DNA of 58,385 nt, filler included, from Sphacelaria rigidula (lineage: Eukaryota), in NCBI GenBank assembly GCA_964200075.2. It is 9 parts of 9 records of this genome, joined end to end, with 100 filler letters (N's around TTAATTAATTAA, not from the genome) between each part and the next. Parts side by side here need not be neighbours in the genome. Positions count along the whole stretch, not along the records: positions 6,500 to 12,898 come from CAXNAA020020317.1; 8 more parts are not named here. One strand, 5' to 3'. The first letter of the stretch is position 1, and each line of letters opens with the position of its first letter. The position numbers and the translations under genes are program-made. Positions 1-58,385 of this stretch are shown here, one piece after another. Under the pieces are notes generated by a model that made no database searches, was not told the origin of the DNA, and was given only the letters and a program-made list of their open reading frames with translations.

Positions 1-1105
1 TCTCATAGCTCGCCCAGGACGAATCTGAGCTGATGAGCTACGGGTTGGTAGCTCACCTATCGCAAACGTGCATAGCTCATACAGCTCCCATAGCTCACTC
101 AGGGCGATTATGAGCTGATGAGCTACGGGTTGGTACCTCACCCAGGGCAAACATGTGCAGCTCATGTAGCTCTCACAGCTCACCCAAGGCAAACATGTGT
201 AGCTCACGCAGCTCTTGTAGCTCACTCGGGGAAAACATTAGCGGATGAGCTACGCCCGGTAGCTCACCCCAGGGACACATGATCGTGGCTCACTCACGTC
301 ATATGCCTAGCTCGTCGCTGGCCAACTCCGTCGCTTATGATGCAAAATTCTTGTTCGAACGGATGGTGCCACATATCATTAGGTTGTGATGTTTCACCTC
401 ACTCTTCGCGATAGGAAGAAAAGAAGCCAACACACCCTCGTTCGCTTGGTCGGATGGTTAAACAATGTATTACTATCCAGTGTCTGAAATAATCGACCGA
501 CTCATTTCTTTTGATCGGTTGGCCGCGAGGGTACGAGTCCATCTGGCTATGAATACGTTTTTCAAGTGAAGTCGGGACCGATTCAACAGATGACTTATGC
601 TCGCTGTCAAGGGGTTAGCCCTTTGACCGCGAGGGTTGGCGATCTGATGAATCAGTATAGTTCACTTGATTTTTTGGGTGTGAATGATGCCGATTCAGAG
701 ACCTCCTACCCTCGCGGTCAGAGGGATAGGCAATCGTAGCTCTCATAGCTCCCATAGCTCGTCCAGGGCAAACGTGTGTAGCTCATGCATCTCTTAGAGC
801 TCATTCAGGGCAAATATGTGTAGCTCATGCAGCTCTCATAGCTCACTCAGGGCGAATATGAGCTGATGAGCTACGGGTTGGTAGCTCACCCAGGGCAAAC
901 ATGCGTAGCTCATGCAGCTTTCATAGCTCACCCGGGACGAATCTGAGCTGATGAACTACGGGTTGGTACCTCACATACGGTAAACATGCATATATCATAC
1001 AGCTCTCATAGCTCACCCCAGGAAAAGCATGTGTAGCTCATGTAGCTCTCATAGCTCACTAGGGAGCTACGCTCAAAAAGAGCTAGCTCGAGCTATAGGG
1101 AGCTG
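1..1105. repeat. Degenerate TAGCTC/AGCTCA-rich tandem repeat in two blocks (1-~310 and ~735-1105)
   Basis: Recurrent units such as gtagctcatgcagctctcatagctcac(c/t)cagggc(a/g)aa and tgagctgatgagctacgggttggta(g/c)ctcacc. Confidence 0.9.
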
Positions 1106-1134
1106 ATCTGTCCGACGTGTGCAATACTTCGATC

Positions 1135-1550
1135 ATCAATCCCAATGTGTAAGTGGTGCTGTAGCACTGTCTACACACTACGACTGTCTTCACCCTCTCA
1201 GGCCTACCTGCTGGCGCTATACAATCGTATACTCTTGGCATGTCCTGACCATGTGCACGGTTGCCGCGTCTGCCGCGTCCGATACATGTGTGTTGCATTC
1301 GGCTTGTGTGTGCAACGTTGGATAACATCTTCGACAAAATTGAAAAAACAGCCGGCGAGCATGCATGTCGAGCTATACCGTACTGTTGAACAAAAAATGC
1401 ACTTTCAAGCACAATCCCAACATGCGACCGGTAGTGCAGCACGATCTACACGCTACGACTGTCTTCACCCTCTCAGGCCTGCCTGCTGGCGCTGCACAAT
1501 CGTGTGCTGTTGGTTTGTTCTGACCATGTGTAGCGTAGCCGCATCCAATA
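1135..1550. repeat. Diverged direct repeat, period ~275 bp
   Basis: ctacgactgtcttcaccctctcaggcct(a/g)cctgctggcgct occurs at ~1178 and ~1453 with similar flanks. Confidence 0.85.
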
Positions 1551-2791
1551 CCGCCGTCAGTAGCTGGTTCGGCTGGCATATTGGAGAATCGCGCTTCTGC
1601 AAAGGCGGCCGATCCTCGCTCGAACCCTTGCGCTACAGGCCTGGCGATATCTAACCTCAACTTCGAGACGCACGTTGCCTGGCGAGCCAACCAACCTGAC
1701 TGGGCACTTCATCGTGCCCAAAATTAGTTGACTTCTTTCTCGCCCCAGCGAGCCACCAGCTTACAGTCATGATCCTCTAACCTACTCAACACAACAAATG
1801 AGTGCCACAATACGTCACTGTGTCTGTGTCACAACACTGCAAAATACAGTGGTATTGATTGCTACCTCGAAAGGCGGCCAGGCGGATCATGCTATCTCGC
1901 GAAGACCCTCTCTACCATGTGAAGGATTTCGGCACGCTTCGACGAGTTTTGGTCCGCTCTGTTTGACTCTGGATCGACAGAAGTGGAAACTCGTCGTATC
2001 CTCTCCGATTCACGCAAGTGCTTCGTGCATGCACTTCTGACAATCGGCAAAGTTTGTACGATTTTGCTCATTTTGTTTCTCCTCGACTCAATGTCAAACT
2101 GTAAGGACGGAAAATCGCTAAATCGTGCCTGAATTATCTCGTGTAGTACAGCAAGTAATTCCGTCTGAGATGGTAGAGACTGTCATTCCGAGGTGGTACT
2201 ATTGGTACCCGCTTGACCGTTTTCCCAACCGAAAATGCTGCTGACGAGCTAAATAATGCACTCATGATCGATTTGTACGTCTGGCCCAAGAAGTGGTGTG
2301 GTTTTGTCAAAGCACCGACACACCACCTTAATTGGTTGCCCCCCATCCCCCCCTTTTGTTTGCGCAGGACCGCCCACCGCCGCCGGCGAAATGCGCATTT
2401 GCGCTCTCTCATGAAGACCTCTCAAACGGAGTATCAGCTTCAGCAGCAACAGCGAAAACGAGACGATAACGAAGGCCCCGAGGCGAGATAGATGAAGATT
2501 ATTCGTCTATTATCTTGCATCGCCACCGTCATTCCTGTCATGTCCTCGCTTGGGCAGCACTTGGCTACTATAGAGAAGGGCAGAGTGGCACGTAACCTCT
2601 TGATCGGCCAAAGAAAACTCAGGGAAACTGATCGACCAATATTCCTTGGTCGATGGCTGACGTCATCCACGTCCCCTTTGGCATGTGATGCATGAAAGTC
2701 GTTCATCGCGCTTGATTCACCGCGTCATCTTTGCTTCCGCCTCGATAAGTTGGCTCTCGGAAATGCTGTATTGAGGTAGATCTAGTCAATA

Positions 2792-3149
2792 GTGTGTGTT
2801 TGTGTGTCGTCGTCCCATTTATTCTGGACGCCAGTCTACACGTTTTCGGTACATGTGGGTGCACCAGCCGGGGTCACACAGGGGGAAGGCCGATACAGCA
2901 GTTTTCCCATTTTGTTTCTAGTTCTCCACCTTACTTCTGCGATGCTTGCCTTTTTTTTTATGGCGAGGGGGGTTCACCAATCCCTTTCCGTCGTCGACCA
3001 TTAAGTCGAATTTTGTGTACCCACGACATAGTCGCTCTCCACTGTTGGGCATGGTGTGTGAAAAAATTCCAGATCGCTCCGAGATGTGAACCCACGACTC
3101 AACCGTCAGAAGCTTTCGAGGTTACCAACTGAGCCACCGGGGCAACCGG
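2792..3149 (-). mobile_element. tRNA-derived SINE (~360 bp); second copy at ~50545-50928
   Basis: The minus strand begins ccggttgccccggTGGCTCAGTTGGtaacctcgaaa (A box) followed by a B-box-like gtgggttc(a/g). The two copies are collinear over ~350 bp and end in CA-rich tails. Confidence 0.75.
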
Positions 3150-4762
3150 GAATAGTGTAAACGAGAAAGAGCACCCTGAAGTGCTCCGCGGTCGTGTTGA
3201 TTGGTCTGGTTTACAAGCACGCACGTGTGTTACGTGCCCATACTTCGATGGTATACATGTACGTACAAGATGTCTATATCATGCCCACTTTTGAGGGCCA
3301 CGACACGGGTTGAGACGCAAGGTAACAGTGAGAAGCATTCAGTTGAAATCGTGAATACAATTGCCATAACGAAGCTTGCATTGGCGTCGAGTCGTGTCTA
3401 TTTCTGCAGCCGCAGCACCCCGGTGGTGTCGAAGTATTCTAAGGTTTCCAAGCGGCTTTGGCATAACCCTCCCATCTCCTAGGGTACAAATCAAACGCGG
3501 CCGAATATGATGTGTTTGTCTTGTTCATAAGTTTGGCTCAGATTCCGGAGCATTTCTAGATGTAACGAGCTGAAACGAAGAGATAGGTCAAACCCAAGGA
3601 ACAGAACAGTATGTCATAGCTGCTTCCCTTTCGATAGTGACTGGATCACCCAATGGCACACACAGAAGCCCCTGACGAGGAGACTCAAGACTGTTGAAGC
3701 GCTTTTTTTTTGGTTCACTACAGTTAGCTGTGGTCGCTCGAAGGTGGCTTGGATGAGCTCGTGAGTGAGGGCGGCTCGACGTGAACTAAAGCAATAATCT
3801 CATAAGTCATCACTCGGAACGTCTCTCGTTAGCACTCGTCGACCGAAACAGGTGTCATCCAACATCATCAGAGATCCGGTACAACTTCAGTGAGCCTTGG
3901 GCCGTCTCTCATCGAGGCCAAAGAAAGAACCACGAAGAGGAGGAAGCGCTCAGAGGAAGCAGCAGGATGATTGACCGTGGGGCGGGTCTATGATTGCGAC
4001 GACTAATCAACATGGTGCTTTTGCATGCTTGTTCCTCTTCGTGCTTGTTTTTTTGTCTCGATCAAACTGGTCTTACTGACCGCAAACCCCACCGGATCAT
4101 CCTCGAACCGCAACGCAAACAACGACCACAGCCATAGAGAGGCCGTCGTACATCAGTTCAATAGTACCTTCAACCCAACAACGGCCAAATTTCTGCGTGT
4201 TAGACACCGTTGAAACACCCTCATCAATCATACACATACGCATTCCTTGCGTCTGCGAGATCGACGCTCTGTGTTGAAATACTTGGCACATTCTCATGCC
4301 TCTTTTATTCTGACCCGGAACATATCTACTTCATGGAGAATGGCCGAGGATAATGAAATGCATGGCGCCACAAGCACATACACGGTGGTCTAACTGGTAT
4401 GACCAAAACCTGGTATCACGTGAGGATTAAAACTGTTGTAGGTGTGCTATTTCCCCGAGAAGAATCTACTGATATTCCTCGTTAACATCACGAGGACGTG
4501 CGTAGTACTGTACATCATTTGTTTCACGTGATGGGACGCGGTGCGGGATCGAGTACTGATGGTCATGGTCCGATCCCGGATATCAAGGCGGAAGGCGTGT
4601 ACCGGGAGAGAGACGAGTTGGTCGCTTGAAACTACGGACTCGTCCTGAGGAAAGAGAGTGATTTGAATTATAACTGGACAATAATGGCGCATCGATAGCG
4701 CGCTTAATTTTTCGGAACAGTTTCGTCGGGTCGAAAAGGTTATGAACTTCCTGAGCGAGTTT

Positions 4763-6068
4763 GAGAGAGGGGAGGGCGGGGGGGGGGCGTACTCATTTGT
4801 GGCATGCCTGAGTCGTTTGGCCACTGACCACGCATCCCTTTCGAGACGGAGCACCGTTCCTACTCCTAATAGAGACACCTTCAACATTCCGGCGCTCATC
4901 ACGTTACTTCCGTACATTACGCAAAAACCTTTTACATATCTTATCCCCGCCTGGTTCCGCCGTCTATAGCCACCATCGATCACCTGGTATAGTAATCGTT
5001 TTTTCGTCACAGTCTAATGCATCACACGATTCCATGCCACCTTCGTTCACGTCCCGCATTTCCCCCTCTAGCACGTCCCGTTCCTCCTTGTATAGCTCAC
5101 ATTCTGCCACAATACGACTCCTGCTCTCTGTTTTCTTGCCACAGAGGCAGTTCTGTCCATCTACTTCTTCCTCCTTTCGAATACTACTAGTAAATCTCTT
5201 GTTTCGGGCAGGTCCAGGTCCCCTACCCGAGATCGCAGTTTTTGTATTTTCGCAGCATCCATTGGGCCATGCAAATATGCTTTCATTCCGATCCCTTCTC
5301 TCAACCACCCGTGTATCGCCAGGTGTTCTTCCTCGTCTACTTCGCGTCTGAGCGCTCCTTTCCCCCTGATTTCGATCATATCTCTTACTTTTGCCTTGTA
5401 CGCCGCGTATTCACCTATGGACGGTATTTCGTCTTGTTCTCCTCTCATCTCTTTCCATAATTTCTCAACTTCTCTACCCCACCGTACTCCAGCCTTCCCT
5501 TTCGTAGTTTCCTTCCATACAGCCCTATCAAGTATAGCTGGTAATCTCTTTCTCTGCATGTTCTTTACGCTATATTGCCATCGCAATTTCCTCATGGCTC
5601 TGTTTTGATTAAGGAAGTATATTTCCAACTCTGCTCTCAAAGCTGTATTACTCGTCATTTTCGAGCATCCAAGTATCTTCTTTGCTGCGAGAAAGGGGAG
5701 GGCGGGGGGGGGCGTACTCATTTGTGGCATGCCTGAGTCGTTTGGCCACTGACCACGCATCCCTTTCGAGATGGGGCACCGCTCCTACTCCTAATAGAGA
5801 CACCTTCAACATTCCGGCGCTCATCACGTTACTTCCATACATTACACAAAAACCTTTTACATATCTTATCCCCGCCCGGTTCCGCCGTCTATAGCCACCA
5901 TCTATCTCCTAGTATAGTAATCGTTTTTTCGTTACAGTCTAATGCATCACACGATTCCATGCCACCTTCGTTCACGTCCCGCATTTCCCCCTCTAGCACG
6001 TCCCGTTCCTCCTTGTATAGCTCACATTCTGCCACAATACGACTTCTGCTCTGAGCAATGCTACGGTA
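4763..6068 (-). mobile_element. Two tandem 5'-truncated LINE copies (post-RT region, Cys motif and 3' UTR)
   Basis: Minus-strand ORF remnants AAKKILGCSKMTSNTALRAEL...KLRWQY and CLCGKKTESRSRIVAECELYKEERD. 4763-~5130 is near-identical to 5689-~6050. Confidence 0.85.
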
Positions 6069-6399
6069 GGGGTGCACTTTTTGCGCGGAATCTTGTCTAC
6101 TTCAGGGGCTCCTGACGGTTCTAAGTGCACAAGAATGTGGGTCAGGGCATCCAAAACTATATTCGTAAGATTCAAATTGTAACATCGGATTCAGAGTGAG
6201 ACCCGAAACGATAGACTTTCCCGCCGATTTTGACATCGCCACAGTTAGAGGAGTAATGCGCCCAGCTGGTAAAGCGGTGGCTTCAATGAAAGCTGTCACC
6301 TAGATGATCAACTTGACACATCACTTGATAACAGCCGATTTTATATTTTGGGGTTCATACAAAATATGGGGTTGAAGTGGCATTTCTCTCTTGCACGAA

Positions 6400-6499
6400 N
6401 NNNNNNNNNNNNNNNNNNNNNNNNNNNNNNNNNNNNNNNNNNNTTAATTAATTAANNNNNNNNNNNNNNNNNNNNNNNNNNNNNNNNNNNNNNNNNNNN
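6400..6499. other. Artificial scaffold linker N44-TTAATTAATTAA-N44 (also 12899-12998, 19398-19497, 25896-25995, 32394-32493, 38892-38991, 45390-45489, 51888-51987)
   Basis: Eight identical 100-bp spacers with an all-frame stop cassette separate fragments of 6399, 6399, 6399 and then six of 6398 bp. Confidence 0.98.
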
Positions 6500-7782
6500 C
6501 GTGGAAACGAAGCTAGTCCGGCGAAAACCCGGCGCGCTCCGTCCCGAATCTGTAGGGATGCCGGGTCAATGGTCTCATGATTACCTTACGCAACATCATG
6601 AGTACACACACACCCTTCGTGAAAACCACTGTAATAGGTGTTAGCAGGTGATACTGTTCCGAGGTGAAGCTGGCGGTCGAAGGGTTTATCCTAAGTTTTT
6701 CGTGTTGGTAAATACATGCAAGCAGATTGGCAGAGGATATCCTCGCGTGTCGCTTCCGAGATGCAATACTGAACAAGCACGCGCAAACCGGTTTCTCGTC
6801 CCCCTTACCTGTCACACCCGTGGAAGGTGTTGAGGGCAGAACTCGTATGTAGCGGGCTCAAGGTCCAGGCGGTAACGGCAAACAGTACAGTGACTTTCGG
6901 ATTATCCCGGAACTGAAGGCGGACATATCGCCATTGTCACAAATATGCCGGAGCTTTTGCTGTCCATATTTAGTGTTCCGATCAGTTGGGCGTAGTCGGC
7001 AGGTTGATGCGGGCACACTTGGCCCATCCTTTCCTCAACCAGGTTGCAGTACAGACAGTTTTGTAGTGTACTGGTCTGTACTGCTGGGTTTCTGGTTGAC
7101 GTTTTGGGAATGTTTTGTTTTCGCCTCTAAGGTGAAGCAGTCGACGCACAGACCACGAGAGCCTTTCGGTGCGCCAACGAAAGATAGTCAACCCACCAGC
7201 ACAGCAAAGAGCTACCGAAGAAATGCCGTAGTCTGATAACCTCTCACCAGACATGCCGGGCCAGGCCAGAATGGATAATCATGGACTTGGGCAAGCTATC
7301 CTCTCCGCAACTACTGATGTAACTGGTGTATAAGTGTGCGTGAGAGCACTCCGCGTTTTTAAACCGTTGCAGGTTGCAGTCACGATCAAGACGCAACAGC
7401 GGAAATCGGACGGCCAAAACCAAGGCAACTCCCGAAATTCTGTGGGAAGACGACAACAAAAATTCTTGAACCCTGTGGCAAAGATCTTGTGAACCAACAG
7501 TCCTCCAGGACCTGCTGTCAGTCGGTGTCCGTCGGGCCGCGTGGGCTCAAATCTAGGCTCCATTTCGGAACCAAAGTTCCCGCGATGGTCATATTCCACG
7601 GAAGTAATTTCGGAACATAATTTCCTGGGACGGTCGGCTGCTGTGCAACGCGCGAGCCACAAGCATCGGTTCACAAGGCAAGGGCAATTGGGTCGTAGAA
7701 ACAAGGAGGGAATATATCTGCATAGAGGAGTTGACTGCGCTTTCATCATCATTCTGATTCGTGGTTGACATACTAGGGGACC

Positions 7783-10700
7783 ATGGCCTCTGCCGCTGTT
7801 GACCCTCGGACGCCCACCATGACCACAGCGTTGGAGGTTATGAAAGGATCGCTCGCGGCTGTGCTGGGCTTCCCCATAGGCAAGAGCACCATCGGTGGGC
7901 GGATTAGCGAAGGCAATAAGGGCCGCATCACGGTGGTGAGTAGTAAAGGCAGTTCTCGTGTATGTAGCAATCTGTGCGGAGTAATTGCATGCTCATCGGT
8001 GTGGCAAATCACAGGCCATGTGGTTGCTCCTGGCTCTGGAGGAGCAGTGCGATGGTCTTCGCAGTTCCAGAGTGTGCTGTCGGCAATAAGAATAGTTCCG
8101 TTTTCCATTCACCCGGTTTGGTATAGCTGGGTGAGCTTGTCTTCGGGTGTGCGAGGATCACGAGCTTTTACAGAGAGACAGCGCACTCAGTGTTCCCCAG
8201 CTATGTGTAGCCACCACCTGAAGTAGTGCCGGTTTCTATGACAGGGTACAGCAAACTAGTACGCTGCACAGGGCGTCTGTTCAGTGGGCATCAGGGGTAC
8301 AGTTCAGTTGTTCGTGCGGAAGGCGCGTTGTGGTCGGCTTCCTGCGCTGTGTTGAGCCGTAGAGGCACGTGTGCGGACTCTCTGCAGGAGAAGCAGCTGC
8401 TGCTGCTGCCGGCAGCAGAATATCAAGTGTAAACCCATGTGGAAGGTGCTCTGTGCGCAGCTGTCTAGTGGCACAGCGTAGCAAATGTACGTTTAGCGTG
8501 TTTTTTCACCTCGTTCGTCCCTCCGCGTTCCAGTCCATCTGATCTGCCCTCACCTCTTCTGCAACGGTACGGTTCAGACATCGACCTCGCCTCGGCCGTC
8601 TCATGCGATGTTTTGATGATGTGGATAACCTATGTTGATGCATCTCATCTACTGCGCGACAGTTCACTGGAAAGGCGGCGCCGACGTCGGCGCAAACGCA
8701 AGCGGTCATTGATTACGCCAATGACCTCATATCAAAAGACCTACCGTGCTCCCGGTTTACCATGCTCAGGAGCGAAGCAGAGAGCACCTACGGCACGGCC
8801 ATGTGAGACTGGAAAAAACGTGGTCGAGGAGCCCCGCACTAGTTGAATCATCTCGATGAGATGCGATCGATGTCTTCTCACCACTTACTTCGCGTACGTC
8901 ATCAGCAGACGACCCGTGGCATCTAACCTGTTGGGCCGCAGGCGGATCTACAATGTAGCATACACTGTTTCGTGAATATGGGGGCACTTCCCGTATGTGC
9001 CGGAGTCGGGAGTTGCCCCATTTCGGCCGTCTACTTGGTTATTTTGTCATTTTTCACTCACGGCAAACATGTGCAATGGTGATTCGAAAAGCACAAATGT
9101 CCAGTAATAAAGGGGGGCAGGATATATGACAATGCCACCTGTCACGTGAGGTGCAAGACGTCCCCGTAGTCTCAGCTGCTTCGAGAGTGATTGCGATGGC
9201 GAGCTGTCTTATGGCTGGTCCAACCGTCTTCATGCATTGGCATCTTTGTTGAACATATTAATATCTTGTCTTTTTCCATAACTTTCAGGTATGACAAAGC
9301 CGAAGTTCCGGCACATGTGACGGAGCTGAGCATGCTGTATATCGAAGGCGTTGTGCTTCACAGCGTTCAGCACCAATGCCTACCGTCGACTGGGGGCATC
9401 GGCAAGATCACCGTTACAAAGGTACGCGCGAGTGCGTCATGTTTAGTCTTTGGGGTAAACGCGAAAAAATCGGAAGAATGGGACAACGTTTTATCGACCC
9501 TTTGACTTTGACGCACTTGGGGAATCTTTGCTGCAAGCACGTGAGAATCACGTCACGAGAATGCACAGTTTTCTCGCATACATGCAAACGACTGGAAACC
9601 CTCATGATCAAGGAGGATGAGTGCAATATTCCATGGCGCTACGTTTTGCGAGGGCCGGGGACGACCCTTGTGCACCTCGAACAACCCGCCAGCATGTCCG
9701 TGAAGCACGACCCCAAAATGTGTGGACAGAGCTCTACGTACGCTCAACCGCGCAGCATGACGAGAAGTCCCGGGCATGGTTCGTTCTTGCCGTGTTGCTG
9801 TGGTAACCGTGGAATCCTCGACATCGTACTCCCCGAAGTACCGATATACCATGCCTACTTGTCAACCCCTGCGTCCTTCTTCGCTGTGTCTCATTCGTCT
9901 TGCCAGCAAAAATTCCGGGAAAGTAAGCAGGAATTGGAGGTGCAATTCGACGTAGAACCTGCGGAGTCGACGGGTGTAACAGAATCAAATGGCGGGACGG
10001 TGCCGCCTTGCCCGCAGTGCACCCCTCCCCCTGCGGACGCTATAGCGCTCTTGAACTCCAGTGAGGTTCGGGCTGTGGCCAGCGAGGCGAGCAGTAATGG
10101 GGGGGGGACAGAAGGTGCGGAGGGCGGAGACGGAGGCGACGGTCAAAAAGTGACGCCTTGGGAAGTAGAGGTGAGGGGAGCGTGCCCTGTTTTCTGTTCT
10201 CATTGTCATCGCATGCGATGGTGATATTGCTGCTGTTGCTGTTGGAACAGTTGACCGCGGGTTCTGTCACCATCATTCGACATTGTGATCAGGCTAGACA
10301 AATGTGGCAAGACAAGTGTCGTTACAATCGAGACTTTCGTGGCTCTACCCGAAACTGATCTGTGTTCTGCCATCGTTCCATATTTTTTTATCGCCACATA
10401 CCCTGCGTGATCACCATGGGAGCAGGGAACGACACGTACTTGTAGAGTTGTGTTATCTCATGGTCTGCAAAACGTGTGCTGCACCTATGAGAGAGAGAAT
10501 CCATGGCTTCTGCAGCCCCTCTCGGGCAGAAAAGTCGTGTGAAACGTGTGGCTACTGAAGCGTTGAATACGGGGCGTTTGGAGGGAGGAGAGGTTTGGTA
10601 AAATATGTCACGACCAGTAGCATTTCATTTGCCTGAGTAGAGCGGAGTGCAGATCTTGAATGACTTGCGGTCGGCCAGTACACAGGGGGCACCTGTTCCA

Positions 10701-11215
10701 TTTTGCTGCGGCCTGTGCGTGAAAAAAAAAATTAAGGTGCGGATATGGTCAACGGGTGCGTGTCTTTTGTGATTATTTCTATGTTGCCCATGATGACATC
10801 TCTACTTTCTCCCCTACTGGTAGCGTGGGGTTTCGCCCTGTTTTTTGCTCAAATTATCTGTATACCTCTGTTCGTTGGATGCATTCGCTTTTTTAACGGC
10901 AGCAGTGCTCTGGCATGCCTATCTTCTGAATCGCCATGCTTCTCGCTCGAAGAATAAGTTGCAGGACACTATTATGTCTGACTGCTCGAAAGGGTTAACC
11001 CGCTTTTGCCCCCCTGTTCTCCCCCCTTCATCTTCCCCTCTCCATCACCGCCGCCGAAGGCCGACGGGGAGGTTGACTACGAGAAATTGGTGAAGTCTTT
11101 CGGTTCGTCGCTGATAACGGAGGACCTGATCGCTAGAGTTGAGCGAGTGACAGGCAGAAGAGCTCACCGATTCTTGCGACGAGGGCTTTTCTTTTCTCAC
11201 CGAGATCTTACAAAG
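7783..11215 (+). CDS. WARS: Tryptophanyl-tRNA synthetase (eukaryotic/archaeal type) with N-terminal AlaX-like domain; 5 exons seen, 3' part missing from fragment
   Basis: Exons 7783-7935, 8663-8802, 9289-9421, 9907-10170 and 11060-11215 all have GT..AG borders and matching phases (0,2,0,0). Spliced product: [29 protein letters not shown]...[16 protein letters not shown]...[11 protein letters not shown]...[19 protein letters not shown]...[29 protein letters not shown]...[65 protein letters not shown](E/D)V, VDYxKLxxxFG and HxFLRRGxFFSHRD are hallmark eukaryotic TrpRS motifs. Confidence 0.93.
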
Positions 11216-13497
11216 GTATACTGTATATTTTTTGTAGCTCCACTTCTAACCCGTTTGAGAGCCAGGCTTACTTCTTCCGAACAAGAACGCCGACTGATAC
11301 CTTGGGATGGTAACCTCAGCGTGGTAACCTCGACGCTATTGCTGAGTAGTTGTCCTCTTCTCGTTTGCACGGGCACCATCCCTGATGAAAACGCATGCCG
11401 TGTATTTTGTGGCCTCTAAGCCCTGGCTCGGGTATCCCGATTCACTGAGGACTAGCTTCCACGCCTGGTTAGTCTAACTGATGTACCAACCGTCAGTCAC
11501 GGCGGAGAGTTGCGAGTTCGAATCCACAAAGATATGGCTCTTCCAGACTGAATATAGTTTCAGCCGATGAGGAAGCGTGAGGACGCGAGTCATTTGTTTG
11601 ATTGTCGCGCAGTCACTCATCCCGCAGGGATCCAGCCGTGGTCACATGATTCTGGTAGCAAAGAATAATCGACGAGCGGGGTCGATGCTGGGGGGGAAGG
11701 AGTATTAGTTACGGGATAAATGAGATGGTTGATCCCTTTGAGGCTTCGGACTCGTCCAAGGGAAGGAGAAGGGTTGAAAAATCTGACGTAAAAAAAGAAG
11801 AATATTACACAAGTCGGTTTTTTGTTCCGAAATGTGTAAAACGGTCGATTTGGGCTTGGACTTGTTTCATCTGAGGTCCAAGGGTTTCAGTGGAAGTGTA
11901 GATTGAGACGTACAGACTACAGACGAGTAGTGTTCGCGAAATCATATCTTCATTTGTCGACGGTCTGTTTTTGTGAAACGTGATGTCCTTCACCGACACT
12001 CGTGGTGGTTTTTCCCTTCCATTTGGGAGTGTCCACAATTCATCATGCACAAATATGAGTTACTTATTTTTCCTGAACTCCTTATGAAGTGATGCCAATC
12101 GACACTGGAAAAGATGTGTATATGTTGAAGAAATTCCTCCCTGAGATCTTGCGCGAGATTTGAAGACCTTTGCAACATACAGATGTATGGTATTCAGTGT
12201 CAGTTAGCGTTAGCTCACAGATATTAGCTATGTACGAGAAATAGAGAAGTGGCAAATGAATATGGTTTCAATAACACCCTCGTGTATCGATGTGTGTTTC
12301 TGCGCACGATTCTCCATGGTTTTCAGAAGGCGTGCTCGGTGTCTCCCTGCTCCCCCCTCATCTTCCCTTTCAAGGGTTGTCGTCGGTTTGCAACGACGCT
12401 GTAAAACGCACCACTCATTGCATAAGCAAAGCAACCAGAATACCTGGGTTTTTTTTTTCTTGTGTTTCCTCTTGCGGTAACCATGATGGTGGTTGATCTA
12501 GATCATATTGTGTGGGGTAGTAGAACCTCACTTTCGCGCACAGCGGATGATCATACTATGTAGTGTTCAACCCTTAGACAGCGAGCGTCGCCTCCGAACA
12601 GTTTCATAGGCTGGCAGTCCGGAGACATTCAGGGGTTTCCAGTGGTCGGAGGGTGTGGTTTTTGAGGTGGCGGGGGGGGGGGGTCTGTCCGCAAAAGAGC
12701 CAAAAATATCACCAAGTCAACCATGTGTGTTAGGAAGTTTCCCGTGGAAAATGATGAGCCGTGCACGAGGCCCGAGAGGCGCGGGATGCCCATTTGACCG
12801 ATCACGGTCGTCAAAATGAGCACGTTCTTCCGGCTCGGATAGACAAGTCATCCTACAATAGGGGGGGGGGGGATTTTTGGGCCATTGTTTCTCGGAAANN
12901 NNNNNNNNNNNNNNNNNNNNNNNNNNNNNNNNNNNNNNNNNNTTAATTAATTAANNNNNNNNNNNNNNNNNNNNNNNNNNNNNNNNNNNNNNNNNNNNGC
13001 TCTTCAAAGATATGCTCTACAGAACCTGCGCACCGGAGACTGAAAAACGCTAATAGTCTACCCAAATTTGGGTGCACAGGGTACGATTCTTCAAACTACC
13101 TAGATGTGGTAAATGCCTAACCCAAGACACCCTTGGGGAACTGCCCAGAGCCTAGATTTGGACGAAGCGCCCAGACTGCGCGTCTCATGTATGTCACGAC
13201 AATGTGTTGTCCCATGTTTACGCCTCCGCCGTGTGGGCATTTGACGTTTTTGATCCCTGATGTGTAAATGCTGCCTGCGTTATGCAATTTTTTCGAGCTT
13301 CCGCTTGACAAGCCACTTCCATTCTACCCGTGCCCATGAATTCTCGAGTCATCACGTGTAAAAAAAGTCACCGGCCGCGGGCGAATTGACATCTTGAGCG
13401 TGCTAATTGCGAAGTTTGGAAAATGCAAAATCGAGAGAGAGGAAGAAGTACATGAAAGTTCCCTTGATGTCGGCTCCCAATCGAACAAACAACACAG

Positions 13498-16400
13498 ACG
13501 AGAAGTCGAGACAGCTTGGATCGGTTGTGGGCGAGCTGTTGAAACATGTAGAAGAAACTCTGGAGGATGACGTGGCCAGGGGAGCGTACAGCCAGTCTTA
13601 CACGCAGATACTGTGCAGGATCCTGGAGGTGAGTGAGTACAGTATACGTTCTGTTGCAATGTACGCTTCTTCGTAGAATGTAGTGTGTTTGCGCTGTATG
13701 TGTGATACACGAGCTGTTCGACGTTCTCTGCTCCTGTTGCAGCACACTAGGCAGCACAGGTATCGCCACCACCTGAGAACCTCTCATTTGGCGTGCGGCC
13801 CGAGTTCTTATTTTCTCTGTGGGCTACCAACGACCACTATTTCAGGTTTTAGTTAGTGTGGTGCGGTTCTTATTCAGGCGTCACAACTTGTGCTCGAGTT
13901 CTTACATTTTGAGATTTTGAGGCTCAAGTTCTCAACTGTCGGTTGTTTTATAGTGATGGCGCCATAACTGTATGCTGAGGTCCGAAAAATGCCCCGCGAT
14001 GCGATTGGTAGGTGAGTGCTGTGCTGTGCTCCATGACGGACGTTTTGTGGCGGTCGAGATGTGTTCGGAAACTGCGTGGCTCCTTCAGAAAATGCACCTG
14101 GCTTCCGTCAGCCGTTGTCAAGGAAAGCAAAGGGATTTCTGCGTTTTTTTTCATCGCCGTAAATTCAGTGAAGTAAATAAGAAAACACCCCAAGACCTTC
14201 TTCTCCCCTTTCCCCTTCTCCGTTCACCTCCTCGTCCCCGTCTTGATCCTCGTACCCGAAGTGCCTGGACATCTTCACGCATTTCGCCTGAACATCTACA
14301 CGTATTTTTTTTCATTCGTCAAAAAGAGCATCGACCCGCCTTCATTTGTTGTTTTTGTTGACGTTGTTGTTGTTGTTGTTGTTGTTGTTGACTGGTTACT
14401 GAAATCCCAAATCAGGAACCGGAGTACTGCGAGCAGATATCGAAACCGCTGTTCGAAAGCACGATGCATATGCTGCTGAGGGTGTTGGAGCAGAGCCAAG
14501 GTAGCTGGGATACTCGAGAGCACCGGCGCGTGGCGCCCTACGCGCGCGCTCTTCAACTTCTGCTCAGCGGCTACGGCAAAGACATCCATGAGGTTTGTCC
14601 TCGTGTTTGTTTGTTGTTCGTGTTTTATTCTAGATCTTTTAGTGGCTCAGCCACCGCGCCCCCATGGTCTTAATTGAAATGGTACGTCTTTGAAACCGGT
14701 TAAGGCGGAGTCGATGGTGCGAGTTCCGGTGGGAATATACATAAATACCTGAATTGCGCGGGTCCTCAACCGTGTCTGATCTCTTTTTCGATTTTCTTGT
14801 TGAAATCTTCGGTGTTTTTCGAGTTTTTTTCTTTTCTTTTTCCAGTCGGTGCTTGAACCATGCGGCCGAACGACCGAAAAAAATCAGTCGACCCCAAAAT
14901 GGCCGTATTTCACGCCTTTCCCCACGGGACTGCATGACTATCGCAATCTCTGCCGCCATTGCGTAGCGGCCACCAACCGATATCTCGGCGCCCCGTTTGC
15001 GAGGTGGGGGTGTGCTGGAGGGCGAGTCCATCGCTAGAATGGTGTAGTGGGCAGATAGGGTACAGAAATTGGACTCTTTTGAGAACATTTCGAGAATTCT
15101 CAAAAACATTATCAAAAATATCCCCAGTAGGGTATATTTGAACCCATTTTAGGAAAAGAAATAGAACCCCCGCTTTTTTCATTTCTCTAGCTTCTTCTCG
15201 TTTTATCTTTCTAACGAACCCAACTATACTATTCTCACTAACACGGTTGTACGCAGACAACGTATTGCCCGTAGTTACCCCCAACTTATGGGACAGAGGA
15301 AGTAGTATATACATTTATTATTTCCCAAGGAGTGGAAATCTGATATCCATTCTTGAAAACCTTAGGGCGTCAGCTGGCAAAAAAAACATTGACGAAAAGT
15401 CGACACAGTGCGTGCGGCACGGGAGCGTTAGTCATGATCCAATCTCTCCGTGACACCAACATGTCAGGCACGAACGGTACCGAGGGAGAGATGGGTTCGA
15501 TGCCCTCGAGACCATGAACTCATCGCCCGAGGAAGGGGAAGGGGAGGGGGTACAACAAGTTTGATGAGAGAGAGAGAGAAGGAGAGAGATCTATTACTGC
15601 ATTTTCGAGGTGTGCTTTCGATGTCGTATGAGATACCGGACGTTAATGAATCGTTGAACAAGTATTGCACTGTCTGTTCTATTAATAGGAAGGTTGTGGT
15701 ATAACGTGGACTGGCTAATCGTAGACTTGGATCGCATGGGTCCGGATGCGAACCGGACTGGACCCAGCCATGAGTCGAACCGGACCAAACCGGACTGGAT
15801 CGCACCGCACCGCACCGCACCGCGTCTCTGGCCGATGCAATACATACAATATTATTATTTTTTCTTGTCGCTTTTTTTTTCTTTTCCCATTTTTTCTCGT
15901 CCCATTTTGTCGTGACAGTACTTGGATCCGCTCATAGGCTTCTTCTCGCAGTGGTGCGGCAGCCTGAAAGATGCCGGGAGCAACCGGGGTACTAGCTCTC
16001 TTGTAGGGCTATCTTCGATCTTTGAGGCTTTCAAGACGCTGCTGCAGCTGTACGGCACGGCCTGCGCGCCCATGCTACGCAAAGACGGCGGGTCCGTGCT
16101 CGACTTCATCCTGAGAACGCTCAAGGAGGCGCAGGTCTGTTCTGCTACACGCAGCAGAAGACGATCATCGCCGTAAATATATGTGTACATGTAAATAGAT
16201 CGATAGATGGCTAGATAGGTAGTATATGGATATATGGATATTCATCATATTCCGAGTGCCTTGTCGACAGCTATTTTTTTTCAGTTATCGAATTCATCTT
16301 GACTACAAGAAGTTTATTTCCGTTTTTCGATTCGATTGACTGATTGGTTCGAAGACTCAAATTGGAAGCCCGACGACAGCACCGTCTGCTAAAAACCGAC

Positions 16401-16951
16401 GTGTGGACAGATGCCGTTCTCCCGCATAGCGCTCATCTCTCCCATGCTTTTACCACCACTTTCCTGCGCGGCTGCTGGCCCCCGTCGACTATCATCCCAT
16501 CGTTATCACAGCGCGCGCAGCGGGAGTATATCCTGGAGTACCTCCGTTTGCATCTGCGCATAGCTGGGGCCAGCCGGGACGGGTGTGTCGAGGGGGATCG
16601 TGACCCCATTTTTGACAAGATTCCGAATCTCTACCGGTGGGTGAGGGTCGCGAGAGGGGTGTGTAGTAAAAAAAAGACCGGATGTCAAGGAATTTGAGGC
16701 ATCCGGTCCGAATAATAGCCGGTAGCCCTTTTGTTTGGAGTATTACCTAAGAATGAAGTAGTGACGGTACTGGAGAGGTGAGCTTACGTCTCTGGCCACG
16801 GGTTCAAGAGATCTGGCTAATGTGCAGACATGATTATTGCAATGATGACAATATGAGTTGTATTGATAGTGATGTAATAATAGTAATAATAATGATAGTG
16901 GCGATGATGATAATGATAGTGATGACGAGGAGGAGGAGGAGGAGGATGATG

Positions 16952-16984
<33 letters not shown>

Positions 16985-17009
16985 GTGATGATTGATACCA
17001 CTACCACCT

Positions 17010-17072
<63 letters not shown>

Positions 17073-17585
17073 ACAACCCTTGGATAACTGCGAAGCTTTT
17101 GGAGACAGCTCATTTCAGGGGTATCCGTACGGTTGAGAAATTAGTTATGAAGATGTTTTTGCGTTCGTATTATGGGGCTTTAATGGCCTACTATCATTAG
17201 AAGGCAGGCCCTCTCGTTGTTTGTGTCGGTCTGGATGTATATCGAAATACGGGCGGTGACGAAATAGTGTCTCCTCGTTCGTGTTACGATGATATTCTTT
17301 TTCTGTATTTTTATACTAGAGTTACGGTTAGAGTTAGAGTTAGGGTTTAGTGTTAGGGTTAGATAACATTTACCCTAATTATCAGATTTTCCATCTTTCA
17401 AGAAAGAGTAAGATCCCTAACAGTCATGGGTGGCTTTTTCGGGAAAGGATAATGCAACCGATACAAAACTACAGTCTAATTCGACTTTCAGCGTGGAAAC
17501 CTGAGGATGGAGTAAATGTTTCGTGTGCGCGTGTTTTGCGATGATAAGTAGGTATCTTGGATTAATTCATCGTCTTCTCTGTCGA

Positions 17586-17625
<40 letters not shown>

Positions 17626-17651
17626 ACCGCCGGCGTCCCCCCCCCCCTTCT

Positions 17652-17686
<35 letters not shown>

Positions 17687-18474
17687 AGGCTTCTCGCGAA
17701 CGAGCAACAGATCGCTGAGGCGATTGGGTCCGCGGCACTGTTTCGCGTCGGTGGTGGTGGCGGGCAGCGGCGGGTGGGAGGGGGCGGCACCGGGCTGTGG
17801 CTCGCGCTGGAGCGCCGCGGCCGCATGCATCTCCTTCTGTGCGCTGACTTGATACGATTTTACAGACAAGATTATACTGATGGTATCTCGGCAAGAAATG
17901 CTGGCGGTGGAGGCGGCACCGGCTGCGGTGACGGCTATTCGCAGCGACAGGAAAAGAAAGAAGATACTGCGGGGGAAGGGGAGGTGGGTGAAGGCGCCGA
18001 CAAGAACGACGGCATGGATAATGACGGCAACGACGACGCCAACGGTAGTAGCAACGATGTGGGCAGTGGACGAGGGAAGGCGGCGGAAAATCCCGGCAGC
18101 TGGTTGAAGCGTTCGAGTGGTGGCGGTGGTTGTGGCGGTGGTAGTAGTGGCACTGAAAAATATGGGAAACCGAATAAAAAACGTTCTCGGCAGCAACTTG
18201 TGGGAGAACAGCCTGGAGGGAGCTCCCAGATCCTGGACCTTACCGCGGGGGAAGGAGGACGAGGAAGCCAACGGCGGGGGCGGGGGGCGCATAGCGGAGG
18301 CGGCGATGTAGGGCGAGGTAGAGTCGGGGTAAGCAGTGAGAAGAGGAAAAAGGCTCGCGCCACGGATCCTTGGGAAGATATCCTGGGGGCACTTCACGCG
18401 GTCGCGCCGGTTCCCCTCGGCCCCCTCGGCGATGGACGCACGCCGTCGAGTGTCTCTGTTGATAGGGGTGGCAG
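13498..18474 (+). CDS. ATM: ATM-like serine/threonine kinase, N-terminal helical region (internal exons only)
   Basis: Exons 13498-13628, 14416-14592, 15919-16134, 16512-16636 and 17689-18474 are GT-AG and phase-consistent. The product aligns in order with remembered human ATM residues ~110-400: ELLKHVEETLEDDVARGAYSQSYTQILCRILEEPEYCEQIS vs [42 protein letters not shown]; GFFSQ vs DFFSK; REYILEYLRLHLRI vs KEVIIELFQLQIYI; NLYRLLANE vs NLYDLLVNE; EKRKKARATDPWEDI vs CKRKKIELGWEVI. The kinase domain is not in this fragment. Confidence 0.72.
14745..15304. mobile_element. Related MITE-like element in ATM intron
   Basis: Ends cttatgggacagaggaagTA, the reverse complement of TActtcctctgtcccataag. Shares gcgggtcctcaaccgtg and cgagaattctca..aacattatcaaaaatat with 29974-32280. 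Confidence 0.55.
16828..17076. repeat. Compound microsatellite (GAT/GAG)n then (TAC)n. Other SSRs: (GTT)n 14363-14390, (GT)n 25295-25358, (AAAAC)n 51705-51742, (CA)n 57582-57617
   Basis: Directly visible. Confidence 0.95.
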
Positions 18475-18904
18475 GTGAGTGAGGCTTCCGGACGGGGCAG
18501 GGGGCGAGGGGTAGCGGGGTAACGAGGTTCGGGGAGCGAGAAAAGGGTGGAGTCAGCTCGGGAGAGGGTCTTTTTCAGTGAAGGGTAGCGGTTTTTTGCC
18601 AGGTTGGCCTGGCCGTCGCGTGACAGATAGGTTGTTTTGCTGCCCTGAAGCGACACGGTTGGAGGATGCCTTGTGAGCGACGCAGTGGTGTATTTGGCTG
18701 TGAAAGGTTTGGGGGAGTGGGGGGTGAGGGGGAGTGAAAGTTACTTCTCGGAGGTTTGAGTCAGGTGTTGTGTGGTATACCGAGGATTTGAGTTGGTCGG
18801 CATTTATTGTTGCTTTTTTTTTTTCTGGTGGTCATTCGGAGCTGCACGACGCATCTGTGTATATTCCCCGTAGGTTCGATTTGTACTCACCATGTGTATA
18901 AACT

Positions 18905-19070
18905 GGGGAGGGGTGGGGGCATACTCATTTGTTGATTGCCTGAGTCGTTTGACCATTGATCACGCACCCTTTTCGAGACGGAGCACCGTTCCTTTTCCTA
19001 ATAGAGACACCTCCAACATTTCGGTGCTCATTACGTTTCTTCCATACATTACACGAAATCCATTCACATG
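18905..19070 (-). mobile_element. LINE 3'-end fragment; further copies ~19530-19606 (+), 20155-20240 (+), 20250-20452 (+), 25996-26042 (+), 51400-51441 (-)
   Basis: Shared ACTCATTTG.TG.TTGCCT.AGTCGTTTGACC.TTGACCACGCA.CCCTTTCGAGA.GGAGCACCG sequence. Confidence 0.85.
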
Positions 19071-19732
19071 TCTGTATCGTATGCACTGGGGCAACAACCG
19101 AAAGGCGTGCGGAAACCTTGCAGCCGTCGAGAGTGCCGCTGGTGCAGTTAGTTGCGCAAAACACAGCTACCGTCAACAATGTGCATCGACTCAGCAGCAA
19201 GCTTTAGAAACCCGAAAATAACGATCTGTCTCTTCTTATTTTTTATTCTGGTAATGTGTCTGGTAAGGAATAGCCCACGTCTGTGACCACGGGTTCGCGA
19301 GATCGGACTAATGTGCGGAAATAATAATAAATAATAATAATTTGTTTCAAGCACTCCACTGCCGCCTCCTTGGGTCCAGAGTTTTTTTTTTTTTCTTNNN
19401 NNNNNNNNNNNNNNNNNNNNNNNNNNNNNNNNNNNNNNNNNTTAATTAATTAANNNNNNNNNNNNNNNNNNNNNNNNNNNNNNNNNNNNNNNNNNNNCCC
19501 CCCCCCCTTCCCCCCCTAATCTCCGGCTTCCTCCATCTCGAAAGGGACGCGTGGTCAACGGTCAAACGATCAAGGTGAGTAACAAGTGAGCACCCCCCCC
19601 CCCCCCTGATCTCTGGCCGTGTTAGTATTGCCGTGTATATATATATACTGGTAGCCAGTATATGGGATTTCTACAGCAGAGACTACTGGGAAATCCTGGT
19701 TTTGCCCAATTGATATATGAACGAGCCTGGTC

Positions 19733-19850
19733 GGGCGAAAACCCGGCGTGCTCTGTCCCGGCTTTGCAGGGATGCGAGGCCAGTGGTCATGTGACTATGG
19801 CATGCAAGATAATGAGTACACCCCCCTTCCCTGCCCCCTGCCCCCCCTCG
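19733..19850 (+). mobile_element. Short retroposon 3'-end family B; copies ~6517-6616, ~42586-42692, ~45553-45660
   Basis: ggcgaaaa(c/t)ccggcg(c/t)gctccgtc...gatgcgaggtcaa(t/c)ggtc...ga(c/t)tatg(g/a)catgcaagat.atgagtacaccccc occurs in four different fragments. Confidence 0.85.
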
Positions 19851-22264
19851 CACCATGATGACCTGCAGGTACTGGTGGTTGATCACAAGGGAAGCTCCAG
19901 GGCGGTGGCCATAGGACGTCTCAAGGTCGAAACACGTCCGATGATTATGCTGGAGTTCGAAAGTGAGGACGCGTCTGCATTCATCGGAATCGAGCTGCAT
20001 GTGACACAGTTCAACACCCGTACACTAAACACCGCTCCCCCTCCCCCCTGGATGATACCTCTGAGTGATGACTTTTCGGTGCGGGGACGTTCGCATCATA
20101 CCGATACCCTGAAGACAGTGCTGTACCGCGGTGGGTTACATATCACCCCCCAACATAGATGCTCCGTCTCGAAAGGGATGCGTGGTCAACGGTCAAACGA
20201 CTAAGGCAAGCACCAAATGAGTACCCCCCCCCTCCCCCGCTCCGATATAGGCGGCGAAAATAGGACGGGGATAAGATATGTAAAAGGTTTTTGTGTAACG
20301 TATGGAAGAAACGAAATGAGCACCCAAATGTTGGAGGTGTCTCTATCAGGAGTAGGAACGGTGCTCCATCTCGAAAAGTATGCGTGGTCAATGGTCAAAC
20401 GACTAAGGCAAGCAAAAAGTGAGTACGCCCGCCCCTCCCCCCCCTCCCCTCCGAGTATAACGTCCGTGGGTGATGAATTTTTCGGCGTACTCTGTTCGAT
20501 ACTATCTGACACCAGCAGATGAATAGTGATACGGCCTCTTCAAGACGATGTGTCGTTCGCGCCTCTCAAGAGCGTGTAGCGGTCTCCCTTATCAAACTTG
20601 TTTTTTTTCATTTTTCATGTATCTTCTAGCCCTCTCTTGTCGATCACCGTACTCGGTCTGCAACAGGTTTCTCAATACTCCTGCTGGACACTCGATGGAT
20701 GAAACCTGGCCTAGTTGAGTAGGACACCAGGTCGATCTTGCGAGAACATCGTATTTATCAAAGTCTTGAACCACTGTTCTAGAAACACCTTCTGGAAACC
20801 TTCCAGGGAACACTCGGAAACTTCCCTCAAAATATTCCTTAGCTACTGTTCTGGAACCTCCGTCTGGAAATTTCTCAGAAAACACGAGGGAACCACTCTC
20901 AGGATATGCCGCGGCTACATGTGAATCTATCAAAGTCGCTACAATGGATGAAAAATACCACTTTTGCTCTCGGAACGTCGCCTTTCGTTTTCTATTATTT
21001 TCGGGAGATGGAAGGTGGAATCTTCGTGTTCGAAACCCAAGCACATAGATCTTACTCCCTTATTTCGAAAAAAAACGAAATGCTGGACGACGATGAAGGC
21101 CTGTGAATGGTCGACTATTATACAATTCCTCACCCTTCCCGTCCCATGACGTACTTGTACGTTGTCGATATACCACAGTAGTGTAAACTCAGTCAGCAAT
21201 TATCTTTCGCGGCCGATGTACCGTGTAGAGAACCTTACCCGGACATACTTACTAAGGCGTACCGTCAGGCGGGGTCTTATCAGAAGTGATTATCACTTTT
21301 CAAGAAATCAGTTTTGTGAAAAACGACCGATGATTGGTTGCTGCGATACCACCCCCTCCAAAAAGGGCCAAAAAATAACTTTTGTAAAAGTGATTTTGTG
21401 ACACCTCGAACGGGAACATACAACATCCCGTTGACAGGTGCATAACCGAAGTCTTGACAGACAAGTCAACACAATCAAACGTAAACCTAAGGGTTGCATC
21501 ACCCTCTCAAACCAAAACACACCGTTCCATTCATTGCTGCTCATCAGCTGAGCACGCTGTGCGTGACCTTGTTCAAATCGGTTCAGAATTCAATGAGAAA
21601 TGATGATTTGCGTGAGACGCGCGCACAACACACGCTCAAAAACAGTCAGCAACAGCACGTTTTCGGTTGCTAGTTGACACGCACGCTGCCGCCTTTCATC
21701 TAATACTGGACGGATTTCCGTCAAGCAAAGGCTATCGTGTGTAGATGATTAAGGGCTAGCGCTTGAGCTAATGCGCGTGAGTGGTGAATATCTATCCGTC
21801 TGTATTCGTGGCTAGGTGTGTCGGCGCTATGTTACCTCTTTGCGTCTTGTCCGCAGCAGTACAGACATTTTGGACTAACGGCCACTTCCAGAACCGCGGC
21901 ATTTTTTACCTGTGCGCAGATCTGGGCTTCGATCCGAACAAAACTGCCTGTCGATAAGACACAGCACTGGTGGGGGCAATCACTTCTCCAAAAGTGATTT
22001 TGAAAATTGATAATCATTTCTGATAAGACGCCGCCTCAGGGGGGAGTAATATATATATATATATATATATTTACAACTAGGTACGAGTGTGGTTATGCAT
22101 GCGCAAGACCTTTTCCATTAAAGCCATGTCGCGGAGGCCGGTCATTTTTCATTTTTCATTTTTCATTTTTTTTTATTTCTTTTTTATATTATTATTTTTA
22201 ATTATTTTCTTTTCTTAATCTACTCTGTTGTTCTGTTCTACCTTTTCTGTTTCTTCTTTTCCTT

Positions 22265-22390
22265 GAGCGAGTGTTTCCGATTTGGTCTGTCTCGGGTAAG
22301 TCTATCATGTGACCACGGCTTGACCTACGGGATATCACTTAAAGTGCGATAATCAAGTAATCAATCCATCAATCGACCAATCAAATCAAA
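22265..22390 (+). mobile_element. Short retroposon 3' end with (CAAT)n tail; copies ~35635-35742 (+), ~27310-27410 (-), ~11590-11652 (-)
   Basis: gggtaagtctatcatg(t/a)gaccacggct(t/g)gacc...ttaaagtgcga(t/c)aat followed by caat repeats. Confidence 0.8.
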
Positions 22391-24562
22391 ATAATTCAGC
22401 TGACGCACCCCGTTACAGTGCTGCATGCAGGTACGCCGTTGCGTCCCTCGTTGCTTGAGCGGTTTTGTTAATCTGTCAACAGATTCCATGGGTTGATGAT
22501 TTTCGCATTTCACAAGATTTTTTTTTTTTTCTTGATGTGAGGAGGAAACCCAACCCAACACTTACCCCGCAAGCGATCGCAAGCGATCGCCAGCGATTTT
22601 GCCGATTACCCGAAGGCTCGGCTGAACCACCTTGCGGCAGTCATGTGGGGAAGGCGCCTTGAGCGGTGGCTCAAGGCAGTGTGGGGGATGCTCCCACTAA
22701 AACCCCCTATCGACTTGGCGCAGTGCACGCTCCGGCCTGTTCTTACGAGCTTCGGCCCTAGAAAAAGAGACGTGGTGACAAATCACACATGAAGAGGACT
22801 GGAAAAGGGAGATAGTGTAACGATAAAGGTAAGGGGCCGTGCTCGGTTTTTCCCGACAGCGAACCAACAGCATCGGGAATATACTGCGCAACGTTGTACC
22901 CGCTCAGCGCGTAATTTTCCATAGAGTAGTGTTGGCGCTTTTGTGGTGGTTGTAGGGTTAATACTCAACGTTCGGCGGCCTAGACGGCGTTTTTCAAGTG
23001 GTTTCGCCGAACGTGTTTGTCCATGATGACTACCCACCTGAAGTTGTGGATCCGCCGAAGAAACGCCGAGTCGAGCAGTTCCACAGCGTGGATCACCAGA
23101 GACAGCAAGTGTCCGCATGATCCCGAACGTACCGCGGGGGCCGTGTCCGACTTTTCTCCTAGAGTGTATACCAGCAAAGACCCGTTGAGGGGAGCGTTGC
23201 AAGTGGACACGCTCCTGTCCGCGGTGAAAAAGTCGAGACGATTAGAAAGTGAGGCGATCGCATGCACCATGAAGCGTCAAGTGGCCACATCAGGTGCGTG
23301 TCGACTGGATCCTATTCTTCGCACTACAAGAGTTCCCCGCATCTTGCTGTTGGGAATGAGCATGGAGATCTACCCCTATAGCCTTTATTTAAATCATGTG
23401 CGAACCGTTTCTGAGCATCAGCTGATGGGACTAACAGCCGATATTGCAGCAGCCGATGCTGACCCTGAAGAAATACCAGACATGCAGCGTACGATGATTG
23501 ATATAAGCACGCGGACGCTGCTCTGCATGGATCTGTCGGAAGGCGGGTGGAACGTGCGGGCCACGACTCAATTTCCCCACCTTGCCTTGGCTCAACCCAC
23601 CTCACCCAGGCAGAGTTTGTGCAATATTCTCCGGCCTTGGAGAAAAAACCTTTCGCACCCAAACATCAAGACGATTTACAGCGAGACAAAAAAAAAGGGA
23701 ACGAGCATCGAGAGTACGTCATGACAACGCCCCCCACACACTGGCAGTAACACACAAGACATGGAGACATCCAAGGTACGCTCGCCACACATACTGCAAG
23801 CAATGCAAGAACATCCTGTTTACAATTGTGCACGCAACGGGATACAAGACAAGTTTTCCCGTGTGAGATTTTGTCCCCGGATCCTCTACGCTCAATTTTC
23901 GACCTGCAATGTCCTGCTAGAGGGAAAATCTCACATCCCCTCACCACCATTACTAGTGACGAACGCTGCAGTAGTCAACCATGGGAATGATGTTCGAAAT
24001 GGCAGTCACGCTATCACCGGCGAAACACGTACAAAATACATCTACTCGCCCGTTGCTATCAGGTGCTGGAGCACCCGCGCTGTCTGTCCACCGTAGCTGT
24101 GGCCGATGATATGGATCGGGGAATCTTCTCCCCATCCCGGGATAACTCCGGGGTACGTTTCTCCGTGGCAGTCATGGCGGTGCGAGCGGGAATGTTCCTG
24201 ACCGTAACACACCGTCCCTCCTTTCAGCTCGTAAAAAACCTGGCACGCCCTGGTTCACGGAGGTAAGTTGAGGGTTTCGTGCATGCTTATTATTCATTAT
24301 TTGTCGCACTTTGAACTCCCCCCCTTCCCCGAGACGAGTCCGAGATCTCAAGGAATCAACTCATCTCTCCCCGGTGCGCGCCTTGCATTCTGGTCTCGCG
24401 GATTGGGTCATGACTATCACCACTCCCGCACCGCGCGCGTCAACTCACGTCAAACAAACTCAGTCGACTACTTTCTTTACTCACGTTCCCACGCTTTCCA
24501 CGGTGGAAATAACTTTTCGTTGAGATTTTTCTTTTGGGGAGGGGGGGCGACAGGGAAAAAAC

Positions 24563-25291
24563 CAGGGATGTGTACGGAGGACAATCCGCTCCGCGGTGCG
24601 ATTTTTTTTCGAAACCTCACGGAGCGGATATCCGTATGTGTGGAAAATCACGGATTATGACGGTGCGGATATCCACCAACGAAAATGTCACGGTGCGGTG
24701 CAGATTTTTTTTAAATGGTACGGAGCGGAGCGGAGCGGATATCCGTCAGAGGGAAAACTCACGGATTTTCACGGGGCAGATATCCGTGGCATGGATTTTT
24801 TCACGGAGCGGATTGGCCCCCTCCGTGGAACAATCCGCACAAACCGCGGCAATTCCCTGCGGTGCACCGTCGCAGTAATCCGTGAAACCGATACGGTTTT
24901 CCGCGAAAAATGTATGGGTATCCGCGGGATAATACCAAAAAGTACGAAAGTGGTTGTTTTGCTTTGACTTCCAACTGCTGGACAGGGGGAACGGCGGATT
25001 AAATAGCGCACATGTAAGGTCGAATCCCTTGAAGAAAAAAAAAATCAATCGAAAACAATGAACAGCACATCTTTGAATTTTGAATGTCACCGTACAGGAC
25101 AGGGTGACGGAGGCCGGGGTGGCAGACGCGCAACAGCAGCAGCGGTAGATCCAGGACTACGGCTATCCACCACAACAAAGAGCATGGAATACATGCCTCA
25201 AGAATGACGTCAATAGCAGCACATTAGTTTCCAACTGAAAGGGGATATCTTGACCCCAAGTTCGAATTACGCCTGCAGCTCGAGGCGCACG

Positions 25292-25365
<74 letters not shown>

Positions 25366-25895
25366 GGGGGGGTGTGTAGGGGTGGGTGGGTGCGCGCGCG
25401 TGCGTGTGTCCGTGCAAAACGCGGTTTGCATGTTCACAGCAGAATTTCAGAACCGTATCAGCGAAGTTCTTATCCAGAACAATATTTTTGAACTTCGAAT
25501 TCCAACTTACCCGGCATTCGGAACAAATTTTCCGTGGGATTTTGTGTTTTTTCAGCGGTTTGGTCTGAGTGATGCTAGGGAGAACGCACGGATGAAGTAT
25601 GGAGTACAATTTTAGAACCATACAGGCGAATCGCTTACACAAAACGATGATTTTTATACTTCGAATTCTAAGTTATCCGGCATTCAGCACAATTTCGTCC
25701 GTGGAAATCCGTGGCTTTTCAGCGGTTTGATCTGAGATATGCTACGGAGAACGCACGGATGGAGTACGGAGTGCAGACTTTAAGAACCGTATCGGCGAAT
25801 TGCTTATCCACAATGATATTTTTATACTTCGACTTCTGAGTTATCCGGCATTTAGAACAAATTCATCCGTGGAAATCCGTGTCTTTTTAGCGGTT
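24563..25895. mobile_element. hAT-like non-autonomous element left end with CACGG/CCGTG subterminal repeats and internal ~168-bp tandem repeat
   Basis: Begins CAGGGATG (Ac-like TIR start). Dense cacgg/gcggatatccgt motifs at 24570-24930. Three ~168-bp units start at ~25450, ~25615 and ~25784. Confidence 0.55.
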
Positions 25896-26409
25896 NNNNN
25901 NNNNNNNNNNNNNNNNNNNNNNNNNNNNNNNNNNNNNNNTTAATTAATTAANNNNNNNNNNNNNNNNNNNNNNNNNNNNNNNNNNNNNNNNNNNNATGGT
26001 CAAATGACTAAGGCAAGCAACAAATGAGTACGCCCCCCTCCGGCCTGATGAGCTCCGGTTGTCGAGAACTGGATGCCCAGGGGCCGTTCATACCGTCACC
26101 TGGAGTGTGAGAGGTTGCGACTCCGAACAGAAGTCCCAAGTGCCCTGGAGGAATTGAGAAGAGTTCAGTAGGAGGGCCCATCTTTGAATTGCGTCGCATT
26201 TTCTGCGGTCCCATTGTTCGACAGAACTACTGCTGCTCGTAAGGTGCGGATCGGAGCCACTGAAGCGACCGCAGCGCAGCGCGCATGCTTTTTTCACAGT
26301 CTGGCAACCTACAAATGTTTTTCTTGTTTCGTATGCGTGCCAAGCATTTGCCCCCATTTCGCATGCTGCTTCATATCTTCTTGTCCACCCTCGTTCCCCC
26401 CGAGAGTAG

Positions 26410-27313
26410 GTTTTGGGCCATGGTGGACGTCGACGGTGACGGGCTGATCAGCTACGAAGAATTTATGCTGTTCCGGACGTTGATCGCCATCCCCAAAAGA
26501 AAGGTAACCGGTCGGTCATTGGTTCATCCTGTGGGAGGAAGATGAATGTGATGGTAAAAGCGTAGAATCTTCCTTCACATACCCGTCTTGACCACTCTCC
26601 GCGGAAAGTGCGTTGGTTGGCGGTAACACTTGCACATGGAACGTGCAGAATGCGAAAAAACGAAAGATCGATCCAATGAAAGCAAGATGGAAATGTAGGC
26701 GGCTGCCACTTCGACGAAACTAAGTAGAAGAATCTTCTCAGAGCTTCTTCCCCTCTCCGCCACTAGAAGATCCGTTGTCCTTCGATCTCTCGAGGAAGCG
26801 TGTTTCATGACGTACGTACGAAACGCGAGAGCACTGCACACATCCCCTCGAGAAGAAAACACAAAGTGGCAGCATGGCGAAATCTAAGCGTGGCACCCGA
26901 ATGTCCCGCGCCTCTCAACGGCGTACAATAGTGCCGAATCTCAAGCCTCCCTTCATCCCTTGCGGCTCTTGTCCAGCTCGCCATTGCGTTCCGGATGTTC
27001 GATCGCGATGACTCCGGGACGATTGACTGGTTCGAGTTCGAGGCGTTCATGAACGTGCTCAAGAGACAGACGAATGTGGGCAGGACGGAGGTTGAGCGAC
27101 AGCACCGTTCAGACGCCCGTGAGTTGATTACGACGTGCTAACGCGGCTGTGTATGTGCCATGCTGTGATCTTCAAATTGAGATGTGGGTGCTGCAATGCA
27201 CAGTCGCAGTGAATGAAACGGCGTTCCTGTTCTGGTCATGTTCCAGTCGAGACGTACGTGTCTGGGCCCACGGTGAACGTATGAAGGTGGAGCTGTGGTG
27301 TTTTGATGTATTT

Positions 27314-27345
<32 letters not shown>

Positions 27346-29248
27346 CGATCGATTGTTGCACGATAACTGATGCCCCATGAATCCAGCCGTGGTCACATCA
27401 TGGACGTACGCGAGACAAAATAAAAGTGAAGCACTCGCTCGAGGGAGGGGAAAGAACAAAGAAAACAAGGAAAGTAGAACAGACTGACGAAGTAGACTAA
27501 GGAATCAAGACAAAACAAATCAAATCAAAACAAAATAAATAAGAACAAAATAAGAGTTGCACTTGAAGAACCCATTGGAGACCAATGTTATTGAAGTGTG
27601 CCTGCCTCGATTGGACTTTCGAGCAGTGGTGTCGGCACACTGTAAGAGTAGAAGGATAGTGTTACGACAGGATTATAGATGTTTCGAGCCTCGTCTTGCG
27701 CAAAAAAAAAACATTCTCCACTTTGAGGCGTCAATTTCCAGCACCAATTCAATGAACGGTCTCGAAAGCACATGACGAGCACTGCTGGTCACACCGCTTG
27801 ACAATGTTTCCACCCACGATGAAGCTCATAGTGAGTGCGTGGGGTTGTGTAACACACCGTTGAACTTTTTCTTCTGTGCCATCAAACCCCCACCCCCATC
27901 CCCCTCCCCCCACCCCTTCCATTATTCCATTATTGCAGGGTCACCTGGAAATAAGATATCTTTCCCAAACGAACGGCAACGACAGGAACGTTGGGGCCCT
28001 CACCAACGTATCTCTACATACTGTTCATGCACTTGCCCGGGTTTGATACGTCGGAGTCTAGATGCTTGATTGTACTTGCTGAAACACACACAGTAACGAC
28101 AGATCTTCGAGCACTCTTCCTTTTCGTGAGAAAGCTCCGGGTCTTGGAATAGGTAGGGTTCATGTGTCCAAAAGGGGGGGGGGGGGCGGAGGCTGTGAGA
28201 TGCATTCCAGCAATTTCTGCCTGATGTTTGCGCCTGTCGCAAAAATGCGCAGGCGCGTCGCGTACGCGGTCATCCTCCAACGCCTTCGGAATAGAAAGGG
28301 TATCGCATGTGTTCAGCTAGAACGTGGGAATTTCTAGAGAGGGGTGAATCTTCGTGTATGCTTGATGCTCAGGAATCTCCCCTCCCCCCGTGCCTCCTCT
28401 CGTTCCTCCGGTTTCCCACGCACCCGCGGTTGATTCCACCGTACACGACTACAGAGGTGGCGTCCCGCCTGTTCTTCGCGGACGACCGCGATGGCGAGAA
28501 GCTGACGATGGAGAAGTTCAGCACGTTCGTGCAGATCTTGCAGCAGGAGGCGCTCGTGATGCAGTTCCATCAGTGGGACAGGCGGGGAGACGGGACGCTC
28601 TCGGCGACAGATTTCGCCAAGTTTCTCGCCACCAAGGTGAGAGCGACCGGAAGAGCAAGGCGTATACGAAACGCACGAGGCACGAGGGCCCTCAAGAAAG
28701 TTGCAGAGCAGGGCAGAGATTATTGACCGAGTGAAGAACTGAAGCTGCCTGTGGAGGGATGGGGACGGGATGCCTCGCGCGTGATGCCGGAGAGCGGCAA
28801 GGCCGAACAGCACACGCGTGTATTGTTTCTGCCTGCTGACGACAACTTGGCCGTTTCTCGCTCTGTCTCTCTTCCTCAGCGGTGTGCTTTACTGTGCGCA
28901 CGCATGATTATCCCTGAGTTCGCATTGTATGTGGCATGTATAGGATGGTATTCCCGAAAGCAGGGGGTGCATTGTGACCCGCCCCATGTACCCGAATAAT
29001 ATGGCCCATGCTTGTCGAGCGAACGACAGGGCAAAGCCTCCTTTCTTGGAATCAGTTCTTGTGTCATCCTCCGCAGCGCGTCAATCAGCTCGAGCATACT
29101 TTTCCACACACAACGCGTCGGCCAATTCCGCTGCAACAGAACAGCTCAACGTCGTACTCTTCGCGCTTTGCAACAGATAACCTCGGACCGAGCGCTGTAC
29201 AAGGAGTATCTCGAGCGGGCGAAGTCAGAGAAGATAGCTCAGCTGAAG
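26410..29248 (+). CDS. MICU: MICU-like mitochondrial calcium uptake EF-hand protein (internal exons)
   Basis: Exons 26410-26503, 26977-27118, 28455-28636 and 29177-29248 have phases 0,1,0. Product: FWAMVDVDGDGLISYEEFMLFRTLIAIPKRK/LAIAFRMFDRDDSGTIDWFEFEAFMNVLKRQTNVG...Q/VASRLFFADDRDGEKLTMEKFSTFVQILQQEALVMQFHQWDRRGDGTLSATDFAKFL/... This follows the MICU1 layout [54 protein letters not shown]. The first acceptor is uncertain by a few nt. Confidence 0.87.
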
Positions 29249-29973
29249 GTGACAGCCGTAGACACCAAGTCATTTCTACGCTTTTTTTTCAATTACCCCC
29301 ACTGGAGTGAGATGCGCGCGGTGTATGCATGCACATTGCACAACTTTCAAGGGTTGTGACGTACTGGTCTGTGCTTCATCCTGCTTGCTCTCCGCACCAC
29401 ACCATATTTTCTGACTTGGAAGATGAGAGACACGGCTTGAAAGATACAGCGCATGCAGTCGGTGCCGTGAGTATATCTTGGAAAACAATTTGGGCCGACG
29501 GGGGCATTTGCGACCCAGCGTGTCGTTGATCCCTTGACGGCAAACAATTCGGATCTTCATTGAAGGAGCATTCGAACATGAAAGTCAAGTCGAACACACT
29601 AGCATATGGTGTGCATGAACTCACTTGGGAACGACTACTGTACACGTTGCATCCAAAGGGTCTCAAGGGACGCTCCGGCACCGGGAACATGGAGCGAACG
29701 TTTTGTGATGCACCCACAGCATGTAAAGACACAAACAGTAAAACTGCGGCACGAATAATGGTATGGGATTTGACGGTTATCTCACACCATAAAAGTATAT
29801 AATAACTCCCACAGTCCCAACGATACAAGGCACCAGTACGGCTTCCGGCGCCAGGCGAGGGCGTCGGTTCGATCAACGTCGGTCATTCTCCACTGGATAA
29901 ATCCCAGATTTTTCGTACTTGTGTAGTCGGCCACGGCAAACTGGCGAAAGACATGTATATATATATATATAAC

Positions 29974-32280
29974 ACTTCCTCTGTCTCATAAGCTAGGGTG
30001 TCAAATTTGTGCGGGCCCTCAACCGTGACGTGACGTGACGCATTTTTTAAAAATACGTCACATCAACGTATTTTTGAAACGTTTGTTGTAACGTGTGACG
30101 TATTGACGTGTAACGTATTTTATGCGTTGCATGTTACAATAAACGTTACACGTTACACTACACGTTTGTGGTGTTGTACATTACATATTTGTGACGTCTG
30201 AATGAACGTCACAACCGTCACACTCTCAACTTGTACCGCATTCAGTGTGAGATTAGCATATGTGATACTCGTATGATACCATACATGGGTTCAAGAAGGG
30301 TGTGTATACGTCATCATAATGCGCACGCGATGTGAGCGCAAGTTCAACGCCACGGCGGCGTGCACCGCCACACCACATCCAATCGAAGAACAAGCGAACT
30401 ACATTCCTTGTTACTTTGAAGAGGTATCGATGTAACCGAAAGAATCAGAGACCTTGTGACTTTAAAGAGGTCCCAAGGGTGACACGAGCTTGTGACCTCG
30501 TGGACGAATTCGGTGTCTCCACTGCTGTTCTGTAGTTTTGCCCTTCATTTAGTCGGTTTTTCATTGTTTTGTTTTGTTTTCTAATGTTGGCGTTGTTTTG
30601 TTTTTCTGTTTTTCTGCCGTCCTTCTCTATTCAAACTTCAGCTGGCCAATGTTTCATTCCGTGTGTGTTTTTCTCTGCCTGTATCACTGACGTGTGCTCA
30701 CAGCTACACGTAGATATCCTACTCAGGGATATCAAGGGCTTCAGTGCCAAGCTACTACAGAAAGCATATATGTCGGGCCTCGTGGAAGGGCGTTTCAGAA
30801 GTAAAATGGTTCATTCACTATTTGGCCGCTTCTCACTCTGAATCGTATCCTCTGCTCTCAATCTCACGAAAACATTGTTGAACGCGGCTGGATTCGTACC
30901 GGATCATCAGTGCCTCTGTATTACATCTATTTAGTAGTACAGATCTGCATACACGCGCTGCTGAGTGGGCAATTAATTCACACGTCGGACGGATGATGAT
31001 CTGTCTGAAAATTACTTGTTCTCACTATGCTGATCTGGATCATGACCCAGATCACTTGCCCCCCCCTCCTCATATCTGCTCCTTACAGCGCCGGACGCCG
31101 AGCACACCGAGTAGCGTAAAGGTTGCGCTTTGGCTTTCCTGACTCCGCGGTCACATATTTTGTGTTTTCGGGCGAACAGAGTCAAGAGTCTTCTTTGATT
31201 GGTTGTTTCAGACAGATCACGATCTGTCCGATGTGTAAATTAATTACAGCGATACAGAATCGGATTGCTATGTGTTGGTGTCCTACGGAATGCCAATCGA
31301 TCACCAGGTATCACCAACGTGTGATCTGTACATACTTGCGTTTGTATGTGTACATCATGGCCTGCGCGCATCTTGTTATTTTACTATCTGATTATCGTGC
31401 ATCGTCGTAATATACTCGTGTGTTTCTTTGAAATGGCAACGTGTGAGTCAGGGATGCATGCACACGCGGCCATCCGGCTACCCTCATAAAAATTCCTTTC
31501 GCGATTTTCAATCTCTCGAGGGTAAAATACCCTTTTGAGAGTATTTGATCCCCAGGTGCGGTCATGAACGAATCCTCTGGAGAGCATCTGATACTCCAGT
31601 AACTTCTGAGGTCCGAATCTCTCGAGAGTAACAAAAAATGTGGTGCCGTGAAGGGCCGCGCATCCTCTAAATTCCTCCGGAGGGATGCACGGCCCTCCAG
31701 GGGCAAAACAAGCCTCTGGAGGCGTTTGATCCCACCCCTCTGGAGGACCGCGCACCCTCTGGAGGCGTTTGATCCCTCTGGAGGCTCGAAACGTTGACCG
31801 GAGCAGAGTATTTCTGGGTGTAGCCAAATGGCCGCGTGTGTGAGCGATACACTAGCTGAAACGCATTCTTACATATCAACATAGCGATCAGAACGCACCT
31901 CATGCCCGAACAAAGGTAGCCACCATGAACCTTCCGTACCAATTTCCGGTACATGAAACCGTACAACGTCGTATGTAGTGTTCATTTGCCCTCAACACGG
32001 TCGAAGTGTAACGTTTCATTTTACGTTACACGTCACAATAAACGTTTCAGAATACGTTACTGTGAAGTGACGTGACGTACCGGGAAAAATGTGAAGTGAC
32101 GTGACGTATTGTTTTTGAGATGTCACAAAGTGTGACGTGACGTGACGTATAGTTTTTAAGACGTCACATTTGTGACGTACCGTGTAACGTGTAAGGTGAA
32201 GAGCCCTGCTCAATTTGGACGCCTTTGGAACCTCTCGAGAATTCTCATGAACATTATCAAAAATATTCCCAAAAAAAGCC
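29974..32280. mobile_element. Non-autonomous DNA transposon with Stowaway-like terminus and GTGAC/GTTAC subterminal arrays
   Basis: Starts acttcctctgtctcataag. (gtgac)n and gttac arrays at 30025-30220 and 32005-32195. 32210-32270 matches 15065-15125. Confidence 0.6.
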
Positions 32281-32493
32281 AAAATAGGATACTTCCTCTG
32301 TCCTATAAGTAAAGTCCGTTATGGACTTTAAATCGTTGGTGCATTCAAACTCTTCCGATGATCCCATAGTTGTGTTCGCAGGAAAGATGAAGCNNNNNNN
32401 NNNNNNNNNNNNNNNNNNNNNNNNNNNNNNNNNNNNNTTAATTAATTAANNNNNNNNNNNNNNNNNNNNNNNNNNNNNNNNNNNNNNNNNNNN

Positions 32494-32710
32494 TGCCAAT
32501 CGCCCGTATTGCGCAACGAGCTCTTCGAAAATTCGAAAAAATATTTTTGTTTTTTCGTTTCGTCGAAAAACCGACCGAAAAACCGACCGAGAAGTGCTCG
32601 GTTTCGGTTTCGGTTTTTTCCGGTTTTTAAAAAAAACCCGACCGAAACCGACCGACTTTTTCGAGAAAAACCGAAAAACCGACCGAGCCATTTTCAGCTT
32701 CGGTTCACAA
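32494..32710. repeat. AAACCG/CGGTTT subterminal repeat cluster typical of a DNA-transposon end
   Basis: Many aaaccg(accg) and tcggtt(t) motifs in both orientations at the fragment start. Confidence 0.65.
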
Positions 32711-33729
32711 CACTGTGTAGCGCAGCAATGCTTTCTGTTCAAGCTTGGGGTCCGCCAAGCACCGGCCAGTGGTTTTATTAATAGGTGCCAAAACATTGCA
32801 TGCCATTTGGTTTCTAGAAGTAACCATCAAAACTGTACAGATCAGAGCTGTAACAGGCAGCTGTCTCGTGCTGATATTTCCCACGCAAAAGTGGTACTGT
32901 AAGTACAGCCTGTCGTGCACCCTTATACACTACCCTGCGTGTTCACGGCGTGGTAACCCACGCACACCGTCGCTATAACAAAGTACTGCAGACAGCATGC
33001 GTTCGCCTGCACACGAGCTTGGGCCGGAAAATGAGCGAATTTTGAAAGTTCTGTTCGAGAGTCTCACTACAGTACAGTTCACATTCCCCCATAGCAGGTC
33101 TGGTTGTTACAACGTGCACCTTCTGTACAGTGTTCCGTATGCTAGAGGTGAGTGCTGTTGACCCATTACTAGAAAATGGAGTGTCATGAGGCTAAACATT
33201 CATGCATGCATGAGTAACTGGCGCATAGCTGGCAGTTGTGTGTATTGGGTGCCGGGAGGTACAGCGAGACTGCAATCTGCGTTCATCGTTCAGGTGTGTA
33301 CTGTAAAAGAAGCTCCTGTGGAGCTGGCGCCCCTGTACCTACCCATGTTAGCCAGGTACGTGATCGCATGATGTTTGCACTGTACTGGGTGCGGCGGCAG
33401 CGTGTTTACGCTGTCTGTTCCTTGGTACCAAACACTAAGAGCAAGTACAGAACTGCTCGAGCTTTCATTCGGATCATTCTGAGTGAGTCCGAATGAATTT
33501 CTGACCAACATACGGGGCATCTATGCTGAAGTCATCCTGGAGGCGAAAACACTGTTAACGCCCGGCAAATGACGAAAAGCCCCTAGTATGATTGGTTGAT
33601 GTGCGACATTGTGGAAAGTCATTGCGCGGGTCAAGTCGTATGGATTCGCTTCCGCTACCCGTCACAACATGTCGCCACTACACTGGTATCTTCACATCAG
33701 CCTACACATCCACTTGACAAGCGGTATCT

Positions 33730-33800
33730 TCACTACACCTCAGGGGACCGTCACCACACTCCAGGGGACCGTCACTACACTTCAGAGAACCGTCATTACA
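33730..33800. repeat. 21-bp tandem repeat x3
   Basis: tcactacacctcaggggaccg / tcaccacactccaggggaccg / tcactacacttcagagaaccg. Confidence 0.85.
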
Positions 33801-34579
33801 TGGGTTTCTTAACGTCGGGAAATTGGGGGCAACCAGTGCCGTTGCTCGGCAGCAGTAGACACACTGACTGTATAAGTGATTATATGCGGGGCTCACGCCT
33901 TGATTTTGTATTGCCCACCTTTCTCTACTGTAGCGTTGCGTTCGACTCTTCCCTTCACAGTGACCCACATTTTATTTATTTTCATTGTATTGTATTCTTG
34001 TTTACTATTCACGTCTTAATGTTTTTGAGGTTCGGAATTGCACACGAACATCGGAAGAGTACGCACTAATACGCCCCCCGTCCGCCCCTGCCGCTTTTGC
34101 TGTTCGATTTTGCTCGCTCCTGTCGCCTCGAACGTGCCTGCGCCATGCCGCGAGTCATACCATCGTCGTTGGTATCGCATCATACCATGTATATTTCCTC
34201 TCCCGCTGGTATTTTTCTTGCTGTTGAATTTTTCTCTTTCGTTATCACACTGTTTTATAGTAGTGATCCCTTTCCCTCATCGTCTGCATTTAGCAGTCGT
34301 AGCCCACGATGCACTATTTGCGCCATTCTCTCCTTTCACCGACTCAATCATTTGTTTTCCCTTTTGCCCCCCTGTCTGCCGTATGGTACCCCTTGATTTT
34401 CTGCCGTTTTTCTTCTCTCTTTCTACATTTTCAATTATATTCTCCCTACTCCCCGTGGCAATTTTACTCCACAGCCATCTTCGCTAGTTGGTTTTGCCAC
34501 TTTCATGTTGCAAGCAGCGTACAGCCCCGCCCACCAATGGTGTCGTTTTGGCATATATTTTGCTAGAGCCATTGCCTAA

Positions 34580-37500
34580 CGCACGAAAGTAAACCCCAGG
34601 TGCATCTGTTTTGCGAAACCTGCGATGACAAACTCCAGGAACGACCACTAAGCGCAACAAAAGCCAACTTGGGATAACGGGTGAGATCGGGCATCGACAG
34701 CGGCTTCACCAATGGTAGCCAATGGCGGTTTGCTAGACATCTGAGAAGATGGTGTGACCATATATCGGGAAGGTTGTAGCGTAAGGTTAACAGGTGGGTG
34801 AATCGGAGAGACGGGAGCTGGTAGGCGTCCTGCTGGGCTCTCTGGACACTGGACTGTTATCCACGGACCCGAAGTAGGTTCTGGTCACGATCAACGGTGA
34901 GCTACAAATACTCCTTGTTGGAGAGTACTGTACTCTATTCGCAGCAAATCAACGCCACTTTGTTTTTGCCGAGTAGCATCACGTAGCTCCCCAAGTGGTA
35001 AACCCAAGACCGCCCGCACAGCATCAATCAAGGTTTCGTAACAGGGGTGAGTACCGGTCATTCCGCGCAGTTAGCGAACGAACAAAGGTAGGTGAAGTGC
35101 TCTCCGCAGGGGGGGGAACGCCTACTTCATCCGCAGACCTCCAGCTGGACACAGTGGCGAATGATCGTGCTGTGCAGACTCTTACGCATCCAACCTGATC
35201 GCCAGCAAGGAGACCCTTTGCGAGAACAGGTGCAATCGGACCTGAGGGAGGGCGTACTCACATGTTGCTTGCCTTGGTCGTTTGGCCATTGACCACGCAT
35301 CCCTTTCGAGATGGATCACCGCTCCTACTCCTAATAGAGACACCTTCAATATTCCGGCGCGCATTACACTTCCTCCATAGCTCATAACGTTTCTTCCAAA
35401 CATTGCGCAAAACCCTCTTACATATCTCATACATCAGACGCTTTCATGCCACCTTCGTTCACGTCCCGCATTTCTCCGTCCAGCACGTCCCGTTCATCCT
35501 TGTATAGTTCACATTGTGCCACTTTATGACTTCTGCTCTCTATTGCTTTGCCACAGAGGTAGTTCTGTCTATGTACTTCCTCTTTCCGCTTACTGGTATA
35601 CCTCTTCTTTTTTTTCTATTCCTTCTTTTTCTCAGAGCGTGTTTCAGTTTCGTTTTTCTTGGGTAAGTCTATCATGAGACCACGGCTGGACCCCTGGGGG
35701 GTCAGTTAAAGTGCGACAATATATCAGTCACTCAATCAATCTTTCCGGCAGGTCCAGGTCCCCCACCCAAAATCGCAGTGAGAATTATTTTCGCCGCGTC
35801 CACGGAGCCATGGAGATATGTTTTCATTCCGATACACTCTCTCAACCCCCGTATATCTCCAGGTGTTGTTCCTCGTCTATCTGACGTCTGAGCGCTCTCT
35901 TTTTTTGTTCTTTTTTTGTTCTTCACTTATTTTGATCATGTCTCGTACTCTTGTCTTGTACCCTGCGCCTTCACCTATGGACAGTATTTCGTCTTGGTTT
36001 CCTCTTGCCTGCTTCCATACTTTCTCGACCTCTGTATCCCAACTTATAACGTGCCCTTATGTACTTTTCTTCATACAGGCCTATTAACCATAGCTGGCAG
36101 TCTCTTTTCCTGCATGTTTTAAAAGCTATATCGCCATCCAATCTCCTCATGCCTTCTGTTTGTTTCAAGTGAGTACATTCCCAACTCTGCACTCAAAACT
36201 GTACTACTCGTCGTTTTCGAGCATCAAAGTATGTTCTTAGCTGCTGCCATCTGTGCTGTTTCCAACGTTTTCACCAGTTTCACGTTCCACTCCCATACAT
36301 CCCCTGCATATTCCAGCTTTGGTACAATGACGTTCATCAGGATACATCTCTTGATCCTAGTATCTAGGTGCGAGTACCGCGCATTTGTTGACATTCGTTA
36401 TCACGCTCCATTTCCTCGTATATTTTAGCGCCTTGTCTATCTCTTGTTGCAATCCTTCTCCTGTCCCTGAAATCCTCACAAAATAATCGGACCTGAGGGG
36501 GAAACGACTGCCGAAACGGTAGGTGAGAGGCAATCCGAGTACAAAATGGGACCGATAATTGCGAGTCGATGATGAGCAGCTGCCGGCAGTTCCAAAAATG
36601 ATGATCACCGACCTGTTAGCACTTGTTCACACATTTCATGAAAAATTAGCAGTAGGCGCCACCCTATCCACGATGCGTGACCACTTCCCTTTGTCAACGA
36701 GAACGAAAGATATCAGGCAAGATGTGCTGTCATGCAGCTTCAGGAGGCTCAAGAGATCAAGCAGTCGTCAAGCGACCATGAGGTAGGGGCGTGCGGTCGA
36801 CCCATGCGACGAGCTGATCAACGTGGAAACGATTGAGGTAACGTTTCATTCACATGCATACATCTGCCGGGCAGTTGACCTCTCTGCCAGACCCCCACTT
36901 GGTTTTTCACAACCATCAAAACAAGCCAACTGGGTGGTCCGCGCCCCTGCGGATTGTGCCTAACGTCCGGTGTTCCTCGAAAGATTTACTGAAAAGAGGC
37001 AAAGCGTTTAGAGTAGAGAGAGTCACCCATTTACGCAGGTGACTGAAAGAGGACATCGCTTTCCGAAGCGTCACGTCTCCCGCGCGGTCTGGAGGTAGTG
37101 ATGCAAGGACGCAAATACGTACGCGTAAGATAGTCCGCCGGATGTTAAACCGCATCTCGTTACCCGCCTCATCTGAGATTTTAGTCGCTGACGGGTTTGC
37201 CTAGTTTGCCTGACCACCAGACTTCAAGGCGACGCCAACCTTTAAAACCCCACCTCATTCCGAAAGATCGTCGCGAGTCGAAATCCAGAAAGAGATTCAG
37301 GTTACAAATAGCGAGGAAAGGCCCAGGATGGAGCGATGTCGAAGTGGCTACGAGGAAGCGGAGTCCTGGAAAGCCTCACGCTTCCACGAACGGGTTCCAC
37401 GCCCTTTGGCATCTGCACCGCCCAGCCAAGGCATCAAGTACGTAATCCCGCCCGAGCACGCCATGTCCCTCTGTCGTACAGTGATGCTCTGAACTTGTTC

Positions 37501-38460
37501 CCCATAGGTTTGCATTCTGAGAGGATTTTGACGGAGCTGAGCAGAAAGCACATGTGTTTGACGGCGGCAGACGCTTATGGAGATGACAAGACGAGGGAGA
37601 TTACGAGGAATCTTCACGTAAGGAGCTCCAGCAAGAGGCCCACACGAGCGAGCCTATACATCAACGAAGCAGAGAAAGGCATTAATATTGTCCGAAGGAG
37701 AGCGCAGTAGAGCGTTTCGTGCTGTACTGTAGAAGCGAGCAGCAGTTTTGTATTCAAAAACAAAAAAGAATGAGCAGTAGTACAGTACGGTTTCTCTCTT
37801 TTCGTTGAAACAGATGTGTGCAGAATTATCTTTCTACTTTTGTCGGGACTGTTTTTACTCTTACTATCGTTTTTGTTTTTCTTTCTTCGATTTTTAACGT
37901 TTGATATTGATTTTCAAGAGATAGTCTGGACTTGTTCGCCTTGTATTTTAAGGGTCGGAATTTTTCGCTGTAACCCTAATATTTTTCTCTGTTCGGTTTT
38001 CTGGTCTGGATTCCATGTGTTTTTTTCTCGTCTGTTTTTGTTCCTCTTGAGTTTATCGGACTTGATTCTCTTTCCCGTGTCATGCCCTTTTATTTGTTTT
38101 CATGGTTCATGTTTTTTTTCTCCGTATCATGGACCTAGGATGTTATTTCTACTTTTTTTTCATACGTTTTTTTTTTCCCCTTCCTCTTTTATGTTGCGGG
38201 CCTGGTGGTTTATTCCTTCAGCACCACTTTCCGGTTTCTCTTTTCCCCTTCACGTTTTCGCGGGGTCAATCTTGGTCCGCTCTTTTCGTTTTTTTCAGTC
38301 TTGCATTCCATGGGGATTATCTGTCATTTTTTTCCGCTTGATTTTGTGGACCTGATCCTACCCTTTGTTTCAGGTACCCAGTCCGTTCATCACATTTCTG
38401 CGTCCTCGGTGAACGTTGATCCGACTTTAGAGCGCCCCACCCTTCTCATGTAGAAAAGAT
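34580..38460 (+). mobile_element. Decayed Ty3/Gypsy LTR-retrotransposon internal region, interrupted by the LINE at 35249-36484
   Basis: Integrase zinc-binding-like remnant AVPKMMITDLLALVHTFHEKLAVGATLSTMRDHFPLSTRTKDIRQDVLSC (36559-36786), preceded by QQGDPLREQV. Possible protease LDTG near 34845 and a T-rich tract at 37790-38350. Boundaries are approximate. Confidence 0.6.
35249..36484 (-). mobile_element. 5'-truncated LINE (same family as 4763-6068) with 15-bp target-site duplication
   Basis: RT C-terminal remnant ISGTGEGLQQEIDKALKYTRKWSVITNVNKCAV and the same 3' UTR. AATCGGACCTGAGGG at 35234-35248 and 36485-36499. Confidence 0.88.
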
Positions 38461-39799
38461 TCATGTGAGCATTGCACAATAGGGTGGGCGCCGAGTACCT
38501 GCTAGGACACTGTATCGTGACTGAACTGTTGATATACGATGTAGTCCCCCAGTGTCCAGTACGTTAGCGGGTACCGGTCGATAGGAGAAAAAACGCGCAG
38601 CGCTCCCATCAACCTGTAAACGCTTTCTTGGGGTAATTTTTCATGGGTCAACTCTTCGCGAGTCCCACACTACCCAGGATTGGCGTATCCAATCACGGGT
38701 GTCTAAGCGTCGTTACTATCTGAAGATAGCCACGTAACAAAAAATTGTGCGAATTCAGGTTTAACTCCGAGATGAGGTTTCATGCCTAAAACAGTGCTTT
38801 CCCCACACTTTCAGCGATGATGGTGCCTGATGGCGTTTTTGTCGGCCTAATGCCCCTCGATCGCGTATATACTTTTTCAGCGCAATTCACCNNNNNNNNN
38901 NNNNNNNNNNNNNNNNNNNNNNNNNNNNNNNNNNNTTAATTAATTAANNNNNNNNNNNNNNNNNNNNNNNNNNNNNNNNNNNNNNNNNNNNTGGAGGGAT
39001 GGGACTTCAATCTCATTTTATGTTTCAACCCCAAAAATTAGGATCGACTGTTGAATGGGTTCTAGTCCTGCATTCGAACTTCACATAACTTCACAGACTC
39101 CTGAAAGCCAGTTCTGAGCCGGTCATGGTCAGAAGGAAAACATAATACGGAGTAATAAATGAAGACTCACGTGCATCGACGCCCCCTCTCCATTCCTGAA
39201 TGAGCGGGAGCCTACTGCGGGATAACCCTTCAATTTGTGATAGGTGGAGACGATACTTATTCGTAGTGCTGAATGCAATATCAGCATCTATCGACCGAGC
39301 CGTTATTGAGAACATCGCGCAACGATCGACAGCGTCTAATCGAATATGCCCACACTCAGTCATGAGCGAGAATTATATTAAGGTATGGTGCAGTTCATGT
39401 ACATGTAACATCAACCATGTTGGAACTGCGGAGGATTGTGGTAGCCAGTCATAAGAATAGTGTCTAGTGACGTAGGTCATGCGAGTACAATGCGATTGCT
39501 GCACAAACAGCTGGGCAGCCCCAAGCCCCCAGCTTGGTTGGGTGCCTGTGTCATCGAGCCTTACTCTGGGGTTTACATAAGAGTGGTTGGTGAATGAGGG
39601 TGAATTATGAAGTACTAAAGAGATTGAGAGTAGTTGGTGATTGAGTGAGAAGGAGAATGATTGAGAGAGATGAGTGCATAAGAAAAGAGGGTCGACCAGA
39701 AATAATACGAAGCGTTTTACTTTTGTTCTTTGCCCTGAACCAGGCCTATTGACCGCGGTTCATGCACACTTGAGTTGTGTGGACAATTACCCTCGCATC

Positions 39800-42050
39800 A
39801 GTGCGGCTTCTCAGCGTCGTCGTCACTTGGAGCCCCACCAAGCCCAACTAAAACTGAGGAGACCCTGAGTGCTTTGACTAATGGCGTAGAGCCGGGCCCA
39901 AATAGTCTACCTGCTGAACTCCTCAAGCTTGGGTTGGTCTGGGAGTTCTCCTCAGAGATTCTGTGCCACTTCCACAACAGAGTCGCTGTTTTTGGACATC
40001 TGGCGCTAGGTGTCGCAAGAGTGACAGAGTCATCACTATCAAAGATCCACACAGGAAGAAGGATAGGACCGTGTGTGGTAATTACAGGCATACCTTCCTC
40101 GTCGCACATGCTGGATAAATTCTCCAGATTGTATTCAATAGCTTCAACCGCTTCTGCGAGGAGGAAGGGATCTGCCCGGAAGAATAGTGCGGATTCGGGC
40201 GCCAACGATCGACCACAGACATGATTTTTGTGGTACGCTGACTACAAAATTGGGACGGGCGAGACATGTCCCACTAGACATGTGCTTCATCGATATGCAG
40301 AAGGGCTACAATTCCGTAGACCGCTCCCTCCGTGACACGTGCTTGCCCGCTTCAAATTACGCAGCGGGTGATCAAGATCACCCGTATCTTGCACGATAGC
40401 ATGCGAGCTCGGGTACAGCTGGATGCTGGCGAATAATCAGTGTGGTTCCACCTCGGCCAAGGCCCCAGGCAAGAATGCGTTCCTTGCCCACTCTTGTCAA
40501 ACATATTCGGCGCAGCCGTGGTCAACGTGATCTTTTGCAGCGGTTGGTGGAAGACCCAGCCACCGTCTCCGACTCGGTGCTTGTATATCTCAATGATGCA
40601 GCAAAAGGTAACTACGATTAACCCCCGCGAACGACGCCGCTACCGAAGATGCGGCGCCGCGCGGTGTGAGGATATCGTATGTGGGGATGACGTTGGCATT
40701 GTTTTGCGGTCTCCACATGAGCTTGCTACAATGATGGCCGTGGTACTGGGGGCCTATCAGAAGGTCGGGTTGACGGTATCTGGGAGCAAGACAGAGTCCA
40801 TGCCCCTGTTGTCAGTGCCCGGCTCCGTAGAGACCGCACTGCACATGAACTGGGCACGCCGACGGTTTTAGCAGGCGACCAGGTTTGCGTAACCTTTGGG
40901 TGCTGTCCGCGCAGATATGAGTATTTCCATCGGAATCAAACGCCGCATCGGCGCTGCGCGGGCACGTCTCCGCATGTCTAGTTCCCAACTGTACGATCGG
41001 CCAACGCCCCCCGCTGCCGCTGAAAAGCTAGCTGCTTAAAGCAGGGAGGGTGGAAGTTATGCTGCACGGATGTGCCGCATGGATGCTGCATCCCGAAGAC
41101 TTCGAGATTTTGCGCGCTACCCACCGTGATAACTATTGCTGCAAGTAGTTGAATGCCGCACGAAGGAGCGAACCGGCTGCACGTTTCTTTCATACAGAGA
41201 TGTGCTCGACAAGACAAACTGCGAACATGTAGGGAGTACCATTAGTAGTCGTCAATTCCGGTTCGCCGAGGCCCTTGCCCGGCAGGACGCAGCGCGCCTT
41301 TTGAAACGTATCTTGCTCGGCCGGCCAGCCGCGCAAGGGCCCACGGAGGCTGGCCACCCTCCCAAACACTGAGAGGGTCGCCCCGCGCAGAACCTGCCTG
41401 TACCAAAAGCCCTTCCACGCAAAGGAACATGGCGGAACCGCCATGTTCCTTTGTGTGTCTACGATGTGGAGGGCAAATAAGCACACGATGGGGTCAATGC
41501 GGCGAAGAATATGGGCGAACGGCACCTTGGAGCCAAGAAAGGGGCGGAAGAGTTCGCAGAGATGTGGCGACGCAAAGACAAACTCCAATGGGACCTTCGC
41601 CACAAACGAGGGGCTGCTGCGTCGAGAGCCGCCCGTCGGAGAGTCACCACGCTAACACGTCAATAGCAACATCTCGCGAGGAATCCATGACGGAAATGGT
41701 CGAAAGAGTGTTTCGCTTTGTATCCGGCTAGAGGTGAGGAGGCAAGGGGGACTATCGTGGACACTAGCCTTCTCTGTCTTTCTTATCACCTGTTATTTTT
41801 CCCTTGGCGTGTGGCCTTGGTATTTCTGGTTGTTGTGTTCTTGTATATATTCTCATTGCTTTGGGTTAGGGTTGTTGTGTTCTCATTTCTTTGCTTTCGG
41901 GGTATTTTTATTTTCCGTGTTTTTTTATCTTCCGTGTTTTCCCTCTCATATGTTCTCCCTTTTTCTCCCCATCTATCTATCAATATATATACATTGCTGT
42001 CCCTGTCCTCTCAGGCTCACAATCTAGCGCAAATACCCGACAAACAATAA
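39800..42050 (+). mobile_element. Degenerate RTE-like LINE reverse transcriptase with T-rich 3' region
   Basis: Frameshifted RT motifs in order: PGPNSLPAELLK, NYRHTFLVAHAG, PEE*CGF, CFIDMQKGYNSVDR, GQGPRQECVPCPLLSNIF, CGDDVGIV (YADD site), GLTVSGSKTE. Confidence 0.85.
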
Positions 42051-45000
42051 CGGCTACGCAGATCGCCACAAAGTCGAGGGCCTCAAAAGACCTTCTGCTT
42101 GGAGCATGTGAGGGACGCAGGTCTACCGGGGCTGGCTCGCATGCGAGAGGATCAAAAATCTACTTCGACCCTGGCTGCCCCTCGGAATACGCACAACTTC
42201 CCCCCCACGAGTGACTTCAGGTTGCGATACCTGCCGGTCGCGGGATTCAGGCCTTGCCTCAGCTGCAAGGTGGCCTGGTCCGCGACCGTGTGGAGTTTCT
42301 ACGGCATATCATCTCTCGTCACCGTAGATTCGTCAGATTCACCGCAAGGGAACAGACTGGGGGTCGATTACCGCATATTCCAATGCCATTTTCGCTGGGA
42401 AGGCTCCCATCTCTCATCGTCACAAATTCGCTACATACACTGAGAGGGGAGTGCCTGGCGGTCGATCCTCCCCATATCCCAATCAGTATAATATTCGCTG
42501 GAAAGGAGCTCCCGAGCTCTGGGAATTTGGGTGGTCTCCGATGTTATCTGAGTCAATTAGAAACCAACCCCCACCCCGCCCCTGATCCGGCGAAAATCCA
42601 GGGTGCTCCGTCTCGGCTTTGTACGGATGCGAGGTCAACGGTCACAAGACTATGACATGCAAGATTATGAGTACACCCCAGCCCGCTCCTCGCCCAAAAA
42701 CGGAGTACCCATCAAAATTCAACTTCGGAGACCTGGGTATGTGTGACTGCACCCTCCAACAGAGCGTCCGAAATGTCTTCGGGAATTTCGTCATTTTTCC
42801 TTGAGTCGATTGAATCAACATGGATAAATGAGTTTCGGGAGAAGTCAGTAGGAGTCTGATGGTGTTACCCGTTGGCGGTTTGGTACGAATAACAAGATAC
42901 ACGAAATCTTGCCCGAGTGCGCTGAAAATTGGTGGGCGTGTAGCTGACATCAAGGGGACAGCAGCGAGAGCTATTTGACTCCTGACTCGTTGCCAGTCGG
43001 CTGATGTGGGCAAAACAAACGGCGGGGGACATATTTTCAGTAATGTATCATGGGATTCTCCCGCCCTTGGGCATCTACACATTATCTTGACTGGTCCCTC
43101 GAGGTTAGAGAGTGAGGATCTGAAATTTGGAGGAGAGGGGCGCATCGACCATTCATGCGAAGGTCACGACTAGGGGGGCTTCCCTTTTCTTTCTGGAGAG
43201 AAAAGAGGCGTTTCACTTCGTAATTTTCCCTAAACCATTTAGAAAAGAAATGACAAAGACACCCAGCATCATAGCCTTGGCCTGGTCCGGAAGAGCAAGC
43301 ACAAGTCTCCCTAAATATATATATATATATAATTAGGGGTGTATACCGTTCACTTCGACGTCGACGTTTAGATCAGGGGGTCTGAGTCGTTCATGCAGAT
43401 GTAGATGCTGCCCGGGAATCTAGGCGAGGTCTTAGACGTGCAACAGCTGCAGAGGTACGAACTGGGCAAGCCTAAAAATGGACTTGAACTGTCACGCCCA
43501 CATCTCATCGACGTAGGCGAGTTGGGCCGTGATATGTACACCTTGGTAATCGTCTAATCAAGAGGCGGATGTCCATCTACTCAACAGCCTAATCGAAGGT
43601 TTCTCATTGATTAATCGTCATGTCGGGTAAACCCCCGTGACGTACGGAGAAATCTCGATGCTACAACCGTCTATACGAAACCCCATAGCAATACAATCAA
43701 TGGACACCTAACGCTGATTTTTAGATGGAGCAGTCCTCCGGCCAAGGGGAAGCGATCGATACCCTCACCTTCACCTAACCCGTTACCTATTAATAGATGT
43801 TTTGAGCGCATAGTACCCTTGACTAAAATTGATGTATCATGGATTCCTTGTCTCAGCTACTTTCGGCGTGTGCTTTGAATTCCGGTATGAAGTATGGCAA
43901 GGGCAAAATAAATGGGGGGAAACCTTACTTGGCGCATCGAGATGTTTTTTTCTAATGAGCTAAAGACGTTTTATTTTCTAACTTTTTGTGAAAAGTTTAT
44001 ATTGCTACCCCTGAGAACATTTCATATTAATATATATATATATTATTTGGTCTTTTTTCCAGGGGGAAGGGGGAAGGATTTTCCACTTGTGGGACAGTTA
44101 ACATCGTATTGGCCTCCACACAGGGGATGTCGCCATCACATGTCCTGGACACTTTTTTTCATGACCCTAACGAGAAGAGTCTTCCCAATTTTCCGATTCG
44201 CTTGGCCCCGAGATTTTGAGAATAGCCTGACAACAGAAAACAACGGTAAGATCCGGTGTGTGTGATGACTAATAGTGAAATATATATACACAGGGTTGTT
44301 CAGGGTGAACGGCCGGGGTTTACTCCCCTGAAATCCTTCTCGCTGTTTTCCGAGTTAGACCCTAACATTTTTGCACCCGGGTGCTCTGACATATTGAGAA
44401 GGGCTGTATGAAGGAGTTCTTTCATTTTTTTTAATAGATATCGAGGAGGGGGCAAAACAAATGACGTGAAGGATTTCCCACAGATGCGTTGAAGTACACA
44501 AATGTACGCGGAGTTCGCCTAACTACTTGCTTGTAGTGTGCTGCCGACGTTCTTCATGTGCGCTTGAGCTTAAATCGACCGTTTGGGGTCAGCTTTTCGG
44601 GGTACGCAACGTTTTTTATTACAGAAGGATCTTTGGACTACCTTGGGACGAATTTTAATTGATTTTGTTTGTGAAGCAATCTGCACCGGCTTCTGGGGGG
44701 TCTTCACGCTTAGACCCCCGGAAGCCGGTAGACGGCGGATATATACTTCGGAATATTCGTCAACGATTTTTCCCCCATTCATCGCACCCACATCGACCAA
44801 ATTGCCAAGTTTGAGCATGATCGGAGCATTTCTACGAAAGTTACAAAGAGTCAAGAGGCTTTCTGGATCTTCGATGCATATTACGAGTGGAAATCCGACA
44901 ACGCCAAAACCCCACGTCACCGAAATACCATGTTTTGGTATATAACTCGATCCCACACAAACCGTTTTTCAAAGATGTCTTTTGTTTTAGATTCCGCAGC

Positions 45001-46180
45001 TGATGGCAGGTCATACGGTTTAAATGGTGATGAGAGTGGGTACGACTTGAGTCGGTACTTTTCATTTTTGATTCCGGAATAATATGAAGGCCCATTGTTG
45101 GCCGAGAAACATGCTTACTATCAGCGCCATGTAATAGGGTTATGCTGCATGTAAGGCAAGCGCTGGCTTACTACGCAAGGCAAGGAGGGGCCAGTCAACA
45201 GGCTGGACAATCAAGCCGCACAATAGGCACAGGTACTATGCAGTGTATGTTCACACTGCGTACCACCCTCGCACAGATGTGTCAGAGGTATCAGAATGTC
45301 ACGCGTTGGTAGATAAAACAGCCTGGATTCGTTTTTGAGGTTCAACATTGAATTGAGGTTCAACGGACCATCGAAATTTCATTTACTTTNNNNNNNNNNN
45401 NNNNNNNNNNNNNNNNNNNNNNNNNNNNNNNNNTTAATTAATTAANNNNNNNNNNNNNNNNNNNNNNNNNNNNNNNNNNNNNNNNNNNNTTCATGCGACT
45501 CGCCGAGCATACCACGGCGCTTCGCGCTTGGTGGTTTGAGTGCGAGCTTGACCCGGCGAGAATCCGGCGTGCTCCGTCCTGGCATTGTAGAGATGCGAGG
45601 TCAATGGTCTTTGGACTATGGCATGCGTGATCATGAGTACACCCCCCCCCTTCCCCCTGTCGTAGCATGACTTGGATACAGTAAACCAGGGGCGCAATCA
45701 CCGTAAGAAAACATGGGACATTTAGGCGTGTACGTGGAGGGAGTGCACGACAGTAACATGAGCTTGTGTGTGCAAGGTATTAACTAGTGTCCGAGCTTTC
45801 ACCGTGACGCGACTCGAGACTGAACGCTCCCGTTCATGCTGACTGCCCAAGGTGTGCGCATGTGCCAAAATCAGAGAAAACAAAACACTCAAGAGAAAAA
45901 TCATACAGGCAGCTCCAATCAAAGCGGGCACGCACCGTACGATATATATACATACATATATACCATGCACCGTACGATATATATACATACATATATACCA
46001 TGCATATCAAGCAGAGGAGGCAGGGAAAAAAAAAAGGAGGACTAGAAAAGACAAATAGATATGTATATATATATATATATATCACATTTTACATACAAGT
46101 ACACCAACCGACCACCCCAGCAAAAACAATCACCCCCTAAAAGAACGACCGACCGTATCCCACCGTACCCACCGCCCTAC

Positions 46181-49100
46181 CTTGAGGTTGGCGGCGCCGA
46201 ACTCAATCCTTCTCCTGCGTTTGACGAGCATGTACCAAATCATGGCGGTCACCAGGGCGGGGAAAATCGCGGCGGGGCAACCCATCACGGCCAGGATGAT
46301 CGCGGACATTCCCCAAATGCCGGCCAACAGTCCGTATGACGAGAACAGGATGCCGCGCCCGCAGAGTACCAGGGAGTGCAGCATGCCTATCGAGGTGAGG
46401 CCTGCGATGGCGATCATGACCACACCGCCCACGAGGAACAGGGCCAGGCCCATTCCCTCTTCTGTTTCGTCTGCTCATTACGGTCGCGGAGGGAAGGAGA
46501 GAGGGTGTTGTTGTTGTTGTTGTTGTTGCTGTCTTTACATTGAAAACTGTTCCGATATCTGTGCGGTAAATTCGTACTGGGCATCTGATGCGGACGCCTT
46601 CCGTGGTCACAGGCATACTCACGACATTGTACGCCGTAGTCACAAGACCGTTGACAAAAACCCGTTGGTAGTGCTGGTCGCCGGTATGTCACTTGTGAAA
46701 CCGCTCAACACTACTGCAGACAACCCCTTACAGTGCAGATACCGGCACCAGTGAAGAGATCCTTGTAGTGCGGGAACCGGTACCACTGCAGACGACCCCT
46801 TGTAGTGTAGATACCGGCACTGCCGCAGAGATTCTCGTAGTGCCGGTACCGGCACCACTGCAGACAACCCTTTACAGTGCCAATCTGGGCATCCCTGTCT
46901 CCCTTAGTAGTGCCGATCCACTCCACGTCGGCACTGCTGAACATCAAAACTTTATCCATGTGATACACAGGCAACAGAGGCCGGTGCTTGTGATAGCGCG
47001 GGGCAGGACAGGGGGGGGGGGTCCCACCAGCCTGCACTGAGCTTTCGTCGCACTGTGGTGCCCTGGAGAAGGCAGCGTAGGAGAGCGGCAATGGAGAAGC
47101 CGCCATTTTACCTGATGAAGGCCATGATAAGCGTTTATTGCACCCTATGCCAACAACCCAGCTCGGCAGGCAGACATGAAAAAATATATTGAGGGGGAAG
47201 CGAGGGGAGAGTAATGAGAGTAGAGTCGGTAGATTTCCGGTATTTCTTGACAGTACCGCAGGTTTGCGTTACAGTACAGGACAGGACAGGATAGCCGTGA
47301 TACTTGAGTAGAGGCCGCTTTGTTCTACCTGTGTTGTTGTGGTTTTCCAGTCGCTGTGGCCAACACGGTCTCTGGGTGCAAAGCTACAGCACTTATCCGT
47401 GGTAGCTGTCTTTTTCTTCCTGTCTTGGAACCCTCAGCCTGAAGCTTCAGACAGTGTACGGCGCCGTCTATTTCGGTCGTGTCTACGGGAGACCAATGCG
47501 CCGTGGTACAGACAGTATCAGCTGTATTGAGCCCAGAGAAGAAACCACCCTGGGTACGGAGGTGATCACAATCAACCCGGACTGCTGGCGCACAAGGCGT
47601 GGGATCCGTGGTGGAGCAACTAGCACGGCCAAGGACGAACGTCGCTGCCCAGATCGTGAGTGGTTGCTACTCAAAACCTCCCCCGGTCCTGGAATTCATG
47701 ACTGAATTGGTACTTTATTCTCGGAGCTGAGGGCACCACTCTGTGCACACCAGTATTGTTGCTCCTGACCGTGTCTGGCGTGGAATTAGACTTTGCACGA
47801 CGTGTCACCTTGTTATTAGGGAGGGAACTACTTCGCAAAACCTCGCGGTGAAGTAGAAGTTGGAGTTGGTCAATCACCAAAATATTCACGTACAACCCCA
47901 AAATGACCATACCCTAAGCTGGTACCGGGAGAAAAAGTCCAACTATTATACTTGTCGGGTACTGTCACAGGGTATACCCGACATTGTTGATATTTTGAAA
48001 AGTGGAGATCCAAGCCATGCCCACAGGAACAGCAAGCACGTTCCCCTGTCTCAAGCCCATACCTATGACTGACTTGGGCAGGTGATGTGCGACTTTTCAA
48101 AATACCAAATTATGGGGTAAACCCCACCCAACACGCTCTTGAATACCACCACAACTACCCCCATGGCTGACAGATGGTCAGCACGCCCGTTCCAAAAGTT
48201 CTCGTGACTGTCTGTGAGGGGACGGAGTTTGCCCTCTTGCCAGGTAGGGCGGCGAGCGTCCACGGCAGAACCCACTGTTCGGGCGAGAGGAGCTTAAACT
48301 AGAACTGTCGAGCGACGTGGAGCGGGAACGTTGAGCCCCCAACCCTCAGAAATACAGCGGAGCCTACGTAGAGGGTGCTCCTTAGTTGTTTTCCTTTGAG
48401 CGTTGATGCATGACCGGGCAAAGGTTGATGACACGAGTGGCAGGGTCTGTTGCTGCCTGCGTGCCTGATTAATATTATACCTCCTATAATTGTCATCCGA
48501 CAACAGGTGTGTTCAGTAAAAAAAGGCAGGCGCAGAGCGCAGTGCTTGTATCCACCGTTCCAACGCACACCGCGCTTCTCAGCGCCTTGCGCCGTTTAAC
48601 CTGTGACTTTGACACCTACCTCTGCTACTAGCCAGCGCATCCTCCAAATTTTCGGCATCATCACGCAAGAGGCGCGCTTGTCTCACCCAACCTTCCAAAA
48701 ATACTCTCCAACCCCCATGGAGTACAGAATTGCGTGTGAGAGAGCGATCAATGTTTTGTTCAGTGAAATAAATAAATAAATAATCGGAGAGATAGAATAT
48801 TTTAGTATTTAGGCAGAGGTCATCGACCATTGTTCTTCCATGACATACATGAACCCCCACATGTGTAGTCTACACTCTAGGTCTGTATATAACTTTTCAT
48901 GTATCGTCCGCTTACGGACTTCGGACACGGAACCCCTGCACATGTAGACAGTACACGGCAAAGTGTCACTACTATTGTTAGGCCGAAGGGTGAAAAAACG
49001 GAAGACTTGACTGGAACGCGTAAGCTGTTGCGGTGTATTCAGAGGTGAATTCCATGGACTCTTGTAGCTCTGGACTTGACTTGACTTTCTCTGTGTCTGA

Positions 49101-49963
49101 GCATTTGGGAATGCGGCGGAGGCGCCGGTTGTACAGTGGTAGTGTAGCTCCGAGGCAACCAGCACCCTCTATCCATTGTCATCGGGCTTTCATCACGGGA
49201 TATATAATTCCAGGCAACAGTGTGTATAGCTGCCTCCTGGTGCGGGAAACACCGCGTTAGCCCAGCAACAAACAAGAGCTGTCGATCATGTCTGCCTCCC
49301 GTGTGGACAGCATATGTAGGATCGCGGACTGCATGTTCGGCGATGCAAGTAATCTCTTGTCAACAAACGTGCCGCCGCTAGGTACTGACTATATGGTATT
49401 CCCGTACGAGGTCGTGCCTTCACACGGTGTCGTTACTGTGCTGCACTGACTGTACTGTCCGCAGGCATACCGCGATGCCACGGGCACCGACCTGTAAATG
49501 CGAGCCCGCTCGTGTTGAACCTGAACTGTACTCTCAATGTGGTACATTATCAGCAAACGCATACTGGGAGAAGAGATAAGTCACCCCCCCCCAAATTCTT
49601 GAACTCACCAATAGAGTCAGACGACGAACCCTCGCCCCACTGTGCCTGCAGGCGTCGCCTGAAGCCCGCTCCCGAAGCCGCGTCCTCCGCCAAGATATTG
49701 ACAGCCTTCACGCCGAGAACCACAGCAGCCACAATCGTGACGATAACGTTAGCCTTGAAGGCCGTGGCCCAGTGCTTGTCCATCATCACGGCTGCTACAT
49801 TTTTCTCCTCATCACTCCTGTGGATGAGAGGAGTGAGCAGAAATTCATCTTCCTCTGGCGCGGACGAGTTGTTGTGGCGTTGTTCCACGTCGATAGTCTC
49901 GCCGTAGTAAGGCTGCTCCTGCTGAGCTCCCTGGTCGAGTCTGTGATAAGCAGAATCAGACAT
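46181..49963 (-). CDS. Choline transporter-like (CTL/SLC44/Pns1 family) membrane protein, first two exons
   Basis: Exon 1 is 49963-49609 (ATG start, G|GTGAGT donor, phase 1). Exon 2 is 46461-46181 (CAG acceptor, phase 1, AAG|GTAGGG donor). The product has DKHWATAFKANV (D-xx-W/F-A TM1 motif), several hydrophobic helices and RRRIEFGAANLK (RIPFAAANL-like motif). The gene runs off the fragment. Confidence 0.8.
46711..46885. repeat. Minisatellite, ~35-37 bp alternating units (about 5)
   Basis: cactgcagac(a/g)acccctt(ac/gt)agtg(c/t)agataccggcac alternates with gagat(c/t)ct(t/c)gtagtgc.gg.accgg.ac. Confidence 0.85.
47175..47700 (+). mobile_element. Probable Copia-type LTR with degenerate primer-binding site, in the CTL intron
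   Basis: tattgagcccag at ~47525 resembles the copia half-tRNAiMet PBS GGTTATGGGCCCAG and follows a ~350-bp non-coding block. No intact ORF. Confidence 0.35.
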
Positions 49964-50544
49964 CTCTATGCTTGGCTAAACAAGGGAAGCACCTGTTACT
50001 CGTGCAGTATAGTATACGAGCAGTGCTGTGCGTCGAAACCGGGCAGGTTTATCCGCACCCGGATTGAAGAAGTGTGAGGAGTATAGAGAAAAGCTTTCAG
50101 CGTTTGTTAACTGCTATAAAACAAATCTACACACGCTCAGGACAGAAGTTTATGGTGTCTGCTTTCCTTAGCTCCGGTGCTCGTTCTCCGGTGACACTAC
50201 AACAAGAGGTTTCTGTTTGCCCTGGGGTTCAGGGTGCCTCCCAGTGTCATCTTTCAGATGGAGGTTGTGCTGAAAAAAAAAAAACGTGTTCCTGAGAACG
50301 TTCCGAAACACGCCTCTCCGTAAATGTGGGTAGCACGTCTCTCAGGTCCGCGATCACAAGGAAGGGAGCACCGAGTATGGAATAATAAGTGGTTATTATA
50401 TAGTAACGTAGTAGTTCAGCAGTAGTACGTACGGCAGCAGTGAAAGAAGCAAGATTCAGTCAATCCAGACTATCGTTTCGTAAGGGGGAGGGATTGATGA
50501 AGTCGCACTATGGCTTGCACGGTGAATCTCATGTTTCTGCAGAT

Positions 50545-50928
50545 GTGTGCGCCATGTATCGCTTGCCATCTCATCTATTCTTGGCGCTAGTCTATGCATC
50601 CATGCATCTTTTTTTGATGATATGTGGGCGCATCAGCTGGGGTCACACAACATGAGGAATAAGGCCAACATAGGGGTTCTTATTTATTTTAGTACTCCAC
50701 CTCGCTTCCGCGGTGTTTGTCATTCTTTTTATCGCAAGGGGGGTTCAGCGGTCTCTTTCCCTAGCCGACCGTGAAGTTTTGTGTGCCCACAATAAAATCG
50801 CTCTCCACGCGGTTGGGGCACGGTGTGAGAAAAAATCCCAGATCGTGTGACTGCACCAAGCTTCGAACCCACCAACCAATCGTGAGAAGGTTTCGAGGTC
50901 ACCAACTGAGCCACCGCGGCGATCGGCA
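50545..50928 (-). mobile_element. tRNA-derived SINE copy
   Basis: Collinear with 2792-3149. A box TGGCTCAGTTGG and B box GGTTCGAAGC on the minus strand. Confidence 0.75.
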
Positions 50929-51094
50929 GATAGTTTGAAAAACAATGCAGAAAAACCGCCGCGCGCCGGTGGCGATCTAGACGGCACAACTTCAACAGAT
51001 CGGTTAGCTAGCTGGTTAGGGTGGAGTTCAGCGCTCGCACCCCGATACATTCTTGTAGATGGATGGGGGTCCTTTCTGACGAGAACGTGATAAT

Positions 51095-51330
51095 ATGGCT
51101 CTTAAATTCCTGCTATATCTAGGTCGTGTTTACTCACTTGTTGCGCTATCTCTTCTTGTTTGCGCTTGTCGATGGCGAATCCACACATGTTCCACGATCC
51201 TATTCGTAGCTTCCTTTCCAAATCATTATCTGTTCTCTTGTTGTGTTCCATCCTCTTCCCATATCTCTTACTTTCCCTTGCTTGATTGCTCTGCCCCTCG
51301 CCGGTTTGGACTTTGTCTATTTGCTTCGGG
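51095..51330 (-). mobile_element. LINE apurinic-endonuclease N-terminal fragment
   Basis: RKLRIGSWNMCGFAIDKRKQEEIAQQVSKHDLDIAGI matches the APE start motif LRI(G/A)SWNVxG...DI(V/A)xIQE. Confidence 0.75.
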
Positions 51331-51444
51331 GCGCTGTGTCCCCTCTCCTCCCCCTTCCGGGCATTTACCCGTCCCCGCCTCTCTTTCCCCCTGGGGGATG
51401 GGTGGGGAGGGTGCGCACTCATTTGTTGCTTGCCTCAGTCGTGC

Positions 51445-51456
51445 TGTTGTCGTTGT

Positions 51457-51540
<84 letters not shown>

Positions 51541-51645
51541 CTTCACATTAAAAAGTCGTGCCGGTATCTGCGCAGTGCTGTACTAGGCATCATCTGGCTC
51601 GGACGTCTTCCGTGGTCACAGGCTACCACCCCATGCTAGGGTAAA
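51445..51645 (-). mobile_element. Short retroposon 3' end with (CAA)n tail; copies ~46506-46620 and 58321-58385
   Basis: (gtt)n-gtctt(c/t)acatt(a/g)aaaa in all three copies, followed by ggcatc..g..cggacg(t/c)cttccgtggtcacaggc in the two longer ones. The third copy is cut off by the window end. Confidence 0.8.
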
Positions 51646-53049
51646 AGGAAAATCACGAAATAAAATCGGACTCACGAAAAATTCACACAGACACGACACA
51701 AGAAAAACAAAACAAAACAAAACAAAACAAAACAAAACAAAAAAAGGTAAAGAGAAAAAGAAGAAAGAAGAAACCTATCCTTGGACGTCTGAGAGGACAG
51801 TTATGCGTATGCATAAACTAGGCAAACCAGAAAGGGCGCCACATGACACCGCCCACCGCCTCGGAGGGAGGGGTGCATCGGAGTCAGNNNNNNNNNNNNN
51901 NNNNNNNNNNNNNNNNNNNNNNNNNNNNNNNTTAATTAATTAANNNNNNNNNNNNNNNNNNNNNNNNNNNNNNNNNNNNNNNNNNNNAACAGTAACCCCA
52001 CGGAAGCGCTTCCGAGCGAAACTAGATCCGAAAAATGGGCACAATCCCGGGGAGCGGTTGATTCTCATTTCCAAATACGTTCTCATTTTTCTGGCAACCC
52101 TGTATTACAGGGGATCATGAGCACGCCGTCATGAGGGACTTCTATCCGATTATTTGCTGTCTTGCGTGTCGCTCTCACCACGCTGTGCAGGGAGCGGCAT
52201 GTGGCAGTGGGTCCACCATGCACTGTATTATTGCTCTTCTTTTGAGATGTCGACCGCACGACGTTGTTGGCCGAAGCGATATCCGTACACTACAAGAAGA
52301 GTAGTGGGTGAGCATGCCTGATGCTCGGCAGAGTTCAAAGTAGTGTAATGCGTGAGAGGACTGCGTGCTTAGGGGACCACGTCGGAATTCAAACACCCCC
52401 ATGGTTAGGGTTAGGGTTAGAATTCGTGGTGCCACTATTATTAGTCCACCCTCACAATCGCTCAGCAATGGCCATTCGTTTCACCACTAGTTGATCGTTA
52501 CGTGATGTTCGCCACAGTCGACTAACAACCAGGCTCGTTTGTGTGTCAGCTCTGGTTCCTCAAGGTTCAATCATCCTTTTCTTGGACTGCGAAGATCTAG
52601 GGCCGTGTGGAATGCACACATGCCATAGACTCGCAGTAGCAGCATTGGTACACGTCATCTGTACTACAATATATTGATGGAGAAATCTGTGGTAAGTTGT
52701 GTTGGGCGCTGTCGACGATTCCAGTGAAGCACCAAGCAGGCACGATAACAGATTGGAACATGAAAATATGTGCGGCATATATATTCGTTTAGTTTGTGCG
52801 CATCGTATTACCCGAGTAAGTAATGGAGGGATGTGCCCAACACTTGGGGCGGGGTATTTCCTACTTGTCCGCGTGGAATACATGCCCAAAAACTCACATT
52901 GGCGACCATTTTTTCAAGTGTCTCTATTGAGAATTGAGAGATGTAGTTAGGCATCCGAAGTGGGAGATAAAAGCTGTCAAACTCTGTCGATCTCTGATCG
53001 ATCGCTGGTCACCGAACCTTCTCTGGATCAAAATGGTTGATGGTTGATT

Positions 53050-53285
53050 GGGTCGACAACTCGATTCAACACCGCGACCTTGACTTTGTTGGCAATTCCC
53101 AGCCGTAGGACGCTACACATGTACAGTAGAAGCACGTGATGCGTTCAACACTTGGTCTGGCATGCGCGCAACATAGCTAGGCTGGGTAGTTGAGCAGCAT
53201 GGCGTTTGTCTTGGAAAGAGATCCAACGGCAGCGTCCTTACCGAAACAGCCGCCGCCGAGAAATACGCATGTGCAGCATGTCCGA
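53050..53285 (-). pseudogene. Possible decayed hAT transposase C-terminal dimerisation domain
   Basis: Frameshifted reading AYFSAAAVSVRTLPLDL/FQDKRHAAQLPSLAML/QVLNASRASTVHV*R loosely fits Y..PL.WW..P.LA.LA..L..PASS..ER. Confidence 0.35.
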
Positions 53286-54424
53286 GCTATCAAATAGGGT
53301 TCTTGACTCTCAGAGCTCCTAAGTTCAGTACTCAAGTTTTGGGCACTGTTGCCAATGCAGCATAGAGGGTCGGCATACTGAACAGCGGCTACGTAGAAGG
53401 GGGCGACTCACACAAACTCCGCGGCCACGTGCTTCATTTTCGTCCGGCGGCAGCAGCAGCGCACGTCGAGAAACTTAAACCGGTATCGACATATTTTTGA
53501 ATCTTGACGGCACTGTGCACCTTAGTGTAGCGACAAACCGGCATAGTAAACTGTTCCGAAAACGCCATGTTAGTTCAGGCCGGGTACCGGAAAAGATGGC
53601 GAAACTCCTCATCGCCGCACCGCACGGAGAAGATCGGGCGAGTTGCCTAGAGCTGGGTGCCAGTACGGCCTGTCTGGCGGTCGCGTACGCAGCTGCGTGT
53701 CCGTCTTGGCGTGGGAGAAGCACGACTCGTTGTCACAGAGCGCCTTTTCTTCTTTTTACTCTTTTTTTAAAAATCATTTTGGAGTTGCTGTGGACTTTTT
53801 GTAGTGCACTTTCGGCCCTACCTGTCTGTGCACTTTCGGAGGAGGAGGGGGGACGGCAAACCTCATCATGAATCACGCGTCCAAAAAGAGTGTGAGCCCT
53901 GACGCACCCGACCGTCGGCTACGACCTGGGGATTGCACTGAGCGCATTCATACCAGCCTCGAGGCTCATGGCGCTACTGTAATGCGTGAGAGGACCGCGT
54001 GCTTAGAGGACCGCATCGTAGTTCAAAACAACTCAGAGTCGACTTTTTTGAAAACCAATCGGGCCAGTCCCTGCAAGAATCACGCCCCTGACCCTAGCCC
54101 CAACACTAAAGCCCTAACCCTGAACAGAAGTATCTTTCGAGGTCACGTGCTTGCTTTTAGTTTCTAGGGTAAAGGCCCAAAGCAAGAAACCCAGCCCATT
54201 TCTCGACTCTACTTTGCCCTCTATAACGTTCAAATTTGCCCTCCGTCATCACACAACCAACCCTACTAGCGTAATGTGCTGTATGAGGGGAAGCCTTGCG
54301 ATGCACATAGCAGCAGGGGAAGCAGTATCACTACGACGACGTCGTGCACGACCCACCGTCCAAGCCGCTGCAGGGGCGCAGATTGCTCACGCCGCAGTAA
54401 CACGGGCAGTTGCAGTATTTTTCG

Positions 54425-55200
54425 GTTGAGTGCTGTATGCTGTTGGCGCAGGACTTTCCCAGATGTCGAGAATTTTAGGATAGTCAGATGCAGTGCAATC
54501 AACACCTGCAGCATATCGGTATGTTCATCCGGCCTACCATGATCGGTGAGCTGGGAGGCAATGCTGACACGCACATACTACATTTCTGTATGCCATGCCG
54601 GTGCAGTACAACACATCACACTACTGTCTGGGGAAAGGTGCTGTGGAGAACTCCATGATTTGCAACTTGTCGAGGATAATCCCTGCAGCGCCAGATGGAG
54701 GAAAAATAGTGGTTCTTTCACAATCGTGGCGGTACTCATTTTCTGGCTCTTACCGTACCGATCGCATGAGTCCACCGTGCATACTGCGGCCAGTACAGCT
54801 GCTGGAAAGCACGACTGCTGACCACTGTTGTAGCACAGATCCGTGTAGACACTGGATCGTTTGGATGTTGGGGCACAGTATGCAGATCTTGCGGCACGCC
54901 AAGTGATTGTGCATTCGCTTCAACGCCATGGTACATGCAGCACAGGACAGGGTAGTACAGACAGTGCTATCAGGCTCGGAAATCACCATATGTAGGTCAG
55001 ATGGAGGTACCGTCCACACCCGAACAGCCAGCTGTATCCCGACTTTTCTTTTGGCTTTTAGGGTCCAAGATATACAGGTGACGGCAGGTAGACTATCGTA
55101 TACCCCAACTCCACTGCTCCGAAGGATGAGGTTGTTCAATGCAGGTTTTCTCGACTACGGCGGCGGCGATGTCGCCGAGCTGAAAGTTATGCCTTCTCCA
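54425..55200 (-). pseudogene. Possible highly decayed PIF1-type helicase (Helitron-like) fragment
   Basis: Across frames and in order: SSGVG, ILCPNIQTIQCLHGSVL, TVDS, DYPRQVANHGV, KVLRQQ, AYST. This resembles PIF1 IGxG, IL(A/C)PxN, SxDS, YL..GVPPH, RxQFP, AYAxT. Confidence 0.3.
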
Positions 55201-55596
55201 GGGGGTAGCACATGAGTAAAACGGTGCGACAAGTCCCATTTTTCACTCAACACGCCGCCGACTCCTGGGTATGTTGCATACTGAGTGTTCTGACCCTTCA
55301 CAGCCCTCAAAGTGGTCACTCAGCCCCCTCTTTGGCCTCGTTTCTGGATTAGAATTTTCCGAAACTGACAGATGCACATGGTTGATCTAGGGAAATTTTC
55401 GGCTCTTCTGGGAAAGGGCCCTCACTCCCCTGTCAAAAACCACCCCTCCGTCCCCTGGAAAGCCCCGGATGTTCGTGGGCTGTCAGTTGGTGAAACTATT
55501 TCGAGGCGACGCTCGCAGTCTAGGGTTTAAACGTTGTCAGATAGACCCACTTTTATGGCAAACGAATCTCGATTTTTGGGACCCCGATTTTGAAAA

Positions 55597-56028
55597 AATC
55601 CAGGGGAGGATACGTGACACACGTGACACATTCGAAAAAAAACGGAGAAAACGGAACTTTGGGCCATTTAACGCTACGTAAGGTTTGATTTTTTGGACGG
55701 AACAAATGCAACGTAACGGGATGTAACATGTGGACGTTGAAGCAGTATCTCTTCGTTTTTTTCCAGATGTGAAATATTCAGTTTTTGTGAATTTTTAACG
55801 TGACACGTGACACACGTGACATTTTCACGAAAACGAGCAGAGTTTCGTCACATTTGGAAAGTAAAACGCAATGTTAGGGTCCATGCGAAGGACCACATGT
55901 TACATCACGTGACGTTACATGTGTCCCATCCAAAAAATCAAATCTTGCGTATAAATGACCCGAAATGACGTGTTTTCAAATGTGTCACGTTAAAACGTCA
56001 CCTGTCACGTATCCCTCCCTGAAAAAAT
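55597..56028. repeat. Long imperfect inverted repeat (foldback/MITE-like)
   Basis: ~55597-55738 is the reverse complement of ~55891-56028, e.g. ccacatgttacatc.cgt.acgtt.cat, ccaaaaaatcaaa and tgtcacgtatcc. Confidence 0.8.
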
Positions 56029-56624
56029 CTGGGGGACTCAAATTCGTGAACTCAAAATGGGGGGAGCGTTTTGTTGTACGGGCGGTACAGTATCGCAGAT
56101 TTGTGAAACGGTTCTGTACACAGACGATCATTTTTTGCATGAGTGTAGTACTGCGTACTCGTGCATGAAGCCAAAGAGCAGGCAGGCGGTAAGCAATCCT
56201 TCGAGTACANNNNNNNNNNGACACTTCATCAGCACGGTACATGATAATGCCGTGTGGTAGTACATGATGTCACAGTCGGTATTGCGAGAACAGAGAACAA
56301 ACAGTGCGCCAGTAGAGTTCAGTAGTGCAGTGCCGCACATCATCCCTTAAGCACAGCGACGACAGCTAGGAGAGTACAGTAGCGTTCGGCAGAGTGACAC
56401 ATATGGCAGCGTAGCGCAGTATAAAATATTACTATCGCCGTAGGGTATGGCGTCAGCACTTATTATCCGCTTGTAAACCCCGTGCGAAGTTGCTTCAGCA
56501 GCTGGGGGCGGCAGTACGCACGCCCTGTGCTGTCACGAGACTGTCTTCTACTGCCGTTGCAAAAATATCAAACGCCTCGTACTCTAGCAATGTACGTCAA
56601 TGCACGTACGTTACCTCAAAAAAA

Positions 56625-56710
56625 TCGGGGGAAGTCACGATCTCGGAACGGTTTTCCCCCGATTTTATCGGAAAACCGGGGGAAAGTGTTCCGAGATCGT
56701 GACTCCCCGA
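56625..56710. repeat. Compact hairpin, ~35-bp stem
   Basis: agtcacgatctcggaac pairs perfectly with gttccgagatcgtgact, and the flanking ggggg/ccccc runs also pair. Confidence 0.9.
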
Positions 56711-57086
56711 CATTTTCGCCCCCGATTGGGTCCAAATTCGTGTCCATAAAGTGCGTTCCCCGATTTTTTGTCCCCGCGATTTTGGAAAAATCGACATTCG
56801 TGCTTGCCATAAAAGTGGGTCTTATTAGACTTCAGTGTGCTCATGTATTGAGAGTATGTTGCTGAGCGCGGAGCAAGAGTATTCACTGTTTTGTGGAGAT
56901 TGGGCCGTGTTGACCACAAGTTAGTCAGATAGATCAGAATGATATGGTGAATACAGCAAGCAGTGTGTTGGCTGAGTTCTGGGGTTGCCTGGCGACCGCG
57001 CCGTGCGCTATATAGTACGAGCTGGGCCGCCCAAGAAGCCTCCAGGAATGTTGAAACGCATCTTCTTCGAACAAATTGGATCATCA

Positions 57087-57578
57087 TCGATGAATTTTTG
57101 ACACGATGCACAGGACGTACGTGCGAATACCGAACCCTTCCCCCTATGTTTTTGTTTTTTTCTTCATGGGTTATTGGCAATTTTGTTCCGAAAAAATGTT
57201 CTGAAATGTCCCGTCACCAACAACTCACGTAGGGAAAAACGAAACATAGGGGGAAAGGGTCGGTATTCGCACACACACTCTCTACATCGTGTTGAAATTT
57301 CGTTGGAAACAATTCAAAATTGAGCGAAGAAAATGCGCCATTTCGTCGACAACCGGTTACCGAAGTATATGGAGGTGGACCAGTTACGAATAATTCAAAC
57401 GTATTAATGCTGTTTAATTTCAAGCTGTTTTCGATGAATTTTTTACACCATATACAGGACGCACGTGCGAATACCGAATCTTACCTCCTATGCTACTTTT
57501 CTTTCCCTCGTGAGTTACTGGCAATTTAGTTCCAGGAAAACTGTTCTGAAATGCTCCGTCACCAATAACTCACGGAGA

Positions 57579-57619
<41 letters not shown>

Positions 57620-57680
57620 GAGGAACGGAAGGGTGTTTGCACACACGTCCTGTACATCATGTCAAAATTTCATTGAAAAC
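57087..57680. repeat. Two tandem ~345-bp units, each containing a ~220-250 bp palindrome
   Basis: Units start tcgatgaatttt at ~57087 and ~57431. In unit 1, gtgcgaataccgaacccttcccctatgttt pairs with aaacatagggggaaagggtcggtattcgcac. Confidence 0.8.
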
Positions 57681-58321
57681 GACTGAATAATGTGCTCGGG
57701 AATTTTGCTACAACTTGTGCGGCACCACGCGGCACAAAACTGACTGTAATCGAAAATCCAATCTCAGACGTTTTATTTTGGCTAATGCCGCCGCACATGG
57801 TACCCTCAACTCTTCACACTTTCGCCCTTGGCTACAGTTTGGTATTTCGTTTGATGATACCTTGTCGGATCGCAGTGTTACATGGATTTGAAGACGCGCG
57901 CTGATTTGCCGATTACCACGATGCGTCATAGTAGGCACAACTCGCGATACATCGTGAGCTCTTAACCCTTAGACGGCGAGGTCAGTCTTCTGTTGAATCG
58001 GCATCAACTTCAAGTGAAAAAAAAGTATGCGTGATCCAGAAAGACTTCTCTCGCGGTCCAAGGGTCAACGGGCTGAAGGAAAGTGAGCTTCTTAGGCGGA
58101 CCAGCCTGTACAGAGGACCAATGACTCGCATCCGTTGGATTACTCCTACTGTTGATACAGCGGCTTGCAGAGGTTGTCATAACTCCTTCACAGTGCGTTT
58201 CGGTCGAGGTGTAAGCAAGAAATCAAATCCAAAGGACGGGTCAGCGCTGTGCTGCCGGAAGTGAGGGATTTGTCATCTCTTGTCTCGTCAAGCTTTATCG
58301 ATTAACGGACTCCCTCGAGAG

Positions 58322-58373
<52 letters not shown>

Positions 58374-58385
58374 CTTCACATTAAA

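What the first reader, a model, noticed from the sequence alone, without database searches (positions are those of the whole stretch)
7783..10170. TrpRS carries an N-terminal archaeal AlaX-S-like domain spread over four exons
Seen in sequence: four phase-consistent exons upstream of the TrpRS core give ~160 aa that are invisible in the ORF track as one protein. By eye this aligns end to end with the remembered Pyrococcus AlaX-S editing protein: [14 protein letters not shown] vs [22 protein letters not shown] vs [22 protein letters not shown] vs [40 protein letters not shown] vs [26 protein letters not shown]. Established: an AlaX-TrpRS architecture is described in Plasmodium. Inference: its presence in an apparent brown alga suggests a wider stramenopile/alveolate fusion, which I do not know to be described in this lineage.
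Basis: partly seen in the sequence, partly recalled or inferred. Interest (0 to 1): 0.8.

Follow-up and report, generated by a model that had tools for sequence, protein, structure and literature searches.

The report
Brown-alga TrpRS with dead AlaX domain
This is the front half of a brown alga's ordinary cytosolic tryptophanyl-tRNA synthetase gene, whose first four exons encode an AlaX-type editing-fold domain that has lost its zinc site, an arrangement already described in malaria parasites and already noted once in a brown alga.

Summary
Exons 7783-7935, 8663-8802, 9289-9421, 9907-10170 and 11060-11215 (+) have GT..AG borders, fit in phase and give 282 aa without a stop. Intron-free contigs of three runs from two studies join them at exactly these borders. 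The DNA-like run does not.

Exon 4 alone holds the end of the AlaX-like domain, a linker and the TrpRS start (VTPWEVE). Exon 5 is TrpRS (E 3.9e-16).

The spliced product scores 132 bits against a profile of 49 free-standing AlaX-S-like proteins. The best of 1000 shuffles scores 3.3 bits. A model of an 83%-identical relative superposes on Pyrococcus AlaX-S (TM 0.89, rmsd 1.4 A).

The four zinc ligands are replaced by T, E, V and C, so editing activity is unlikely.

The same fusion is annotated in Ectocarpus, Undaria and Ascophyllum (67-70% identical), in other ochrophytes, in Cafeteria, and in apicomplexans, Vitrella and Amoebophrya. All fused domains lie on one side of one tree branch (93/95).

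Khan et al. 2011 and 2013 describe the fusion and mention the Ectocarpus case. It is already known, so interest is low.

The rest of the TrpRS gene is not in the window, which is a composite of about 6.4-kb pieces.

The parts
7660..7782 (+). 5' untranslated leader of the TrpRS mRNA
   Evidence: Intron-free contigs begin at 7671 (X1), 7665 (X2) and 7660 (X8). There is no ATG in 7660-7782, and an in-frame TAG lies at 7774-7776.
7783..7935 (+). Exon 1 coding part (aa 1-51). AlaX-like domain helix 1 and first strands. The HxxxH zinc motif is replaced by T..E (TTALE, aa 14-18).
   Evidence: The joint 7934|8662 (cut +1) is seen in 3 runs.
7936..8662 (+). Intron 1 (727 nt, GT..AG)
   Evidence: table 5. 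It is absent from the contigs of X1, X2 and X8 and present in the X5 contig.
8663..8802 (+). Exon 2 (aa 52-98, phase 0 in, 2 out). AlaX-like domain, R..AE..YG motif.
   Evidence: R, A, E and D of this motif are at least 90% conserved in 78 aligned relatives.
8803..9288 (+). Intron 2 (486 nt, GT..AG)
9289..9421 (+). Exon 3 (aa 98-142). AlaX-like domain. The CxxxH zinc motif is replaced by V..C (VQHQC, aa 124-128).
9422..9906 (+). Intron 3 (485 nt, GT..AG)
9907..10170 (+). Exon 4 (aa 143-230). It holds the last strands of the AlaX-like domain (9907-9954), an acidic Gly/Pro-rich linker (9955-10149; net charge -7) and the first TrpRS residues VTPWEVE (10150-10170). The two parts are therefore fused within a single exon.
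   Evidence: The same junction is seen in relatives P0107, P0011 and P0021.
10171..11059 (+). Intron 4 (889 nt, GT..AG)
11060..11215 (+). Exon 5 (aa 231-282). N-terminal part of the eukaryote-type TrpRS core (..[18 protein letters not shown]..).
   Evidence: 19 PDB TrpRS sequences match at E<=0.001, the best at 3.9e-16. It is 96% identical to Laminaria digitata and Undaria TrpRS.
11216..12898 (+). Start of intron 5 (GTATAC...), rich in high-copy repeats and cut off by the end of this piece of the window. Exons 6 onward are not in the window.
   Evidence: In X1, X2 and X8 a loose end behind 11215 reads on as ILDLYESGNK, which is TrpRS exon 6. That 30-mer is absent from the window. tblastn with full-length fusions finds only exons 1-5. 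X5 depth is 3,500-48,000 in the repeats against 62 over the exons.

Best explanation
Bases 7660-12898 (+) hold the promoter-proximal half of the single-polypeptide cytosolic tryptophanyl-tRNA synthetase gene of a brown alga.

Shown: exons 1-4 encode a ~155-aa domain with the fold and end-to-end sequence of type-I AlaX (AlaX-S), followed by a ~65-aa acidic linker. Exon 4 runs directly into the eukaryote-type TrpRS core, exon 5 continues it, and the mRNA goes on for about 1.9 kb beyond the window piece.

Shown: the domain belongs to the same lineage as the 'AXD' of apicomplexan TrpRS. Its four zinc ligands are replaced by T, E, V and C.

Inferred, by analogy with Plasmodium falciparum TrpRS: it does not deacylate tRNA. 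It serves as an appended tRNA-binding helper, one flexibly tethered copy on each subunit of the TrpRS dimer, that aids tRNA-Trp binding and charging.

My confidence in the identity and architecture is about 0.97. My confidence in the helper function is about 0.55.
For: Gene structure and splicing. Four GT..AG joints appear in contigs of 3 runs from 2 studies and none in the DNA-like run X5.

Fusion: the exon 4 ORF spans both parts. Exon 5 matches TrpRS at E 3.9e-16. The contigs run on behind 11215 into ILDLYESGNK, which matches the exon 5|6 junction of Laminaria P0107.

AlaX-S homology:
- Relative P0001 (83% identical to the window product) matches PDB 1v4p at E 6.7e-14, end to end.
- The window product scores 132 bits against a profile of 49 free-standing proteins, with 3.3 bits for the best of 1000 shuffles.
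- The AlphaFold model of P0001 has pLDDT 92.2. Its top Foldseek match is 1wnu_B, with TM 0.89 by target, rmsd 1.4 A and 146 columns.

Lost zinc site:
- The window has T/E/V/C at the positions of His9, His13, Cys116 and His120 (residue numbers from PMC3680381; alignments).
- 0 of 16 TrpRS-fused rows keep the C...H pair, against 38 of 62 other rows.
- 0 of the 9 proteins with a tRNA-synt_1b hit reach Pfam tRNA_SAD, against 24 of the other 62 scanned.

Same lineage as the apicomplexan AXD: 35 fused and 34 free-standing domains are separated by one branch, with support 93/95 and one change in 92% of 200 bootstrap trees.

Function: for Pf-WRS the N-terminal region is reported as required for tRNA-Trp binding and aminoacylation, and the protein is not processed (PMC3680381 abstract and discussion passages).
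Against: The TrpRS catalytic exons (HIGH, KMSKS) are not in the window. Their presence rests on a 30-nt loose end, on the contig lengths, and on orthologues of 593-609 aa.

The helper function is by analogy only. Khan 2013 itself cites work on Cryptosporidium TrpRS in which the extension was dispensable; I could not read that paper.

The domain here is about neutral (net -1) and the linker is acidic (net -7). The N-terminal regions of all 6 named or unnamed fusions that I computed are also net negative, at -6 to -15. That is not what a simple electrostatic RNA-binding arm looks like.

The structure model was made from relative P0001, not from the window's own product. Its alignment contained AlaX-S-like sequences, so it leans towards that fold.
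Confidence: 0.75

Rival explanations
1. The appended domain is still an editing enzyme. It would hydrolyse mischarged tRNA (Ser- or Gly-tRNA-Ala in trans, or a mischarged tRNA-Trp in cis), using a rebuilt metal site or a metal-free mechanism.
For: The domain has been kept across ochrophytes, Cafeteria and alveolates. Several pocket-region residues stay at least 90% conserved across fused and free-standing members (R75, A78, E79, D88, T120 in P0001 numbering). Brown algae share T/E/Q-or-V/C at the ligand positions, and Glu and Cys can bind metal.
Against: All four canonical zinc ligands are replaced here. No two distant fused lineages share the same replacements (TEVC, HEAY, VLTV, ERVM, DHNV, DSNV and others), which looks like relaxed constraint at that site. 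0 of 16 fused rows keep CxxxH. Khan 2013 states that no mischarging of tRNA-Trp by TrpRS is reported.
Confidence: 0.1
2. The domain is neither an editor nor a tRNA binder. It would be a protein-interaction or regulatory module (for example docking to other synthetases or to a partner), or a largely dispensable relic kept because it is harmless.
For: The charge is neutral to acidic. The extension is reported dispensable in Cryptosporidium TrpRS, as cited in PMC3680381. At least one dinoflagellate TrpRS (Cladocopium, 473 aa) shows no such domain, so the domain can be lost.
Against: It is retained with 46-70% identity across ochrophytes, following the species tree, and the fold is predicted with confidence, which argues for purifying selection. 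In P. falciparum the region was needed for activity. No partner is known.
Confidence: 0.13
3. Artefact: two neighbouring genes (a free-standing AlaX-like gene and TrpRS) wrongly read as one, or a truncated pseudogene copy of the 5' end of TrpRS.
For: TrpRS exons 6 onward are nowhere in the 58-kb window.
Against: Exon 4 is one open frame across the junction. Contigs of three runs carry exons 1-5 with 0-1 other letters and continue about 1.9 kb into TrpRS sequence. The missing exons are explained by the window being a composite of ~6.4-kb pieces separated by N44-TTAATTAATTAA-N44 spacers. Full-length orthologues of 593-609 aa exist in three brown algae.
Confidence: 0.02

Closest known systems
Plasmodium falciparum cytosolic TrpRS (Pf-WRS) with N-terminal AlaX-like domain 'AXD' (Khan et al. 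2013, PMC3680381; Khan et al. 2011, PMC3240968)
   Same: The order of parts is the same: AlaX-S-like domain of ~155 aa, a flexible linker of ~65-70 aa, then a eukaryote-type TrpRS. Both have lost the HxxxH and CxxxH zinc motifs. The domains fall on the same side of the tree branch that separates fused from free-standing forms.
   Different: Only 28% identity over the N-terminal 280 aa to the P. ovale protein. The replacement residues differ (T/E/V/C here; D/S/N/V there). The host is a free-living photosynthetic stramenopile, whereas the papers call the fusion parasite- or alveolate-specific apart from one alga. No biochemistry exists for any stramenopile copy.
Ectocarpus siliculosus 'Tryptophan--tRNA ligase' (P0182, 609 aa), and Undaria pinnatifida (P0179, 596 aa) and Ascophyllum nodosum (P0183, 593 aa) TrpRS
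   Same: These are orthologues. They are 67-70% identical over residues 4-282 of the window product. They have the same domain order and the same T/E/(Q or V)/C at the zinc positions.
   Different: The window's species branches outside the Undaria-Ectocarpus-Ascophyllum group but inside Discosporangium (100/95 and 98/84). The source names call these proteins only TrpRS and do not mention the extra domain.
Pyrococcus horikoshii AlaX-S (PH0574; PDB 1v4p, 1v7o, 1wnu, 1wxo), a free-standing trans-editing deacylase for Ser-tRNA-Ala
   Same: Same fold and length, alignable end to end at ~30% identity. E 6.7e-14, TM 0.89, rmsd 1.4 A.
   Different: AlaX-S is free-standing and binds zinc through His9, His13, Cys116 and His120. 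Here the domain is fused to TrpRS and all four ligands are replaced. It does not reach Pfam tRNA_SAD or the NCBIfam AlaXM cut-off.
WHEP domain of human and other metazoan TrpRS
   Same: An N-terminal appended domain on a eukaryote-type TrpRS, described in PMC3680381 as playing roles in RNA binding.
   Different: The fold is unrelated (helix-turn-helix) and there is no homology. The resemblance is analogy only.

Membership tests
AlaX-S / type-I AlaX (AlaRS-ThrRS editing fold) | End-to-end sequence homology to the ~155-aa AlaX-S domain | tested here: met
   The window product scores 132 bits, E 7e-40, over profile positions 11-164 of 165, with 3.3 bits for the best of 1000 shuffles. Relative P0001 matches 1v4p at E 6.7e-14.
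AlaX-S / type-I AlaX (AlaRS-ThrRS editing fold) | AlaX-S three-dimensional fold | tested here: met
   The model of relative P0001 has pLDDT 92.2. The six best Foldseek chains are P. horikoshii AlaX-S or a design built on it, with TM 0.87-0.89 by target and rmsd 1.4-1.8 A. The model is of an 83%-identical relative, not of the window product itself.
AlaX-S / type-I AlaX (AlaRS-ThrRS editing fold) | Zinc-binding HxxxH and CxxxH motifs | tested here: not met
   The window has T..E and V..C at these positions. No curated model is reached: Pfam finds 0 families and NCBIfam AlaXM scores 24.9 bits against a cut-off of 300.
AlaX-S / type-I AlaX (AlaRS-ThrRS editing fold) | Free-standing protein acting in trans | tested here: not met
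   It is fused to TrpRS within exon 4 and in the spliced contigs.
AlaX-S / type-I AlaX (AlaRS-ThrRS editing fold) | Deacylation of Ser-tRNA-Ala | not testable with these tools
   This needs an enzyme assay.
AXD-TrpRS fusion (apicomplexan-type cytosolic TrpRS) | One polypeptide: AlaX-like domain, linker, eukaryote-type TrpRS | tested here: met
   Only the first ~60 TrpRS residues are in the window. The rest is inferred from the contigs running on behind 11215 and from orthologues of 593-609 aa.
AXD-TrpRS fusion (apicomplexan-type cytosolic TrpRS) | The appended domain shares ancestry with the AXD of apicomplexan TrpRS, not a separate capture of an AlaX gene | tested here: met
   35 fused and 34 free-standing rows are split by one branch, 93/95. 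The root is not inferred, so a single origin is consistent with the tree, not proven by it.
AXD-TrpRS fusion (apicomplexan-type cytosolic TrpRS) | The N-terminal region contributes to tRNA-Trp binding and charging | not testable with these tools
   This is reported only for P. falciparum (PMC3680381).
Eukaryote/archaeal-type TrpRS (class Ic, Pfam tRNA-synt_1b) | Catalytic core with HIGH and KMSKS motifs | tested here: inconclusive
   These exons lie beyond the end of the window piece. No match was found anywhere in the window. The part that is present, exon 5, matches 19 PDB TrpRS sequences.

The most novel reading that the evidence does not exclude
The AlaX-like-TrpRS fusion arose once, before stramenopiles and alveolates diverged, lost its zinc site early, and has been inherited vertically since. 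On this reading it is not a parasite adaptation. It is a rare genomic change shared by these two lineages, with secondary losses (for example in core dinoflagellates), and could be used as a marker for the branching order inside SAR.
Probability: 0.45. Interest if true: 0.45.

Novelty: already known. Interest (0 to 1): 0.2.

Why it matters
For this genome the finding fixes the gene model. The TrpRS gene starts at 7783, and its first four exons look like nothing when read singly.

More widely, two papers present the fusion as nearly confined to parasitic alveolates, 'barring one alga'. The survey here finds it in free-living lineages: brown algae, Chrysoparadoxa, Tribonema, Nannochloropsis, Cafeteria and Vitrella. 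The parasitoid Amoebophrya has it too. In every fused copy that I aligned the zinc site is already degenerate.

That weakens the idea of a pathogen-specific adaptation. It makes an old, vertically inherited, non-editing accessory domain the simpler reading.

This is a modest correction of the known range. It is not a new kind of system.

Tried and rejected
- Single exons: Pfam on the five exon peptides gave nothing relevant. PDB sequence searches with exons 1, 2 and 3 gave 0 hits, and exon 4 gave 4 chance hits with no AlaX.
- Pfam on relative P0001 gave 0 families.
- Own genome: none is held. I therefore could not look for a second TrpRS, a free-standing AlaX, or exons 6 onward.
- The look-up of sequencing runs: no RNA holder is listed. 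The kinds of X1-X4 are guesses.
I re-sent it on 6500-12898.
- Search for TrpRS exons 6 onward: motif scan, tblastn with 7, 4 and 3 full-length or partial fusions, and the 30-mer loose end with up to 3 mismatches. Nothing was found. I first considered an intron longer than 47 kb or a misjoin, then rejected both once the spacers showed that the window is a composite.
- Pfam on 98 ORFs of at least 110 aa elsewhere in the window gave no TrpRS part.
- ESM Atlas with P0001 residues 1-150 returned only prokaryotic AlaX/tRNA_SAD clusters at 0.90-0.92 and gave no information on the fusion's range.
- Earlier scan notes near this place: none.
- Merritt et al. 2011 (PMC3066001) is not held. What I say of Cryptosporidium is second-hand from PMC3680381.
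- Literature searches: 'alax'+'ectocarpus' gave 1 paper, 'alax'+'stramenopile' 2 (not opened; judged irrelevant from titles and abstract starts), 'alax'+'alveolate' 3, and 'tryptophanyl-tRNA synthetase'+'brown alga' 5. From the search listings, only the two Khan papers appear to deal with the fusion; I opened no others.
- The quick tree split the fused label 5 times. That was only because N-terminal fragments had been labelled 'not fused', so I replaced it with the careful tree.
Full report
**What is in the sequence**

Exons 2-5 are preceded by AG; exon 1 begins at the ATG. Each is followed by GT. Their phases fit, and together they give 846 bases, or 282 codons, without a stop.

The ATG at 7783 is the first in the transcribed leader. 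An in-frame TAG lies three codons upstream of it.

Exon 4 matters most. In one uninterrupted frame it holds three things:
- the last strands of the AlaX-like domain ([14 protein letters not shown]),
- a Gly/Pro/acid-rich linker,
- the sequence VTPWEVE, with which eukaryote-type TrpRS cores begin.

Exon 5 matches 19 solved TrpRS sequences, the best at E 3.9e-16. The fusion can therefore be read from the DNA without trusting any splice.

**Splicing is confirmed**

I laid the contigs of four public runs on 6500-12898. X1 and X2 come from one study and X8 from a second; their kind is only guessed. In each of these three runs, one contig (2909, 2886 and 1834 nt) joins the exons at exactly the predicted borders. 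All four skipped parts are GT..AG, and the listed pieces have 0-1 other letters.

Run X5 holds the whole stretch as an unspliced 5133-nt contig and shows none of the four joints.

The spliced contigs begin at 7660-7671. Behind 11215 they run on with letters that translate, in frame, to ILDLYESGNK. That matches the exon 5|6 junction seen in a Laminaria digitata protein fragment (P0107...HRDLT|QILDLYEAGKKFYLYTGRGPSS). In X1 about 1.9 kb of contig follows exon 5, which is enough for the rest of a TrpRS and a 3' UTR.

**Why the rest of TrpRS is missing from the window**

No HIGH, KMSKS or other core exon occurs anywhere in the 58 kb, on either strand. The 30-mer that follows exon 5 in the mRNA is also absent.

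The explanation is the make-up of the window. About every 6,499 bases it is interrupted by 44 N, then TTAATTAATTAA, then 44 N. The window is thus a string of ~6.4-kb pieces that need not be neighbours in the genome. The piece holding this gene ends at 12898, inside intron 5. That intron is full of high-copy repeats: X5 depth is 3,500-48,000 there against 62 over the exons.

**What the N-terminal domain is**

Single exons are too short to be recognised, which is why the domain does not show up when the exons are read one at a time.

A database search with exon 3 returned P0001. This is a 192-aa protein from an unnamed assembly in which exons 1-4 are already joined at the same places. It is 83% identical to the window product.

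- P0001 matches Pyrococcus horikoshii AlaX-S (PDB 1v4p, 1v7o) at E 6.7e-14 over nearly the whole length of both.
- I built a profile from 49 free-standing AlaX-S-like proteins, with none of the fused ones among them. The window's own spliced product scores 132 bits on it (E 7e-40, residues 7-158). The best of 1000 shuffles scores 3.3 bits.
- An AlphaFold model of P0001 with a 78-row alignment has mean pLDDT 92.2.
- The six best PDB fold matches are AlaX-S chains or a design built on that scaffold, with TM 0.87-0.89 by target and rmsd 1.4-1.8 A. AlaRS editing domains, AlaX-M and ThrRS editing domains follow.

**The catalytic site is gone**

AlaX-S binds zinc through His9, His13, Cys116 and His120 (numbers as given in PMC3680381). 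The window has Thr, Glu, Val and Cys at these places.

- In the 78-row alignment, 0 of 16 rows that carry a TrpRS part keep the Cys...His pair, against 38 of 62 other rows.
- I scanned 71 proteins with Pfam. None of the 9 with a tRNA-synt_1b domain reaches tRNA_SAD, while 24 of the other 62 do.
- The replacements differ between distant fused lineages: TEQC in three brown algae, HEAY in Tribonema, VLTV in Nannochloropsis, ERVM in Cafeteria, DHNV in Vitrella and DSNV in Plasmodium ovale.

That pattern looks like loss of constraint at this site. It does not look like a rebuilt site.

**Who has it**

A search of 1.84 billion representatives with P0001 found only 156 proteins at E<=0.001.

Source names show the fusion in the following:
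- Brown algae, full length or nearly so: Ectocarpus siliculosus (609 aa, named only 'Tryptophan--tRNA ligase'), E. fasciculatus, Undaria pinnatifida (596 aa), Ascophyllum nodosum (593 aa), Discosporangium.
- Brown algae, fragments: Laminaria and Hapterophycus.
- Other ochrophytes: Chrysoparadoxa, Tribonema, Nannochloropsis, and Phaeothamnion (N-terminal fragment).
- The heterotrophic stramenopile Cafeteria.
- Alveolates: Vitrella, two Amoebophrya strains, Lankesteria, Neospora, Plasmodium, Theileria and Babesia.

One search listed the 120 proteins most similar to exon 5. Of these, 57 have at least 200 residues before the GRGPSS motif, and 52 of those 57 carry the domain. One named dinoflagellate TrpRS (Cladocopium, 473 aa) does not.

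**The organism**

The window product is 70% identical to the Undaria protein, 68% to Ascophyllum, 67% to Ectocarpus, 59% to Discosporangium, 56% to Chrysoparadoxa, 52% to Tribonema, 46% to Nannochloropsis, 39% to Vitrella, 32% to Cafeteria and 28% to P. ovale.

**Tree of the domain**

I built a careful tree of the domain. I chose the rows by hand: 34 fused rows plus the window, and 34 of the 49 free-standing rows. I left out fragments, near-duplicates and very long branches.

One branch separates all 35 fused from all 34 free-standing domains. Its support is 93/95, and 92% of 200 bootstrap trees need only one change. Inside the fused side there are three starred groups: alveolates, a group with Cafeteria, and ochrophytes.

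The window is sister to (Undaria,(Ectocarpus,Ascophyllum)) at 100/95. Discosporangium, Chrysoparadoxa and Tribonema follow outward, as I recall the accepted species order to be; no call checked that order.

The root is not inferred. The alignment was fitted to the free-standing profile. A single origin is therefore consistent with the tree, not proven by it.

**What is in print**

I read passages of Khan et al. 2013 (PMC3680381). The paper describes the Pf-WRS AlaX-like domain (residues 1-155) and its 72-residue linker. It reports the loss of HxxxH and CxxxH, and that the N-terminal region is needed for tRNA-Trp binding and aminoacylation.

[quoted passage not shown] Khan et al. 2011 (PMC3240968, passages) say 'barring one alga'.

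Four full-text searches turned up no other paper on the fusion in stramenopiles.

Both the kind and its occurrence in a brown alga are thus already known. What the survey here adds is that the fusion is the usual cytosolic TrpRS of many free-living stramenopiles and alveolates, not a parasite peculiarity.

**How it most likely works**

Shown: there is one polypeptide consisting of an AlaX-S fold without its zinc ligands, an acidic flexible linker, and TrpRS.

Inferred: the domain no longer deacylates. As reported for P. falciparum, it would act as a tethered accessory that helps the dimeric enzyme bind and charge tRNA-Trp.

Three points count against this being settled. The domain is about neutral and the linker is acidic (net -1 and -7). 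The Cryptosporidium extension was reported dispensable, though I have that only second-hand. No stramenopile enzyme has been assayed.

The rivals, in order, are a protein-interaction or relic role, residual editing, and an annotation artefact. The data contradict the artefact.

Earlier notes of this scan record other TrpRS enzymes with degenerate editing-fold domains: YbaK-like in tiny-genome bacteria and ProXp-ala-like in giant viruses. I did not test those notes. They suggest that TrpRS repeatedly recruits disabled editing folds.

**Verdict**

The feature is an orthologue of an already described architecture. Interest is low (0.2).

The boldest reading still open is a single ancient fusion shared by stramenopiles and alveolates, which could serve as a rare genomic marker.

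Noticed in passing
Whole window; e.g. 6400-6499 and 12899-12998: The window is interrupted eight times, about every 6,499 bases, by 44 N + TTAATTAATTAA + 44 N. It is therefore a string of ~6.4-kb pieces that need not be adjacent in the genome. Genes are cut at piece ends, as TrpRS is at 12898. A separate 10-N run lies at 56210-56219.
   Followed up: partly
window 7248-7541: A second transcript lies just upstream. Contigs of 1730, 1676 and 1686 nt (X1, X2, X8) cover 7248 to about 7490-7540 and then run off to other sequence before 7248. On the minus strand 7247-7246 reads GT, so this looks like the first exon of a divergently transcribed gene. It would share a ~120-bp promoter gap (7541-7660) with TrpRS.
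   Followed up: partly
window 6500-6713, 11422-11849 and 12278-12898: These are very high-copy repeats. Summed contig depth in the DNA-like run X5 is 3,500 to 218,000 there, against 62 for the single-copy exons. Several repeat-type joints are seen in X5, plus one in X1 (11651|12846).
   Followed up: no
window 19626-20201 (+) and 28295-28723 (+): In other pieces of the window, an ORF carries a 36-aa match to type II 3-dehydroquinate synthase (PF01959, E 1.8e-7), and another ORF has a weak EF-hand match (E 6e-4).
   Followed up: no
Database proteins P0016, P0022, P0023, P0060, P0064, P0149 and others: There is a family of 240-300-aa free-standing AlaX-S-like proteins with a C-terminal extension that often ends in a Y..GF.A motif. 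Many members keep CxxxH, but the Copromyxa member does not. It occurs in Amoebozoa (Protostelium, Copromyxa). One JGI record (P0060) names such a protein 'tryptophanyl-tRNA synthetase' although it has no TrpRS part. That is probably a name carried over from apicomplexan TrpRS.
   Followed up: partly
Database protein P0291 (Cladocopium goreaui, 473 aa): This dinoflagellate TrpRS has 143 residues before GRGPSS and no AlaX-like domain by either local profile. The parasitoid dinoflagellate relative Amoebophrya does have the domain. This points to a loss or an incomplete gene model.
   Followed up: no
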